This document shows, in pieces, positions 1 to 64,000 of a stretch of 64,000 bases of DNA. The position numbers and the translations under genes were made by a program. The notes below the pieces were generated by a model. It was given only the letters and a program-made list of their open reading frames with translations, searched no databases and was not told the origin of the DNA. Positions within the stretch are counted from its first letter, which is position 1. Every line of letters begins with the position of its first letter. The DNA comes from Candidatus Poribacteria bacterium (GTDB lineage Bacteria; Poribacteria; WGA-4E; WGA-3G): assembly GCA_965242965.1 (NCBI GenBank), contig OZ251518.1:2560001-2624000 (forward strand). The letters are read 5' to 3'.

Positions 1-723
1 GAGGAAGGTTTTGTAGAACTTGTCTGCGCCTTCCGTTTGACTTCGGTTGAGGTTCGTGCGGAGATAGTCGGTATCGCCGTTAAGAAACCCCTTCTTCTGG
101 ATGAAGTAGATAAACATGAGGCGATTGAGCATGACAGAGACATACCCGCGTTGCAGTTCCACATCGGGGATGCCTTTCAGGAATGTGATGAAAGCGTCGT
201 GTTCCTTTTTGAAGCGTTCATAAAAACGTTTGGTGACAGGGGCTATGTCAAAGGCGGCGCGGACACGTCCGGTTACATCGGGTAACGTCAGGGCATCTTC
301 CTCTTCAAGGCTGAAGGCGATGGTTTCAAGTTTTTGGAGGAGTGCGTTACCGGCTTGTTCGTGATGATAGCGGTGTTCTCGGCAAGCATCGGGTTTGCCG
401 GGTTCGCGTCTGACCCACTGCCAGAGTTGGGTAGTTTTCGCCGCGTCGGTGTAGATGATAACGTGTTCGTGGACAGATTTGGCCACCTGCTGTTGAATAA
501 CGCGACGCGTGGCGTAGTTCGGCAGTGGCGCGTTTTGGGTTGCGGCACAGAGGAATACCACCATGCCGCGTTTTTCGGCGATAGCGGTGAGGGTGTAGTC
601 GGTGTCACCTACCGGGACGGTGAGTGCCTCCGTATGATAGTCCCATCCGAGTTCCTCAGCGAAGAGTGATTCAAATTCGGATTCTTGGAGATAGTTGCGT
701 GTCTGGTCGATCTTGTGTTGCAT
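1..723 (-). CDS. Eco57I-like/type IIG restriction-modification methyltransferase, N-terminal part (runs off window start)
   Basis: Not in the ORF track. Manual translation from ATG 723 (AAGGA RBS) is open to base 1: MQHKIDQTRNYLQ...AAFDIAPVTKRFYERFKKEH...VMLNRLMFIYFIQKKGFLNGD, a segment typical of large adenine MTase/Eco57I-type proteins. Confidence 0.7.
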   Translation of the reverse strand, partial: MQHKIDQTRNYLQESEFESLFAEELGWDYHTEALTVPVGDTDYTLTAIAEKRGMVVFLCAATQNAPLPNYATRRVIQQQVAKSVHEHVIIYTDAAKTTQLWQWVRREPGKPDACREHRYHHEQAGNALLQKLETIAFSLEEEDALTLPDVTGRVRAAFDIAPVTKRFYERFKKEHDAFITFLKGIPDVELQRGYVSVMLNRLMFIYFIQKKGFLNGDTDYLRTNLNRSQTEGADKFYKTFL

Positions 724-782
724 GGTTATCCTTTGGTGCAGCGCGATTCCGTTTAATGTCTCCGGTGGTTCTCGCAAGAGGT

Positions 783-811
783 TTGACATCCATCGGTGAA
801 AATGCTATACT
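783..811 (+). promoter_or_regulatory. sigma70-type promoter
   Basis: TTGACA-N17-TATACT, 40 nt upstream of ATG 851. Confidence 0.65.
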
Positions 812-850
812 TGAAAACAAACGCACGCCTTCACACGGCAGAATCAAACT

Positions 851-1588
851 ATGCTTGCCATCATCCTGAAAGAACTCCGTTCCTATACCCTCTCCCGCAA
901 ATATCGACGGCTCCACTTCCTGACATTAGGTGCGCTCACGCTCTTGCTGTTTGTCGCCACGGTTGAATTCTACGCACAAAGCCGCACCGGTGCCGCCGTT
1001 GATGTCGGAAAACAGACCTATACCCTTTTCATCGTCGCCCTTTTCCTGACGCAATTTTTCGTCCCGCGGCATGCCGTTGAAGCACTACACAGCGAAGCGG
1101 CAGATGGCGCGCTGCTTCGGCTAACGCCGCTATGGCCTTGGCAAATTGTGGCAGGCAAATTAGGCGCGGTGGTTTTATGGGAATTGTGGCGCGTCTGGTT
1201 AACAATCCCTTTGCTGGCACTCTCCGGTTATATCGGTGGTTTTGCCGTAGCGCAATTGCTGAAATGCGGCGCGGTGCTATTCGTGAGTTGCATTCTATTC
1301 GCGCTGATTGGCATCAGTTTTGCTTGCTGGCATCCGCCTATTCGTGCGAAAAGTATCGGTTATGGAGTTGTCCTGCTGCTCACGTTTCTCCCGCTGATTC
1401 TTTTTCCACATACTGGGGCACTCCCTATTTTGGAAGCGATGAGTCCCCTTTGCGCGCTGTTGTCTATCCTCCGTTTAGAATCGGCGCAACTTTGGGTGTG
1501 GCACGTTGCGCTGAGTTGTGTGTTATCCGTGCTGCTCTTCTGTCTCGGCGCGATGCGTAATAGAAAATTAAGTGAGGGGGTTTCATAA
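851..1588 (+). CDS. ABC-2-type permease-like membrane protein
   Basis: About 6 hydrophobic segments; 'IILKELR' start and 'LLRLTPL..WQIVAGKL' motif. The stop codon lies inside a repeat terminus. Confidence 0.65.
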   Translation: MLAIILKELRSYTLSRKYRRLHFLTLGALTLLLFVATVEFYAQSRTGAAVDVGKQTYTLFIVALFLTQFFVPRHAVEALHSEAADGALLRLTPLWPWQIVAGKLGAVVLWELWRVWLTIPLLALSGYIGGFAVAQLLKCGAVLFVSCILFALIGISFACWHPPIRAKSIGYGVVLLLTFLPLILFPHTGALPILEAMSPLCALLSILRLESAQLWVWHVALSCVLSVLLFCLGAMRNRKLSEGVS

Positions 1589-2025
1589 ATCGTTCAATGT
1601 CGCGGGGACGGGCCCTGCGCTATGGAGAAAAAAACGCCACCCTCACCGTAGGGCGAGGGCCTGTCCCTCGCCATCGTTCGATCGCCAGGCTCTGTAGGTC
1701 AGGATCGCCTGATCCTGACCCGTTTGTGATCAGGCGATCACAAAATACAGAAACGGAAACACATCTCGCGACGATGGAGATCGCGGGGGACAGGCCCCCG
1801 CGCTACGATAAAAAACGTCTCCCGCTTACCGTAGGGCGAGGGCCTGTCCCTCGCCATCGTTCATGCACCAGATCCCCTCTCCTTCTGTAGGTCAGGATCG
1901 CCTAATCCTGACCCGTTTGTGATCAGGCGATCACAAAATACAGAAACGGAAACACACATGGAGCTCGCGGGGGAAACCCGCTCGGATGCGCGTATGGCAT
2001 CCGAGGGCCTCCGCGCTACGATGAA
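1574..2025. repeat. GTAG-REP cluster starting with a GAGGGGGTTTCATA terminal repeat
   Basis: Copies of GTAGGGCGAGGGCCTGTCCCTCGCC, GTAGGTCAGGATCGCCTGATCCTGAC and CGCGGGGGACAGGCCCCCGCGCTAC, with an internal duplication. Confidence 0.9.
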
Positions 2026-3929
2026 AAAACCGAATCGCTTGGCACCAGCATCGGCTTGAATTGACATCCTTCCACGAAAATTTCAAAGAAGTCCGGTGTC
2101 GTCTCCAATTCAATATGTTCAATGTTCTTGACGAACGTCTCAACGGCATCACGTTTTTCACGTGAAAGCAAAACCGCCTTTGCGCCGCTGATGGCCGCGT
2201 TCCCGATTTTGACAATCCGCTCCTCTGGGACAGGAGCCAAAAACCCGATGTCAATCGCGTCTCGTAGATTGACATAGTTGGCGAATCCGCCTGCCAAAAA
2301 GAGTTTCGCGATGTCCTGAGGCGCGCAGCCGTAGTGTCGGAGCACGATGAATTGGCCACAATAGTTCGCCGCCTTCGCCTGTGCCAAGTTGCTCGCATCT
2401 TCACGTGAGAAGGTGATGCCGTGCGCGGGTAAAAGGTTTAACTCACGCTGTTTCCGTTCCGCAAAAACGCCTTTCGGACTCATCTGTCCGTGCCTACGGA
2501 GCTCGGCAAGAAGCGAAATCAACCCGGAACCGCACAAGCCTTGTGGCGGATTTCCGTCAATTGTCTCATAAGTCAACGCGCCGTCGTGCCACTTCACGGA
2601 TTCAATCGCGCCGGGGTAAGCCGGCATGCCGTATGTGATGCCGCCTCCCTCAAACGCCGGACCGGCGGGACAAGACGCGCATACCATCTTGCTTGAATTC
2701 CCGACGACAACTTCCGTGTTCGTGCCGACATCGACGAGCATCACAACTTCGTCTTGCGAGTTCATGTCAATTGCGACGAGATCAGCGGCGACATCGGCAC
2801 CGACGTGACTCGCGATGAGCGGCAGGCTGTAAACCAATGCCTTTGGATTAGCACGAATGCCCAAACGCCGTGCTTTTTCGGTAAGCGAAGTCGTCGCGCG
2901 CACGCCGTCGCGATACTCATGCTCAATTACCGATTTATAGGGCTTTTGCCCGATGCTTTGGACATCTTTCTTGAAGAAAATGTCGCGCATCGTTGTGTTG
3001 CCAGCGACAACAATCTCATAAATCTCCTGCCGGACGAACTGATGGCGGCTGCACATCGCCATGATTTCGCTGTTGAGCGCGGCGATGAGCGAACGCCGTA
3101 ACTCCCCCCGAAACTGCCCATCGTAGGAGATGCGGTTCATAATATCGCTGCCGCCGAAGCGTTGCGGGTTCTCAAACGAACTGACAGAGACCGTCTCGCC
3201 GTTCTCCAAATTGACAAGGTTTGCAACGACTGTCGTCGTGCCAATGTCAAGCGCGAGTCCGTAGAGATGTCCGCGGAACCGCTCAAGGGGTGCGTCATCG
3301 TAATAGACAACGCCGTCCCGGTGAGTTACCATCGGTTGCAAGTCGCCGCGCGTTCCAATGTCCGCGGCATCTGTCAAAATCCGCGGCCTGCGGCGCAACG
3401 GTGCAAAGGTGATGTCCGCGTCTGCATCCTGAACTACTGCTTGGCAGGCGAGCCGGAAGTCATCGCGTAAGAAAGATTCTTCTGCCTTGCGAGGCGTGAG
3501 TGCCTGCGCGCCTGTTTTTATTTCAACGATGCATTCGTGGCACTGGCCGGTGCGGAAGCAGGAAGTCGGGACTTGGACTGCTAAATCGTCGGCATAGTCA
3601 AAAATCGTTTTGCCGACGGTAAGGGGTTGCGTTTTCCCATCGCAGGTGATTTTCCCCTTCCCGTGACTTGTGTCAGGTGTTTCTATTGGTTCTATCTCCC
3701 ATGCGTTCCGATAGTCCAGTTTATCATCGCCGGCGCACAGTAATCCTGTTCCTTCAGCGATTCTGCGTTGGTTGCGGCAGCCGAACTTCGCCGTGCAGTA
3801 GTCTTCACGATTTTTGTAGGGACACCGATACGTCGCTTGTTCATCGGCGTGGGTGACGAGTTCTTCAAAAATCTGCGTTATTTTATTTAGCCGTTTTTCA
3901 TACTCGGTTTTGTTGTTCTTTTTTCCCAT
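2016..3929 (-). CDS. ASKHA-domain reductive activator of corrinoid proteins (RACo/RamA/DUF4445-like) with 2Fe-2S domain
   Basis: CFRTGQCHEC...RLACQ ferredoxin, DIGTTT, DVGTNTE, CPAGPAFEG, GLCGSG, LAGGFANY. Probable start is MGKKNN at 3929; the longer N-terminus in the track is REP-derived. Confidence 0.9.
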   Translation of the reverse strand: MGKKNNKTEYEKRLNKITQIFEELVTHADEQATYRCPYKNREDYCTAKFGCRNQRRIAEGTGLLCAGDDKLDYRNAWEIEPIETPDTSHGKGKITCDGKTQPLTVGKTIFDYADDLAVQVPTSCFRTGQCHECIVEIKTGAQALTPRKAEESFLRDDFRLACQAVVQDADADITFAPLRRRPRILTDAADIGTRGDLQPMVTHRDGVVYYDDAPLERFRGHLYGLALDIGTTTVVANLVNLENGETVSVSSFENPQRFGGSDIMNRISYDGQFRGELRRSLIAALNSEIMAMCSRHQFVRQEIYEIVVAGNTTMRDIFFKKDVQSIGQKPYKSVIEHEYRDGVRATTSLTEKARRLGIRANPKALVYSLPLIASHVGADVAADLVAIDMNSQDEVVMLVDVGTNTEVVVGNSSKMVCASCPAGPAFEGGGITYGMPAYPGAIESVKWHDGALTYETIDGNPPQGLCGSGLISLLAELRRHGQMSPKGVFAERKQRELNLLPAHGITFSREDASNLAQAKAANYCGQFIVLRHYGCAPQDIAKLFLAGGFANYVNLRDAIDIGFLAPVPEERIVKIGNAAISGAKAVLLSREKRDAVETFVKNIEHIELETTPDFFEIFVEGCQFKPMLVPSDSVFSS

Positions 3930-3945
3930 TATTTTTGATATCCTT

Positions 3946-4633
3946 GTAGGAGAGACCTCCTGGTCTTGATGTTTTTCCCGTAGGAGAGACCTCCTGGTCT
4001 CAACGTGTTTTGTTTCTGTTTTTATCGGGACAAGGATGTCCCTCCTACCTCTCTCGATGCATGCCCGTAGGAGAGACCTCCTGGTCTCGATGGCTCCCGG
4101 TAGGAGAGACCTCCTGGTCTCGATGCGTATTGTTGCTGTTTCTATCGGGACAAGGATGTCCCTCCTACCGGAAGGCATCGGGCGCACCTCTGTAGTTCGG
4201 GAGCGCCTGCTCCCGAACGGGTCAGGATCAGGCGATCCTGAACTACAGGGATGAGGCGGTCTGACAGCCAAACGCATGGCGAGGGACAGGCCCTCGCCCT
4301 ACGGTGAACGGGGAAGATTTCTTAGGTGTTACCGTAGCGCGGGGGCCTGTCCCCCGCGATCTCTCGACCGCTGCGGAAAACGCCCGCAGCCCAGAGACCA
4401 CGGATGTTTGCTGCTCAGACCGCAGCATGGCGAGGGAAACCCGCTCGCATGCGCGTGTGGCATGCGAGGGCCCTCGCCCTACGGTGAAAGCGGCAATCAA
4501 GCATGGCGAGGGACAGGCCCTCGCCCTACGTGAAGGGGCGGCGTTTTTTTCACCGTAGCGCGGGGCCCTCGGATGCCACACGTGCATCCGAGCGGGTTTC
4601 ACCGCGACATTGAGCGAGTTATGAAACACCCTC
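3946..4633. repeat. REP cluster ending in TATGAAACACCCTC
   Basis: Four GTAGGAGAGACCTCCTGGTCT units, GGGACAAGGATGTCCCTCCTAC units, a REP doublet and several CCTGT-loop REPs. Confidence 0.9.
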
Positions 4634-4639
4634 AACTTA

Positions 4640-5398
4640 TTAATATTCCTCATCTTCTTCCTCAAGAAACTGCTTGGCGAGTGCGACGCACGCGAGCGCG
4701 TCTTTACCGTAGCCATCGGAGCCCATATCGTCTGCGAACTCTTGTGTAACAGGCGCGCCGCCCACCATAATCTTCACGTCTTCACGCAGGTCTTCGTCAA
4801 TAAACGCATCGATGGTTTTCCCCATGTTGGGCATCGTTGTCGTCAACAACGCCGACATGCCCAAGATAGGTGCCTCGTATTCCTCCACCGCCTCAATGAA
4901 GTCGTCTTCGGAGGTATCCACGCCTAAATCGTGGACGACGAACCCCGCGCCGCGCAGCATCATGATGCACAAGTTTTTGCCGATATCGTGCAGGTCACCT
5001 TTGACGGTGCCCATCACCACGGTGCCGATAGGTTTGATACCGGAATCGGAGAGGATCGGTTCGATGTGCGCCATGCCGGCTTTCATGGCACGTGCACACG
5101 CGAGGACTTCCGGCACGAAGATAAAATTCTCGCGGAACTTAATGCCGACGATGCCCATCCCCGCGATGAGCGCATCGTCCATGATTTCCAGAGCCTCGGT
5201 GCCGCTCTCAAGTGCCGCCGCTGTTAACTCATCAACGGTACCGTGGTCGCCGTCGATTAGCGCGGCGGAGATATCCTGCATTGCCGGGCGCGCTTGCGCG
5301 AACATCTCTGTGAACCGCGCGATTTCATCGGGACGTTCAAGGAACTCTTCAATTTCTTCACGGATGAATTCGTTTGCGATGTCGTTAATCGTTGCCAC
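4640..5398 (-). CDS. Cobalamin-binding corrinoid protein (MttC/MtbC-like)
   Basis: DLHDIGKN (DxHxxG), SALLTTT, MVGGAPV; GTG start at 5398 with AGGAGG RBS. Confidence 0.92.
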   Translation of the reverse strand: MATINDIANEFIREEIEEFLERPDEIARFTEMFAQARPAMQDISAALIDGDHGTVDELTAAALESGTEALEIMDDALIAGMGIVGIKFRENFIFVPEVLACARAMKAGMAHIEPILSDSGIKPIGTVVMGTVKGDLHDIGKNLCIMMLRGAGFVVHDLGVDTSEDDFIEAVEEYEAPILGMSALLTTTMPNMGKTIDAFIDEDLREDVKIMVGGAPVTQEFADDMGSDGYGKDALACVALAKQFLEEEDEEY

Positions 5399-5503
5399 AG
5401 GTTTTCTATACCTCCTAACCGAGAGGATACCACAAATGCGGAAAAATCGCAAGTTTTTAAGGCAAGCGATAGGACGGTTTCGTTGTCCTATTTCTGTTCT
5501 ATT

Positions 5504-5786
5504 GAGGCGGTTTCATAACTCCGTTTCGGTATTTATCCCCCCTTGGGGGGAGAGCGAATACCGATAGAAAAGCGAGGGGACGCGCATCGGGTCCACCTCT
5601 GTAGTTCGGGAGCGCCTGCTCCCGAACGGGTCAAGATCAGGCGATCTTGACCTACAGGGGTGATAAGGTCTGCTAGCCAAACGCATGGCGAGGGACAGGC
5701 CCTCGCCCTACGTGAAGGGGCAGCGTTTTTTTCACCGTAGCGCGGGGTCTGTCACCGCGACGTTGAGCGATTTATGAAACACCCTC
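5504..5786. mobile_element. Composite REP-containing MITE-like element
   Basis: Ends GAGGCGGTTTCATA / TATGAAACACCCTC; internal order shared with the copies at 9429 and 35885. Confidence 0.75.
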
Positions 5787-7173
5787 AAATTATCTCAGAC
5801 AGAAGCTGCTTTTCCCACCAAGCGACATACTCAGCATCGCTGATGTCTGGGGAGAGTCCGCGTTTTTCCATCCCCTGCTTGAAACTTGCATCCATGTGTT
5901 CGTCCCAGTAGGTAGTAACGTCCGCCGATTCTGGCGTTTCTCCCATATCGCCAGTTGCCTGCCTCCACTCATCCAATTGCAGGCTGAGCGACTTTTGCAC
6001 AGACTCATAGCGTTCATCACCCGCGAGGTTGTTGACTTCATAAGGGTCAGCCTCAATGTCATAAAGTTCTTCGGCGGGCCGCGTCGGTTGCACGAATTGC
6101 TGCTGCGCGGGAGACAACGCACCCGTTTCCGCTAACATCTGCATCAACGTCCACGCCGGATACTGCTGTTTTTTGTAGCCGTTGAATTGCATGTAGGGAC
6201 GCTCGGGGTGATAATTGCGGATGTATTTGTAGCGATGCGTGCGGATGCACCGAATCCTGTCATCCGTGCCATCGCACCGGTCGCGGGCTGCGTAAATAGC
6301 ACCCCGGTCACTTGCCTTTGCGCCGAGGAAGATTTGTCCCTGCATAAAATCAGGAATATCAACTCCCGCCAAAGCTAACGTTGTCGGCGCGAAATCGACA
6401 CCACTGACGAGAGTCTCGCTGACGCAGCCAGCCTCAATCTGTCCGGGCCATCGGATAATTAACGGGATGCGGATGCCCCCATCGTAAAGGAATTGCTTGC
6501 AACGGGGGTGCGCGCGCCCATGGTCACTCATGAAAAAAATGAGGGTGTTGTCCGAGAGCCCTTCGTCATCTAACCGTTGGAGGATCTGTCCGACCTTTCT
6601 GTCCAGAATCTGGATGCTTTCAAGGTAGAGTGCCCAATCCTTACGGGTAAGCGGATGGTCTGGGTAGTAAGGCGGCAATGCCACGTCATCCGGGGAGATG
6701 GGGTGCCCCGGGTCTGGTTTAAAGACGCGATGTGTGTCGGGGATGTTAATCTGCGCGTAAAACGGCTGTCCTTCGGCGCGTTCGCTCCAATCCACGCCAT
6801 CAAACGGATTTTCGCGTTGGAAGTTGAAATCGGTTTTCCCGGGGCGGTTGTAGGGCGGTCCCGGGCTCTTGCACGTGAAATACCCGGCTTCTCGGAAGCA
6901 ATCGGTAATAAGTTTCATATCGGCGCGCAGCGGTTTATCGCGATTGCTCCGATGGTTATGCGCGTCAAAATGCGTCTGATATGTCCCGGTGATGAGCGCG
7001 GAGCGGCTCGGCGAGCAGACCGGGGAGGTGACGAAAGCGTTGGTATAACGAGTGCCTTCGGCGGCGAGCCGGTCGATGTTCGGTGTTTGAACGGCGGGTG
7101 TGCCGTAACAGCCGAGGTCTGGCGATAGGTCTTCGCCGTAAATCCAGAGGATGTTGGGTTGTTTGGTTTGCAT
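5785..7173 (-). CDS. Sulfatase (Cys-type, formylglycine-dependent)
   Basis: PNILWIYGED, CSPSRSALITG (CxPxR), MSDHG, EELYD. Start MQTKQPN at 7173 with AGGAG RBS. Confidence 0.92.
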   Translation of the reverse strand: MQTKQPNILWIYGEDLSPDLGCYGTPAVQTPNIDRLAAEGTRYTNAFVTSPVCSPSRSALITGTYQTHFDAHNHRSNRDKPLRADMKLITDCFREAGYFTCKSPGPPYNRPGKTDFNFQRENPFDGVDWSERAEGQPFYAQINIPDTHRVFKPDPGHPISPDDVALPPYYPDHPLTRKDWALYLESIQILDRKVGQILQRLDDEGLSDNTLIFFMSDHGRAHPRCKQFLYDGGIRIPLIIRWPGQIEAGCVSETLVSGVDFAPTTLALAGVDIPDFMQGQIFLGAKASDRGAIYAARDRCDGTDDRIRCIRTHRYKYIRNYHPERPYMQFNGYKKQQYPAWTLMQMLAETGALSPAQQQFVQPTRPAEELYDIEADPYEVNNLAGDERYESVQKSLSLQLDEWRQATGDMGETPESADVTTYWDEHMDASFKQGMEKRGLSPDISDAEYVAWWEKQLLSEII

Positions 7174-7187
7174 GTTTTCTCCTGATA

Positions 7188-7455
7188 CATGGCGGGGGAC
7201 AGGCCCCCGCCCTACGAATAGACGGCATGGTGAGGCGTAGGAGAGACCTCCCGGTCTTGATTGCTCCCCGTAGGAGAGACCTCCTGGTCTCGATGCCCTA
7301 TTTGCGATCAGGCGATCGCAAACTACAGACAGGGGAAGGCCCGGCGCCCGGTAGGAGAGACCTCCTGGTCTCGATGCACATGGCGGGGGACAGGCCCCCG
7401 CCCTACGAATAGGCGGCATGCAAGGCATGGCGGGGGACAGGCCCCCGCCCTACGG
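7188..7455. repeat. REP cluster
   Basis: Three GGCGGGGGACAGGCCCCCGCCCTAC units and three GTAGGAGAGACCTCC-type units. Confidence 0.9.
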
Positions 7456-7477
7456 TAATAAGGTGCCTACAAGGGGC

Positions 7478-8332
7478 CTACGCCGATGCGCCGTTGACAT
7501 TACCGACAACATACCGTTCGCGGAAGAGCGTCCGCCGCAGCGGCGGCATCGTTTTCAACAATTCAGGATGCGGCCTGTAATCCTTCGCGAAACCGCTGTC
7601 CACGGGGCTATAGAGATTGAAAATCGCTATCCTGTCGTTTTCAGTATTCGTCCACGTCGTCGCGCTGTGCGTGAGTGCCTCCGTAAAGAAAAGCAGTGAA
7701 CCGCCCGGGCATCCGTAGGTGCTCCAGATATCTGACTCTGGGTTTTGGATGTCCGTAGGTGCCGTGTAAACCGCCTTATGACTGCCAGTCACGAGCAGGG
7801 TGCCGCCTTGTCCTTTTTTCACCTCGGTCAATTCCCACACGACGCGGGTATGTGGGCTATGTCCCTTGCCGGGGAAGGCGTTGTAGTAGTGCACGTCGCC
7901 GGGGAAGCGGAGCAGTCCGTTGCCGTTGTGTGGCCCGAAGTTTCCCATGCCGGGGGTGCGATAAAAGAGATTCGTGCTTTCAAGCGAAAAGCCGTAGCAT
8001 TCGCGGCTTGTCACGGCGGGGTGCGCCGTGAATTCGTTGAGGAGCGAGACGACAAGCGGATGATCGACCAGGGTTTGAAGCGGTCCGCCGAGAGTGCTTC
8101 GTTCGTGTTCGGGGATAGATTCCGGTTCATGGTGTAGGCGCGCGGCGAAATCGCGCATCTCCTTCAATTCGCTACCGGTGAAGACCTCGGGCACGAGAAA
8201 CCAGCCGTGCGTATCAAAGGCATATCGCTGCGCCGGGGTTAACTCAGGCACGGCGAGTCCATCGGCGTTGTGCGTTGGCAATTGGCATGCTTCCGCGGGT
8301 AAGTGAAGGCTGTTAGTTTGCAATTTTTCCAT
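7478..8332 (-). CDS. PhyH-family Fe(II)/2-oxoglutarate oxygenase
   Basis: FDTHGWFLV, GGTLLVTGSHK, GSLLFFTEALTH, distal Arg; first ligand motif reads H-N-G. Confidence 0.85.
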   Translation of the reverse strand: MEKLQTNSLHLPAEACQLPTHNADGLAVPELTPAQRYAFDTHGWFLVPEVFTGSELKEMRDFAARLHHEPESIPEHERSTLGGPLQTLVDHPLVVSLLNEFTAHPAVTSRECYGFSLESTNLFYRTPGMGNFGPHNGNGLLRFPGDVHYYNAFPGKGHSPHTRVVWELTEVKKGQGGTLLVTGSHKAVYTAPTDIQNPESDIWSTYGCPGGSLLFFTEALTHSATTWTNTENDRIAIFNLYSPVDSGFAKDYRPHPELLKTMPPLRRTLFRERYVVGNVNGASA

Positions 8333-8422
8333 TAGAGGTTATCTCCTCGTGCAAACGCACGCTCGGTAGACGCTGTTTGCAACCGCGTCTATCGGCATTT
8401 ATGGATTTTGGCATGCAGTGCG

Positions 8423-9346
8423 CTAAATTTCCGCGGGATAGGCGGAGGTGCGCTGTCCAAAATCGCCGTTGATAACGTTTCCACCGGCGTAGGTTTCGCG
8501 AAAAAGCGTCTGCCGTTTCGGCGGCATCGCCGCCAAAAGCGATGGATGCGGCAGCCAGTTGGACCAGCGGCTTGCAACGGTGTTATACAAATTAGCGATG
8601 CAGACTCGCTCAGCATCGGTGTTAGCATGTCCACGCGCAATCGTCATTGATATTGATTCGGTGAAGAGGATGAGCGAACCGGCGGGACAGGCGTAGGTAT
8701 CCCACAACGATGCATTCATATCCTGCATCGCCTCTGGCATAGGATACGCGGCTTTATGACTGCCGGCGATGAACCGAACGTCATTGGTTTCGGCTGTAAC
8801 TTCGGTGAGTTCCCAGCGGGCGCGCGTCAACCCACTCCAGCCGCGTCCCGGCACGCATCGGTAGAGATGCGAATCGCCCGGCAACCGGAACAGCCCGTTT
8901 CCTGCCTGCGGGGTTACTTGCTGTTCGCCCGTGCCGAAAATCAGTGCTGTTTCCTCAAGTCGAAACCCGTAGCACTCTTCGCTTGCAACCGGTGGGTAAG
9001 CCAAAAATTCGTTCAGAAGCCCCACAACTGCGGGATGGTCTGCCAGTTTTTGCACCGGTCCGCCGAGCGTGCATCGTTCGGGTTCTGGGATGCTATTGGG
9101 TTCGGCGTGCAGGCGTTCGCAAAATTCGCGCATCGCCGCCACCTCCGCATCTGATAAGACGCTCGGCACCAGAAGCCAACCGTTCCTGTCAAAGTCGTAT
9201 TTTTGCTTCTGTGTAGGGATAACCACCGGCAATCCATCGGCGTTAGTGCGGGTTAGTTGTTCCGGTTCAACGTCAACTGCACTGCCGAGATTTTTGTTGA
9301 CAACAAAGGGTTTCGTCGTCGTAAGTTCTCTGTAAGCCATCAGCAT
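8423..9346 (-). CDS. PhyH-family paralogue lacking the metal-binding His residues
   Basis: Clearly similar to the neighbouring gene (FDRNGWLLV, AGSHK, GSLILFTE), but with Q and M at the two His positions. Confidence 0.8.
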   Translation of the reverse strand: MLMAYRELTTTKPFVVNKNLGSAVDVEPEQLTRTNADGLPVVIPTQKQKYDFDRNGWLLVPSVLSDAEVAAMREFCERLHAEPNSIPEPERCTLGGPVQKLADHPAVVGLLNEFLAYPPVASEECYGFRLEETALIFGTGEQQVTPQAGNGLFRLPGDSHLYRCVPGRGWSGLTRARWELTEVTAETNDVRFIAGSHKAAYPMPEAMQDMNASLWDTYACPAGSLILFTESISMTIARGHANTDAERVCIANLYNTVASRWSNWLPHPSLLAAMPPKRQTLFRETYAGGNVINGDFGQRTSAYPAEI

Positions 9347-9428
9347 GCGTCCTCCGTGCTAATATTCGCGTAGGAGAGAGTTTAGCATAGGATAGAAAAT
9401 TTGTCAACGGGATATTGCTGCTTATGGC

Positions 9429-9693
9429 GAGGGTGTTTCATAACTCCGTTTCGGTAGTTATCCGCCTTGGGGGACGGGCGAATACCGGAAGGCATTGGGC
9501 CCACCGCTGTAGTTCGGGATCGCCAGATCCCGAACGGGTCAGGATCAGGCGATCCTGACCTACAGGGGGGATGCAGTCTGACACCAGAACGCATGGCGAG
9601 GGACAGGCCCTCGCCCTACGTGAAGGGGAGGCATTTTTTCACCGGAGCGCGGGGCCTATCACCGCGACGTTGAGCGATTTATGAAACACCCTC
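9429..9693. mobile_element. Composite REP-containing MITE-like element with target-site duplication
   Basis: Perfect TIR GAGGGTGTTTCATA / TATGAAACACCCTC; flanking direct repeat CTTATGGC at 9421-9428 and 9695-9702. Confidence 0.85.
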
Positions 9694-9695
9694 AC

Positions 9696-11654
9696 TTATG
9701 GCCAGGGGAAAAAGGGTGCCGGCACATTTGCTCCCCAACTGACGAGACACCAGATTACCGCCATGCTAAATTCTCCGAAGACCATCCCCAAGAAAAACGG
9801 GCGAAACCGCTGATACTGTCGAATCCCGCTATAACGCAGGAGCGGCGTTTTAATGCCCCACGCAATGAAGACAGGAAACCAAAAGACGATGAGCGTCCAC
9901 GAAGCGGATAATGCATAGCCGAGTGGATGCAGAGGCCACCACCAATATAACATCCGCATCACGACTAAGCCTGTCGTTACCAAGGCACCGATGCCGAAGA
10001 AGATGCCGCCCGTTGCACGATAGTCTGATGCCAATCCCTCCATCGCCGCTACATTGTCCTGAAAAGCCCAAAGCGGATTTCCACGATACGTATAACTATA
10101 CATGTAGTTTGCGCCGTGCGTATAAGGCAGCCATAAGTGAAGGGCGGCCGCGCAGAAAAACGCCAGCGCGCAGCCTATCGCTAGAACGCCTAACAGCGAA
10201 CGGTAAGAAAGTCCAACGCCGTCGCTAATTTTTAGACTGTCAAGAAAACCGGTGAGGATTAGTCCGCGCTGATCTCGGGTGAAAATTGCATCGAGGAAGG
10301 CGAGTGTCGTGAGGCTTGGCGCGCCTAACGCCGCTTTGCTGGCGATGAGTTGATAGATATCGATGGGCCGGAAGGAGGTTTCTGTCATGAGTAAACCGCC
10401 TTCTGCGGTGCTGCGCGCCATCACCACGGCGATGATGCAAACGTAAACCAGCATCTCAAATGCCGCGAATCCGAGGTTGAGCCCGGCGAGAGAAGTCCAG
10501 CCTATCGCGAGGAGTAGGGAGCCGATGAACCCCCAAACGGCGGTGCGGTAAGGCAGTATTTCGTCGGCATCCTGCAAGATGCCTGAACGGAAAGTAAAGG
10601 CATGGCGAAACACCCGGCGGAAGTGCGGAAAACCGACATAGATAAACGAGATTATCAGCACAACATAGGCCCCGGCGATTTGGTAACCGATATAAAGCCG
10701 TGTGGGATAGAGGGGCATGCCGCTCACGCGTAAACCGAACATCGCGGCGGCGACATCTTGGAGCCGCGTGAGGAGAAAAAAGAACCACAGGCTGAACAAC
10801 AGTTGCGTCGGCAGGAGGTAGAAGAACCCGATTGCGGCGAAGGAGAGAAAAATCGGCGTGTAGCCAATGGCGTTAAACGGCTTTTCCGTGACATATTGGT
10901 TGAGTAGATAACGTAGGGATACGTTTGGCACTTGCGGCCAGATTTCGTGAAGTCCGTTTAAGGTGAAGATGAGCGCGGGCACTGCGAACCCGAGCCACAT
11001 GAGACGGTTCCGAAAGAAGCCGCGTCTTTCATAGACGAATTCGAGAGGTAGGGAGACGAGCGGAAATGTCAATTTCTCGTTTTCTATCCACTGTTTCCGC
11101 AGTATCGTCGCGAGGCAGAAGAACGCCGTAAAGAGGAAGAATACCAGCACGCCCCAAGCGCACAGCGGTTTTATCCAGAGCCCCCAGGGGATTGCATCGC
11201 CGGCATCAAGGCCTTCATAGAAACTGACAGCGACAGGTGCTTGCCCTTTTTGTTCCGGTGAAAACGGCACGAGCCACGGCTTGATGTGCGGAAAGAAGAG
11301 CGTATCCCAACTGTTCGTCTCTGTGGAAAAGTAGTTGACTGCGATGAGTGCCGGTATCAGTTTCTCCATCACGCCGCGCGACGTAATCATTGAGGCGACG
11401 AGCATCATGCAGTAGACGCACATCAATTCGCGCGGCGACAAACCGAACCGATGGCTTACTTTTTGAAGCAACCGATTCCCGAGCACCAGAAAAAAGAAGA
11501 GCCCGATAACGGCAGGCGGTAACTGCAAAAAACCGATTTGGATATAGGTAATCACCAATTCGGCATAAGAGACGATGAAGCAGATGGCAATAATGCAACA
11601 GATGCCGAGGGGAAGGAAACGCCATGATAGGCGATTATCGTGTGTAGGAAGCAA
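9696..11654 (-). CDS. Polytopic membrane protein, DUF6785/DUF6784 (OPT-like peptide transporter) type
   Basis: 652 aa with many TM helices; 'LRKQWIENEKLTFPL' and 'WWWPLHPLGY' motifs; TTG start with GAGGA RBS. Confidence 0.75.
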   Translation of the reverse strand: MLPTHDNRLSWRFLPLGICCIIAICFIVSYAELVITYIQIGFLQLPPAVIGLFFFLVLGNRLLQKVSHRFGLSPRELMCVYCMMLVASMITSRGVMEKLIPALIAVNYFSTETNSWDTLFFPHIKPWLVPFSPEQKGQAPVAVSFYEGLDAGDAIPWGLWIKPLCAWGVLVFFLFTAFFCLATILRKQWIENEKLTFPLVSLPLEFVYERRGFFRNRLMWLGFAVPALIFTLNGLHEIWPQVPNVSLRYLLNQYVTEKPFNAIGYTPIFLSFAAIGFFYLLPTQLLFSLWFFFLLTRLQDVAAAMFGLRVSGMPLYPTRLYIGYQIAGAYVVLIISFIYVGFPHFRRVFRHAFTFRSGILQDADEILPYRTAVWGFIGSLLLAIGWTSLAGLNLGFAAFEMLVYVCIIAVVMARSTAEGGLLMTETSFRPIDIYQLIASKAALGAPSLTTLAFLDAIFTRDQRGLILTGFLDSLKISDGVGLSYRSLLGVLAIGCALAFFCAAALHLWLPYTHGANYMYSYTYRGNPLWAFQDNVAAMEGLASDYRATGGIFFGIGALVTTGLVVMRMLYWWWPLHPLGYALSASWTLIVFWFPVFIAWGIKTPLLRYSGIRQYQRFRPFFLGMVFGEFSMAVIWCLVSWGANVPAPFFPWP

Positions 11655-11799
11655 TATTGACTATCCTCTGTCCGACTTTTGATAACGTTGAGGTGCTGTT
11701 TAAAACAGCGCATACCGGGTTTTCGTTCGGTGCAAGCTCAACAAGTGTAGCACGAATGCGAAAATCTGTCAAATGGCGCGGAAAATTCACAAAAAACGA

Positions 11800-11913
11800 A
11801 AAATGTCACTTTTTTTGTAACCTATTATCCAATCAAGACGTTATATTAGACAGACGGACCTTTTTTTCGGGAAAATGTCACTTTTTTTGTAACCGTTCCA
11901 AATTTAAAGCGTT
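11800..11913 (+). promoter_or_regulatory. Tandem direct repeat, candidate ECF-sigma promoters
   Basis: AAAATGTCACTTTTTTTGTAACC occurs twice, each with AAC-N16/17-CGTT. Confidence 0.45.
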
Positions 11914-11961
11914 TTAATGGGTAACACCGAATTTCTATCGCGAGAAAGAAAGGTAAGAAAG

Positions 11962-12219
11962 ATGCGCAATCACACCCAAAATCCGCTTGTCGGGCTCCCT
12001 GCGCGGGCTTTACGTCTCTATAGCGCGTTGGAGGTATTCAGGGGCGCGTATGCTTCCCTGAACGAACCGATGTGGTTTCGTGCGCCAAGACGAGACGCGC
12101 GCCTCAAAGAAATTGGGTTCTCCAAGGCAGACATTGATACCGCGCTCAGCGAGCTCATCCAAGCGAATTTGTTGCAAATCCGCGAGCAGCAGCGCACGCG
12201 GTGGTATTGCCTGAAATAA
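11962..12219 (+). CDS. Small hypothetical protein, possibly winged-helix
   Basis: ATG 11962 after an AG-rich RBS; stop 1 nt before maf; helix-helix-wing-like C-terminus. Confidence 0.6.
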   Translation: MRNHTQNPLVGLPARALRLYSALEVFRGAYASLNEPMWFRAPRRDARLKEIGFSKADIDTALSELIQANLLQIREQQRTRWYCLK

Positions 12220-12220
12220 G

Positions 12221-12865
12221 ATGGCCCACAGCGAACTCTTCGCCAACCTCCCTCGCCTCGTTTTGGCATCGGCATCGCCGCGTCGCTCCGCACTCCTATC
12301 GCAAATCGGATTGACGTTTGAGGTATGTCCGAGTGATGTTGAGGAACCGTTGCTCAGCAGCCCGGCGGCGGAAGTCACACAAAAATTGGCACTGCTCAAG
12401 GCAGAGGCTGTCGCGCGCCAATACGCCGATGCGATAATCATCGGTGCCGATACACTCGTTTCGTTAGAGGGTGAACTTCTCGGTAAACCGACAGACGACG
12501 AGCACGCCAGAGAAATGCTGATGCGGCTCAGCAGCACACGCCACGAGGTAGTCACAGGGGTGGCATTAATCGTTGCCGATTCTTCTAGTAGACGCGGTTT
12601 GCAACAGCGCACAGTTTCGCGCGAAATCGTTTGGACAGAGACAACCAATGTCTACTTTCGCGAGGTGCGTAGCACAGAAATTGCCGCCTATATCGCGAGT
12701 GGCGAGGCATCGGATAAGGCGGGTGCATACGGGATTCAAGGACGCGGCGCCGCGTTCGTGAAACGCGTTGAAGGCTGCTATTTCAACGTCGTCGGATTGC
12801 CGCTTGCGAGTTTCGTTGAACAATTGTGGACGTTGAAAGACGCGCTACATCATTTCGCGCGATGA
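12221..12865 (+). CDS. maf: Maf family nucleotide pyrophosphatase (YhdE type)
   Basis: LASASPRR, IGADT, LGKP, DKAGAYGIQG, NVVGLP. Confidence 0.95.
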   Translation: MAHSELFANLPRLVLASASPRRSALLSQIGLTFEVCPSDVEEPLLSSPAAEVTQKLALLKAEAVARQYADAIIIGADTLVSLEGELLGKPTDDEHAREMLMRLSSTRHEVVTGVALIVADSSSRRGLQQRTVSREIVWTETTNVYFREVRSTEIAAYIASGEASDKAGAYGIQGRGAAFVKRVEGCYFNVVGLPLASFVEQLWTLKDALHHFAR

Positions 12866-13000
12866 TGTCGGGTGCCTTTCGGCGACAGGCAGCGGTTTTC
12901 AGCATTGAACGCCGGGTGAACAACAAAAAAGCGGCTTGACTTTCCGCACGTGATGTGATACACTCCCCCTCACACCTGCAACAAAACGGAGTCATCGACT

Positions 13001-14695
13001 GTGGAACACCGACACCCAAGAACCTTTGAAGCCCAACTATTGCATCGAGACCGGGAGGTCTCTCCTACGGAACCCCAACACCCAAGAACCTTTGAGACCC
13101 GGGGGCCCGTGCGTCCCGAGTTGAACTATGTTGTCCCGCGCACCGAGGCACTCGCCGATTTCATCCGCCGCGTCAAACTGGGGAGGTATATCGTCCTGTT
13201 CGCGCCGCGTCAGACAGGCAAAACAACGTTTTTCCGCACAGCCATGCGGACGCTCTCGGCAGCAGAGCCGGTTTACTTCCCCATCCAACTCAATTTTGAA
13301 AGGTATGCAAACTGGCCACTGGCGGCGTTTTACCGCGACTTCTACCAAAGCGTCCACAAACAAATTCAGTATGTGTGCCATGCCCGCGGCAGCGCGCCCC
13401 CTGAGGCACTCTCCCGGTTTTTGGAGAATCAATCGTTTAACGGAAACCCTCAGTTCACGCTGCACCACTTCTTTGAAGAATTGGGGCACTTGCTGGCAGG
13501 ACAGCGGGTAGTGCTGAGTCTTGACGAGTTTGATGGCATCCCGCGCGATGCACTGCCGGGGTTCCTGCATACGCTGCGGGATATCTATCTGGCCAGGGAG
13601 TTCACGCCACCGTGTCCCTATAGCGTGAGCATCGTCGGTATCAAGAGTCTCACGCAGCTGAACTACGACAGGAGCATCTCGCCGTTCAACATCCAAGATG
13701 AGTTCCACTTGCTCAACTTCACCTTGGCGCAGGTGCAGGAACTCTTTGGACAGTATACGGCGGAAGTGGGGCAAGCCTTCGCGCCCGAAGTCATCAAGAC
13801 GCTGCACCGGCAGACAGCGGGACAGCCCTTCCTTGTCAACCGGCTCGCGCAGCTGCTCACCGAGGCACCGGACATTCCGAAGAACGAGCCCATCGGGATG
13901 GAACACTTTCTCAAAGCACACCAGCACCTCTTGAGTGAACGGAACGTCCATCTCACACATCTCGCCACGAATGTCCGCCGCAACCCGCGTTTTCAACGCC
14001 GTCTGATGCAAATTCTGTCCAAAGATGACAGCATTGAATTCAACCTGTATGATGATGTCATCAATGAACTCGTCACTTACGGTGTCATTAAAAGCGGGCG
14101 CGGCGGCCGGTGCGACATCGCGAACCCTATCTATCTCTCTTGCATCTTGCAAGCCTTCAAACCGACGCTAAACGGCCTGGAGGAAGAATACTATCCGCAA
14201 GACACCGGGGACGGACCGGACGCATATCTCACCGATACCGGCGAGATTGACATGGCGGGCTGGCTCGCGAACTTCCGGGAGTTCATCGCCCGTGCCGGGT
14301 ATCGCATCCTGCTGGTGCCACAGACACCGAAAGAATACGTCGGACAGTATCTGCTCTTTGCCTATCTAGACCAGGGTGTCCGACACATCGGGGGCGCGAT
14401 GCATCTGGAAGTGCAAACCGGGCGCGGCCGGGCAGACCTGGTGATTTTCCACGGCGGCCGGAAATATATTGTCGAAACCAAAGTCTGGCAAGGCGAAAAA
14501 TCGTATCAAGCCGGCAAGAAGCAACTCGCTGCCTACCTTCAATCGGAAGGCGCGACGGTAGGCGACTATGTTGTGTTTGATTATCGGCAAACGCCGGAGC
14601 CGCGCGTGGAAACCGAGCAACTTGATGGCGTGACGATTCGGTGTTCTGTGATTCCCGTGGTGCAAGAAAGGCCCTCCGCCAGTGTTCTGCGGTAG
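13001..14695 (+). CDS. AAA-like ATPase with C-terminal PD-(D/E)xK-type domain
   Basis: Walker A APRQTGKTT, Walker B LSLDEFD, SPFNI, GQPFLVN; C-terminal GRADL...IVETK...QLAAYL. Confidence 0.8.
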   Translation: MEHRHPRTFEAQLLHRDREVSPTEPQHPRTFETRGPVRPELNYVVPRTEALADFIRRVKLGRYIVLFAPRQTGKTTFFRTAMRTLSAAEPVYFPIQLNFERYANWPLAAFYRDFYQSVHKQIQYVCHARGSAPPEALSRFLENQSFNGNPQFTLHHFFEELGHLLAGQRVVLSLDEFDGIPRDALPGFLHTLRDIYLAREFTPPCPYSVSIVGIKSLTQLNYDRSISPFNIQDEFHLLNFTLAQVQELFGQYTAEVGQAFAPEVIKTLHRQTAGQPFLVNRLAQLLTEAPDIPKNEPIGMEHFLKAHQHLLSERNVHLTHLATNVRRNPRFQRRLMQILSKDDSIEFNLYDDVINELVTYGVIKSGRGGRCDIANPIYLSCILQAFKPTLNGLEEEYYPQDTGDGPDAYLTDTGEIDMAGWLANFREFIARAGYRILLVPQTPKEYVGQYLLFAYLDQGVRHIGGAMHLEVQTGRGRADLVIFHGGRKYIVETKVWQGEKSYQAGKKQLAAYLQSEGATVGDYVVFDYRQTPEPRVETEQLDGVTIRCSVIPVVQERPSASVLR

Positions 14696-14818
14696 AAAGC
14701 CCCCCTCATCGTAGGGCGAGGGCCCCCGCGATACGGGAACATCGAGACCGGGAGGGCTCTCCTACACAGATATATGAAACACCCTCAGTTCACTAGCGAG
14801 AGTTCTTGGATATCCCCG

Positions 14819-15409
14819 ATGCAGAACGCTAACATTTACACACCCACCGAAGGCTACGTTGACATTGTGAAGCCCGACGAAATGGGTAACCTACACCTCG
14901 GAATCCTTAACCTTCCAGCAAACACCACCTACTTCGCGCATTCGGAGGATACCGAAGTCGCGCTGATTGCACTAGGCGGCGACTGCACCTTGTTAGTAGG
15001 GCACAACGGCAACAAGGCGAACGGCATTTTAGGGGAGCGTCCAGACGTTTTTCACGGCGAGGCGTGTGTCGCGTTCATTCCGCATCACACTACTTACGAG
15101 GTGCTTGCAGGTGAAGCGGGGATTGAACTCGCCGTTTGCAGAACGCTGTCACATTCGGAAACGGCCGCGGTCATTTTAGGCGCGGGTGAAGCGGCGGACA
15201 CAACAGACTGGCAACTCGCTATTACCGAAAATAGGATGCCAGCCCGGGGCGTTGGCGAAGCAATCTGTCTTATCCGTTATCCGCACGAAGCAAACACTAC
15301 AGTGAAGCAGTTTCCGCGCAGCGGTTTTGAAGAAGAGAAAGCGGCGGATATGATGAATCATACCCGCCGTGAGCGCGCCTATACGTTGTGGATAACGCGT
15401 GTGGCGTAA
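14819..15409 (+). CDS. IolB (5-deoxy-glucuronate isomerase)-like cupin, apparently truncated or degenerate
   Basis: N-terminal half resembles IolB (EVALIALGG..C, GERPDVF, AFIP, ELAVC); no SSYPPH-type C-terminal motif seen. Confidence 0.5.
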   Translation: MQNANIYTPTEGYVDIVKPDEMGNLHLGILNLPANTTYFAHSEDTEVALIALGGDCTLLVGHNGNKANGILGERPDVFHGEACVAFIPHHTTYEVLAGEAGIELAVCRTLSHSETAAVILGAGEAADTTDWQLAITENRMPARGVGEAICLIRYPHEANTTVKQFPRSGFEEEKAADMMNHTRRERAYTLWITRVA

Positions 15410-15413
15410 AGCG

Positions 15414-15716
15414 TTACTCGCCCTCGATGAGCTCCCCGCCCTTTCTCAGAAAAGCGACGGCACTCCGCTGAATCTGCACCTTCACCTCCTGATTGTTCAC
15501 TTCGCCCACGGATAGAACGATGATGTTCTTATCGTTGCTGAGGCCGAGGATTTTGCCGTGCAACCCGCCGTTGGTGACGATTTCATCGCCTTTGGACAGG
15601 TTCTCCAGCATGTTCTGGTGTTTTTTGCGTTTGGCTTGCTCCGGCCGCCAAAGCAAGAAATACATGATTGCCCCCATTGCGATAAAGGGCACAAGCAAAC
15701 TTCCTATTTGTTCCAT
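15414..15716 (-). CDS. yajC: Preprotein translocase subunit YajC
   Basis: YFLLWRPEQAKRK, LSKGDEIVTNGGLHGKI. Confidence 0.95.
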   Translation of the reverse strand: MEQIGSLLVPFIAMGAIMYFLLWRPEQAKRKKHQNMLENLSKGDEIVTNGGLHGKILGLSNDKNIIVLSVGEVNNQEVKVQIQRSAVAFLRKGGELIEGE

Positions 15717-15781
15717 GAATATCTCCTTCTATTATTTCTGGCAGGCGTGGTTTGAAACCGCGCCTACCGGGTTCGTTTTTT

Positions 15782-16855
15782 CTAAAGAATCAGCATGGCA
15801 TCGCCATAGCTGTAAAACCGGTAATTCTCTCGGAGTGCCTCCTGATATGCAGCGCGAATCAGTTCGACATCGGCGAAAGCACTCACTAGCATCAGCAAAG
15901 TCGATTTCGGTAGATGGAAGTTGGTAATCAACGCATCTACCACGTTGAATTGATGACCGGGATAGATAAAGAGTTCACTATCCCCGTGATAAGGGGTGAC
16001 GGTGCCTGTCCTTCCAGCCGTTTCCAGCGCGCGCACCACCGTTGTGCCGACAGCGACGATTTTCTGCCCGGCTTCCCGTGCATCGCGAAGTTGCGCCGCC
16101 GCTGCTGCAGAGAGATGGATAGACTCGGCGTGCATCTCGTGGGTGGCAATATCTTCCACCTTCACTGGTTGAAAAGTCCCGATGCCGACGTGCAGCGTCA
16201 GCGCGGCGGTTTCTATCCCGTTTGCTCGCAATTTCTCCAGCAATCCCTGCGTGAAGTGTAAACCGGCAGTCGGCGCGGCAATTGCCCCCTCGGCTTCGGC
16301 GTAAACGCATTGATAACGCGTTACATCTTCCGCAGTCGGCGCGCGTTTGATATAGGGCGGCAGCGGCACCTGTCCGACTCGCGCCAAAACGTTTGCAAAA
16401 TCACCCTTGTAGTAGAAACGGACGTGACAGCGTCCATCTGTCTGGACTTCAATCACCTTGGCGAGGAGTTCTCCATCGCCGAATGAAACCTGGGTGCCCA
16501 CCTTGAGGTTGCGTTGCGGTTTCGCAAGCACATCCCAAGTAACGGAGTTACAAACCCCACCTACGGCCGCGGTTTTCAACGGCGCATCAGCGGGTGTTTC
16601 ACGGACGAGCAGGAATTCAATTTTCCCCCCTGTCCCCAGTTTTTTTCCGATGAGCCGAGCCGGCATCACCTTCGTGTCGTTCAGCACGAGCATCGCGTGC
16701 GCCGGCAGGAATTCCCCAATCTGTGAAAACCGGGTGTGATGAAACGTGCGCGCGGCTCTGTCAATCACCATGAGCCGCGAACCGTCGCGCCGCTGACAGG
16801 GGAACTGCGCAATGCTGTTTGCCGGCAAATGATAATCAAAATCTGTGAGTTTCAT
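15782..16855 (-). CDS. queA: S-adenosylmethionine:tRNA ribosyltransferase-isomerase
   Basis: MKLTDFDYHLP start, PLPPYI, AAPTAGLHF, TNFHLPKSTL, FYSYGDAM. Confidence 0.97.
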   Translation of the reverse strand: MKLTDFDYHLPANSIAQFPCQRRDGSRLMVIDRAARTFHHTRFSQIGEFLPAHAMLVLNDTKVMPARLIGKKLGTGGKIEFLLVRETPADAPLKTAAVGGVCNSVTWDVLAKPQRNLKVGTQVSFGDGELLAKVIEVQTDGRCHVRFYYKGDFANVLARVGQVPLPPYIKRAPTAEDVTRYQCVYAEAEGAIAAPTAGLHFTQGLLEKLRANGIETAALTLHVGIGTFQPVKVEDIATHEMHAESIHLSAAAAAQLRDAREAGQKIVAVGTTVVRALETAGRTGTVTPYHGDSELFIYPGHQFNVVDALITNFHLPKSTLLMLVSAFADVELIRAAYQEALRENYRFYSYGDAMLIL

Positions 16856-16856
16856 C

Positions 16857-17882
16857 TTAATAGAAAAGCGATGCCTGCTTGCCGATAGGGTAGCCGAAGT
16901 ATTCAAAGGCGGCATCTGTGGCGACGCGCCCCCCCGGTGTCAGCATCAACAACCCCTCTTTGATATAGTAAGGTTCGTAAACTTCGGAGACGGTGCGTTC
17001 GTCTTCACTGAGTGCGACAGCGAGTGCCTTCAGTCCCGCGCGCCCGTTGAATTTCTCAATAAGCGTTCGGAAGTAGGCGTAATCCTGTGCGTCTAACCCG
17101 CGTTCATCAATGCCGAAAAATTCGAGTGCTTCCTCCGCAACTTCCAACGTGAGCGTGCCATCGCCCTTCACTTCGGCGTAATCTCTCACGTTCGCCAGCA
17201 ACTTATTGGCAATGCGCATTGTGCCTCGCGCCCGGCGGGCCAAGGCGTATTCCGCCTCTTCTGCTATCTCAATGTTGAGTTTCGCGCTGTTGATGCGAAT
17301 CGCCTGCTGGATGTCCGCCGGTTCATAATAGTTGAGATGGATGCGGATACCAAACCTATCGCGAAACGGGCCGGCGAGCAGGCCCTCGCGCGTCGTCGCA
17401 CCGACAAGCGTGAAATGCGCGATGGATATCTGCACGACATCCGAAGCAGGGCCTTGCCCAATCGCCAAATCAAGCTGGTAGTCTTCCATCGCCGGGTAAA
17501 GCGATTCTTGGACATACCCCTTCATGCGGTGGATCTCGTCAATGAACAGCACGTCGCCTTTTGTCAGGTTTGACAGCGTTGAAACCAGGTCAAGTTTTTC
17601 CATGACGGGCCCGATTGCCTGCTTAAAGTTACTCTCGATTTCATTGGAGATAATTTTCGCTAGCGTTGTCTTACCGAGCCCCGGTGGGCTGACAAGGAGC
17701 ACATGTTCCAGCGCATCGCCGCGCCTTTTAGCGGCTTCGATGTGGATACGGAGCTGCTCCTTTGCCTTCTCCTGCCCGATAAATTCGCTCAGCGTTTCGG
17801 GCCGGAGGCTATATTCAAAGCCTTCGTCTTCAACGGTTAACTCTTGCATCCGAGAAGTCGCGGGTGTGTCGTGGTTCGCCAT
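16857..17882 (-). CDS. ruvB: Holliday junction branch migration helicase RuvB
   Basis: LRPETLSEFIGQ, PPGLGKTT, LFIDEIHR, VGATTR. Confidence 0.97.
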   Translation of the reverse strand: MANHDTPATSRMQELTVEDEGFEYSLRPETLSEFIGQEKAKEQLRIHIEAAKRRGDALEHVLLVSPPGLGKTTLAKIISNEIESNFKQAIGPVMEKLDLVSTLSNLTKGDVLFIDEIHRMKGYVQESLYPAMEDYQLDLAIGQGPASDVVQISIAHFTLVGATTREGLLAGPFRDRFGIRIHLNYYEPADIQQAIRINSAKLNIEIAEEAEYALARRARGTMRIANKLLANVRDYAEVKGDGTLTLEVAEEALEFFGIDERGLDAQDYAYFRTLIEKFNGRAGLKALAVALSEDERTVSEVYEPYYIKEGLLMLTPGGRVATDAAFEYFGYPIGKQASLFY

Positions 17883-17902
17883 TCTTGCTTACCTGCTACG
17901 AA

Positions 17903-18499
17903 TTAGTTCCGGATATAGCTGAGTGCCTGCTTCACCAAATTTTCGCGCTGTGCCGATTCACCGATAACCTTCTGTGCCTTTTCGACGGCTTGTTCAGCAT
18001 CCAATTCCGATGCGCCCAGATTGACGAGGATTTTGACTACCTGTGTATCTACCGCACCGGCGCGACTCAGTTCTACCTCAGTCTCGAATTTCACCTTCCC
18101 AATCTGCTTTTTGAGTTTCATGATGATGAGCTGCGCGTTCTCTTTGCCCAACCGCGGCACCCGCATCAGCGTCGTTGTATCGCCTTGATGGACGGCGCGT
18201 TGGAATTGCGACGGTGTCAACTTAGCGACGATGTTTTGCGCCAGCGTCGGCCCCACACCTTTCACTTTCAGTGCCATTTCAAAGACTTTCAGTGCGTCTC
18301 GGGAAGTGAACCCGTAAAGGGTGATGTCATTTTCGCGGTTTTGGTAATAGTGCGTGTAAAAGGTCACCGGTTCGCCCACCGGCGGTAAATCGCCCCCGGT
18401 CTTCGGTGGAATATCCACGGCATACCCGATGCCTTGGACATCAACGACGACCTGTTTTGTGTCTTTGTGGGCGACAGTCCCTTTGACGTAAGCGATCAT
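17903..18499 (-). CDS. ruvA: Holliday junction branch migration protein RuvA
   Basis: MIAYVKG start, TLYGF, VKGVGP helix-hairpin-helix. Confidence 0.95.
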   Translation of the reverse strand: MIAYVKGTVAHKDTKQVVVDVQGIGYAVDIPPKTGGDLPPVGEPVTFYTHYYQNRENDITLYGFTSRDALKVFEMALKVKGVGPTLAQNIVAKLTPSQFQRAVHQGDTTTLMRVPRLGKENAQLIIMKLKKQIGKVKFETEVELSRAGAVDTQVVKILVNLGASELDAEQAVEKAQKVIGESAQRENLVKQALSYIRN

Positions 18500-18516
18500 G
18501 TTTTGGTTATCCTTTG

Positions 18517-18658
18517 GCATGGCGAGGGACAAGTTTCCCGCGCCTTACGGTGAAGGGGCCTGTTTTTTCCCGTAGCGCGGGGGCCCTCGGATGCCATACG
18601 CGCATCCGAGAGGGTTTCCCCCGCGATCGCTGCATGGCGAGGGACAGGCCCTCGCATG
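18517..18658. repeat. REP cluster inside the ruvC-ruvA operon
   Basis: GGCGAGGGAC units and a branched CGCGGGGGCCCTCGGATGCC...GCATCCGAG...CCCCCGCG unit. Confidence 0.85.
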
Positions 18659-18660
18659 TT

Positions 18661-19158
18661 TCATCGGTATCTCTCGCGCAGTTCAAGCACTTTATAGGAG
18701 CGCGCGTGGCAAATCGCGACAGCCAGTGCGTCAGCGGCGTGGTCTGGGCGTGGCACCTGCTTAAGGCGCAACCTCTCCTGCACCAGCCGTTGCATCTGGG
18801 TTTTCGGGGCTCGTCCGAAGCCGGTTATCGCTTGTTTGATCTGGGAAGGCGTATACGTTTCAACGTGACACTCGGCGTTCGCCGCTGCCAGTTTCACGAT
18901 CCCCTTCACCTCACCGACTGCGAACGCGCTGCTGACATTTTTGTTGAAGAAGATATCCTCAAGGACGACGGCATCAACAGCGAATTCCGTAATGAGGCGC
19001 GCGACTTCATCGTGAATCTGTTTCAGACGCGTTTCAGACGAGGTCTGCGCGCTCGTCCGGATGTTTCCGTAATCGTGCGCGGTGACACGGTTCGCTTGCG
19101 ATTCGACTACGCCGTATCCCGTATTCGCAATGCCCGGGTCGATACCAAGAATAATCAA
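18661..19158 (-). CDS. ruvC: Crossover junction endodeoxyribonuclease RuvC
   Basis: ILGIDPG, YTPSQIK, DHAADALAVA. Confidence 0.96.
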   Translation of the reverse strand: MIILGIDPGIANTGYGVVESQANRVTAHDYGNIRTSAQTSSETRLKQIHDEVARLITEFAVDAVVLEDIFFNKNVSSAFAVGEVKGIVKLAAANAECHVETYTPSQIKQAITGFGRAPKTQMQRLVQERLRLKQVPRPDHAADALAVAICHARSYKVLELRERYR

Positions 19159-19182
19159 CGGTTTTGCGTCGCGATGCGCCAG

Positions 19183-19929
19183 TTAGGCGGCGGCCTCCAA
19201 TAGGACATCGGGGATGTCAAAGTTAGCGTAGACCTTTTGCACGTCTTCAAGTTCATCGAGAGCCACCATGAGCCGGAGCATCCGTTCCGCTTCTTTACCG
19301 TCGAGTTTCACGGTATTCTGCGGAATCATGCTGATTTCAGCGAGTTGGATGTCTGCGTCTGTCTCCTGAATGGCGGTTAAGACGTTGTCGAACCTGTCAA
19401 AAGGTGTGATGATTTCAGTGCCTGTTTCGGCGGGTGCGATGTCATCTGCGCCTGCGTCCGCAGCAATCATGAAGAGTTCGTCCTCATCGATGCTATCCGG
19501 GTTGACGACGATGAGCCCGCATTTGTCAAACCCCCATGCGACGCTGCCGCGTTCGCCCATCCGTCCTTCATGTTTGCCGAGGGCGTGCCGGATTGCGGCG
19601 ACTGCGCGATTGCGGTTGTCTGTCAACACCTCAATCATGAGCGCGACACCCCCGGGACCGTATCCTTCGTAGAGGATTTCTTCATATTGAACGCCGGCGA
19701 GCTCGCCGGTGCCGCGGAGGATTGCCTTCTCAATATTGTCGTTCGGCACGTTGCTGGATTTCGCCGCTGCGATAGCGGTGCGGAGGCGGGGATTCATGCT
19801 CACATCGCCGCCGCCGATGCGCGCCGCCGCGGTAATCTCCTTCACCAATTTTGAGAAGAGTTTTCCGCGCCGAGAATCGTTCGCCGCTTTCTTATGTTTA
19901 ATTGTAGACCATTTTGAGTGTCCTGACAT
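19183..19929 (-). CDS. yebC: YebC/PmpR family regulator
   Basis: MSGHSKWSTIKHKK, YEGYGPGG, TDNRNR. Confidence 0.97.
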   Translation of the reverse strand: MSGHSKWSTIKHKKAANDSRRGKLFSKLVKEITAAARIGGGDVSMNPRLRTAIAAAKSSNVPNDNIEKAILRGTGELAGVQYEEILYEGYGPGGVALMIEVLTDNRNRAVAAIRHALGKHEGRMGERGSVAWGFDKCGLIVVNPDSIDEDELFMIAADAGADDIAPAETGTEIITPFDRFDNVLTAIQETDADIQLAEISMIPQNTVKLDGKEAERMLRLMVALDELEDVQKVYANFDIPDVLLEAAA

Positions 19930-20067
19930 AATATGTTCCTTCCTGAATTATGGGTTTCAAGCGCGACTGGGAATCGCGGCTTTAAAATAGTATAGCATAA
20001 TTAAGAAAAAAATGCACAAAAAAATGCAACGAAAATTTCCCTCGTAAAAATTAGCATCGGCAGTATC

Positions 20068-21018
20068 CTAGATTCTGCCGTTTTCCTCAAGCATCGTGAC
20101 GGTTTGGGTTGCCGCCTTCCTTGCGGCTTCATTCGCGATGCGCTCACTTTCCGCGCGTGCAGTCTGGGCTGCGACGCGTTTGCTTTCTTTAGTTGCGCGT
20201 TTTGCTACTTCGTGTGCGGCTTCGTGTGCGGCTTCGCTGGCGATGCGCTCGCTTTCGCGCGTCGCTTGCGCGGCGATTTCACTCGCAACTTGCTTGGCTA
20301 CCTCACTCGCGGCTTGCACAGCGACTTCACGTGCGATGCGTTCGTTTTCCTTCATCGCTTCATGGACGACGTGCTCAACTTTATTCGTGGTCTGCACGGC
20401 AATTTCAGAAGCAATCTCTTTTGCGACTTCGCGTGCGGCTTCGCGGGCGATGCGCTCGTGTTTCGACATCGCCGCGTCAACACTGCGCCGGTTCTCAGCG
20501 GTTGCCTCGCTGACGATGCGTTCAGTCTCCTTTGTCATCTGCGCGGCGATTTCGCTCGCAACCTGTTTCGCGACTTCACGTGCGGCTTCGCGTGCAATCC
20601 GCTCGTGTTTCTCTAGTGATTCGTCTAGAGCGCGTTGATTTTCGGCTGCCGCCTCTTCCGAAATACGCTCGCTTTCGGCGATTGTTGCGTTGAGCCTCCG
20701 CTCCTGTTTTTCCATCGCTTTGTCGACAATTTCCCGAACTTCCACGAGCAGTTCGCGTCGAAATAAATCCGCCTCCTGCCGCCATAAAGTTACCTGTTCG
20801 GATAGCGTGTCGAATTTATCGGATAGGTTATGATATGAGTTGTCATGTTTTTCAGCCATGTTCCGCTGAGCGTTCTCAATCCGTGTCAAGCGATTCGCCG
20901 ACTCGTCATCGTGCTTCTTGCGGCTCCACAGCCAGACGATGAGCACTCCAATCCCAGTCGCAATCAGCGACGCGATAACCGGGATTATCAGATTAGTAAT
21001 TATCGGGTTAGAAAGCAT
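20068..21018 (-). CDS. Membrane-anchored repetitive coiled-coil protein
   Basis: Start MLSNPII at 21018 with AAGGAG RBS; one TM helix followed by ERIAREAAREVAKQVASEIAAQ-like repeats. Confidence 0.75.
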   Translation of the reverse strand: MLSNPIITNLIIPVIASLIATGIGVLIVWLWSRKKHDDESANRLTRIENAQRNMAEKHDNSYHNLSDKFDTLSEQVTLWRQEADLFRRELLVEVREIVDKAMEKQERRLNATIAESERISEEAAAENQRALDESLEKHERIAREAAREVAKQVASEIAAQMTKETERIVSEATAENRRSVDAAMSKHERIAREAAREVAKEIASEIAVQTTNKVEHVVHEAMKENERIAREVAVQAASEVAKQVASEIAAQATRESERIASEAAHEAAHEVAKRATKESKRVAAQTARAESERIANEAARKAATQTVTMLEENGRI

Positions 21019-21049
21019 ACTCACTTCTCCTTTGCAATTGAACTTAACT

Positions 21050-21540
21050 GAGGGTGTTTCATATCTCGATGCCTTCCCGGTAGGAGAGACCTCCCGGCCT
21101 CGATGCAATACCGTAGGCGCGCCCTCCTGGTCTCGATGTTCCCGTAGCGCGGGGGCCTGTCCCCCGCGATCGTTGGAGTGCGCGTGCATGAACGATGGCG
21201 AGGGACAGGCCCTCGCCCTACGGTGAGGGAGTGGCGTTTTTTTCATCGTAGGGCGGGGCCCTCGGATGCCATACGCGCATGCGAGCGGATTTCCCCCGCG
21301 AGCTCCATCGTCCCGATGTGTGTTTCCCCATCTGTAGTTTGTGATCGCCTGATCACAAACAGGTCAGGATCAGGCGATCCTGACCTACAGGGGTGAGGAG
21401 ATCTGGTAGCAAAACGCTGGCGAGGGCCTGTCCCTCGCCCTACGATGAAGGAAGGCTTTCTGCCGCGGCCCCGGGAGGCGCGCCGCCCTATTGCATCGAG
21501 ACCAGGAGGTCTCTCCTACGGGGACTTATGAAACACTCTC
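21050..21540. mobile_element. Composite REP-containing MITE-like element with target-site duplication
   Basis: GAGGGTGTTTCATA ... TATGAAACACTCTC; ACTTAAC at 21042-21048 and 21541-21547. Confidence 0.85.
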
Positions 21541-21550
21541 ACTTAACAGA

Positions 21551-21579
21551 AGTATAACATGAAAAGTCGCCGATGTCAA
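21551..21579 (-). promoter_or_regulatory. sigma70-type promoter
   Basis: Minus strand TTGACA-N17-TATACT, pointing through the element toward the gene starting at 21018. Confidence 0.6.
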
Positions 21580-21739
21580 GTCAAAAAGTTTTTGTTGACG
21601 AAACCTCTTGACATGTGGTAAAATAGTGACATTGAACGTCTGAGGAGTCTTTTTGTTTGAGAATTCGCGCTAGATGCTCCGGGTAGACATACCTACCGGG
21701 AAAGAATGCGCGCGTCCTAACCCTGGTGAGTGAAATGCT

Positions 21740-22557
21740 ATGTTACCTTTTGTCCTGAAATTCGCAGATAGTCAGGTGGAAAATATTCAGTTGATGAACG
21801 CCGAGAGCCAAATAGCGCAGGAAGCGGCGCGGTTCCGCCGCACATTGAGGTTGATGTCCAGATCCCGCTCTATTCGCGCGAGATTAACGGTGCGCAGACA
21901 GCGCAGCAGATCTTGCGAGAAGCCATTGAAAGCGCGTATCAGGAATTCATTGGCTTCCTCCGCACCGTTGCGCATCCTGTGCAATTTCTGCCGTTCGGCT
22001 TGCTGCAGCAATTTTCTACCCGCAACTACTGTTTGATTCTGTCTCCGGCGCGCGCGCGCGAACTGTTTGAAATCTGCCAGATGCAACCTGATGCGAGGCA
22101 CACCGTCCTGCAATATGGCGGCTATGAACTTACCATCATCGCCAGACAGCAGCTAGGTGACACAATCGGCTTTTTGGTAGAACCGAAGAAACACGCGCTC
22201 TTTATCCATCAGGAGCGCGAGGAAGGCACGATTCGCTTCTATCGCAGCAGTTTCATGCATCTGACGCGGGCGGCACCGCCGGCGTTCAGTCTGGATGCGC
22301 GCGAAATTATCCAGAACGTCCGACTGGAACTCGTCGGACAGACTGAGCGCGCGATGCCGATAGAGCAGCTGCTCATGTTCCCTCCGGGTGCTGAAGAGGT
22401 GTCTGAAGCACGTATTACCGCTTGTCCGGAGTGTGGTGGGCGCGTCAAACCTCTCGGCAGAGAGGGGCATTTCTGTTTATACTGCGACTGGGATGATTTG
22501 CCGGTGAATTTCCCGAAGGGGACGGTGCATAAACGGCTTTCTGCTTTAGATGGGTGA
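21740..22557 (+). pseudogene. Hypothetical protein with C-terminal zinc ribbon, apparently frameshifted near 21835
   Basis: The ATG 21740 frame (MLPFVLKF...) overlaps a second frame open from 21772 to 22557 that ends CPECGG...CLYC. It could alternatively start at TTG 21913. Confidence 0.5.
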
Positions 22558-22589
22558 AGCCGCTCCCGTGAAAAAAAACGCTTTCCCTT

Positions 22590-22827
22590 CACGTAGGGCG
22601 AGGGCCCTCGCATGCCACACGCGCATGCGAGAGGGTTTCCCTCGCCAGCGTTTTGGTGCAAACCGCATCATCTTTATAGTTCAGGATCGCCTGATCCTGA
22701 CCCGTTCGGGAGCGGGTGCTCCCGAACTACAGAGGTGGGCCCGATGCGCGGCCCCCTCGCTTTTCTATCGGTAGTCGCTAGCCCCCAAGGGCGGATAAAT
22801 ACCGAAACGGAGATATGAAACACCCTC
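22590..22827. mobile_element. Partial composite REP element, inverted orientation
   Basis: Ends GGATAAATACCGAAACGGAGATATGAAACACCCTC, closely matching the reverse complement of the 5504/9429 left ends. Confidence 0.7.
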
Positions 22828-22829
22828 AA

Positions 22830-23444
22830 TTAAGAATAAAGCCGCTCCTTGACGTAGAAGACGAGTGCGGTATTCCCCACTGCCAGCACCGCGCCGACAA
22901 CCGTCTGAAGCAGCGTGTGCCGTTGCCGGTAAACCCGTGCCCACGCAATGAACGGCACGAGTAGGAAGAGCCACCCACATTGCGAATCGACGAGGACGAC
23001 AAGCACCGTAATGCATCCTGTTGCGACGCTGCTGTGGAAACTAATCTTCCACATCGGCGTAATCGCGGAGAAGACGATGCTATTCGCAATGTAGGCGACA
23101 CCTGCCCAAATGATATGACGCTCGGCATCCAGCCAATACAGGATAACTGTCCCGACACTCATGCTTGCGAGTGTGAAGCAGAGCGGTGAGAGGCGTTCTT
23201 CCTTGCTATGCAGGTGCCAGTCGCTCACCTTTGAGAGCCGGAACAGAATCCCGATCCAGAGCATCGGTAGCACGGTAACGAATATCCCTAATATGGTTAG
23301 CCACAGCAGTGTGTCGCGCGAGGTAACGGCGTATTTTTCCACCACCACCACGGTTGTCGCAATCAGCACGAAAAAGGGACTGAAGACGAGGGAGATGCCC
23401 CATGCCATCCGGTCGCGAAATCCTGATAGAATGCTATGCGTCAT
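22830..23444 (-). CDS. PAP2-superfamily membrane protein
   Basis: KISFH and WARVYRQRHTLLQ (C2/C3-like motifs); its ATG overlaps the upstream stop (TGATG). Confidence 0.7.
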   Translation of the reverse strand: MTHSILSGFRDRMAWGISLVFSPFFVLIATTVVVVEKYAVTSRDTLLWLTILGIFVTVLPMLWIGILFRLSKVSDWHLHSKEERLSPLCFTLASMSVGTVILYWLDAERHIIWAGVAYIANSIVFSAITPMWKISFHSSVATGCITVLVVLVDSQCGWLFLLVPFIAWARVYRQRHTLLQTVVGAVLAVGNTALVFYVKERLYS

Positions 23445-24505
23445 CAATCACTCGGCGTTTCCAACGTTTGTTCAAAGAAATCGACTAAGTCGGCACCGTG
23501 CGTGCCGGGGTTGACTTCCGTATCAATTTTCACAATCTTCCCGGTTTTGTCAATAATTACGGTTAACCGATTGACGCGGCCATCTGGTGCGTCCGTTGCG
23601 CCGTAAAGGAGCGCGAGATTGCGGTTCGTATCTAACAAAAGTGGGAAGTTGAGTTGATTCTCTTCCGAAAATTTCTGATGCGATTCGGCATCATTCAGCG
23701 TAATTCCGAACACCTGTGTATCGTGTGCGGCGAGACGACTCGACTCATCACGGAGCGAGCGAACTTGCATCGTTCAGCCACGTCCAAAATCGCGCGGATA
23801 AAACGCCAGTACGACGTTCTTTTTCCCTTGGAACGCGCTCAGTTGGTGCGTTTTTCCCTCGCCATCGGTTGCGATGAAATCGGGAGCCGGTTGCCCCACT
23901 TCAACTTTCGGTAACATTGTCTTCAATATCGCGGTGACATCTTCACCGTGCGTTTTGACATTGACTTTATCATCGATGGAACGGATGTAACCCGCTTTGT
24001 CAATGATAAAGGTAACCCGCTTTGACGCGTTAAACTCTGCCATGATACCGCTATAGACGCTGCTGACTTTCGCCGTCGGATCTGCCAGCAAGGGAAAGTT
24101 TAACTTCAGCGATTCCCGAAACCGCTGATGCGTTTCAATGGTATCAAGACTCACGCCGAAAACCACAGTGCCGGTCGCTTCTATCTCGCTCAAATTTTCC
24201 CGGAGCGAGTTAACTTGGGTTGTTCAGCCCCCGGTGAAATCTTTCGGGTAAAAGGCGAGAACGACGTTCTTTTTCCCCCAGAACTCGCTGAGCGTTCGCA
24301 TCGTCCCGGTCTCATCTGCCAGCGTAAAATCGGGAGCTATCATCCCAACTTCCAGGGATGGCGATGGCTCCGTTGCCGCTAATGCCTCTGAATTTTTCAC
24401 GTCATCCTCCGCGAAAACGGGGGGAGTCCAGAGTGCCGCGGCGAGCAGGATAGCACAACAAACGGCTAACAGCTGGAAACCCTTCCTCCAAAGTTTTTGA
24501 AACAT
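23444..24505 (-). CDS. Exported tandem BCP/PrxQ-type peroxiredoxin with two selenocysteines (UGA at 24224-24226 and 23774-23776)
   Basis: Three track ORFs share one frame. Each UGA sits at the peroxidatic position (FYPKDFTGG-U-TTQ; FYPRDFGRG-U-TMQ). Signal peptide and GAGGT RBS at 24505. Confidence 0.9.
23739..23759 (-). promoter_or_regulatory. SECIS-like hairpin for the second UGA
   Basis: mRNA CUCG-CUC-cgugau-GAG-U-CGAG (bulged U), beginning 14 nt after the UGA. Confidence 0.7.
24185..24209 (-). promoter_or_regulatory. SECIS-like hairpin for the first UGA
   Basis: mRNA CUCGCUC-cgggaaaauuu-GAGCGAG, a 7-bp stem beginning 14 nt after the UGA. Confidence 0.7.
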
Positions 24506-24584
24506 TTCGGATACCTCAAAAAAATAGGTTAATTCTTGCAGTGCAAGACAAGTTTGGATTTTTACCACCATTATCTTAAAAAGA

Positions 24585-24613
24585 ATTATACCATAAATCC
24601 GTGATATTGTCAA
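24585..24613 (-). promoter_or_regulatory. Consensus sigma70 promoter of the peroxiredoxin gene
   Basis: TTGACA-N17-TATAAT on the minus strand. Confidence 0.75.
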
Positions 24614-24634
24614 AACTTTTTTTAATTCCGGCAT

Positions 24635-25230
24635 CTGAGAGCAGGATTTACAAGAGTATCACGATTCGCAAGAGAGGAGCAGGATTTACAAGATTTACAA
24701 GATTGGCAAGATGAGTCCGTAGCGCGGGGGCCTGTCCCCCGCGGTCGTTCACGTGTTCCAGTGACTGTAGTTCGGGAGCGCCCGCTCCCGAACGGGACAT
24801 GGAGAGGAGAACCCTTTTCTGGCCCGTAGCGCGGGGGCCTGTCCCCCGCGAGCGTTCGACCTGCGCGAAAACCGCACGCCAGTCAAAGCCGTTTTCCCGA
24901 CCGAGGCATGGCGAGGGACAGGCCCTCGCCCTACGGTAAACGGCACGCTTTTTTTAACCGTAGCGCGGGGGCCCTCGCCTGCCACACGCGCAGGCGAGCG
25001 GGTTTCCCCCGCGATCATACCCGTGAAAAACATCTCCTCAGAAGCTCTGCAGCGGTTTATCTCTGTAGGACAAGAGCACCTGCTCTGGATCCGTTCGGGA
25101 GCAGGCGCTCCCGAACTACAGATGTCGGCAGGTCGTGCGATCGCGGGGGACAGGCCCCCGCGATACGGGCCAGGACGAAAAAACGCGCGGGCGGCAACTT
25201 AATAGGCCACCGCCCGCGCAAGATATGAAA
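24635..25230. repeat. REP cluster plus CAGGATTTACAAGATT short repeats
   Basis: Multiple GTAG palindromes and 9-nt periodic repeats. Confidence 0.9.
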
Positions 25231-25242
25231 CAATACGCGACA

Positions 25243-28200
25243 TTACTCCCGCTGCTTGACTTCGCCAAACGTCGTCAACGAACGATTCGCCGGCGATACG
25301 GGACCCGGTAAGTAACGCGTCCGCAACACCTCCGGCCGACCACCTAACGAAACCTCCTCGATCTGGTAATAATACTCGACCCCAGGTTTCGCAGAGGTAT
25401 CCGTGAACGTGTAAGTTTGACGTTCGCCTGTCGTGCCGGCACCGGCGATGAGAACAGGATTCAAAAGCGTGAAACCACTCTCGCGTTTCAGGCTGCGACG
25501 CAGATTGAAACCGGCATTGTCGACTTCAGACTCGGTTGTCCATGTGACCACAACGGGACCGGCATCGGTACGCGTGAGGGTGAAACTTGACAATTCCACG
25601 GGCAAGGCACCGCCTTGACGATACCCCGGTGTGCCGATGTCCTCGGCATGGCCGTAGTGCAACGATTCAACTTTGAATTTGTTGAAATGCGCCGCTAATG
25701 CCCAATTGGACTTCAACATCCCATCGCGTGCCACCGCGCCCTTATCGTAACGGCGGACGACCGAACTGCGCGCGCCATCCCGACGATTCGTGGGCCACAC
25801 CCAGACCGGCGCGTCATCGGTGCGACGATTGTCATCGATGTTGCCTACCTCGTCTATCTTCGTGCCGTTTCTGTCGGACAACTTCAGATAGAATCCCTCG
25901 CCGCTCAAGAAGGTATCGCGCGCGGTTTTGATGCGCAGATTTTTCTCGTGCAATTCGAGGAGATTGTAGACGCGATCTGCAGGGAAGACCTCTGCCGAGG
26001 AAGCGCGGGCATCGCCTGCGACAATCAAGAGGGTCTGATTCGGTTGAATCACTTTCTCTTGCAGCGTCAACGTGACGATAGGTCTGCCGACCAAGTCTCC
26101 CGAATTCCGATTCTGGATCTCCAACTGCCACCGATTCAGATTCAACGCCTCGGTTTTGGATTTGTTATACAACTCGATCCACTGCGGCAGGGTGCCACCC
26201 TCAGAATCAAACATGATTTCGCTGATAGTCACCGCACCTTTCGGCGTAGATGCCTCCGTTTTGACAGCACCATTCGGATAGCCCGGCGTGCCGGCAGTGG
26301 CGGCAGACTTGGAGACCTGCCTGTCATAGCCGATACCGGTAAATGCAGCTTCCGCCCAGGCATCTCGATGATACCCAATGAGATCCGCCTTCGCGCGCTG
26401 CCAGACTTTGCCGGAACTCAGCGCGTCTTCGGTGGCATCGCCGGGAGCCTCAAGCACCTGCAGGGGCCAGACATGCGTATCATAATCGCCTGTCTCGTCA
26501 CGGACAAATGCATCCGTATCACTGCCGCCGCCCCCGGCGACATCGATGAACGCCTCATCCAAACCCAGTTTCTCCTTTGCATTGCGGAGAATCAATAGGA
26601 ATTTGCCATCATCGGGCAGTGAGAGCCCTGCATCCACTAAAGAGGCATGCGATAACCCCTTATTTTCTCCGCCTGCGAGTGGTGTTTTGTCCGAAGGCAT
26701 GTTGGTAATGAGCAACAAACCGTTCGCCGGCACACTCACATCTGGGAAAACGATGAGGGACGTATCCTCTTTCTTGCCATCGGCGACAACAGATAACTCC
26801 CAGTCTTTCAGAGAGACATCTGAACCGCTGACATTGCGGAATTCTAGCCAGTCGTTTGTTGCATCACTGCCATTGCCGAGTTCGTTGAAGACGATGGGAG
26901 AACGCGGCACAGCCGATGCAACCGCCTTTGAGACAGTGTCATCCTGCGGAATGTAAACCACCGGGGTCACCGCCACATCAAACGTTCTCGTCGGCTCAGT
27001 GGACGAATCCGGGACAGGCGCAGGCTGACCTGCAGCCATCGCCGGATCAGCGGTACCACGACGCTCAAGTCCTGACGAAGACATCAACGTCGTCTCACGC
27101 GGAACAGCCAAACTGTTGATACTGGCGATATCCACGCTCACCGATGCTGCCGGCGGGTCGGTCGCTTGCAAAACATACGCAAACGGCACAATCGTTGAAC
27201 CCGAACGCTCCTCGCCTTTCTGCCACACGGCATGCCGGGCATTCGCGGCCTCTCGCGCGCCGAGATAGATTGTCACATACGGCGGATCTTCGCCTTCATA
27301 AGTCAATCCGTCCTGCGCAAACGGCACCTCAACGGTGATCTCGCTACCCGCAAGATACGCACCGCCTTCGGGTTCAACAACCTTAATCTCATCCGCAACT
27401 ACCTGCACCGTGTCTACCGGCACCGTGACAGTGTTCGATGCCAAATTGCCGAGCGGGTCAGAATAGTCGGCAAGCACCGTATCGGCGGGCACCTGGAACG
27501 TCATCTCCCCTTTAAAGCCGAGCGGGGGCACCACCGTCACCGGATACCGCAACCACGCATCCACCGCCTCGGGACGGTTCACCGTCACCGTGCTATCCCC
27601 AACATCTGCAGACAGCGCAGTTTGAAGTGCCGTGAACAGCTCTTCGTTCGCCAAATCATGAGACGCTGCGGTTTTCACATGCCCGGCTGCAGTGTAGTCC
27701 TCCTGGAACCGCAATGCCAACGTAAACGTCCCGGTTTGTGTCCCCGACGGCACGTCGACTATCTCTGTCATCGCGGCGACAGAGTCCTTCACTACCTCCG
27801 GATAGGCGATAGTGCCCTTGGCGGTAGTATCATACGTGGGCGGAAAGTAGTGAGGAAACTCTGTCCCCGGCTGCTTATAAAAACCCTCCGAGACAGTATA
27901 GTGCCGTACGCGACCACCTGATTCGGGTAGACCACCGAGGGCGAGGGTCGCCAACCCGTTATCAATCACTGGGAGGTAGTCAAGAAAACCGTCGCTGTTT
28001 CTGTCAAGGTCTGTCTTTTTGATTCGGTAATTCTGCCCGCCGCGTTTGTATACCCCACGTAACATAGGGTTACCCGCCTGCGCAGCCTCCGAAGCACTAT
28101 AGGCCAACCTGTGGCTACGATACTCCGTATTCTTGGGGGCGGTGCTCTCTGGGTAGGGGATGTAACCATTGTCTCCTGCACCCTCTATAAACCCAGACAC

Positions 28201-29789
28201 GTCCATAAACTCTGCCCATCGCTTCCCCAAGAGATCGGTATTAGCACCAAATGGCACGCCGAATCCAAACTCCCCAGAGTGTAGCCCTAGGATTTGATCG
28301 TATGTGTAACCGTAGGGGTAGTCTGTGAAGAACGCTAACTCAGCGTATTCGTAATTAGTACCGACAAGCGGACGGTATGGGACATTGAACGGGGCCACGG
28401 TATTGTCCTTCCTGGCCAACCACCCGCCCGGCAACAAGCCATTCAATGCATCTGCATTGGCCTTTGTCACCGTAAATTGGTAGACGATGGTATGGTAACC
28501 ATCCACACCGGCATGCCCCCAATCCGTAGCGGTAGCCGCAGAGTCGGCATTGAAGTGGTTTACGCGGCCATCCTGTGTCATCCGTTCCAGTGGATAATTG
28601 GGATTCAGTCTCCCGACATCCTTAATGCCCACGGCTGCAATTATCGTCCCGCCGGAGGCATCCCGGAAGAAATTGCGCGCCCAGATAGTGCCTGAATCGG
28701 GCCCCTTTTGACCGGACTTGAACCATAATGGCAAATCATTCACCGTCCACGGGACGGTACGGCGACCGGAGACGGGATTGAGTGGGTGGCCATCCAAGAG
28801 TGGCGGAAGCTGTTTAGGCTTTAGAGGCGGCGCAACATTACTCGCCGGATCATCACCAGGCGTAGGATTTATGAATTCCGTTACCGTTTCATAGTACCGA
28901 AGTTTGACGTTGATGGCAATGGCGACGATATCCCCGGGGACTACCCACGTATTTTCCGAGTCGGTGACAAGCCCCGTGTTGCCGGGTTTGTTCGGATCTT
29001 CTAGTAGGCCGCCGCTCATCGGATCGCTGGTACCCCCACCGGGATCGATATTAACCCAGAAGTAGGTATCCGCCTCGCTTGCCAGTTGAGTTTCGCCATC
29101 AATGAGCTTCTGATAGTCCTTCCAGAAGGATGGGAACAGCCGCGCGCGCCTGCTTTCAAAACCGGGCGGCGTAACAACATAATTCGTGTCAGTGCCTTTG
29201 TTATTGTGAAAATAGGTACCGACCTGCAGCTCTGCCATCGGCGTTTTCTTCGGATTTTTATAGACCCGTATCCACTGAATCTCAAAATAATCCGGCGGGC
29301 AAGCTGTCAACCCGCCACCAAAGAAGGCATCAATACCCATAGTATGGCGGTTGGGGCCGCCGTGTGTCGAATTCGCCGGCAGGTTAAACGTTGTCGTATG
29401 CAAGGTATGGACTGGCAAGGGCTGGCCCTGCCAATCCGCAGTGATGCTATCACTGCCATCAGAAGCGACATCGCCTGCCGTGTATGTGTCGTGGCTCTCT
29501 CCCGGCGGTGCAAGCACCGTCAGCACACCGAATGTGAGCAGTAGGCAGCCTATCAAAACGGGATGGATGCGCGCGGCGGACCGCGGGTGTCCCCCGTCCT
29601 TCTGCGCCTTCCTGCTAAGAACTGCAGGATTTAACGGTTTGTGAAGGGGGGGGGGTCAATTGGATGGAACGCGTCACCGGCGGGCGCATGCGCGCGGAAT
29701 CTTTGCAGCGGGTGCTGCAATAACGCGGTGACGGTAGGTTTCAGGCGGACAGCAATGCCCGCGAAAATGAGAGAGAATAGGATTCTCAT
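25243..29789 (-). CDS. Large secreted lamin-tail-domain (LTD) protein; leader frameshifted at a C10 tract (29646-29655)
   Basis: Two LTD modules (IVFNELGN..DWLEFRN; VTISEIMF..QWIELYN), LPVELSSF Ig/Fn3-like C-terminal domain, LTTFGEVK tail. The main ORF is 25243-29556; the RBS-bearing ATG at 29789 is one base out of frame. Confidence 0.8.
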
Positions 29790-29846
29790 TAGTTTTTTCT
29801 CCTCTAAATTGATATGAAAATTGATCGAAAATTAAACACTGTCTTA

Positions 29847-29875
29847 ATTATACCATTTTTTCACGTTTTTGTCAA
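29847..29875 (-). promoter_or_regulatory. Consensus sigma70 promoter of the LTD gene
   Basis: TTGACA-N17-TATAAT on the minus strand. Confidence 0.75.
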
Positions 29876-29899
29876 ATTAAAAATTGCAAATAAAAAAAT

Positions 29900-30295
29900 T
29901 GTAGTTCGGGATCGCCTGATCCCGAACGGGTCAAGGCAAGGCCGTCTCACCAACCGTAGCGCGGGGGACAGGCCCCCGCGATCGTTCGATCTGCGCGAAA
30001 AACGCACCGACCAAGGCTTTTCGTTCCGATCGCGGCATGGCGAGGGACAGGCCCTCGCCCTACGGTGAAACGGAGACAGCCTTGCAAACCGTAGCGCGGG
30101 GGCCTGTCCCCCGCGATCGCCCGATCTGCGCGAAAAACGCACGCAGACCCAGGCCGTTTCCCTTCCGATCGAGGCACGGCGAGGGACAGGCCCTCGCCCT
30201 ACGGTGACGACACTATAATCTTGCTAATCTTGTGAAATCTTGGAAATCCTGCTCAATCTTGGAAATCCTGCTCAATCTTGAAAATCCTGCTCATC
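29900..30295. repeat. REP cluster plus AATCTTG/AATCCTG short repeats
   Basis: Duplicated REP pair; AATCTTGGAAATCCTGCTC-like unit repeated about 3 times. Confidence 0.9.
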
Positions 30296-30311
30296 TCTTC
30301 CCGTTTTTCCC

Positions 30312-30340
30312 TTGACATCCACCCCAAAATCTGTTATCAT
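30312..30340 (+). promoter_or_regulatory. sigma70-type promoter, possibly a leaderless transcript
   Basis: TTGACA-N17-TATCAT, with the ATG 7 nt after the -10 box. Confidence 0.6.
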
Positions 30341-30347
30341 AAATGAT

Positions 30348-31046
30348 ATGAACGCCGAACGCACCATCAACACCCTTTTAAATCAGATTCGGGATGAACT
30401 TCTCCCGCAGATTGCACGCGGACCGGAGATGCAGTCAGCTGAAAATCTACACCGATTTCGGAGCCGACTCCATAGTGTCCACTACGCCTGCATCCGCTCG
30501 CAGTTTCCACTCGCGCTGCGCACGCAAGTAGAAACGCTCCTCGCAACCAGTGCAGACCTGTGGAACCTCATCACCGAAAACGAGTTGACGCTAAAAAACC
30601 TGAAGGATTACACCCGCGTCCGCACGTTCTCCGCCGAAGCAGAGGGGCTCACCAACCTTGAGGAGCTCATCTCCGGTGAGGACAGCCTGCGCGATGTCAT
30701 GGTTAACGGCATCGCTTTCATGCTGAATTGGAAGGCGAATTCCATCTGGGTAGATTCCGCGAAGCGCGCACGCACCGTCATGGCGAAAAATTATACGCTG
30801 GAAATTCAGGACAGGATTTGGCAGTTCATCAAAGAGAGCACGGCGCAAACCAACGAAATGGACATCGCGCAAGCGGAGCAGGTCCGTGAACGCGCCGAAC
30901 GGTTCCTCGCTATAATTCACGCTAGCGATTTGCCTACGGAAGCACACGTCGGGCTGCTCATGCACATCTATGTGCTGTTGCTGCGGATGCAACTGGGGAG
31001 GCTCATTATTCAATTGGAAAATCTTCGGGATAACGGAAGCGGTTAA
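30348..31046 (+). CDS. Hypothetical alpha-helical protein
   Basis: Long ORF directly behind a promoter; no motif recognised. Confidence 0.7.
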   Translation: MNAERTINTLLNQIRDELLPQIARGPEMQSAENLHRFRSRLHSVHYACIRSQFPLALRTQVETLLATSADLWNLITENELTLKNLKDYTRVRTFSAEAEGLTNLEELISGEDSLRDVMVNGIAFMLNWKANSIWVDSAKRARTVMAKNYTLEIQDRIWQFIKESTAQTNEMDIAQAEQVRERAERFLAIIHASDLPTEAHVGLLMHIYVLLLRMQLGRLIIQLENLRDNGSG

Positions 31047-31225
31047 TGTCGCCCCCCTGGTCCGTAGCATGGCGAGGGACAGGCCCACGCCCTACGGAAA
31101 AGACGAGCATAGCGAGGGACAGGCCCTCGCCCTACGAAAAGACGAGACGGTTCCATTGGCAAGAGCAGGTGCTCTTGCCCTATAGATTCAACGGATTTTT
31201 ACGAAAAAGCAAAAATGGAGGAACG

Positions 31226-32014
31226 ATGCAAGAAAATCAGAAAGAACTTTTTGAAGCACTAGCCAACGTCATTGCCACGCTGCGGAGCGAAAACGGGTGT
31301 CCCTGGGACCGCGCCCAAACACACGAGACGCTCAAACCTACTCTCATTGAGGAAACCTACGAGGTTGTGGAAGCCATCGATGCCGCAGTGCCAGCGAAAC
31401 TGAAAGAGGAACTCGGAGATCTGCTCCTCAACGTCATGCTCCAAGCACAGATCGCGGCTGAGAGCCAGCATTTCACCATCGGGGATGTCATTCAAACCAT
31501 CACCGAGAAACTCATCCGCCGGCACCCGCACGTCTTCGGCGACGTTGAGGCTGACGATACCGAGACTGTCTTCAAAAATTGGGAGGAGATCAAACGGCAA
31601 GAGCGCGGTTACGAAGATAGACACTCCGTGCTTGACGGCGTGCCAGACGCGCTTCCTAGTTTGCAAAGGGCGCAGAAACTTCAGCGACGCGCCACCGGTG
31701 TCGGGTTTGATTGGGCAGAACTCGCCGATGTCATCGCCAAAGTTGACGAAGAAATCGGCGAGGTGAAGGCGAGTCTCAAGGCGAACGAACCGGACGCAAC
31801 CGAGATGGAACTCGGCGATCTGCTGTTCGCTGTCGTGAATCTCTGCCGATTTATGAACGTCCAAGCGGAAGAAGCGTTGCGGCAAGCGAACCGCAAATTC
31901 ACAGCACGCTTCAAATGGATGGAAGCAGAAATCGAACGCCGCGGGAAATCCTTCGCAGACTATGATCTCGCAGGACTTGACGCAATCTGGGAAGCCGCTA
32001 AGCGGCATGTATAA
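31226..32014 (+). CDS. mazG: Nucleoside triphosphate pyrophosphohydrolase MazG
   Basis: GCPWDRAQTH, EELGDLL, KLIRRHPHVFG, GFDW; start MQENQK with GGAGG RBS. Confidence 0.95.
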   Translation: MQENQKELFEALANVIATLRSENGCPWDRAQTHETLKPTLIEETYEVVEAIDAAVPAKLKEELGDLLLNVMLQAQIAAESQHFTIGDVIQTITEKLIRRHPHVFGDVEADDTETVFKNWEEIKRQERGYEDRHSVLDGVPDALPSLQRAQKLQRRATGVGFDWAELADVIAKVDEEIGEVKASLKANEPDATEMELGDLLFAVVNLCRFMNVQAEEALRQANRKFTARFKWMEAEIERRGKSFADYDLAGLDAIWEAAKRHV

Positions 32015-32015
32015 G

Positions 32016-32744
32016 ATGAAATACCTCAACTTCCCCGACTACAGCCAATTCTCGCAACTTTTTGAAGAGCTGGATCCGGCGGGACAGCCGCGCATAGAAA
32101 TCGTCCACGGGGTCCGCGATGCAGGCAAACGCCTCGGTATCTTTTCGGGCTCGTTTAATCCGCTTACCGTGGCGCACACCGCCGTGGTAGAGGAGGCAGT
32201 CAAGCAATTTCAATTGGACGAACTGCTCCTGCTCCTCGCCAAAGCGAACGTGGATAAGGACATATTCGGTTTGCCGCTCGCTGCGCGGCTCGTCACCCTC
32301 AAACGATACGCGGAAAGCCGCCCGGACATTTCAGTCGGTGCTTCAAGCCACGGCAGATATATTGACAAAATCACGGCGTTAAGCGCGCTATATCCGCCGG
32401 AAACTGAATTCCATTTCATCGTCGGATATGACACCCTCATCCGCATATTCGATGCGAAATACTACACGGACTTCGATGCCGAATTGCAGGAACTCTTCGC
32501 TGCGTGTCGCTTCATCGCCGCGAATCGTGCCGAAGCGGACGCGGAGACGATAGATGCGTTCATGTCTCAACCGGCGACGCGCCCGTATGCACCTTTCGTT
32601 TCAAGCCTCGCGTTGCCGGTGGCGTATGCCGAGATTTCGTCAACGGAGATTCGTCAGCGGCTTGAACAAGGCGAGCCGATTACGCACCTGGTGCCGCCGG
32701 TTGTTGCTGCGCTGTTGGAGGCGGACTCCATTTGTAGTCAATGA
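32016..32744 (+). CDS. nadD: Nicotinate/nicotinamide-nucleotide adenylyltransferase-like
   Basis: SGSFNPLTVAH, FIVGYD, ISSTEIR. Confidence 0.8.
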   Translation: MKYLNFPDYSQFSQLFEELDPAGQPRIEIVHGVRDAGKRLGIFSGSFNPLTVAHTAVVEEAVKQFQLDELLLLLAKANVDKDIFGLPLAARLVTLKRYAESRPDISVGASSHGRYIDKITALSALYPPETEFHFIVGYDTLIRIFDAKYYTDFDAELQELFAACRFIAANRAEADAETIDAFMSQPATRPYAPFVSSLALPVAYAEISSTEIRQRLEQGEPITHLVPPVVAALLEADSICSQ

Positions 32745-33294
32745 CAGGCTTCCCGATTTTTGGGCAGGTATAGATGCGCGCGTCCAAATGTTCGCAACTC
32801 AGGCACGACTTGCGGCCGTTCGTCGCCGTTTTCGCCTGAAAGAATTGGCATTTATCGGCGATTTCCTCCATCTGGGTGCGGTGTTCCGCGGCGAGGGGGC
32901 TCTCTTCAACCGGTTCCGCCCCCCTGTCAATGGCGCGCGTCGGTTCGCCATTCCGTTCCCAAATGCTGTTAATCACCTCTGCCAGAATCGCCCGATAGGT
33001 TTGCGCGCCGGCCGGTTCCGGCGAATAGAGCGTCACCTCGTTCGCGAGGCAGTATTTGGCGAGGCCCTTCAGTCGGCTCTGTTCGTCCTTTCGGTATTCA
33101 GCGCGGAGCTGCGCCTTGAAAGCGCGCTGAAATTCGTCCCACACGATTTGCTTCGCTTCCCACTTTTGCAGCAACTCCGCCGCGGGCGTGAGTTCCGGCA
33201 GATGCCGCAATCCTGCCACCGCCTCATGGCTGATGGCGAACCGGTTCTGTGTTTTGTCTTGTGCAAGATTTTCAAGCGTGTCCAAATATAACAT
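32680..33294 (-). CDS. DUF488-like protein with C-terminal Cys cluster
   Basis: ELTPAAELLQKW...WDEFQRAF...VTL...RAILAEV pattern; GAGGAG RBS before ATG 33294; overlaps the nadD 3' end. Confidence 0.55.
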   Translation of the reverse strand: MLYLDTLENLAQDKTQNRFAISHEAVAGLRHLPELTPAAELLQKWEAKQIVWDEFQRAFKAQLRAEYRKDEQSRLKGLAKYCLANEVTLYSPEPAGAQTYRAILAEVINSIWERNGEPTRAIDRGAEPVEESPLAAEHRTQMEEIADKCQFFQAKTATNGRKSCLSCEHLDARIYTCPKIGKPVIDYKWSPPPTAQQQPAAPGA

Positions 33295-33725
33295 CTGTCT
33301 GTTCTCCTCAATTCGGTGCAGTAACTCCTGATGAGGGTGGCGCGTTTTGAAAGCGCGCCACCCGGAGCCCGCGTCCATCCTTCTTAATTTATGACGTAAA
33401 AAATCGACAAAAAGTTACGTTTTTCGATACATGTCTCTATTTTAACACACTTCCCCCCGCGATTTCCAACTTTTTGTGTCTTATCCTACACAGTTTCCTG
33501 TGATTTTGCCGTTTTAACGTTGGCACGATTTTTGCTATTGTTTTATCAGGAAAACGTTCGCGTGGATAGTTCTCCCCACTGATTTGAAACCCGAACGGAG
33601 ACTCATCGTTTATTTTATTAAGTTTACGGCAGAAGATGCAAATCTTCGGCACACAAAGCGGAAATCGGGGCTCGGCATGCATTATCGCCCCACAGCAAAC
33701 TCAGCAAACTCTTTCAGGAGGCAAC

Positions 33726-33890
33726 ATGATGTTTAGCGGAATCGAATTTGTTATCGGCGGCTTAGGCGCGCTCATGGGTATCGGCGGCGGCTACTTGATG
33801 CTGAACGCCTTTTTCGCCGGCATCCAGCGGATTGCCAAACCCAGAACCGTCGAAGTCAAAAGCGTCAAGGAAAAAAGACTTGACAATTGA
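33726..33890 (+). CDS. Small single-TM membrane protein (54 aa)
   Basis: AGGAGG RBS; Gly-rich hydrophobic helix followed by a basic tail. Confidence 0.7.
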   Translation: MMFSGIEFVIGGLGALMGIGGGYLMLNAFFAGIQRIAKPRTVEVKSVKEKRLDN

Positions 33891-33956
33891 CACCGTTTCG
33901 GGGATCATATTAAGGTAGGCACGATTCCACATCGCGCCTACCGGAGAAGCGCAGGA

Positions 33957-34643
33957 ATGCCCTACGCCATCAACCATCACGACTTACACGCCTGGGATGT
34001 CACCCCTGCCGAAGCGCGGAACATCCAAAACGAACTTCGCGACAAGGTGATTCGGGAGGACCGGCATGACACGATTGATACCGTCGCCGGTGTGGACATC
34101 GGGCTGCGGAAGGACATGGCTCTCGCCGCCGTAGTCGTCCTCAGCTACCCCGAATTGCAGGTGACAGAACGCGTGGTAGTGGAGAGTCCTGTCCGTTTTC
34201 CTTACATACCAGGGTTGCTCTCGTTCCGGGAAATCCCGCCGCTGCTAGCGGCGTTTTCCCAATTGCAAACGGAGCCTTCCCTCGTGATGGTTGACGGACA
34301 CGGTATTGCGCACCCAAGACGGTTCGGCATCGCAGCGCACTTAGGGCTGCTTTTGGATAAACCGACGATTGGGTGTGCAAAGTCCCGCCTCTGCGGCCGA
34401 TACGCAGAGCCCAACACGGAACGCGGGGCTTATGAATATTTGTATGACGCGGACGAGGTAATCGGAGCCGTCGTCCGAACCCGGTCCAACGTGCGGCCTG
34501 TCTATGTGTCAATAGGACACCGCATCGCTTTGGATTCGGCAGTTACACTCTGTTTGACTTGTGGCAGTGGATACCGCCTGCCGGAGCCGACTCGGCAGGC
34601 CCACAACGCCGCAAGCGCATTTAAAAAGACAACGCGGCCTTGA
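33957..34643 (+). CDS. nfi: Endonuclease V
   Basis: AGVD, FPYIPGLLSFRE, VDGHGIAHPRRFG, GCAK, RLPEPTR. Confidence 0.97.
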   Translation: MPYAINHHDLHAWDVTPAEARNIQNELRDKVIREDRHDTIDTVAGVDIGLRKDMALAAVVVLSYPELQVTERVVVESPVRFPYIPGLLSFREIPPLLAAFSQLQTEPSLVMVDGHGIAHPRRFGIAAHLGLLLDKPTIGCAKSRLCGRYAEPNTERGAYEYLYDADEVIGAVVRTRSNVRPVYVSIGHRIALDSAVTLCLTCGSGYRLPEPTRQAHNAASAFKKTTRP

Positions 34644-34673
34644 AATGCGAATACGTTCGGCCGCCAGAAAGCA

Positions 34674-35849
34674 ATGGACATATTCTCAAAACGCTTGAAC
34701 CGGTTGCCGCCGTATATGTTCGGCAAACTCAAGCAGTTAACGCACGAACGCCGACAGCTGGGTATTGACATTATTGACTTGGGGATGGGCAATCCAAACC
34801 AACCCACGCCTCAGCCTATTATTGATAAACTCACCGAAGCCGCGCAGGAGCTCCGGCACCACCGCTACTCTGCCTCGCGCGGCATCTTCAATCTCCGACG
34901 CGAAGTCAGTTGGCATTATGAACGCCGGTTCGGTGTCAGCATCGACGCGGAGGAAGAAGCCATCGCCGTCATCGGAACGAAAGAGGGCCTTGGGCATCTC
35001 GCGCTCGCGCTCATCGACGAAGGCGATCTGGCGATGGTGCCGAACCCCACGTTCCCCATTCATACCTACAGCGTCGTCCTCGCCGGCGGAAGCGTCGTCA
35101 GCATCCCCTTAACCGAAGAAAATCATTTCGTCCCAACCCTCGCAGAGATTAGGCGCGATATCTGGCCACGCCCGAAAGTGCTTATCTTGAGCTTCCCGCA
35201 CAACCCCACCGGTGCAGTCACAGACTTGGCGTTTTTTGAAGAAGTGGTAGACTTCGCCAAGCGGCAGGACATGATAGTCATCCACGACTTAGCGTATGCC
35301 GACATCGTTTTTGACGGCTACGAGGCTCCGAGTTTCCTGCAGGCGAAAGGCGCGAAGGATGTCGGCGTAGAATTCTTCTCGCTTTCCAAATCCTATAACA
35401 TGGCGGGATGGCGGTGTGGGTTCGCCGTCGGCAATCGCGAGATTATCGAGGCACTCGCGCGCATCAAAGGCTACTACGATTACGGTATCTTCGCGCCTAT
35501 CCAAGTCGCCTCAATTATGGCACTGCGCACGCCAGCGGATGTCGTTCAGGAAAACGCCGAAGTCTACCGGAAACGTCGCGATGTGCTAGTTGAAGGATTA
35601 AACCGCATCGGTTGGCAGGTAAAAACGCCGCGGGCATCGATGTTCGTCTGGGCCCCGATTCCGGAACCGTGGCGGCATCTGAGTTCGATGGAGTTCTCAA
35701 TGAAGTTGCTCAACGAGGCGGAGGTGTGCGTCTCTCCTGGGGCCGGTTTTGGGCACAACGGGGAGGGATATGTCCGCATCGCTCTCGTAGAAAATGAAGA
35801 CCGGATTCGGCAAGCGGTCCGGCAAATGCGGCGGGCACTGTTTGGTTAA
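34674..35849 (+). CDS. alaC: PLP-dependent class I/II aminotransferase (AlaC/LL-DAP aminotransferase-like)
   Basis: DLGMGNP, HRYSASRG, FPHNPTG, HDLAY, SLSKSYNMAGWR. Confidence 0.8.
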   Translation: MDIFSKRLNRLPPYMFGKLKQLTHERRQLGIDIIDLGMGNPNQPTPQPIIDKLTEAAQELRHHRYSASRGIFNLRREVSWHYERRFGVSIDAEEEAIAVIGTKEGLGHLALALIDEGDLAMVPNPTFPIHTYSVVLAGGSVVSIPLTEENHFVPTLAEIRRDIWPRPKVLILSFPHNPTGAVTDLAFFEEVVDFAKRQDMIVIHDLAYADIVFDGYEAPSFLQAKGAKDVGVEFFSLSKSYNMAGWRCGFAVGNREIIEALARIKGYYDYGIFAPIQVASIMALRTPADVVQENAEVYRKRRDVLVEGLNRIGWQVKTPRASMFVWAPIPEPWRHLSSMEFSMKLLNEAEVCVSPGAGFGHNGEGYVRIALVENEDRIRQAVRQMRRALFG

Positions 35850-35884
35850 TTTCTAAACGTGCACGAAGAAAGTTTGATATCAAT

Positions 35885-36153
35885 GAGGGGGGGTTCATAA
35901 ATTTATCCCCCTTGGGGGAGGGCGAATACCGATAGAAAAGCAAGGGGGCGCGTCGGCCCCACCGCTGTAGTTCGGGAGCACCCGCTCCCGAACGGGTCAG
36001 GATCAGGCGATCCTGAACTACAGGGGTGATGAGATCTGACAGCAAAACACAAGGCGAGGGACAGGCCCTCGCCCTACGTGAAGAGGCGGCGTTTTTTCAC
36101 CGCAGCGCGGGGGCCTGTCCCCCGCGACGTTGAACGAGTTATGAAACACCCCC
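35885..36153. mobile_element. Composite REP-containing MITE-like element
   Basis: GAGGGGGGGTTCATA ... TATGAAACACCCCC; same internal order as the 5504 and 9429 copies. Confidence 0.8.
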
Positions 36154-36235
36154 ATTTAACGGAGGGTGTTTCATACAACTTAATAATCGCTCACTACAAT
36201 CATTTGGTGTGGGCATTCTCTAAGGAAATTATACA

Positions 36236-36634
36236 ATGACAACAGCAAAAGTTAACCTCACGGATGCTCAGATGGATGTCATCCGCCAAACGCACGAACG
36301 CGATGCCATCAGATTTGTTATCCATGACATCTTAGTCCGAGATGGAACGGCAATCCAATGCGATATCGTCGCCGAAGTCAACAGGCGTCTTGCCCCGATC
36401 CACAACGAGTTGAAAACTACCACTAAGCATTATCCAGACTATGCTGTCGCAGCGATTCTGCAGCAGTTCAACCAGTATAAAGGTTGGACAATCCGCGGCG
36501 GTGGCGTTAACAGATTCGTCGAGGGTGGTGCAGAACTAGCCGCTAATTGGATTGATAATCATGTTGGTGTCGATCACAGACATCAATTCTTGAGGGTCCT
36601 TGACATCCTTGAGACTCCAATAATGCGAAGTTGA
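36236..36634 (+). CDS. Hypothetical protein (orphan, more AT-rich)
   Basis: AAGGA RBS; 132 aa; flanked by element termini at 36162 and 36745. Confidence 0.65.
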   Translation: MTTAKVNLTDAQMDVIRQTHERDAIRFVIHDILVRDGTAIQCDIVAEVNRRLAPIHNELKTTTKHYPDYAVAAILQQFNQYKGWTIRGGGVNRFVEGGAELAANWIDNHVGVDHRHQFLRVLDILETPIMRS

Positions 36635-36744
36635 GATGCGCTCTCCCGGTGGCAAGGAATGGAAACTGAGCGCAACCTCCCTTGGGCTCGTCCGCTATTT
36701 TTGCTGAAACGGGCGGATATAGACATCCGCCCTGACAATTTATC

Positions 36745-37200
36745 GAGGGTGTTTCATAAATCGCTCAACGTCGCAGTGACAGCCTCCCGCGATACGGTGA
36801 AAAAACGGAGAATTGCCGGTAGGCAGCCCATACAGGTCTTGATGCGTTCGGTAGGAGAGACCTCCTGGTCTCGATGTGCCCGTAGCGCGGGGGCCTGTCC
36901 CCCGCGTTGTGCATCGTCAAGCAGTGGCGTTTTAAGTCCTTTAGGACCCTACATGTCTATAGTAACACGTGTCGTGCCGTTTTTTTTCGTTCACCCCTCT
37001 CTGTAGTTTGTGATCGCCTGATCACAAACGGGTCAAGATCGGGCGATCTTGACCTACAGGGTGATGCGCTCTGACAGCAAAACGCTGCGAGGGAAACCCG
37101 CTCGGATGCGCGTGTGGCATCCGAGGGCCCTCGCACTACGGTCCGGAAAACCATCAAGACCAGGAGGGCTCTCCTACCGGGAAGCCATTGAGATATGCCC
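36745..37200. repeat. REP cluster beginning with GAGGGTGTTTCATA
   Basis: Several GTAG palindromes and a TAGGACC-type repeat. Confidence 0.85.
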
Positions 37201-37214
37201 CCCCCTTCAATTTA

Positions 37215-38573
37215 TCACACAGGCCAACGCCCCTGGAATTGCGTCACCATCGCCTCTGGCGCGCCGTGTTGGGCTAAAAAGTCTAAGAACGCTTGATAGA
37301 GCCGCCGCGCCTCCGATGTATCCGAATCGAACCGATTGTGCAACTGCCCCGGGTCGGAAGGAAGATGGAACAACTGCTTCGGCGCGCCGCTGTTCTCTAA
37401 CAAGAGGGACCAGGTGCCATCTGTCACGTTTCCGTGTGGGCTGCCTCCATCGGGACTCCAGCCGCCTACCCACGCGCCGTGCGTAATTGCATACTCACGT
37501 CCCGCGTCCGTATCCCCGACGATGACAGGCAGCAGGCTATTTCCTTCAACCTGCGCGCCGCGTTCCGCACCGAAAATATCCAGCACCGTCGCCGGAATGT
37601 CAATGATACTCGCCAGTGCATCGGTGTGCCGAGGTGCCGCCGCCGGATGGTAAATCAGCAGCGGAATGTGGACAACCTCTTCATACATGCTCAGGTTCTT
37701 GGCGAGAAGCCCATGCTCACCTAAGAGGAAACCGTGGTCTGCCATGAAAATAATCATGGTGTTTTCCATCAGCCCCATGTAGTCAATTTTGCGGAGCAGC
37801 TGCCCGATCCAATTATCCACCAGCGATGCTTCGGCGCGATAGAGCGCATTGAGACGTTGCGTTGAACGCTCATCCATCGGGTTCACACCGTAAGGCGGAT
37901 AGATAGGCTCCGGTCCTTCGTAATCGCTGGCATCAAACCTGTGGAGATACCATTCGGGCGCGTCCCACGGTTCGTGCGGATCGAAGGTATCCACCATCAA
38001 GTAGAAGTTCTCGTGGTGGTAGTTCCGTTCCAGCCAATCGCACGCCGTTTGCACAGTCTGCGCGACGAACGTATCTCCCTCGTTCTGCCGAAACGCGATG
38101 TTTCGGAGGTGATTACCGAGCCCGGAGGGCAACCGGTTCGGATGCGTCCGCGTATATTCGCGATACCGTAGCGACTGCTGCGACTCATAGTCGTAGTCCT
38201 GCGTCTCTAAACAGTCGCCTTCCTGCCCGCGAATCCATTTCCATCCCGTGAACCCGCGATTGTAAAAGAAGCCGTTGTTGAGATGGTGCGGCGTATCGGC
38301 AATCATCATGCTGACAACACCGGCTTTGGTGAGTGCGTTCGCAATCACCGGGACATCGCGCTTGAGCGGCTCCCAGCCGCGCCGACAAATGCCGACCTGG
38401 CCTGTCACCAACTCCCCGCGAATCGGCACGGTTGGGTAACTGCAGACATAAGCTTTGTCAAAAACGACGCATTTCTCGGCAAAGGCGTTCAGGGAAGGCG
38501 TGTATCCCTTATCGCCGTAAATAGCGAGGTTATCTCGCCGAAAGGTGTCTGAAATGATGTGGATAACGTTCAT
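37215..38573 (-). CDS. Sulfatase-like hydrolase (alkaline phosphatase superfamily) with a TxPxR motif
   Basis: NVIHIISDTFRRD, YPTVPIRGELVTG, FDPHEPW, MADHG; AAGGAGG RBS. Confidence 0.88.
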   Translation of the reverse strand: MNVIHIISDTFRRDNLAIYGDKGYTPSLNAFAEKCVVFDKAYVCSYPTVPIRGELVTGQVGICRRGWEPLKRDVPVIANALTKAGVVSMMIADTPHHLNNGFFYNRGFTGWKWIRGQEGDCLETQDYDYESQQSLRYREYTRTHPNRLPSGLGNHLRNIAFRQNEGDTFVAQTVQTACDWLERNYHHENFYLMVDTFDPHEPWDAPEWYLHRFDASDYEGPEPIYPPYGVNPMDERSTQRLNALYRAEASLVDNWIGQLLRKIDYMGLMENTMIIFMADHGFLLGEHGLLAKNLSMYEEVVHIPLLIYHPAAAPRHTDALASIIDIPATVLDIFGAERGAQVEGNSLLPVIVGDTDAGREYAITHGAWVGGWSPDGGSPHGNVTDGTWSLLLENSGAPKQLFHLPSDPGQLHNRFDSDTSEARRLYQAFLDFLAQHGAPEAMVTQFQGRWPV

Positions 38574-38589
38574 GAATTCCTCCTTAAAT

Positions 38590-38895
38590 ACCGTAGGTTG
38601 CGGGCCTGTCCCGCAACATGCTCATCGCATGCAAATACCGTAGGTTGCGGGCCTGTCCCGCAACAGGCACAGCGCGTTCTAGAAATCGTAGGTTGCGGGT
38701 CTGTCCCGCAACATGCACAGCGCGTTCTAGAAATCGTAGGTTGCGGGCCTGTCCCGCAACATGCACAGCGCGTGGAAATACCGTAGGTTGCGGGCCTGTC
38801 CCACAACATGTCTATTGTTCCAAAAAAACACAAGAAGACAACATCGAGACCAGGAGGTCTCGCCTACCGCATCGAGACCAGGAGGTCTCTCCTAC
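38590..38895. repeat. Tandem array of five CGTAGGTTGCGGGCCTGTCCCGCAACA units plus two GAGACC-type REPs
   Basis: Units start at about 38592, 38639, 38687, 38735 and 38782 (47-48 nt period). Confidence 0.92.
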
Positions 38896-38928
38896 TGGGG
38901 AAAACCCGCCTCCCGCCATGACTACAAT

Positions 38929-40509
38929 TTACACCAAATTCGCGCTATTGTCCAGAGAAATTTCCTGCTGCCGCGCGTGCATCTGCACGACAGCCGGCAA
39001 TAACCCATAAATCCCCCAAAACGGAATGCCGATGGCATCGCCGTTTAAGAGGTTGTTGACGATGAAATGCACCATCAGCGAGAGTTCGGATGCCATGAGT
39101 CCGATGACGATGGCGCGGTAAAAACTGTCTGACGTGCTGTTCATCCGTTGGAGCGCGCGAAAGCCGTAACGGAGGAATGCGAGGTTGAGCCATAGCCATG
39201 CGATGAAACCGATAATGCCTAATTCCGCCAGCACCTGCAGATATTCGCTGTGCGCGCCGAGTTGGAACTGCGCCGTGTATGTCCCGACGAGCGCGACATC
39301 TTCTTCGTAAAGCATGGCGAAGGCACCGTAACCTTTTCCTAATATAGGATTTTCAAGGAACATTGTCATCGCCTGTGCCCATCGGAGGAGCCGCGCCCGG
39401 TTGGAGGCATAACTGATGTCCACGGTAGTCGAAATTCGTTCAATGACAATGCCGTAAACGCCGGGCAAGTTAAGGCACACGAATAAAATCAGGCAGGCGG
39501 CCCCGATAAAGAGAATCTTTTTATGCGTCACGCCACTTGTCTGCGCTGCTGTCTTGCCGCGATTGCCGACTTGCAACAACATAAACCCGACTGCGATGAC
39601 AACCGAAAGCCAAACGCCGCGCGAAAAGCACATCATGAGCCCAAGCCCGAAGCAGGCAAACCATCCTATCCACAGCACCTTGTCGTAAGAATTAGTATCA
39701 AAGAGCAGTCGGCTCAGGCAGATGAGAAAAAAAATAGCGGTGAAAGAGCCGTAAACGGAGTAGTTGGTAAACGGCGCATGCCGATACGCGCTCGTCCACT
39801 GCCATTCGTCAATGTGGTAGATGAGCACGAAGAGCGTCCAGATGACAGCGATGGCAGCGGTAGGGAAGGTGGCGACAAAAAGCCTCTTCAACTGTCTCAC
39901 GCCGACGAACAGGCTGCTTTCACCGTAGGTTGTGGGCCTGTCCTTCGACACGTCGATGGGGTGATCGAGAGATCGCGGGGGACAGGCCCCCGCGCTACGT
40001 GTGGGCTTGTCCCGCGACACGCCGATGGCCCGAGGCCTGAACACTTCATACGCCACCAGACTGAACATTGTATAGGCAGTGGCGCGCGTCGCGCCTTTGA
40101 GAGTGCCGAAGAGATTAGGCGTATTGACTGCAGATAAAAACGTGATAACGATATAGCAGCAGAGCGGTGCAAGGAATGGAAACGTCTCTTTTACACGGGT
40201 GTGCGCGTGAGAAGCGCGCCTTTTTTGCGAGAACGCGACACTTTTTCTTACCCAATAAACCGCGACGAGCATGCCTAACAGCGGTTCCGTCGGTGTCTGA
40301 ATTTCAAAGCTGCCTGGCAGGATGTAACGAAATGAGAAGGGGAGCGCGATTAACAGCACATAGATAGCGAGCTCCATATCAATGAAGACAAAGGCTCCTG
40401 TCACGGCGAGCATGCAGAGGAGGGGGAGGGGTGTGCCAGCGTAGCGTCCTATAATTACGCCGAGCCCGATACAGAGAAGGAGGGGGAGAATATGCTTGCC
40501 ATGTTTCAC
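38929..40509 (-). CDS. O-antigen ligase family membrane protein
   Basis: FSRGVWL, NRARLLRW, PILGKGYG, AHSEYLQVLAELGIIG; contains an in-frame REP-derived loop. Confidence 0.88.
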   Translation of the reverse strand: MKHGKHILPLLLCIGLGVIIGRYAGTPLPLLCMLAVTGAFVFIDMELAIYVLLIALPFSFRYILPGSFEIQTPTEPLLGMLVAVYWVRKSVAFSQKRRASHAHTRVKETFPFLAPLCCYIVITFLSAVNTPNLFGTLKGATRATAYTMFSLVAYEVFRPRAIGVSRDKPTRSAGACPPRSLDHPIDVSKDRPTTYGESSLFVGVRQLKRLFVATFPTAAIAVIWTLFVLIYHIDEWQWTSAYRHAPFTNYSVYGSFTAIFFLICLSRLLFDTNSYDKVLWIGWFACFGLGLMMCFSRGVWLSVVIAVGFMLLQVGNRGKTAAQTSGVTHKKILFIGAACLILFVCLNLPGVYGIVIERISTTVDISYASNRARLLRWAQAMTMFLENPILGKGYGAFAMLYEEDVALVGTYTAQFQLGAHSEYLQVLAELGIIGFIAWLWLNLAFLRYGFRALQRMNSTSDSFYRAIVIGLMASELSLMVHFIVNNLLNGDAIGIPFWGIYGLLPAVVQMHARQQEISLDNSANLV

Positions 40510-40511
40510 GG

Positions 40512-41024
40512 TTAAATTGTCCCAGACAACCCATCTGCTAAATTCCGCGTTCTGCCGCATCGCGCCGTTTTAATGTGAAAGTTGCCGCCACGGAAGCGGA
40601 CGGTGTTTCGGCTCCGTTCGTTTTTCCGTTTCCGCTTCTGTTTCAGGTGATGAACACGGCCTCCGTGGAAGAGCAGCGGGCGGCAGATAATTTGAAATTC
40701 CCGCCGTGCAGGGACGAAGCGCGATGCGAAGTCCGCGCCGCCCTGCAACTGGCCTAACGCTGCGGAGATGTTGATACTGCCGCGCTTGAGTTCTATAGGA
40801 ACGACAACAAGATTTTGCGTCGTATCAACATAAAAGAGAATATAATCACATTTCTGTCCCTCGATTCCGTGCGAGGGGAACGCCAAATCTGCATCTACCA
40901 CAACTCGCGGAGAAGGAGCGTCTGTCAAATCCACACGGCATCCAGCTCGGCTCCGTAGGCGGCTCAGGTTTTCTGAACCTATCGCCTTCTCAATGTGTTC
41001 AAGAACTTCACTGATTTCCATCAA
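40512..41024 (-). CDS. Small protein with a PD-(D/E)xK-like motif
   Basis: KCDYILF...PIELKRG...QL; start overlaps the ATPase stop. Confidence 0.65.
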   Translation of the reverse strand: MMEISEVLEHIEKAIGSENLSRLRSRAGCRVDLTDAPSPRVVVDADLAFPSHGIEGQKCDYILFYVDTTQNLVVVPIELKRGSINISAALGQLQGGADFASRFVPARREFQIICRPLLFHGGRVHHLKQKRKRKNERSRNTVRFRGGNFHIKTARCGRTRNLADGLSGTI

Positions 41025-42568
41025 TTTCCTAAGCTGTCTCCGCTTTCACTTTGGGTAGTATCCGTATTCAACCGCAACGCCTCAAGTCGGTTGTGGATTT
41101 CCGCTGAACGGTTATAGAGGCTTTCGGCGATGTCGGCGTATTCCTGTGGTTCTACGCCGGCCATCCGGTCGTACGCAATCTCTTCGATTTTTCCATTTTT
41201 CTGGAAGTGCCAGCACCCAACCTGTTCTTTGTGAAGAAAAACCGGCGGCGCATTGGTTTCTCCAGCCTGCTTCTCCAACTCGCCTTCGAGGATGAGATTA
41301 CCTATCTGTTCAAGTAACCAATCGCTGTGCGTTGTCACGATAACTCTCGCGCCAGCACGGACTAAGCGCGCTAGGGTAATCGCTATCTCGGTTTGGGCAC
41401 CGGGATGCAGGTGTGCTTCTGGTTCCTCAATAATGAGGGTATCCCCCGGTTTGATGCCGCCGCGGAGAAGCAGGACTAAGGGAGCGAGTTCAGATACCAT
41501 TGACGCGGCCTGCCCTATACGCATATCCTCTTTTGTGCCATGTGGGCGGTAGCGGAAATCGGGATACCCACCCGCGGATGGCTTCAAGCGTATCTCACCA
41601 GAAAGGACATCGGACTCCAATGTTTCTGCGAGGTGCTGCATCTCCGGATTCATGCTTTTGTCTTCTTCGTGGAGGATGATTTTTTGTAGAAAATGCGCTA
41701 TCACCCCTGACAGCGTCGGAACTTCCGGAAATCGTTCCAGCCCAAATCGCGTGACGCGCTCTATAATAGAACTCGCTAAAATCCGGTGGCTCTGCATGAT
41801 GCCGCTACGAGCAGCCGGCAGGTAATAACGGTTTCCACCCACCCAACCGAGACTACAGGCATCTTCAAAATTCAGTTGAAAAAAGGGAGAGCCTGGCGGA
41901 AAATGTGAGTCTTCGGAGACTGCCCAGCCTTCAGGGAAAATAACCGTGTCCCGGATGAGAGCTTCGTTGACAGATCTGTTCAAGGTGACATCTGATTCGG
42001 AGGCCATCAACTTGATATGCCACCGCTCTTGATTTTCTTCACGAACCTTCAGAGAAACCGTCATCTCATGACGCTGTTCTCCATTCAATCGCCTCAAGGC
42101 TGAAATGGGATTTAGATCAAAGCAATTTCCCAACTCTGCTTGCAGCTCATGCTTCAGCGACAGCAATGCCTCATGACCAAAAAAAGCGGACATCAGTAAA
42201 CTGAGTGTTGCAGCGTCCAGCTCTGATAATTTGAACGATTTTTCAATACTGTGCCACACGTCGGCAACGTCCGTAGATTCTTTCTCCGAAAGCGTCGGTT
42301 TGCTCAAAAGTTCACTATATTTTAAAGACATCGCCTTCAAAAATACCGTGAACTCCGCAGAAGATAGAGGGCCTAGGCGTGAGAACCCTTTGAACGCACC
42401 GTGCAACGCATAGACCAACGTCGAAAAATAGGTCTTCCCGGTGTTGCTCGGACCGGCGAAAACCGTTAGTGGACGTAAATCAACTGTGCCTCCGGCAATC
42501 GGACCGAAGTTTCTCACCGATATTTCGACGTTCGGATGCGGCTGAATGTCGCTGATTTTGCGCGTCAT
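41021..42568 (-). CDS. AAA_15/AAA_21-type (ABC-like) ATPase
   Basis: NFGPI, GPSNTGKT, ASMVSEL signature, IIEEPEAHLHP, VTTHSD; start MTRKISD with AAGGA RBS. Confidence 0.88.
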   Translation of the reverse strand: MTRKISDIQPHPNVEISVRNFGPIAGGTVDLRPLTVFAGPSNTGKTYFSTLVYALHGAFKGFSRLGPLSSAEFTVFLKAMSLKYSELLSKPTLSEKESTDVADVWHSIEKSFKLSELDAATLSLLMSAFFGHEALLSLKHELQAELGNCFDLNPISALRRLNGEQRHEMTVSLKVREENQERWHIKLMASESDVTLNRSVNEALIRDTVIFPEGWAVSEDSHFPPGSPFFQLNFEDACSLGWVGGNRYYLPAARSGIMQSHRILASSIIERVTRFGLERFPEVPTLSGVIAHFLQKIILHEEDKSMNPEMQHLAETLESDVLSGEIRLKPSAGGYPDFRYRPHGTKEDMRIGQAASMVSELAPLVLLLRGGIKPGDTLIIEEPEAHLHPGAQTEIAITLARLVRAGARVIVTTHSDWLLEQIGNLILEGELEKQAGETNAPPVFLHKEQVGCWHFQKNGKIEEIAYDRMAGVEPQEYADIAESLYNRSAEIHNRLEALRLNTDTTQSESGDSLGN

Positions 42569-42680
42569 TTTTCGTTCCTTGCCCAACCGATTTTGGTTGC
42601 GCACTGTTGTTAGAAAATGTCACCCTATCCTAAATTTCACGCAGCGGCAATTCGCAATTCAGGAATTATGTTCGATGCTT

Positions 42681-43367
42681 TCAAAACCACATTCTAACCC
42701 CAAGCCCAATAGCAGTCCCATCTAATACGACATTCAGCGGGAGCTCCCCAGTCGTTTCTACCGTTTTGAGGAGACGCTTTAATTCTAAATGGAGTGCCAA
42801 ATTATCTTCCCACCGAAACAGTTCGGCACCGAGGACAACGTATCCGGTTAATCCGGAAGAACTGCCATCAAATGAGATGCCTTGTTGCTCAACAAGCGTT
42901 ACCGCGCTGCCGCTGAAACTCGCGCCTAAAAAGCCGAAACCCCCACCGAAATAAATCGGCACAAACTTTGATAGCAACACAGGACGGTAAATGAGTTGAT
43001 ACGAGATAGGCACCAGTGTTGTTGTGAGTTTCGCTGATGTGGGCGGCGGAATGTCAAGCTCCAGCTGCCAATAGCCGATTTCCAGCCGCGAATCTAATTC
43101 AGCCGTGTGCTCAAAAACGACAGATACCATCGGCATCAAAACCGCCGGAACTTCGGATACCCCAATGCTTCGCAGGACATTGGTTAAATCACCAAGTTCC
43201 GGTTTATAGGAAAAGAGGGAGGCTTGCACAGATGCAGAGCGGACGTGCTGCGTGAAAAACGTCCGTAAGAGTGGTGACTGCCGGACTGCAGCGGTATCGG
43301 TGGATTCAGCAAGTAACGAGCCGAAAAAGAATAGCAGTAGCAAGCATCCGGCGAACATAAGGCGCAT
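42681..43367 (-). CDS. Probable outer-membrane beta-barrel protein
   Basis: Signal peptide, PIYFGGGFG, alternating strands, C-terminal Phe; AGGAG RBS before ATG 43367. Confidence 0.7.
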   Translation of the reverse strand: MRLMFAGCLLLLFFFGSLLAESTDTAAVRQSPLLRTFFTQHVRSASVQASLFSYKPELGDLTNVLRSIGVSEVPAVLMPMVSVVFEHTAELDSRLEIGYWQLELDIPPPTSAKLTTTLVPISYQLIYRPVLLSKFVPIYFGGGFGFLGASFSGSAVTLVEQQGISFDGSSSGLTGYVVLGAELFRWEDNLALHLELKRLLKTVETTGELPLNVVLDGTAIGLGVRMWF

Positions 43368-43457
43368 GAGTGCGTTCTCCTGAGAATGAAACGAAAGGCG
43401 CGGGCGGATAAAGACATCCGTCCTGACAGGATACGGTGATAAAAGGAGTGACGAGGC

Positions 43458-43830
43458 ACGGCGAGGGACAGGCCCTCGCGCTACGGTAAACACGTTTTTT
43501 CACCGTAGCGCGGGGGCCCTCGCCTGCCATACGCGCAGGCGAGAGGGTTTCCCCCGCGATCGCCCGACCCGCGCGAAAATCGTCCACCGACCAAGGCCAT
43601 TCCCCGTTCCGATCGAGGCATGGCGAGGGACAGGCCCTCGCCCTACGGTAAACACGTTTTTTCATCGTAGCGCGGGGGCCTGTCCCCCGCGATCGCCCGA
43701 CCCGCGCGAAAATCGTCCACCGACCAAGGCCATTCCCCGTTCCGATCGAGGCATGGCGAGGGACAGGCCCTCGCCCTACGGTGATAAAAAAGCGATGAGG
43801 GGTATGGCGAGGGATAGGTTTCCCTCGCCA
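43458..43830. repeat. REP cluster with internal duplication
   Basis: CGATCGCCCGACCCGCGCGAAAATCGTCCACCGACCAAGG... block occurs twice. Confidence 0.9.
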
Positions 43831-43841
43831 TACAAGCATGG

Positions 43842-44720
43842 CTACATCGTCGCGCCCATCGGGAGCAAGATGACTTCCACACGCCGATTCGCGGCCCTGC
43901 CAGCAGACGTAGTCTGCGATGCAACCGGATCGGTGTGCGCCTTACCGACGGCCTCGATGCGGCTGGCATCAATGCCTTTCGATTGCAGGTATTTGGCAGC
44001 GGATCTTGCACGCGCCTGGGAAAGATCCCAATTGCTGCGATACGTTCCGCGCAACACCGGTGCGCCATCCGCATGCCCTTCAACGATAATCTTCGCGTCT
44101 GATTCGGACATCAGCTGCTCGACAACCTCATCCAGCATCGCTTTTGCCTTGCTGGAAAGCCCTGTCTGCCCACTGGCGAATTGGATGGTGGTAAGCACCG
44201 TCGGCTTGGCGGCGACTTCCATCTCCACCTCCGCGACCTGCTCCTCCAACGCCATCACCTGAGCGGTGAGCATCTTGATTTCGTCGGCCTGCGCCTTATT
44301 CGCTTTGGCTTCTGCCATGAGCTGCTTGTGCAGTTCGGCATCGCCATCTTTTGCGGCCTGCATGGCTTTTTCGGCCTGCATCTCGGCTGTCTCTGTCAGG
44401 TCGGCGCGAAGTTTCGCGTCAAGCTCCTTCGCGTTCTGCATGGCGGCGGCGATAGTATCGGCATCGCCTTGCTGGGCGGCGGCTATTGACTCATCCTTCG
44501 CTTCGGAGATAGCCTCCATCAGGTCTGCCTTCTGCCCATCAACTTTGGTGTCTAACATCGTAATCTTGTTGGACATATCGGCGTTGGTTTTCTCCACCTG
44601 TGAGACATGCTCGTTCTTCCACATCTCAAACTCTCCCTGGTCTAACTTGCCGCAGCCAGTGATGGCCAGGGCGGCAACACTCAAGAGAGTTATCAGCGTG
44701 AAAGTGGTTCTCGTTTTCAT
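43842..44720 (-). CDS. OmpA/MotB-family lipoprotein with coiled-coil stalk
   Basis: Lipobox ITGC; IIVEGHAD, NWDLSQARA, NRRVEV. Confidence 0.9.
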   Translation of the reverse strand: MKTRTTFTLITLLSVAALAITGCGKLDQGEFEMWKNEHVSQVEKTNADMSNKITMLDTKVDGQKADLMEAISEAKDESIAAAQQGDADTIAAAMQNAKELDAKLRADLTETAEMQAEKAMQAAKDGDAELHKQLMAEAKANKAQADEIKMLTAQVMALEEQVAEVEMEVAAKPTVLTTIQFASGQTGLSSKAKAMLDEVVEQLMSESDAKIIVEGHADGAPVLRGTYRSNWDLSQARARSAAKYLQSKGIDASRIEAVGKAHTDPVASQTTSAGRAANRRVEVILLPMGATM

Positions 44721-45046
44721 GGATTCCTCCTATTTTGTCCCGGTTTCCAAATCGGGACGAAAAATTGACGTTTCTCTATGCAAAATTATCTATGCGCATC
44801 CCGCTGCGTAGGAACAAATGATGAGCGTTATCCGCTGTCATCGTGCGTCAGAAAAAGCGGCACGTCAAAGGATAAATGCTCTTCCTACAAGCTGGCGGAC
44901 AATGATAGGCGATTTTTCTATATATTATACCACGTTTTGGTAAAAAATGTCAAACTTTTTTTCAAAACAAAATTATCTTGATTTTTCAGTGGGCATCCGG
45001 TAAAATATATTAATGATAGATAGCCGCTACTGAAGACGAGGATAAC

Positions 45047-46396
45047 ATGGGACAGATAAGCATTATTTTACTCGCCGGGATGCTCTTCCTTTTAAATTTT
45101 GAACAGCCGGAGACAGACATCGCGCTCGGGACCGCGCAGCGTTTGCTCTGGACGCTTGCGCTCACGGTGGCACCCGCTTTTCTCGCGTATTGCGTCACGG
45201 TGTTTGCCAGCCGTGTGCTCCCTGCGGCTGCAGAGGAAAACCGCCCCAAACTCCACACGCTCAAACGATTCATGATTGCGTTTGAATGCCTGAGTTTAGT
45301 GGCGTATTTGGGAAACCTCTATCTGCTGAATCTGCCGGGACTCATTGAGCGATACATCACCGTATTTCCAACGCGGACATTGCAGTATGCGGTAGCACTC
45401 GTTCCGCTTGTCATGGGGTTAATCTCAATTCGGTTCGCTTTCTATCAGGTGAATCGGCATGAACAAGTGCATTACAAGGAACTGCTCAGCCTTCAGGTTA
45501 AACTGCTGCTTTTCCCGATAGTCCCGATGTTTATCTATTTCTTCACCCGTGATGTGCTTGTAAAACTGCCGTATCGGACGAAATACTTCCTCGTCACACA
45601 TGAGTGGATTTTAATCGGTGTGCTTCTGTTGCCGGCACTAGCGTTTGTCTATCTGTTCGCGCCCTACTTCGTGCAATTTTTGTGGCGCACCCAACCACTA
45701 CCGGCAGGCGCACTGAAACAGAAGTTGGAAAAATTGACACAACTCAGCGGCGTAAAATACAAGGAGATAGTCGTCTGGCAAACAGGCTCGCTCTCCATCG
45801 CAAACGCCGCTGTCGCCGGCACCGCGCTTTGGAATCGCCGCATCTTTTTGACAGACGCGCTCCTCTATTATTTTACCGATGACGAAATCGAAACGGTTGT
45901 CGCGCACGAACTCGGACATATCCGCTATCGGCACATTCCAACCTATCTCCTCTTTTCTGTCATCTATATGTTGAGTTCCGGGCTTTTTTACCGGTTCGTG
46001 GAGGCACCGCTAGCACCGTATCTAGCGGATGTGCCGATGCTCCTCACCTTATGTTGGTTGATATTTTTCATCCTCTATTTTGTCTTTATCTTCCGGTATC
46101 TCTCAAGACGGTTTGAACATCAGGCAGATCTGTATGCAGTGGAACTTACCGGGAAGGCAGAGGCGTTCAAAGAAGCGTTGATGAAACTGGCTGTGCTGAA
46201 CGCGCTCCCGGCATCAATTCGGCGGTTCTTTGAACTTTTCAACACACATCCTTCCATCTTCCGACGCATCGATTTCGTAGATAGAGTCATAGCGGGGAGT
46301 GCCTCTATTCTTCGGTATAAGCGTTATCTGCTGGAGGCGAAACTCTTAATCGCGCTGCTCCCGATATTTGGCGCGCTGGTGTTTTGGCTGGTTTAA
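45047..46396 (+). CDS. M48 family (Ste24/HtpX-like) membrane metalloprotease
   Basis: ANAAVAG, HELGH, EHQAD, THPSIFRRI. Confidence 0.9.
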   Translation: MGQISIILLAGMLFLLNFEQPETDIALGTAQRLLWTLALTVAPAFLAYCVTVFASRVLPAAAEENRPKLHTLKRFMIAFECLSLVAYLGNLYLLNLPGLIERYITVFPTRTLQYAVALVPLVMGLISIRFAFYQVNRHEQVHYKELLSLQVKLLLFPIVPMFIYFFTRDVLVKLPYRTKYFLVTHEWILIGVLLLPALAFVYLFAPYFVQFLWRTQPLPAGALKQKLEKLTQLSGVKYKEIVVWQTGSLSIANAAVAGTALWNRRIFLTDALLYYFTDDEIETVVAHELGHIRYRHIPTYLLFSVIYMLSSGLFYRFVEAPLAPYLADVPMLLTLCWLIFFILYFVFIFRYLSRRFEHQADLYAVELTGKAEAFKEALMKLAVLNALPASIRRFFELFNTHPSIFRRIDFVDRVIAGSASILRYKRYLLEAKLLIALLPIFGALVFWLV

Positions 46397-46398
46397 TT

Positions 46399-47335
46399 GA
46401 GGGTGTTTCATATTTCGATGCGTTCGGTAGGCGTGCCCTCTGGTCTTGATGTTCCCGTAGCGCGGGGGCCCTCGGATGCCACACGCGCATCCGAGCGGGT
46501 TTCCCCCGCGATGGCTCAAGAACCGTTTTTTATCGTAGCGCGGGGGCCTGTCCCCCGCGATCGCACGCGTGCGCCAGTGACCGTAGTTCGGGATCGCCTG
46601 ATCCCGAACAGATCAAAATCGCTTGGAAACCAGCATGCCAGAGTTTCAGACGATCTGGTTTCCCTACAGAGACGAGAGAAATTATCTGTCTCCCGCGAGC
46701 CTCTTGTTGTCTGAATCAGGATTCACAAGATTCACACGATTTACAAGATTATCTCCCGCGCAACGAGCATTCTCTTTCCAATGGATGCCTCTTCAGGTCC
46801 GTTAGGTCCTGCATGTCTATAGAAAAACGTGCCACCGTTTTCAAGGTCTGTTAGGACCTTAAACCCCGAGCGGAAACGCCACTGTTTTCGTAGCGCGGGG
46901 GCCTGTCCCCCGCGAACGTTCGATCCAAACGAAAAACGTCGTTCGGAACGTAGCGCGGGGACCTGTCCTCCGCGATCCCTGAAACAAAACGAAAAACGTC
47001 CGCAGCCCAAGAGGCATGGACGTTTGCTGTCACGATCGATGCATGGCGAGGGACAGGCCCTCGCCCTACGGTGGGAGGAGGGGTGTTTTAGGTGCCGTAG
47101 CGCGGGGGCCTGTCCCCCGCGATGTTAACTGTCTGAAGCAGGATTTACACGATTTACACGATTATCTCCCGTGCAACGAGCATTTTTTTTGCAATGGATG
47201 CCTCTTTAGGTCCTTTAGGACCTGCATGTCTATAGAAAAACAGACCTGCCACCGTTTTCAAGGTCCGTTAGGACCTTAATGGAAATGGCAGCCAAGCGAG
47301 TCAAGGCACATTAAGGACCTAAAGAACCTTAGGTG
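46399..47335. repeat. Large mixed repeat cluster (TIR, GTAG REPs, CAGGATTTAC and TAGGACCT families)
   Basis: GAGGGTGTTTCATA at 46399; blocks 46708-46862 and 47130-47278 are near-duplicates. Confidence 0.88.
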
Positions 47336-47593
47336 CTATGAGATGCAGGATGCTTGGCGCGGGGAGGGTTGGTTTTCTAATCGTTCAAGGAGTTTTTCGC
47401 TGCATTCTATGAGGCGGTCTGAACGATAGATTAATTCGTCAAGGGAAATGTTCCCGGCTTGGTATTCTTCGTTGTCCTTTTTCTAGTGCGAGATGATTTG
47501 CCCTGCAGGTGGGCCCGTTGAGCGGAAGAGGTTGTATGCGATGAGCGCGAGGATTGCGCCGATGAAGAGGATAAGGATAAGTCTTTTCATGAG

Positions 47594-47629
47594 AAAAAAA
47601 AGACCCGGCCGCGCCGTGCCGCGGCCGGG
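47594..47629 (-). terminator. Rho-independent terminator
   Basis: 10-bp GC stem CCCGGCCGCG/CGCGGCCGGG followed by T8 on the minus strand. Confidence 0.8.
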
Positions 47630-47648
47630 GTAGTTGAACGGTTAAGAG

Positions 47649-48752
47649 TTAAGGTGTAACATCCTTCACGCAACGAAAACCGATTTGGACGAACGCGCTC
47701 GAAGGCGCGCTCAGGTTGCGATAGGCGACACGTATGAACCGCGCTCCTTCGCTCCACGAGCTGCTGCGAACCACGCGCTCGCTTTCGGTATGCCGGTTGC
47801 CGGTCGCGAGAGTTCTGAAGTTTTCACGCAGCCATTGGACAGTCTCCCCACCGGCGATGGGATTCCGACTGTTCTCAGACGCGGCATAGAAATCGGCATC
47901 GTATTCATCAAGACACCACTCGCTGACGTTCCCCGCCATGTCATACAACCCATATCCGTTCGCCGCATACTGCCCAACGGGTGTGTCATCGTCGATGCCA
48001 CCTGTGCGCTCCCAGTTCTCATCAAACTCAGAGTAGTTCGCATCGGCGAGAGTAATCGTATCGCCCCAGGGATACTTCTTCCCCGCAAGCCCACCGCGTG
48101 CGGCATATTCCCACTCCGCCTCTGTCGGCAGCCGTTTGCCTGCCCATTCCGCATACGCCATGGCAGCATACCAACTCACAGACTCCACCGGGTGGTTGGC
48201 TTTCCCAGTGGGATAGTTATTGTCATCCCAATTTGAGAGGTATTGGAGGGGCTTGTTGTCGAACCGGGCATCAGTGAATTGCCAGCCCGAGTGGAACCGG
48301 GCATCAATCTGGTCTTTTTGCCACTGCGGATTCGCATCGACAAACGCCTTGAATTGCGCGTTCGTGACTTCGTAGATGTCCATGTAGAACGCATCCAAGT
48401 GGACGGTATGCACCGGCTGTTCGTCATTCCGTGCCTCTTCGTCCTCTTCGTCATCGCTGCCCATCTGAAATGAGCCGGCGGGGATAAGCACCATGCCTTC
48501 GGGTGGCTCGGGTTTTGCGGGAGCTTCACCGAAAAGCCCCGCAACTATGACCAGGTCAAGGATATTTATTTCCCCGTCCCCATTCTGGTCTACTTCTGCA
48601 TTGTCGGTGCCCAGATGCTGCGCAATTATCACCAGATCTTGAATGTTGATCTTACCGTCTGCGTTCAGGTCTGCATTGCCGATGGCGGCGTGGACGCTGA
48701 CGAGTAGGAAAAACAGACATAAAAATGCATATTTCAACTGTTTCAACATCAT
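47649..48752 (-). CDS. Secreted FGE-sulfatase (SUMF1/CLec-fold) domain protein with dockerin-like EF-hand repeats
   Basis: Signal peptide; DLNADGKINIQDL / DQNGDGEINILDL; RLPTEAEWEYAARGG, NGYGLYDMAGNV, GFRC. Confidence 0.9.
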   Translation of the reverse strand: MMLKQLKYAFLCLFFLLVSVHAAIGNADLNADGKINIQDLVIIAQHLGTDNAEVDQNGDGEINILDLVIVAGLFGEAPAKPEPPEGMVLIPAGSFQMGSDDEEDEEARNDEQPVHTVHLDAFYMDIYEVTNAQFKAFVDANPQWQKDQIDARFHSGWQFTDARFDNKPLQYLSNWDDNNYPTGKANHPVESVSWYAAMAYAEWAGKRLPTEAEWEYAARGGLAGKKYPWGDTITLADANYSEFDENWERTGGIDDDTPVGQYAANGYGLYDMAGNVSEWCLDEYDADFYAASENSRNPIAGGETVQWLRENFRTLATGNRHTESERVVRSSSWSEGARFIRVAYRNLSAPSSAFVQIGFRCVKDVTP

Positions 48753-48834
48753 AATTCTCCTTGCCCGCTATTAATAGCGGGCAGTAGAAATAAAACAGAC
48801 TTGCGGCGGCATCCGCACCGCCGCGTTCATTTGT

Positions 48835-48868
48835 GAAAAAAACCGCGTTAAAAAGCGCGGTTTTTTTC
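48835..48868. terminator. Bidirectional terminator-like hairpin
   Basis: GAAAAAAACCGCG-N8-CGCGGTTTTTTTC. Confidence 0.6.
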
Positions 48869-48947
48869 AATGAGGGCCGGTAGGCGCGCTTTGAAACCGC
48901 GCTTACGGAGGTTGTGTGCGGGCTCGTGTGCCTGCACATGTCTCGTC

Positions 48948-49119
48948 TGTCTGAATCAGGATTTACAAGATTTCCAGGATGAGGAGTCTCCTGTCGTGAG
49001 AGACGCTCTTTCCCAGTAGGCGCGACCCCCTGGTTGCGGTTCTTACTGGACGCGCTTTGGAGAAGCAATGCGCTCCTAATCCTATAAATCCTAGAATCTT
49101 GCAAATCCTGATTCAGACA
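48948..49119. mobile_element. 172-bp miniature inverted-repeat element
   Basis: TGTCTGAATCAGGATTT / AAATCCTGATTCAGACA inverted ends with 9-nt subrepeats. Confidence 0.65.
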
Positions 49120-49199
49120 ATTGACACGGCGAGGGACCTGCCCTCGCCCGACGGTGGGGAGGGCGTGACGATGCCTGGCAAGGCACAGAAAAGAGCCTC

Positions 49200-50699
49200 C
49201 TACGCTTGTTCACCCTGTGGATCCTGAACATACTGGACGATATCCGCCAACGTTAGGTTGCCGTTTCGAGCAATGTCCGGATCTGGTGTCCATCCATCCT
49301 CTTCCAAGAAGGTGTCGCAGTGCACCAGCATTGCCCCAAAGACTTCCATCAGGATAGCGGAGCCGACAGGCCCTAGCCGATTGCCGCCGCCCCGGATACC
49401 TGCCTCACGCATCAGGTAAAGAAAGAGCGGCGTGTGCTGTTCAAGCCGCCCGCGAGTCTCAACATCAAGGTTTGCTCCCGCCAGAATCTCCCCCAATCTG
49501 AGATCCTGCTCTATTTCGATAGGATAGCCTCGTGCTACCAGTGCGGCTTCAACCCGCTGCCCACTTGGCAATCCCAGGACATAGCCGCGGAGGAGGTTCC
49601 GGAAGGCCAGGGAAACATCTTGAGGCCTTGCGTCTCCGCCCGCGACAAGGGGAGGGAGCCTCACCAACTCATCAGCCAATAGATGATCAATCGCTCTGGA
49701 ATTCTCGGGATCCCTATCTTCCGCTACTTCCAAGAGAAAACTCCAATCCACGGTGAATTCCGGTGGTACTGGTTCAAATCCGAGGAGGTTGAAGCGTTCG
49801 TCAAAAATCTCTATATCCTGATTTGCCTCGTTGACCTGATACTGAGAGCGCACCATAGAATGCCCGAAGCGGTAGGCCGCGACAGAGAATTCAACCGGCA
49901 TGATAATTCGGCCAGATGCATCAGGCTGCAGTAAGAAGAACGCAGCGTCCCTGGCCAAAATCTTTCTTAAGACGAGTCTGTAAACCCTTTCGTCACAGAT
50001 GCGCCGCAGGAAGTCGTGAAGCACGACCCACTGATAGTGGAACCTTGCCTTTCTTTGCGCTGCCGCAAACCTCTCCCTGCCGTTCCGAGCATCCACAACT
50101 GGCTCAAGGAGTTGATTATGAAAGCGTAAGAACAACAGGTGCATCTGTGAGAGGAAGATGTTTTCGTCGTTGCGCGGATCGCCGAGCAGGGCGGTGCCAT
50201 TCGCGTGGCGTGGTACATCGTGGCGGTTAATAGCATTTCCAACTACGAACCGTCCGAAGTCGTCTGGTTTATATAGTAGCGATGACACGCTGGGGCCGAA
50301 TCCATACACAGAATCCAGATCAAGGGATGCCGAACGGAAATTCGGTAACCTTTCGATTTCGCGTATAGTCATCGGCTTCCTATCCAATCCGCTTCTGGCC
50401 TCAAGCGTGATGTCGTGGTCGACGAACTGCGCGAAAAACGTGTAGGCGGCGGGAATAACACTGTCGCCGGAAGCATCCTCGGCATCGTGCATGATCCCGC
50501 CCGGTCCGCCGAGTGCTCTCGCGATGCGCTCAGCCGCATCCGGATCTGGACTCTCAAAGTCGTCGGCCCATGTCATTGGGATGTTCAGCAATCTGCCAAA
50601 ATTCCCAAGGCGGAGATGGTCACAGCCAATTGCCTTCGCTGTGCCATGCATCGGTCTTTCTTGCATCGGTCCTTCTTGCATCGGTCTTCCTTCATTCAT
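49200..50699 (-). CDS. Heme peroxidase, peroxidase-cyclooxygenase (animal-type) superfamily
   Basis: FAQFVDHDIT (distal His), LDLDSVYG, GDPRNDEN, AAYRFGHS (proximal His); probable start MNEGRP at 50699. Confidence 0.9.
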   Translation of the reverse strand: MNEGRPMQEGPMQERPMHGTAKAIGCDHLRLGNFGRLLNIPMTWADDFESPDPDAAERIARALGGPGGIMHDAEDASGDSVIPAAYTFFAQFVDHDITLEARSGLDRKPMTIREIERLPNFRSASLDLDSVYGFGPSVSSLLYKPDDFGRFVVGNAINRHDVPRHANGTALLGDPRNDENIFLSQMHLLFLRFHNQLLEPVVDARNGRERFAAAQRKARFHYQWVVLHDFLRRICDERVYRLVLRKILARDAAFFLLQPDASGRIIMPVEFSVAAYRFGHSMVRSQYQVNEANQDIEIFDERFNLLGFEPVPPEFTVDWSFLLEVAEDRDPENSRAIDHLLADELVRLPPLVAGGDARPQDVSLAFRNLLRGYVLGLPSGQRVEAALVARGYPIEIEQDLRLGEILAGANLDVETRGRLEQHTPLFLYLMREAGIRGGGNRLGPVGSAILMEVFGAMLVHCDTFLEEDGWTPDPDIARNGNLTLADIVQYVQDPQGEQA

Positions 50700-50897
50700 T
50701 GTTTTCCTTCCTTTCGTCATTTGTAGGTTAAGATTCGGTAATCTTAACTCGTTCGGGCTCAGGCGAGCCCGAACTACAACGGTTAATTTCGTATCACATC
50801 CCCGAGGGCGAGCGGGTAATGCAACCCGAGCGCCCCCCGGAAATGCGATGCTCAATGCATAGGGATTTCGTAAACCCAGTGCAACTTTGCATCAAGC

Positions 50898-51239
50898 CTA
50901 TATGAGAAGCGTTTCAACACTGTTCGTTTCAGCGAAAACGCGAACGCCTTTGAGTCCCCCGGGAACCTCCTTCATGACATAGGTAGCCTCAATAGGGGTT
51001 ACCACGGGACGGGAAGTTCCTTCCGGGGGCTCGGCGTAGAAGGAAAATTCCCAGATGCCGTCGGGCGGTGGTTGCACGTAAGTGTAAGGAACGAGTTCCG
51101 GATTCGTCCATCCCGCAGATGCCACTTCGCCTTCTGCGACAATTAAGAGCATGTCAGCACCGCTATCGGTTTTGGAACGCGACAGCGAAACCGTCTTGAC
51201 AGCATGGACTCGGTTGCCTTGCTCATTTTCGTTATTCAT
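50898..51239 (-). CDS. Small beta-rich hypothetical protein (113 aa)
   Basis: AAGGAGG RBS before ATG 51239; GWTNPEL..Y..PPPDGIWEF motif. Confidence 0.75.
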   Translation of the reverse strand: MNNENEQGNRVHAVKTVSLSRSKTDSGADMLLIVAEGEVASAGWTNPELVPYTYVQPPPDGIWEFSFYAEPPEGTSRPVVTPIEATYVMKEVPGGLKGVRVFAETNSVETLLI

Positions 51240-51447
51240 CGTTCTTCCTCCTTTTGCGCGTGAGTGTTCCGCGGTGCCTCTCTGCGGCGGCAGTCGCGGT
51301 ATCGGATTAAAAACATCTTCCAGTATGCGGGCACCGTTTGCTGTGCGGCGGCAGCACGCTAGTATTAAGATGTATGTCGTCATCCCTATCGGTAGGCGCG
51401 CTTTGAAATCGGGCCTACCGGGTTTATGATACGGGTGTGGGTTCACC

Positions 51448-52212
51448 CTAGTCGACATATTCGTAAGCGTCATCGCCAAGGGCTCGGATATTGTCAACTG
51501 ATTTGACAGTGAACTCTTCAGGCCAGGGGTCCAACTGTGCGTCCTGGCATGCAAGGTGCGCCCTTTGGCCCGGATGTGCTTCCTGCCATTGTGCCCAGAG
51601 TCTGTCCACCTGCGCGTGGTGGAACCAAAACGCGGGATCTCGCGGCGAAGACATCGTCGTCATGTCACCACCAATCCACACGTGTCCACGGTTGTGCGGG
51701 CCGTTTTCAAGCCTTCGCGCAAATTGATAATAACTCCTCTGAGATAGGATCGCTTCGATCTGCGCCTCGTCAGTGAACCAGCGCATTTCCTCTTGTTCAG
51801 GTTGTTCATCGTGGCGGGGCCCGGGGTTCCTCTGCCATCTCGATCTCTCCGGGAACAGCCGGTTCTCCGGATCTGGGAATCCTTCCAACCGGCCGCCATC
51901 AGCGTTCCAATCCCAATAGGGAATCGCCAGCGAATCATCAATCTCGCGAAGTCTTCTCTCAAAAACGATGAGGTAGGCGCGATGCCACGGCAAGAATCTC
52001 CGATAGCCCAATGGCCCCGACATTGAACCATGCATACGATGATGGGAACGTCGAAACCCATCTGGTTCCTGAATCATCGCCGCATGGATTTGGACTAGAT
52101 TTCCGTAAGTGCCATTGGTCATTAACGTTGAGATAGCCCTGTTCAAGGCACCCCAATCTTCATCTGTCAATGCCAGCGTGCTTTGACGCTGAATTGGCAT
52201 TGGCATTAGCAT
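51448..52212 (-). CDS. Tyrosinase (type-3 dicopper oxidase)
   Basis: CuA His residues (QIH, RMHG, FLPWHR), IPYWDW, CuB (PHNRGH, DPAFWFHHAQVD). Confidence 0.92.
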   Translation of the reverse strand: MLMPMPIQRQSTLALTDEDWGALNRAISTLMTNGTYGNLVQIHAAMIQEPDGFRRSHHRMHGSMSGPLGYRRFLPWHRAYLIVFERRLREIDDSLAIPYWDWNADGGRLEGFPDPENRLFPERSRWQRNPGPRHDEQPEQEEMRWFTDEAQIEAILSQRSYYQFARRLENGPHNRGHVWIGGDMTTMSSPRDPAFWFHHAQVDRLWAQWQEAHPGQRAHLACQDAQLDPWPEEFTVKSVDNIRALGDDAYEYVD

Positions 52213-52843
52213 TTTTAAACTCCTTGCGTTGTCCCATTACCGTGCCTGCAGCACCGGTAATGGGGTGCAATTTCCGCGTCACCTTTTCTGAGATGCATGA
52301 CGCGGAAGTAGGTTAAAAGCATCGTTGTCACTGTAACAGTGAAACTCGTTACGTCTATTGATAGCCCAAGTGTCCGTACTGCCAAAAAGGTGCAGCACCA
52401 GCCATCCGCGACGCAAAAGCGACGCGCAGCAGCAAAATGGAACAAACAGGGGAAATAACAACAGATAGGAAAACATGCACCGGGGATGGAGCCTCGATGC
52501 AACGAAAATAACCCGCCACGCAAAGAATGCGTGCGGGATTGAAGACAACAAGACGACGAAAGTCGCCGCTGTCAAGCGAATAAACTTTGCTTAACGCCTG
52601 TGGGTGTCGGGGGGGGTCGAGCCTCCCCTTTGGGCATTAAGCCGAACGGGAACGTGTCGTGACGGCGCGACAAACGGGCCAGACGCGCACCGGATGTGCG
52701 GCATCTCGCGGGGCCCGGGCAGGTCTACGGTGACCTCGTTAGCAATGGAAAAAACAATTCGCTGGTTCACGGTATCGTTCCTCGTTCAGTTTCAGTTTCG
52801 CGGTGGCGCGTTTTTTTTCGCGCGTTCCGCCACGTTTGCATTG

Positions 52844-52872
52844 ATGATACACGAAAATGCAATAAATGTCAA
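52844..52872 (-). promoter_or_regulatory. sigma70-type promoter
   Basis: TTGACA-N17-TATCAT on the minus strand. Confidence 0.55.
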
Positions 52873-53079
52873 ACATTTTTTTTGCGAAAAATCGTGGAAA
52901 TGTTGACAATTAACCACATTCTATAGGAATTTCGGTTTTTTTGTCAACGTTTTTCTGCGAAAAATCGTGAAAACCGTCAAATTCACGCGAAAAATCGCCA
53001 AAAATGTTTAAAACTGATTGTATTTTAGCAAATTCCGCATTCTTTGTCAAGATTATTTCGCGAAAAAAACGCTGCTGCT

Positions 53080-53591
53080 ACCGTAGCGCGGGGGCCTGTC
53101 CCCCGCGAACGTTCGTTCCAAACGAAAAACGTCGCTTGGAACGTAGCGCGGGGGCCTGTCCCCCGCGATCTACCGAACGAAACGAAAACCGTCTGCAGCC
53201 CAGAGGCCATGAACGGTTTCTGTTAAGACCGAGGCACGGCGAGGGACAGGCCCTCGCCCTACGGTGATAGGGGCAATCAAGGCATGGCGAGGGACAGGCC
53301 CTCGCCCTACGGGTCGAGGGCACGGTTTGGATAGCCACGAAATAAAACGCATATTAAGGTCCTACAGACCTTGGCCATCTTTCGCGTCGCATTGCTCTAT
53401 AGACATTCAGGTCTTACAGACCTAAAGAGACTTTCGGCGCGATAAAAACCTCTAATCTTGCTAATCTTGAAAATCTTGAAAATCCTGCTCATATTCGGCG
53501 AGGAACAGGCACGCGCACTACGGAAACCCCGAACGCATCGAGACCAGGAGGTCTCTCCTACAGGGAAGCCATCGCGATATGAAACACCCTC
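53080..53591. repeat. REP cluster ending in TATGAAACACCCTC
   Basis: Similar to 46890-47070; includes AATCTTG repeats. Confidence 0.88.
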
Positions 53592-53604
53592 GTTACTTTT
53601 TTTC

Positions 53605-53633
53605 TTGACATCACAGCGAAAATAGGGTATCAT
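53605..53633 (+). promoter_or_regulatory. sigma70-type promoter
   Basis: TTGACA-N17-TATCAT. Confidence 0.65.
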
Positions 53634-53707
53634 GTTTTTAATTACTAGGACAGACGCAAATGCCATCATTTCCTTTTGTCCTAACCATGCTAAAAAGGAG
53701 ACCTAAC

Positions 53708-54283
53708 ATGAAAATCAAATTGGTGTGTCTACTCATGCTCATCGGCATGGCAGGCATCTTACAACTGGCGGATGCAGCAGATACTTATGAAGTTGATGCC
53801 GAGCATTCAATGATTATCTTCCGTGCCAAACACATGGGTGTGAGCAACAACTACGGAAGATTCAACGAATTTTCCGGAACACTCACCGTCGATGAGGCAG
53901 ACGTGGCGAATAGCACGATAGAACTCGAAGTCAAGGCTGAGAGTGTGGATACCGCCAACGAAAAACGGGACCAGCACCTCAGAAGCCCCGATTTCTTCAA
54001 TGCGAAGCAATTCCCCGTGATTACCTTCAAAAGCACGAAAGTCGAGAAGGTAGACGAGGATACCCTGAAGGTAACGGGCGACTTTGAGCTGCACGGCGTG
54101 AAGAAATCCTTGACGGTTGAAGTGGAACTGACCGGAAAGGGCAAAAACCGACAGGGAACGGCTCTCATCGGTTTTGAAACCATCTTCACCATCAAGCGAA
54201 GCGAATTCGGCATGAACTACGGCATCGGTGCCGTCAGTGACGACGTTCGCATTACCGTGAGTGTTGAGGGAGTGAAAAAATAA
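53708..54283 (+). CDS. YceI family exported polyisoprenoid-binding protein
   Basis: Signal peptide; YEVDAEHS, GRFNEF, RDQHLRSPDFF, IKRSEFG; AAGGAG RBS. Confidence 0.92.
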   Translation: MKIKLVCLLMLIGMAGILQLADAADTYEVDAEHSMIIFRAKHMGVSNNYGRFNEFSGTLTVDEADVANSTIELEVKAESVDTANEKRDQHLRSPDFFNAKQFPVITFKSTKVEKVDEDTLKVTGDFELHGVKKSLTVEVELTGKGKNRQGTALIGFETIFTIKRSEFGMNYGIGAVSDDVRITVSVEGVKK

Positions 54284-54370
54284 CACTGACGCATGAAACC
54301 CGATGGGCGCGGCTCACATCGCGCCTACCGGGGGTTTTCAACCTTTTCTTGCGTTGGAGGACAGCGGGCC

Positions 54371-55228
54371 ATGCTATCTCTCAAGGCTATCTTCTTCGGG
54401 CTGATTTTGCCTGCCATCATCTGTATTAGCAATGTCGCGGCGGCGTTCTTAATGCCGCAATCTGTAGGCACAAAGTCCCGAGCGCGTCTCACAGCATTCG
54501 CTTTAGTGAGTGGATACATCATCGGGTATCTTGGCATAGAAGGCAGCCTGCCGCTCTCACCGCGGGAAGGAATTCATTGGCTTTTCTACCTTGCCATCGC
54601 CGCGTTCGTCATTGAAGGCGTTCTGTTTCTGCCGACCCGGGTCCGCTTGTTCGTGCATCTCGCGCTTGCTGTCGTTATCCCGCGGCTCATCCTCAACGCA
54701 AAGTTTAAATACGCGTGGGGCAATCTTGAAGAACTGATTTGGTGGGCATGCCTCGCCTTAGCGATTTTCTTTTTCTTCACATCGGTTGATAAAGGCATAC
54801 ATCTCTTACCAACAGGTGCCGCGCAACCGTTTGTGTTCCTCGGCATAGCCGGTGGGAGCGCGCTCATCCTTGCGCTATCGGGAAGCATGCGACTGGCGCA
54901 ACACGCCGGGGTTTTAGTCGCAATGTTCGCCGCCATTTGGATAGCGATGCTTCTCTTACCGAGATTTTTTCGCACCGATGCCGCCTTTCCCGATTTTTTT
55001 ATCTCAGGAGCCGCATACTTACTCGTGGGGTTGTGGTTAAACGGCTATTTCTATGCGGAAGTCCCGGCGGCGAGCGCGGTTTTGTTAGCCGTTTCACCCG
55101 CGATGGCGTGGGTAGGCAAGGGAAAATCCGCACCGATTCAGATAGCATGCATCGCACTGCCTGTCATCGTCGCGATGGGCATTGCGGTTGCATTATCAGG
55201 ACTTTTTGGTAGTAACAACGGATATTGA
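54371..55228 (+). CDS. Polytopic membrane protein (paralogue A)
   Basis: GGAGG RBS; multiple TM helices; ILALSGSMRLAQHAGVLVA. Confidence 0.75.
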   Translation: MLSLKAIFFGLILPAIICISNVAAAFLMPQSVGTKSRARLTAFALVSGYIIGYLGIEGSLPLSPREGIHWLFYLAIAAFVIEGVLFLPTRVRLFVHLALAVVIPRLILNAKFKYAWGNLEELIWWACLALAIFFFFTSVDKGIHLLPTGAAQPFVFLGIAGGSALILALSGSMRLAQHAGVLVAMFAAIWIAMLLLPRFFRTDAAFPDFFISGAAYLLVGLWLNGYFYAEVPAASAVLLAVSPAMAWVGKGKSAPIQIACIALPVIVAMGIAVALSGLFGSNNGY

Positions 55229-55289
55229 GCCAGCGGCATTCCGTAGCACTCTGGATTTTGGATAGAAATAAGAAAAACATTAATAAAAA

Positions 55290-56171
55290 ATGACGTTTAT
55301 TAAACCGATGCTTTTCGGCGTGATTTTGCCTGCAGCAATAGGCGGTGGCGTTTTTGCGTTAATCGGGTACTGGTCTGTCACTCTGCCGCGCGAGCCTTGG
55401 GAAATCCTACCGTTTTCACTCTCCATAGGCTACATGGTGGGCAATTTAGGGTTAGAAGGTTTGCCTACTCTCCGACCGGATGACAGGATAGAGTGGCTGT
55501 TTTTTATCACCTCAATTTCGCTGATTGCGCGGCATGTCTGGGAAGAAAAGACACGGGTGCGTTTGGCAACACAAATCGTGGTATCCTTCGCGCTACCGTG
55601 CCTCATCCTCGGCGAACTTTTTCGGGAGGAATGGCGCATCGGAGAAGGGATCGCGTGGCTCGCCGGCATGGGCATCGCGATTTTCATTTTATGGAGAGCG
55701 ATGGAGTTAAGTTTGACGCTCCTGCCGAGAGGAAGTGCAATCCCAATGGTATACATCGGCATCTGTGGTGCGACTACGTTCATCTTGGCACTTTCGGGTG
55801 GCACGCGGGTTGCGCAGCATTGCGGCGTGCTCGTTGCGATTTTCTGTGCCATCTGGTTCGTCTCGCGCCTCATGCTGTATTGGTGGAGTAAAGAGACAGA
55901 ACGCGCGGCAGAGAACCCAACTCGGATGCACCTGCAGTTTCCCATTGTCGCCGCGGCACCTTTAGCAACGCTGCTCGCGGCATTTTGGATGAACGGCTGT
56001 TTTTATGAAGGCGTGCCGCCTACCAGTTTCATCTTGCTGGCAGTTGCGCCGTTACTCGCGCTCATCGGAAAACTCAACGTAATCCAGCAACTGAGTGAAC
56101 GGACAATAGGCAAGATCCAAGTCGCGTGCATCGCCGCGCCGATAATTGTTGCCGTATACATTTCTATCTGA
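55290..56171 (+). CDS. Polytopic membrane protein (paralogue B)
   Basis: ILALSGGTRVAQHCGVLVA and WMNGCFY match the upstream gene. Confidence 0.75.
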   Translation: MTFIKPMLFGVILPAAIGGGVFALIGYWSVTLPREPWEILPFSLSIGYMVGNLGLEGLPTLRPDDRIEWLFFITSISLIARHVWEEKTRVRLATQIVVSFALPCLILGELFREEWRIGEGIAWLAGMGIAIFILWRAMELSLTLLPRGSAIPMVYIGICGATTFILALSGGTRVAQHCGVLVAIFCAIWFVSRLMLYWWSKETERAAENPTRMHLQFPIVAAAPLATLLAAFWMNGCFYEGVPPTSFILLAVAPLLALIGKLNVIQQLSERTIGKIQVACIAAPIIVAVYISI

Positions 56172-56214
56172 AGGAAAATCTTAAAATCATTTCTTTCACA
56201 TTAACGGCACCAGA

Positions 56215-56394
56215 ACCGTAGGTTGAGGGCCTGTCCCTCAACACTTTTCAATGAACGACATCAGCACCGTAGGTTGAGGGCCTGTCCCTCAACACGCCTC
56301 ATACAAAACGAAACCGTAGGTTGAGGGCCTGTCCCTCAACACGCCGCAAATGAGCCCATACGAAACCGTAGGTTGAGGGCCTGTCCCTCAACAC
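56215..56394. repeat. Array of four identical 30-bp REP units with 17-22 nt spacers
   Basis: ACCGTAGGTTGAGGGCCTGTCCCTCAACAC at 56215, 56266, 56313 and 56365. Confidence 0.95.
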
Positions 56395-56407
56395 TTTTCA
56401 ATGAACT

Positions 56408-56615
56408 GAGGGTGTTTCATAAATCCGTTTCGGTATTTATCCCCTTGGGGGACAGGCGAATACCGAAAGGCATCGGGCCCAACTCTGTAGTTCGGGAGCA
56501 CCCGCTCCCGAACAGTTCAGAATCAGACGATCCTGACCTACAGGGGTGATGCGTTCTGACACCAAAACGCATGGCGAGGGACAGGCCCTCGCCCTACGTG
56601 AAGGTAAGCGTTTTT
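56408..56615. mobile_element. Partial composite REP element (right end missing)
   Basis: GAGGGTGTTTCATA...CCGTTTCGGTATTTATCCCC left end, as at 5504 and 9429. Confidence 0.7.
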
Positions 56616-56701
56616 TTCGGTTTCCACGTGCATCCGAAACAACGGGCAAGAGCGGCCGAATGCCACCGACAGCAACAATTTGATAAATAGAGGGGACTAA
56701 A

Positions 56702-59700
56702 ATGAAACCTAAAAACTATGCAACGCCAATCGCTATCGCGCTTCTGATATGCGCACTCACCGTGTTTAACGGGTGCGTCAGGAGAGAAGCAACACGAAAG
56801 GCAGACTGGGAGACGCACTTTACCGACATCCACTTCGTCAACGCGAAACTGGGGTGGATTGTCGGCTTGGAAGGACTTATCATCCACACGAAAGACGGCG
56901 GAAAAACGTGGCAGCAACAGGAAACTGACATCACCGGCGACTTCAAAGCCGTCTACTTTACCAACGCGCAGTATGGCTGGGCTGTCGGTGACGAGGGCCT
57001 CATCGCCACGACAGATGATGGCGGCAGATACTGGACGCTGCAGCGGAGCGGCACGTATGCTATGCTCCGAGATGTTTTCTTCGCCAATTCTAAAGAGGGT
57101 TGGATCGTCGGTGAAGATGCCGATGTGCTTTATACCGAAAACGGCGGGAAAGCGTGGCACCGCTACGAATATGTCAGCGAGTTCCCGCTTAACGGCGTTT
57201 GGTTCGTGAACGATTCACGGGGTTGGATTGTCGGCGAATATGACAGGATTTTTCATACTGAAACCGCTGGCAAAGAATGGCGTGAACAGAGCAACCGCTT
57301 TGAAGGCGAACGCGACCGGATGATTAACGATAACAAAAAAATCTTCTTCATTAGCGACAATGAAGGTTGGATTACCGGCAGCGACGGCTCGATTTTCCAC
57401 ACGACTACCGGCGGCGCAACTTGGGAACGCCAAGACAGCCGCATCCCACTCATCAATGGACATGTCCGCGATACTGTCAACAGCATCCATTTCACCGATG
57501 ACAACTACGGCATCGCCGTCGCGGATGTCGGGTTTATCACGCGCACTGAAGATGGCGGTGATAATTGGCAGCTAATGGAGAGCGGCACCGAAAATAATCT
57601 GACCGCGGTGCAATGGACTTCCCGCAAAGAGGCGTGGGCAGTCGGTTGGTACGGCACGATTCTGCACACGGAAGATGCAGGCGCGACCTGGACGATAACC
57701 AGTGGGACGACGGCAAATGACTTGCAGAATGTTCAGTTTACCGATGCGAATCGCGCTATTGCTGTCGGCAGACGCGGCACAATGACGATGAGCAATGATG
57801 GCGGCCAAACGTGGAACGAACTTGACACCGACATCTGGGACGGTATCTGGAACATCTATTTTGCCACCGATAAACACGGTTGGGCAGTCGGCGAACGCGG
57901 GCTCATCGTGCATACCAACGATGGCGGCGCGAATTGGGAACGTCAATTTGGCGGCGGCGGCTATACCCTCCGTTCTGTCCATTTTATTAGCCCGAAGAAA
58001 GGGTGGATTGTCGGTGATCTCAGCACAATCCTGCACACCGCAGATGGCGGCGAAACGTGGGTGCAGCAATCCCCCGGCGAATTCCACATGCTCAAAGGCG
58101 TTTATTTCCTGAACGAAAAGAGAGGTTGGGCAATCGGGTGGCCCGGCATCTGTCTGACTACGCATGATGGCGGGCTGACCTGGAGTCCCCAAACCACCGG
58201 CACCTACAATGAGCTCTACGCTGTCTATTTTGCCGATGAAAACACCGGCTGGATTGTCGGGCAATTCGGCGAGATTTTGTTCACTAAAAACGGCGGCGCG
58301 AAGTGGAATTTTCAGCGCAGCGGCACGCAAGAAAATCTAAATAAACTCTATTTCGCCGATACGCAGCACGGCTTGATTGTCGGAGATAACGGCGCGATGC
58401 TCACCACGACAAACGGCGGCGCGAAGTGGGAATTGCAAGAGAGTGGCACGGACAACGATCTCTACGGGTTAGCACTCTCTCCGCAGGGAGTCGTCGCGGT
58501 AGGGAAGGGCGGCATTGCGATGCGGTATTCGGTAGAAGAAGCGGAACTCCCGGCGAAACTGCCGCCTGTTGCAGAGGAAGTGGCGGAGGCAGAGGCGGAA
58601 GAGGAACCGCTCACCCCGGTCGTTTATCATTGGGATATTATCCGTCAAGCGACGTGGCAGACTAACTTCTCCGATACGCATTTCGTTAATGCACAGAACG
58701 GTTGGGCAGTAGGTTCAAGCGGTGTCATCGCGCATACTACAGATGGGGGAAAAACGTGGCTGCCGCATCACAGCGGTGTGAGTGAAAATTTGCGCCAAGT
58801 CGAATTCTTTGATGAGAAACACGGCTGGATTTTCGGGCCCGGTATCTTGCTCCGCACAGAGAACGCCGGTGAGACGTGGCAGGTTATCCGAAAGACGGTG
58901 CAAAACCTGCGCGGCATCAGCACGGTGCAATTCCTCAACCCACAAGAGGGATGGCTCGGCGCGGACATCGGACAAACCTTGCACACCACCGATGGCGGCA
59001 AGACGTGGAAACTTCAGAAAACCGGCACGACGATGCAACCCATCGCGGATCTCCACTTCATCAACAGTCAGGAGGGATGGGCTGTCACTCCACAGCGTAG
59101 AGATGGCGGCTTTATCCTTCACACCGTCGATGGCGGCGATTATTGGAAGATTCAGGCGAAGACTAACCATGTCGGTGTCGCTGTCCATTTTGCGGATGCG
59201 ACGAACGGCTGGGTGGTTTTGGGGGATGGCAATTCGCTGTTGACTACTGATGGCGGTGAGACATGGAAATTGCGCACGGCGAAATCGGGCGCGCGCGGGC
59301 TCCGACGCGTGACGTTCCGTTCACATACAGACGCGTGGGCCTTCGGCGCGGGCGGCACCGCCTTCATCACTGATAATCAAGGTGAAAGTTGGAAGGCAAT
59401 CCCTGTCTCCATCCCCGATACCGTAGCGCGAGGGCCTGTCCCTCGCGATGCTGAAGACACCGCCGCCGATACCGTAGCGCGAGGGCCTGTCCCTCGCGAT
59501 GCTGAAGACACCGCCGCCGATACCGTAGCACGAGGGCCTGTCCCTCGCGATGCTGAAGACGAAAAATCAGAAGGCACCACCCTACAATATGACGAGGCAC
59601 CGACCGATGCAATCCAGAGACAACTCCGGTCTCAGACACAACGTCCCGGACGCTTCGCGCCAGAGGGTGAACTTCCACCTGATAACGCTGAGAAGAATCA

Positions 59701-60793
59701 AGACCGGGAAGTCTCGCCTACTGAAGGAAATCAAGACCGGGAGGACTCGCCTACTAGAAGACGGCGACGCGGGGCACAGGACATTGCCAGTGTCTATTTC
59801 TTGAACGCAGAGCAGGCGTGGGCAGTCGGCAGCGCGGGCAAGATCTACCACACCGCAGATAGCGGCCAGACCTGGGAACGCCAACTCGGCGAAACACAAG
59901 TGGATAACTTCCGTGACATCCTCTTCTACGATGAAAAACACGGTTGGATAGCAGGCGACAGCGGTGTGCTTCTGGAAACGCAAGATGGCGGCGAGAATTG
60001 GAAATCGCTGCGGAGTCAGACGCGCCAACGCCTCATCGGTGTCCACTTTACCAGTCTCGAACCGAAATGGGGTTGGGCAATGCAGCGCGATGGAACGGTG
60101 CTTTATACCACCGACGGCCAGGCGTGGACAGCGGGTGATACCCCGGAAAGACCGCCGTTTATAGAGGGGGATCCGCCTCGCAGCTTCGCCATGAACGCCA
60201 TTGACTTCGGCAAGTTCTCCGAAGGATGGGCAGCAGGCAGCGACGGGCAAATTATCCATAATAAAGATGGAGGCCCGACGTGGACACCGCAACGCACGAC
60301 TACCGGCAAAGATTTGATAGATATTGACATGAAGTTCGCGCCGCTTGGTTGGGCGGTGGGACATAGCGGCATTATCCAACGCACCATCAACGGTGGCGAG
60401 TATTGGCGATTCCATGAAACGCAGACAGGCTATGATCTGAACGCCGTTTCCTTCATCGCCAAGCGGAAGGGGTGGGCGGTTGGACTGCACGGCATCGTCT
60501 TGAAAACCACCGATGGCGGGTTCACGTGGCAGGCGAAATCGAGCGGAACGACTAAAACGCTCCACGGCATTTTGGCATTATCCGAAGACGAGCTCTACGT
60601 CGTCGGCGAAAAGGGGACCATCCTCCGTTCAACCGATGGCGGTGAGACGTGGGAACAGGAGCATACCGATATAGACAATGCCCTTTACGTCATCACGCGT
60701 GCGAAAGATGGGAGTGCGCTGTGGGTGGTAGGGCAGTGGGGTATCGTCCTTCGTCGGCAGTTAGAAAGCCCTGAGCGCGTGACGATGCGTTAG
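56702..60793 (+). CDS. YCF48/BNR-repeat multi-beta-propeller protein, probable lipoprotein
   Basis: Many 'GWxVG..G.I.hT.DGG.tW' repeats; lipobox-like FNGC; in-frame REP-derived linker. Confidence 0.9.
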   Translation: MKPKNYATPIAIALLICALTVFNGCVRREATRKADWETHFTDIHFVNAKLGWIVGLEGLIIHTKDGGKTWQQQETDITGDFKAVYFTNAQYGWAVGDEGLIATTDDGGRYWTLQRSGTYAMLRDVFFANSKEGWIVGEDADVLYTENGGKAWHRYEYVSEFPLNGVWFVNDSRGWIVGEYDRIFHTETAGKEWREQSNRFEGERDRMINDNKKIFFISDNEGWITGSDGSIFHTTTGGATWERQDSRIPLINGHVRDTVNSIHFTDDNYGIAVADVGFITRTEDGGDNWQLMESGTENNLTAVQWTSRKEAWAVGWYGTILHTEDAGATWTITSGTTANDLQNVQFTDANRAIAVGRRGTMTMSNDGGQTWNELDTDIWDGIWNIYFATDKHGWAVGERGLIVHTNDGGANWERQFGGGGYTLRSVHFISPKKGWIVGDLSTILHTADGGETWVQQSPGEFHMLKGVYFLNEKRGWAIGWPGICLTTHDGGLTWSPQTTGTYNELYAVYFADENTGWIVGQFGEILFTKNGGAKWNFQRSGTQENLNKLYFADTQHGLIVGDNGAMLTTTNGGAKWELQESGTDNDLYGLALSPQGVVAVGKGGIAMRYSVEEAELPAKLPPVAEEVAEAEAEEEPLTPVVYHWDIIRQATWQTNFSDTHFVNAQNGWAVGSSGVIAHTTDGGKTWLPHHSGVSENLRQVEFFDEKHGWIFGPGILLRTENAGETWQVIRKTVQNLRGISTVQFLNPQEGWLGADIGQTLHTTDGGKTWKLQKTGTTMQPIADLHFINSQEGWAVTPQRRDGGFILHTVDGGDYWKIQAKTNHVGVAVHFADATNGWVVLGDGNSLLTTDGGETWKLRTAKSGARGLRRVTFRSHTDAWAFGAGGTAFITDNQGESWKAIPVSIPDTVARGPVPRDAEDTAADTVARGPVPRDAEDTAADTVARGPVPRDAEDEKSEGTTLQYDEAPTDAIQRQLRSQTQRPGRFAPEGELPPDNAEKNQDREVSPTEGNQDREDSPTRRRRRGAQDIASVYFLNAEQAWAVGSAGKIYHTADSGQTWERQLGETQVDNFRDILFYDEKHGWIAGDSGVLLETQDGGENWKSLRSQTRQRLIGVHFTSLEPKWGWAMQRDGTVLYTTDGQAWTAGDTPERPPFIEGDPPRSFAMNAIDFGKFSEGWAAGSDGQIIHNKDGGPTWTPQRTTTGKDLIDIDMKFAPLGWAVGHSGIIQRTINGGEYWRFHETQTGYDLNAVSFIAKRKGWAVGLHGIVLKTTDGGFTWQAKSSGTTKTLHGILALSEDELYVVGEKGTILRSTDGGETWEQEHTDIDNALYVITRAKDGSALWVVGQWGIVLRRQLESPERVTMR

Positions 60794-60814
60794 GGGAATA
60801 ACCTGTGAGTTCTG

Positions 60815-60940
60815 TTGGCGAGGGAAGCCTGTCCCTCGCCATACCACAAGCATGCCATGCCACCGTAGGGCGAGGGCCTGTCCCTCGCCATGCCACGATC
60901 TTTCACTAATTCGTAGGGCGAAGGTCTGTCCCTCGCTTTA
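60815..60940. repeat. REP cluster
   Basis: CCTGTCCCTCGCC-type units. Confidence 0.8.
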
Positions 60941-61000
60941 CGGTTCGCTTACTTTCAGGAACTTTCCCTAGCGAACCTAGCAGTAAGGACAATATACCAG

Positions 61001-61327
61001 ATGAAAAAGATAAGCACCATTGAGGCATCGAAACATCCGAACGTCAAAATCGCCGTGCGGAATTTCGGTCCGATTGCGGAAGGCACTGTCGACTTGCGTC
61101 CGTTGACAGTCTTTGTCGGCCCGAGCAACACAGGGAAAACCTATTTTTCTACGCTGCTTTATACGTTGCACCGGAGTTTTGCGGGTTTCCCACTTGTGAG
61201 GAAAATGCTTGAGAACATCAGCCGACACAAACTGTATAATCCTGCCAATCCTATAATCTTGTCAATCCGCGATTCAGACAAATGCAGCACTGCGCATTTT
61301 TCTCTTGAAATTTCCCCCAAATTATGA
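61001..61327 (+). pseudogene. 5' fragment of an AAA_15-type ATPase
   Basis: HPNVKIAVRNFGPIAEGTVDLRPLTVFVGPSNTGKTYFSTL is nearly identical to the start of 41021-42568; it then degenerates into AATCCT repeats. Confidence 0.8.
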
Positions 61328-61366
61328 TAAAATTCTATCAATCTATAAAAGGCAAATTCGTAAACA

Positions 61367-62335
61367 ATGAAATCAAAATCCAGCAAATCCTTACTCATCT
61401 CCATAGCATTGCACACCATCGTCGGCGTAATCGGGTTTTTCTTCTGGTTCAGCACCAAACCGACGCAGGATGTCACCGGCATCAATGCGATGCTTATCTC
61501 GGAAGAGAAGCCGAAGGTGCGACGCATCACGCCGCCGAAACGTCCGCAAGTCCAACAGCCGACGACGCGGACGGTGAGTGAACCGCGCCTGAAAATCCTC
61601 ACGAGCAACGCGCCACCTAGCCGCCGGGGCGTAGTCTCCGCGGCAGAACCGGCACCGTTCCAGCCGTTCGGAGAACTCAACGTTGGCGATGCTGTCGGAC
61701 CGGCGACGACTACCGTTGAATTTGAAGGCGCGCCGCGTGTGCAGAAGAGCATTGAACGTCCCTTTGTCAAGAAACCGAAGACAGAGACGCGCCCCAAAAG
61801 CAGGTTGGTGAAGTTCATTGAAGCACAGGAGGGCGCGCAACGCATCGTCTACTGCATCGATCTCTCTACCAGCATGCAGAATCTCCCCGAAGCGAAACTG
61901 CGGAAGATCATCCACCTCATGCGCGATTCGCTGACTTTCCTTGAGGCACACGATAGTTTTAACATCATGGCGTTTAGCGCGGAACTCGTCGTTTATCAGG
62001 GCGGCTTTGTCCCGGTAACAGAGGAGACGGTGAGCGCGGGGGCGGCATATCTGGCGGACATCAAAACGCAGTTACGGACAAAAGGCACCGATCAGGACAT
62101 GTTAACGGCGTTGACAGCGGTAGCCGAGACTGCGCCGACAATTGTTGTCCTCTTTAGCGACGGCATTCCGACGACGCTTGAGAGCCCAGACCTGGGGGTA
62201 GTTGGGCGACACGCAGCGGGCAATGGCCGGATTTTCGCCATGGGCATCGGGATGGCACCGAATTTCCCAGGGGCGGTGATGTTGAAGCAGCTCGCCAATG
62301 TTAGCGAAGGTGAGCTCTGGCTGGTGGATAGGTAA
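61367..62335 (+). CDS. Membrane-anchored VWA-domain protein
   Basis: SIALH TM anchor, Pro/Lys-rich linker, MIDAS DLSTSM, LFSDG. Confidence 0.85.
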   Translation: MKSKSSKSLLISIALHTIVGVIGFFFWFSTKPTQDVTGINAMLISEEKPKVRRITPPKRPQVQQPTTRTVSEPRLKILTSNAPPSRRGVVSAAEPAPFQPFGELNVGDAVGPATTTVEFEGAPRVQKSIERPFVKKPKTETRPKSRLVKFIEAQEGAQRIVYCIDLSTSMQNLPEAKLRKIIHLMRDSLTFLEAHDSFNIMAFSAELVVYQGGFVPVTEETVSAGAAYLADIKTQLRTKGTDQDMLTALTAVAETAPTIVVLFSDGIPTTLESPDLGVVGRHAAGNGRIFAMGIGMAPNFPGAVMLKQLANVSEGELWLVDR

Positions 62336-62359
62336 TGCAAACTAGATAACGTGCACCTC

Positions 62360-62553
62360 ACCGTAGGGCGAAGGCCTGTCCCTCGCACGCGTTTGATGAC
62401 CCCGAGCATGGCGGAGGACAGGCCCCCGCACTACGCTCAAAGCAATGCAAATTGGATAACGTTTACCTCACCGTAGCGCGAGGGCCTGTCCCTCGCACGC
62501 GTTAATTCATGAACAAACCGCAGCATGGCGGAGGACAGGCCCCCGCCCTACGT
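62360..62553. repeat. Two inverted REP pairs
   Basis: GATAACGT...CTCACCGTAG...CCTGTCCCTCGCAC...GGACAGGCCCCCGC unit duplicated. Confidence 0.85.
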
Positions 62554-62590
62554 TCCAAGCGCAGTATCGCATCAATGCGAAACAAAACAC

Positions 62591-63511
62591 ATGAACAACC
62601 CCAATCCAAAATCGAAACAGCGCGGCACCCAAACTAGCGAGTTCGGAATGCCGAAAAGAGTCGGGCACGATTCCAGCGCGTTTTACAATAGCCAACTTTA
62701 TGCAGACCAGGGATTGCCTAAAGTTGACGAGTGGATAGAAAACCCGATCCCAGCCGAAACGCTAAACCGCCTCTATTGCAAAACTAGCGTGCAGATGAGC
62801 GAAATTCCCGATGGCAGCGTCCATCTGATGGTAACCTCGCCGCCCTACAACGCGAAAAAGGAATACGACGAGGATTTATCGCTGGTGGAGTATCGTGAGC
62901 TGCTCAGGGCAGTCTTCGCCGAGACGTATCGGACATTGGTGACAGGCGGCAGAGCCTGCATTAATATCGCGAATTTAGGAAGGAAACCCTACATTCCGTT
63001 GCACAGTTATATCATTGAAGATATGCTGGAAATCGGCTACTACATGCGCGGGGAGATTATCTGGGACAAAGGTTCAAGCGCGGGTTCATCAACGGCATGG
63101 GGGAGTTGGATGTCAGCGGCGAATCCGGTGCTGCGGGATGTCCACGAATACATCCTCGTCTTTTCCAAGGATTCGTTATCGCGGAAACACAACGGCAAAC
63201 CGAACTCAATCTGCAAAGAGGATTTTTTGGAATGCACGAAAAGTGTATGGACGTTCTCGTCAGTCTCGGCGAGAAGCATTGGGCATCCCGCGCCGTTCCC
63301 GGAGGAGTTGCCGCACCGCCTGATTCAGTTGTATACGTTTGAAGGCGATGTCGTCTTGGATCCGTTTTGTGGCAGTGGGACAACCTGCTTGAGCGCGTTG
63401 AAAGCCGGGCGGCACTATATCGGTTATGACGTTGAGGAAAAGTATATCGCGCTCGCCAATGAGAGGATTAAGGAGTATGCGTCGCAAACGCGTCTGTTTG
63501 AAGCGGGTTAG
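62591..63511 (+). CDS. Site-specific DNA methyltransferase (N4-C/N6-A, beta class)
   Basis: VTSPPY precedes HPAPFP and VLDPFCGSGTT; probable start MNNPNP at 62591. Confidence 0.92.
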   Translation: MNNPNPKSKQRGTQTSEFGMPKRVGHDSSAFYNSQLYADQGLPKVDEWIENPIPAETLNRLYCKTSVQMSEIPDGSVHLMVTSPPYNAKKEYDEDLSLVEYRELLRAVFAETYRTLVTGGRACINIANLGRKPYIPLHSYIIEDMLEIGYYMRGEIIWDKGSSAGSSTAWGSWMSAANPVLRDVHEYILVFSKDSLSRKHNGKPNSICKEDFLECTKSVWTFSSVSARSIGHPAPFPEELPHRLIQLYTFEGDVVLDPFCGSGTTCLSALKAGRHYIGYDVEEKYIALANERIKEYASQTRLFEAG

Positions 63512-63550
63512 GAAGGACTCAAACGTCAAGGTGATTCGCATAACGAAATT

Positions 63551-63579
63551 TTGACATCCTGAGCAAAATCTGTTAAAAT
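63551..63579 (+). promoter_or_regulatory. sigma70-type promoter
   Basis: TTGACA-N17-TAAAAT. Confidence 0.65.
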
Positions 63580-63620
63580 AGTCACATAATTGATGACGAT
63601 GAACACTGGAGGGAAGAAAA

Positions 63621-64000
63621 ATGAGACGAACCACGGACAAACGCCACGGCAAATCTGGGCATAGCGAGAGCCAGGCATTCGCGATACGGAACAAGAGGGG
63701 GAAAGGCTGTCGCCTCTTACTCTGCTTGTTCGCCATCGGTTTCTTTGCAACTGTCGGCGCGGCGCAGGTGGAAGAGATGGCCATCGGCAACACGTTCGGC
63801 ATTGGCGCGCGGGAAATGGGCATGGGCGGCGCATCCCTCGGACTCGCAGACGATTACACCGCGCTCTATTGGAATCCCGCTGGCTTAGCCCAAATCCGCG
63901 AGTTTGAGCTTTTCAGCAGCTTCTCGCATAACACCGCGACCGCGGATACTACGTTTGCTGGCGCGGAGACAACCGGCACGAGCCGCTCACAGGTGCGGCC
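63621..64000 (+). CDS. FadL/OmpP1/PorV-like outer-membrane protein, N-terminal part (runs off window end)
   Basis: Not in the ORF track. Manual translation gives a signal peptide, then GIGAREMGMGGA...DDYTALYWNPAGLA; GGAGG RBS. Confidence 0.8.
   Translation, partial: MRRTTDKRHGKSGHSESQAFAIRNKRGKGCRLLLCLFAIGFFATVGAAQVEEMAIGNTFGIGAREMGMGGASLGLADDYTALYWNPAGLAQIREFELFSSFSHNTATADTTFAGAETTGTSRSQVR

Follow-up and report, generated by a model that had tools for sequence, protein, structure and literature searches.

We describe here a gene in the genome of a sponge-associated bacterium (Candidatus Poribacteria) that we read, with a probability of about 0.88, as a single, real, and intact selenoprotein gene encoding two fused peroxiredoxin-type domains with one selenocysteine (Sec) each. 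It lies on the minus strand of the window, by which we mean the whole stretch of 64,000 nucleotides that was analyzed. From 24505 to 23444, one frame of 353 codons is interrupted only by TGA codons at 24226-24224 and 23776-23774, and it ends at a TGA (23446-23444) that is directly followed by a second TGA. An earlier note on this DNA had claimed that three open reading frames share one frame and are parted by single TGA codons; all three (24224..24634, 23774..24193, and 23444..23770, all on the minus strand) and their common frame were recovered. When TGA is translated as U, the product has 353 residues, with U94 and U244 at the first and second TGA. This translation, together with a Pfam AhpC-TSA match (1.2e-68) in two stretches of the read-through protein, agrees with the 353 residues and two BCP/PrxQ domains that the note had proposed.

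23444..24505, minus strand: whole coding sequence of the putative tandem Sec-peroxiredoxin, 353 codons plus the stop TGA at 23446-23444 (frame, Pfam, conservation)
24514..24517, minus strand: candidate ribosome-binding site GAGG, 8 nt before the ATG at 24505 (read from the sequence)
24585..24613, minus strand: sigma-70-type promoter-like site, TTGACA-17 nt-TATAAT with TG before the -10 element, ca. 80 nt upstream of the ATG

The promoter-like site has 12/12 consensus matches and is the best of 5 sites (mean of 1.5 in shuffles), figures that measure resemblance to the consensus only. Since it lies downstream of a more distant ATG at 24634, the start at 24505 is favored; the beginning MFQ is common to most orthologues. 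A terminator is found upstream of the gene. The terminal TGA-TGA was considered as a third Sec site and rejected, given that no hairpin follows it and that TAA or TAG takes its place in other orthologues.

Domains, active sites, and predicted fold

The features of the two domains are as follows.

23915..24349, minus strand: domain 1, BCP/PrxQ-type, approximately residues 53 to 197, motif PKDFTGGU, invariant Arg163 (Pfam AhpC-TSA at 53-176, invariant columns, Foldseek)
24224..24226, minus strand: UGA 1, putative Sec94 at the peroxidatic position of domain 1 (sequence, relatives, assemblies)
23462..23899, minus strand: domain 2, BCP/PrxQ-type, approximately residues 203 to 348, motif PRDFGRGU (Gly for Thr), invariant Arg313 (Pfam, alignments)
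23774..23776, minus strand: UGA 2, putative Sec244 at the peroxidatic position of domain 2 (sequence, relatives, assemblies)

The active-site motifs are FYPKDFTGGU in domain 1 and FYPRDFGRGU in domain 2. Each TGA thus takes the place of the C in PxxxTxxC, the peroxidatic Cys to which both codons had been assigned beforehand, and the Cys-type homologues P0020-P0022 carry C there. SLRD is also kept in Cys-type homologues, so that part of the constancy of the hairpin stems could lie at the protein level. Domains 1 and 2 are identical at 70/142 positions. R163 and R313 occur in all of the 29 sequences aligned, and we take them to be the catalytic Arg on the grounds of their place ahead of the TF/TV-IID strand. 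The Thr/Ser hydroxyl of PxxxT/SxxC(U) is present in domain 1 and missing in domain 2. The Gly that had been reported at the catalytic Thr position of domain 2 is indeed seen here (PRDFGRGU) and is, moreover, a family-wide trait (53/66 orthologues), with Arg or Thr always at the next-but-one place in this Gly type. Domain 1 keeps its Thr in 66/66, and a canonical PxxxTxxU in domain 2 is found in 13/66, from the other three families. Domain 2 of this family is thus peroxiredoxin-like by descent and lacks one defining catalytic feature, the hydroxyl.

The AlphaFold2 model of the read-through protein had a mean pLDDT of 86.7 and a pTM of 0.81. The best solved structures retrieved by Foldseek were Bcp1 (3drn; E = 3.5e-14, TM of 0.89 on the target), BcpB (5epf), AhpE (1xvw), and PrxQ (5ima). 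Among NCBIfam families, the best was NF006960 (thioredoxin-dependent thiol peroxidase, Bcp), with 175.5 bits as the sum over two stretches and a cutoff of 140. The PrxU model NF040737 (peroxi_PrxU) gave 107.2 bits, below its curated cutoff of 270, and the tandem protein is therefore not a PrxU equivalog.

Hairpins downstream of the two UGA codons

A SECIS-like hairpin follows each UGA at the same distance.

24185..24209, minus strand: SECIS-like hairpin 1, CUCGCUC / 11-nt loop CGGGAAAAUUU / GAGCGAG, 14 nt after UGA 1 (5' arm 24209-24203, loop 24202-24192, 3' arm 24191-24185; 7 perfect pairs)
23738..23760, minus strand: SECIS-like hairpin 2, (G)CUCGCUC / loop CGUGAU / GAG-U-CGAG(U), 14 nt after UGA 2 (5' arm 23759-23753, loop 23752-23747, 3' arm 23746-23739; one bulged base on the 3' side)

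Both the 14-nt spacing and the shared 5' arm, CUCGCUC followed by CG, had been described before and were recovered from the sequence. The bulged U described in hairpin 2 stood in part: there is one bulged base on the 3' side, which is U or, in an alternative register, C. The program bSECISearch looks for a stem-loop shortly after the UGA, with a G in the apical loop and a loop start roughly 16 to 37 nt from the UGA. Both hairpins have these features, and their loops (CGGGAAAAUUU and CGUGAU) begin 21 nt after the UGA.

Hairpin 1 was the minimum-energy fold of its 60-nt stretch (z = -1.1 against shuffles), and hairpin 2 was not that of its own 60-nt stretch (z = +0.25). Folding energy alone does not single the hairpins out, and the case for more than chance rests on the comparative data. 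In 24 sequences of family f1, 98.8% of the cells of hairpin 1 were paired, with one pair changed from C-G to G-C in 6 of them, while in 38 distinct sequences, 96.4% of those of hairpin 2 were paired, with pair 18-38 going from C-G to U-A in 2 sequences and pair 21-35 appearing as G-C, A-U, or G-U. When the partner strand was slid by 1 to 3 columns, pairing dropped to 18 to 56%. The compensatory changes are thus C-G to U-A, C-G to G-C, and G-C to A-U. Both-sided changes affect 2/8 pairs in hairpin 2 and 1/7 in hairpin 1, which makes for modest, thin covariation; among 500 shuffles of hairpin 2, the observed covariation score was reached by 80 and the observed pairing by 28. Most stem positions are invariant across sequences and uninformative either way on covariation.

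Synonymous codon choice pointed to the same places. Across 36 genes, the normalized codon entropy at conserved residues was 0.20 for the 14 scored codons at +5 to +13 after the UGAs versus 0.79 for the 171 others (Mann-Whitney p = 1e-9), and the lowest-entropy 9-codon windows of the whole gene were those just after UGA 2 and UGA 1. Synonymous sites are therefore nearly frozen beneath both hairpins, a pattern that protein-level selection does not explain and that we read from the alignments as an RNA-level constraint. Within the same genome, selD and two UxxC peroxiredoxin-like genes have hairpins 13 to 15 nt after the UGA with an apex of CUC / loop beginning with GG / GAG. An Rfam scan of 23000-25300 (E <= 10) returned no SECIS family and four weak, unrelated matches.

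Sec machinery and conservation across Poribacteria

The search for selA, selB, selC, and selD suggested in the earlier note found all four in the genome. selA (518 bits) has no in-frame stop, nor has selB, which contains a winged-helix domain in a 653-amino-acid frame and adjoins a tRNA-Sec (selC) with anticodon TCA. selD is itself Sec-containing, with one in-frame TGA.

Full-length matches with two TGAs were found in 37/41 relatives. Phylum-wide, 154/176 genomes had a match at E <= 1e-40, all inside four families of one order. By family, at the same threshold, the counts were 107/111 (f1), 11/11 (f2), 29/29 (f3), and 6/7 (f4), and 0/17 in f5 to f11 together; five genomes of the order had no match at 1e-40 (G021, G112, G122, G125, and G088). 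Among the matches listed, 146/150 had two in-frame TGAs, at protein identities of 49 to 86%. An alignment of homologues for Cys or UGA at both sites had also been proposed, and it showed the TGAs at the same motif place in 40 fetched loci, with Cys in P0020-P0022. In one copy (G039), domain 1 is interrupted by a TAA. As for the reads with TGC or TGT at these codons that the note had named as evidence against Sec, none were seen: at both TGAs and at the codon of Arg249, the contigs covering them, which come from 4 runs of 4 different studies, have no other letter.

In the phylogenetic tree, the domain 1 sequences form one clade (SH-aLRT of 99), the domain 2 sequences and single-domain forms make up a second (SH-aLRT of 93), and each domain clade repeats the family order. 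By this tree, the duplication that gave rise to the two halves took place before the four families of the order separated. In one genus, domain 2 has descendants that stand alone as single-domain forms.

Standard annotation had been expected to fragment the gene, and databases in fact hold 447 short proteins (E <= 1e-25), mostly the 139-residue middle piece. Entries presented as full length read W at both Sec sites.

Cysteines and the resolving position

The only Cys residues of the read-through protein are C16 and C17, both within the N-terminal hydrophobic segment, so that cleavage near residue 32 leaves a protein free of Cys. The claim that the mature protein is Cys-free accordingly holds for cleavage near that residue. 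The position five residues after the catalytic one (U+5, or CP+5 in Cys enzymes) is the place of the resolving Cys in BCPs. In the window, domain 1 has Asn99 there and domain 2 has Arg249; neither domain has a resolving Cys of the BCP type.

23759..23761, minus strand: CGC, Arg249, U+5 of domain 2; Cys (TGC/TGT) in 64/66 orthologues

Among 66 distinct orthologues, Cys at U+5 occurs in 64 for domain 2 and in 19 for domain 1, and Arg at this position of domain 2 is found in this genome alone. Given that Arg249 replaces the Cys, the predicted mature protein of this genome has no Cys, and, among the sequences compared, the Cys-free state is peculiar to it. 1-Cys BCPs exist, and the missing +5 Cys does not exclude membership in BCP/PrxQ.

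N-terminus and gene neighborhood

24410..24505, minus strand: signal-peptide-like segment, residues 1-32, with K4, R7, and K8, a hydrophobic stretch, and VFA before EDD (by eye)
22830..23447, minus strand: downstream gene for a 204-amino-acid integral membrane protein with a weak PAP2-superfamily match, starting at TTG 23447 or ATG 23444 and overlapping the stop of the tandem gene

The N-terminal signal peptide claimed in the earlier note looks of the Sec type both in the window and in most orthologues, which have similar N termini; one copy (G025) is seemingly without a hydrophobic N-terminus. The hydrophobic stretch, delimited by eye, covers residues 11 to 26, and the AlphaFold2 model has a helix at 4-24 and then a low-confidence linker at 20-46. 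The protein is probably exported, with a putative cleavage site near residue 32 placed by eye. A lipoprotein reading (LAVC, residues 13 to 16) was rejected, since Val at -1 is at odds with a lipobox and orthologues do not all keep the Cys (C-W in G001).

The Pfam PAP2 score of the downstream protein was 23 bits, under the cutoff of 27.2. By tblastn, the PAP2-like gene was directly downstream in 61/61 loci of the f1 type and in 0/16 loci of other families, whose flanks were short. The neighbors of the tandem gene are queA, ruvAB, yebC, mazG, and nfi, with no reductant gene near it, and the genome holds one DsbD_TM gene.

Proposed mechanism

The gene would be transcribed from its own promoter together with the small PAP2-like membrane-protein gene. 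SelB carrying Sec-tRNA(Sec) would bind the hairpin located 14 nt after each UGA and so place Sec at 94 and 244, as suggested by the sequence and the comparison among relatives. The first ca. 32 residues would act as a Sec-type signal peptide, so that the mature protein of ca. 320 residues would work outside the cytoplasm. By the family mechanism of peroxiredoxins, the selenolate of each domain would attack the hydroperoxide and become a selenenic acid, aided by R163 or R313 and, in domain 1, also by Thr91. Resolution of the oxidized domain 2 Sec by its own U+5 Cys, as in BCP, is the default that the 64/66 orthologues suggest, and most of them would follow it. Here, where U+5 of domain 2 is Arg and both domains lack Cys, an outside thiol or selenol would have to reduce the selenenic acids directly, probably that of a thioredoxin-like envelope protein fed by the single DsbD-type transporter. 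Since domain 2 is without the hydroxyl residue required by Cys-peroxiredoxins, its peroxidase activity is the least certain step.

Alternative readings

That the TGAs are not Sec codons at all, the locus being a decaying pseudogene, three small genes, or a gene in which UGA means Trp, Gly, or Cys, we regard as extremely improbable. Gene callers do give three open reading frames, and some database entries read W at both sites, but the TGAs sit at the catalytic places in nearly all of the matches listed (146/150) at identities down to 49%, with the frame otherwise open, and an enzyme with W or G as its peroxidatic residue would be dead. Nor does this genome use UGA generally as a sense codon, as the gene's own stop is TGA and selA, selB, and other BCP-like paralogues have no in-frame stops; in addition, the full Sec machinery and the hairpins are present. 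A reading that concerns location rather than coding has the hydrophobic N-terminus left uncleaved, as an inner-membrane anchor that keeps the enzyme on the periplasmic side, next to the PAP2-like protein. It draws on the long hydrophobic stretch with its modeled helix, on several orthologues without a clear small-x-small site, and on the gene of family f1 always preceding an overlapping integral-membrane-protein gene. However, VFA with an acidic stretch in this protein and ends of the ALA, ASG, and LAE types in many orthologues match what the usual -3/-1 rule expects of signal peptidase I sites, and we find an anchor distinctly unlikely.

Another possibility, which we consider unlikely, is a division of labor in which domain 1 is the peroxidase and domain 2 (PxxxGxxU, with Arg two before the Sec) is a built-in resolving or relay domain rather than a peroxidase, one that would take the oxidizing equivalent, possibly as a Se-Se or Se-S bond, and hand it to an external reductant. 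Sec is largely deprotonated at neutral pH, which may make a proton-accepting Thr dispensable and thereby weakens this reading, as do the invariant Arg313, the canonical PxxxTxxU in domain 2 of the other three families, and the lone descendants of domain 2 in one genus, which imply that domain 2 was ancestrally a complete peroxidase. On its side are the prevalent Gly of domain 2 with its next-but-one Arg or Thr against the Thr always kept in domain 1, the much more frequent U-x4-C in domain 2, and the whole-chain pTM of 0.81, which suggests a fixed arrangement of the two domains in the model. It is also favored by what PMC7231847 reports of a Cys-peroxiredoxin, namely, that the hydroxyl was indispensable: the Leishmania enzyme tolerated Ser at the catalytic Thr and no residue without an OH group. 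A joint reading would make the mature enzyme of this genome a thiol-free, two-selenium envelope peroxidase in which domain 1 reduces peroxide, the Thr-less Sec of domain 2 resolves it through an interdomain diselenide, and an outside reductant resets both; the family would then offer a hydroxyl-free peroxiredoxin site that works because selenium replaces sulfur. We put this forward as speculation that is very unlikely to hold in full. The preferred reading is an intact selenoprotein with two peroxiredoxin-type domains, probably exported.

Comparison with known systems

The prototype Sec-peroxiredoxin is PrxU of Eubacterium acidaminophilum. The family appears in Table 1 of a 2026 review as "Prx, PF00578, TxxU, one Sec" (PMC13188914). 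Like it, the tandem protein has the AhpC/TSA fold, a UGA at the peroxidatic place of PxxxTxxU, and a SECIS-like hairpin directly downstream in the coding sequence. In contrast to the one Sec given in that table, it is predicted to have two Sec residues in two fused domains, as well as a signal-peptide-like N-terminus and a second domain with Gly for Thr. The same table includes other bacterial proteins with two Sec, for example, MbdU, MduS, and UXX-star fusions, which likewise have two UGA-Sec codons within a single reading frame and need a signal for each; these have other folds, however, and none of the entries of that table consists of a peroxidase domain in duplicate with a Sec in each copy.

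By sequence family and fold, the best matches are BCP/PrxQ proteins (the E. coli Bcp model NF006960 and Sulfolobus Bcp1, 3drn), with M. tuberculosis BcpB (5epf) and Xanthomonas PrxQ (5ima) among the structures matched. Most orthologues also have the Cys at CP+5 in domain 2. Differences from this group are the putative Sec in place of the peroxidatic Cys, the tandem duplication, the predicted export, and, in the copy of this genome, the lack of a resolving Cys. In this last trait, it resembles the 1-Cys enzyme AhpE of M. tuberculosis (1xvw and 4x0x), which is also close in fold (TM of 0.83 to 0.89 on the target); without a resolving Cys, the oxidized catalytic residue needs an outside reductant. 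AhpE, unlike the Poribacteria protein, is a cytoplasmic, single-domain Cys enzyme. PprX of Caulobacter is a single-domain Cys enzyme, unlike the Poribacteria protein. PMC3322552 describes PprX as a cell-envelope peroxiredoxin fed by the DsbD-like transporter ScsB. As with PprX, an exported peroxiredoxin would need reducing power brought across the membrane, and this genome has one DsbD_TM gene.

Implications for Poribacteria and for selenium-based peroxidases

No description of a tandem two-Sec peroxiredoxin was found in the literature searched, of which the supplements may list such sequences. The type of enzyme is known, and its doubled two-Sec form seems undescribed. The gene is present in nearly every genome of one Poribacteria order, and public sets split it into two or three "peroxiredoxin" fragments or put Trp at its Sec sites. 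Thus, sponge symbionts are credited with wrong numbers of antioxidant genes and selenoproteins. The short list of bacterial proteins with several Sec residues would gain a two-Sec, probably exported peroxidase, which points to a selenium-based peroxide defense in the cell envelope of symbionts living inside an oxidant-producing host. Within the family, there are natural variants with a Sec site lacking the catalytic Thr, with and without the +5 resolving Cys, and, in one species, with no Cys at all. Such variants could show what selenium buys a peroxiredoxin.

A tandem peroxiredoxin frame with two in-frame TGA codons

The minus-strand ORFs 24224..24634, 23774..24193, and 23444..23770 of the ORF list share one frame and, as the earlier note had claimed, are split by TGA codons only. 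With TGA read as selenocysteine (Sec, U), 24505..23444 (-) translates to 353 residues with U94 and U244, and Pfam AhpC-TSA matches this read-through protein twice (1.2e-68). Given the active-site strings FYPKDFTGGU (domain 1) and FYPRDFGRGU (domain 2), both TGAs stand for the peroxidatic Cys of PxxxTxxC, with Gly at the expected Thr place of domain 2. The only Cys residues of the whole protein, C16 and C17, both lie within the N-terminal hydrophobic stretch, and the predicted mature protein is thus Cys-free. The description in the earlier note proved right at every point that could be checked.

Features of the gene
25220-25184: strong terminator-like hairpin closing the upstream gene (sequence)
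24613-24585, minus strand: promoter-like TTGACA-17-TATAAT, perfect match (consensus search)
24505, minus strand: start ATG, with GAGG 8 nt 5' of it (sequence)
24226-24224, minus strand: TGA read as U94 (read-through translation)
24209-24185, minus strand: hairpin 1, 7 pairs, 11-nt loop
23776-23774, minus strand: TGA read as U244 (read-through translation)
23760-23738, minus strand: hairpin 2, 6-nt loop CGUGAU, one bulged base on the 3' arm
23446-23444, minus strand: stop TGA, a second TGA immediately after (sequence)

From ATG 24505, the protein begins MFQ..., as do most orthologs. Taken together, the promoter-like site and the terminator-like hairpin suggest that the transcription unit has its own promoter, and they make the far ATG 24634 unlikely as the true start.

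Selenocysteine machinery and conservation of the TGA codons

The window, C1:2560001-2624000, sits in a 5.7-Mb genome of two contigs, and the Sec machinery that the earlier note had proposed to look for there was found complete: selA (518 bits), a 653-aa frame that holds the selB winged-helix domain and directly adjoins tRNA-Sec (selC; anticodon TCA), and selD, with one in-frame TGA of its own. UGA does not serve as a general sense codon in this genome, since the gene itself ends in TGA and selA, selB, and several Cys-type BCP paralogs have no in-frame stops.

Of 41 related genomes searched in six frames with stops read through, 37 have a full-length match in which TGA occurs exactly twice; another three, all of one genus, have a single-domain, one-TGA form, and in the last no close match was found. 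Phylum-wide, 154 of 176 genomes had a match at E <= 1e-40, with 107/111, 11/11, 29/29, and 6/7 in the four families of one order and 0/17 in the remaining families. Both UGA sites recur among the homologs: two in-frame TGAs were present in 146 of the 150 matches listed (7 of these with one extra TAA/TAG inside the matched span), three in one match, and one in three matches, two of which look cut, with starts at query residue 94 or 117. Identity across the matches listed ranged from 86% down to 49%, and the TGAs occupied the identical motif place in 40 fetched loci. An alternative letter (TGC/TGT) was also looked for, and none was found in contigs that cover both TGAs and come from four sequencing runs, each of a different study, the best run possibly being the source sample of the genome. 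Sequencing error is excluded, as is pseudogene decay.

Locus L041 (G039:C4:42410-44306, from another Poribacteria genome) has a TAA inside domain 1, downstream of the first hairpin, and is possibly a broken copy. A second tandem copy at G102:C108:3378-4316, 49% identical, has only one TGA; one of its sites may be Cys.

The selD of this genome (G000:C1:58854-59813, locus L004) is itself a selenoprotein gene, with the TGA in ...VKCAGU ASKLAPG... and a hairpin, GCUCC/GGG/GGAGC, beginning 13 nt past it. Two more AhpC/TSA-like genes, G000:C1:1196646-1197050 (+) and C1:1013000-1013410 (-), have one in-frame TGA each, the motif T/W-U-x-F-C (UxxC), and a CUC/GGN/GAG hairpin 15 nt after the TGA; the N-terminus is hydrophobic in the first of the two at least. 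One-TGA redoxin genes are many in related genomes, up to about ten per genome, and the lineage therefore seems rich in thioredoxin-fold selenoproteins.

Hairpins downstream of the UGA codons

CUCGCUC-CG, the common 5' arm described in the earlier note, starts 14 nt past each UGA, and hairpin 2 does have the one bulged base. Comparative support for the hairpins is better than energy support. Folding energy was unimpressive: z was -1.1 for hairpin 1 and +0.25 for hairpin 2, whose 60-nt stretch has a different structure as its minimum-energy fold. Rfam gave no match to either. For hairpin 2, 96.4% of cells were paired in 38 distinct sequences, versus 26 to 40% with the partner slid by 1 to 3 columns; two pairs showed two-sided changes (C-G to U-A and G-C to A-U) and one alternated between G-U and G-C, with a covariation score reached in 80 of 500 shuffles. 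For hairpin 1, the paired fraction was 98.8% in 24 window-family sequences, versus 18 to 56% when slid. Its outer pair was C-G in 16 sequences and G-C in 6, the remaining 2 being unpaired there. The score was reached in 0 of 500 shuffles, and this change is probably one inherited event.

Domain 1 of the other three families has a hairpin of the domain 2 type (CUC-G-CUC / CGGGAU / GAG-UU-GAG), recovered by RNAalifold with two compensated pairs; in the window's family, hairpin 1 has its 3' arm moved downstream by three bases, so that the loop is longer and the stem perfect. At locus L037 (G025:C38:129668-131564, from another genome), the domain 1 hairpin lies one base off its place elsewhere; the protein there has STR instead of SLR, and the pairing is kept (by eye).

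The strongest of the hairpin tests, which is independent of any drawn structure, was codon choice. Across 36 genes, normalized codon entropy at conserved residues was 0.20 at the 14 scored codons +5 to +13 after the UGAs, versus 0.79 at the others (171 codons; Mann-Whitney p = 1e-9, which overstates the case because the sequences are related). Among all 9-codon windows of the gene, the lowest values fall directly after UGA 2 and UGA 1, where, for example, the Leu codon is always CUC (36/36). The hairpins of selD and the two UxxC genes, 13 to 15 nt past the UGA, share the same apex (CUC / GG-first loop / GAG), a likeness that fits a single SelB recognizing all of them.

Family, fold, and active-site variation

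The top NCBIfam family was NF006960, a thiol peroxidase of the Bcp type (175.5 bits, summed over two stretches; cut-off, 140). The known Sec-peroxiredoxin PrxU differs: the read-through protein reached 107 bits against a cut-off of 270 for that model, which rules out a PrxU equivalog. AlphaFold2 with 29 orthologs (mean pLDDT, 86.7; pTM, 0.81) predicted a helix at the N-terminus (4-24), then a linker of low confidence, and after it two domains with the thioredoxin fold. The best solved structures in Foldseek were Sulfolobus Bcp1 (3drn; TM 0.89 on target), BcpB and AhpE of Mycobacterium tuberculosis, and Xanthomonas PrxQ. R163 and R313 were invariant in the ortholog alignment.

The two domains are identical at 70 of 142 positions. 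In a quick tree search over these 142 columns, leaving out the broken copy L041, domain 1 sequences formed one clade (SH-aLRT, 99) and domain 2 sequences another (93), each repeating the family order, and the duplication therefore predates the split of the four families. In one genus, the single-domain forms nest within domain 2 and have thus lost domain 1. Database variant P0018 has Ser for Sec in a degenerate domain 1.

Residues at two active-site places in 66 distinct tandem genes (from the loci obtained, duplicates dropped)
Domain 1, catalytic Thr place: Thr 66/66
Domain 2, catalytic Thr place: Gly 53/66, Thr kept 13/66
Domain 1, U+5: Cys 19/66; Gln, Asn, Arg, Glu, Ser, or Lys 47/66
Domain 2, U+5: Cys 64/66, Ser 1/66, Arg 1/66 (window's own copy only)

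U+5 is the resolving Cys place of BCP. Since Arg stands there in domain 2 of the window's copy only, and its codon (CGC, 23761-23759) is the same in contigs of all four runs, the predicted Cys-free state is peculiar to this species. The replacement of the domain 2 catalytic Thr by Gly extends to the whole of the window's family. A Leishmania peroxiredoxin is reported to have accepted Ser at the Thr place but no OH-less residue (PMC7231847); by that requirement, domain 2 of this family lacks one of the catalytic features that define peroxiredoxins. Perhaps the hydroxyl can be spared when selenium is present; otherwise, domain 2 has another role.

Genomic neighborhood

Neighboring features
22830-23447, minus strand: 204-aa integral membrane protein; PAP2-superfamily match of 23 bits, under the Pfam cut-off
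24640-25240, both strands: GC-rich palindromic repeats filling the ca. 740-base gap upstream of the gene
25243-29556, minus strand: 1437-aa ORF whose Pfam matches are confined to two lamin-tail-domain stretches (LTD, 3.6e-21)

The peroxiredoxin stop overlaps the start (TTG 23447 or ATG 23444) of the PAP2-like gene, which lies directly downstream in 61/61 loci of the window-family type versus 0/16 in other families (flanks of just 0.5 to 0.9 kb; counts not independent, some loci coming from the same genomes). The upstream repeats, with GCGGGGGCCTGTCCCCCGC and GTTCGGGAGCGCCCGCTCCCGAAC copies in both orientations and inverted pairs of up to 46 nt (91 to 97% complementary), look like REP-type intergenic elements; similar strings coding for 'SGAGAPELQ' occur again near 22700. 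The lamin-tail ORF ends in the terminator-like hairpin, and the remaining neighbors are housekeeping genes (queA, ruvB, ruvA, yebC, mazG-like, and nfi), with no redox partner gene among them. The genome has one DsbD-type transmembrane gene (654-aa frame), which could bring reducing power to the envelope for the Sec-peroxiredoxin, by analogy with Caulobacter, where ScsB is described, in the part of the report available, as supplying the envelope peroxiredoxin PprX (PMC3322552).

Proposed working and significance

We give a probability of about 0.88 to the gene being a two-Sec tandem peroxiredoxin homolog. SelB would insert Sec at both UGAs, and the protein would be exported, probably with cleavage after VFA32; export is a rather confident prediction. 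Locus L037 seems to start MGEVKAL..., without a hydrophobic N-terminus, and its product is possibly cytoplasmic. The selenolate of each domain would then reduce a hydroperoxide, peroxidase activity of both domains being somewhat favored. Oxidized Sec would be reset via the domain 2 +5 Cys in most orthologs; in this species, an external protein with a thiol or selenol group would have to reset it directly. The diselenide between Sec94 and Sec244 raised in the earlier note is improbable.

In full-length database proteins, W stands at both Sec places, the gene caller having translated TGA as Trp. Fragmentation by standard annotation, foreseen in the earlier note, is seen in 447 shorter database proteins (E <= 1e-25), mostly the 139-aa piece between the TGAs and named at most 'peroxiredoxin'. 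The available portion of a 2026 review of prokaryotic selenoproteomes gives Prx (TxxU) one Sec, reports 2 to 3 Sec in only a small subset of 119 families, and in that portion does not mention Poribacteria or sponges (PMC13188914). Excerpts of other studies describe Sec-containing group 4 hydrogenases in Poribacteria (PMC13582414), enrichment of selA and selB in sponge symbionts generally (PMC5649159), and, in the GOS study, Prx fused to other domains, a Prx-Prx tandem being absent from the parts examined (PMC2398784). No description of a tandem two-Sec peroxiredoxin was found in the literature searched, supplements aside. The gene is a real, conserved, misannotated selenoprotein gene that merits experiment on two counts: one of its Sec active sites lacks the catalytic Thr, and the predicted mature protein of this species carries two Sec residues but not a single Cys.
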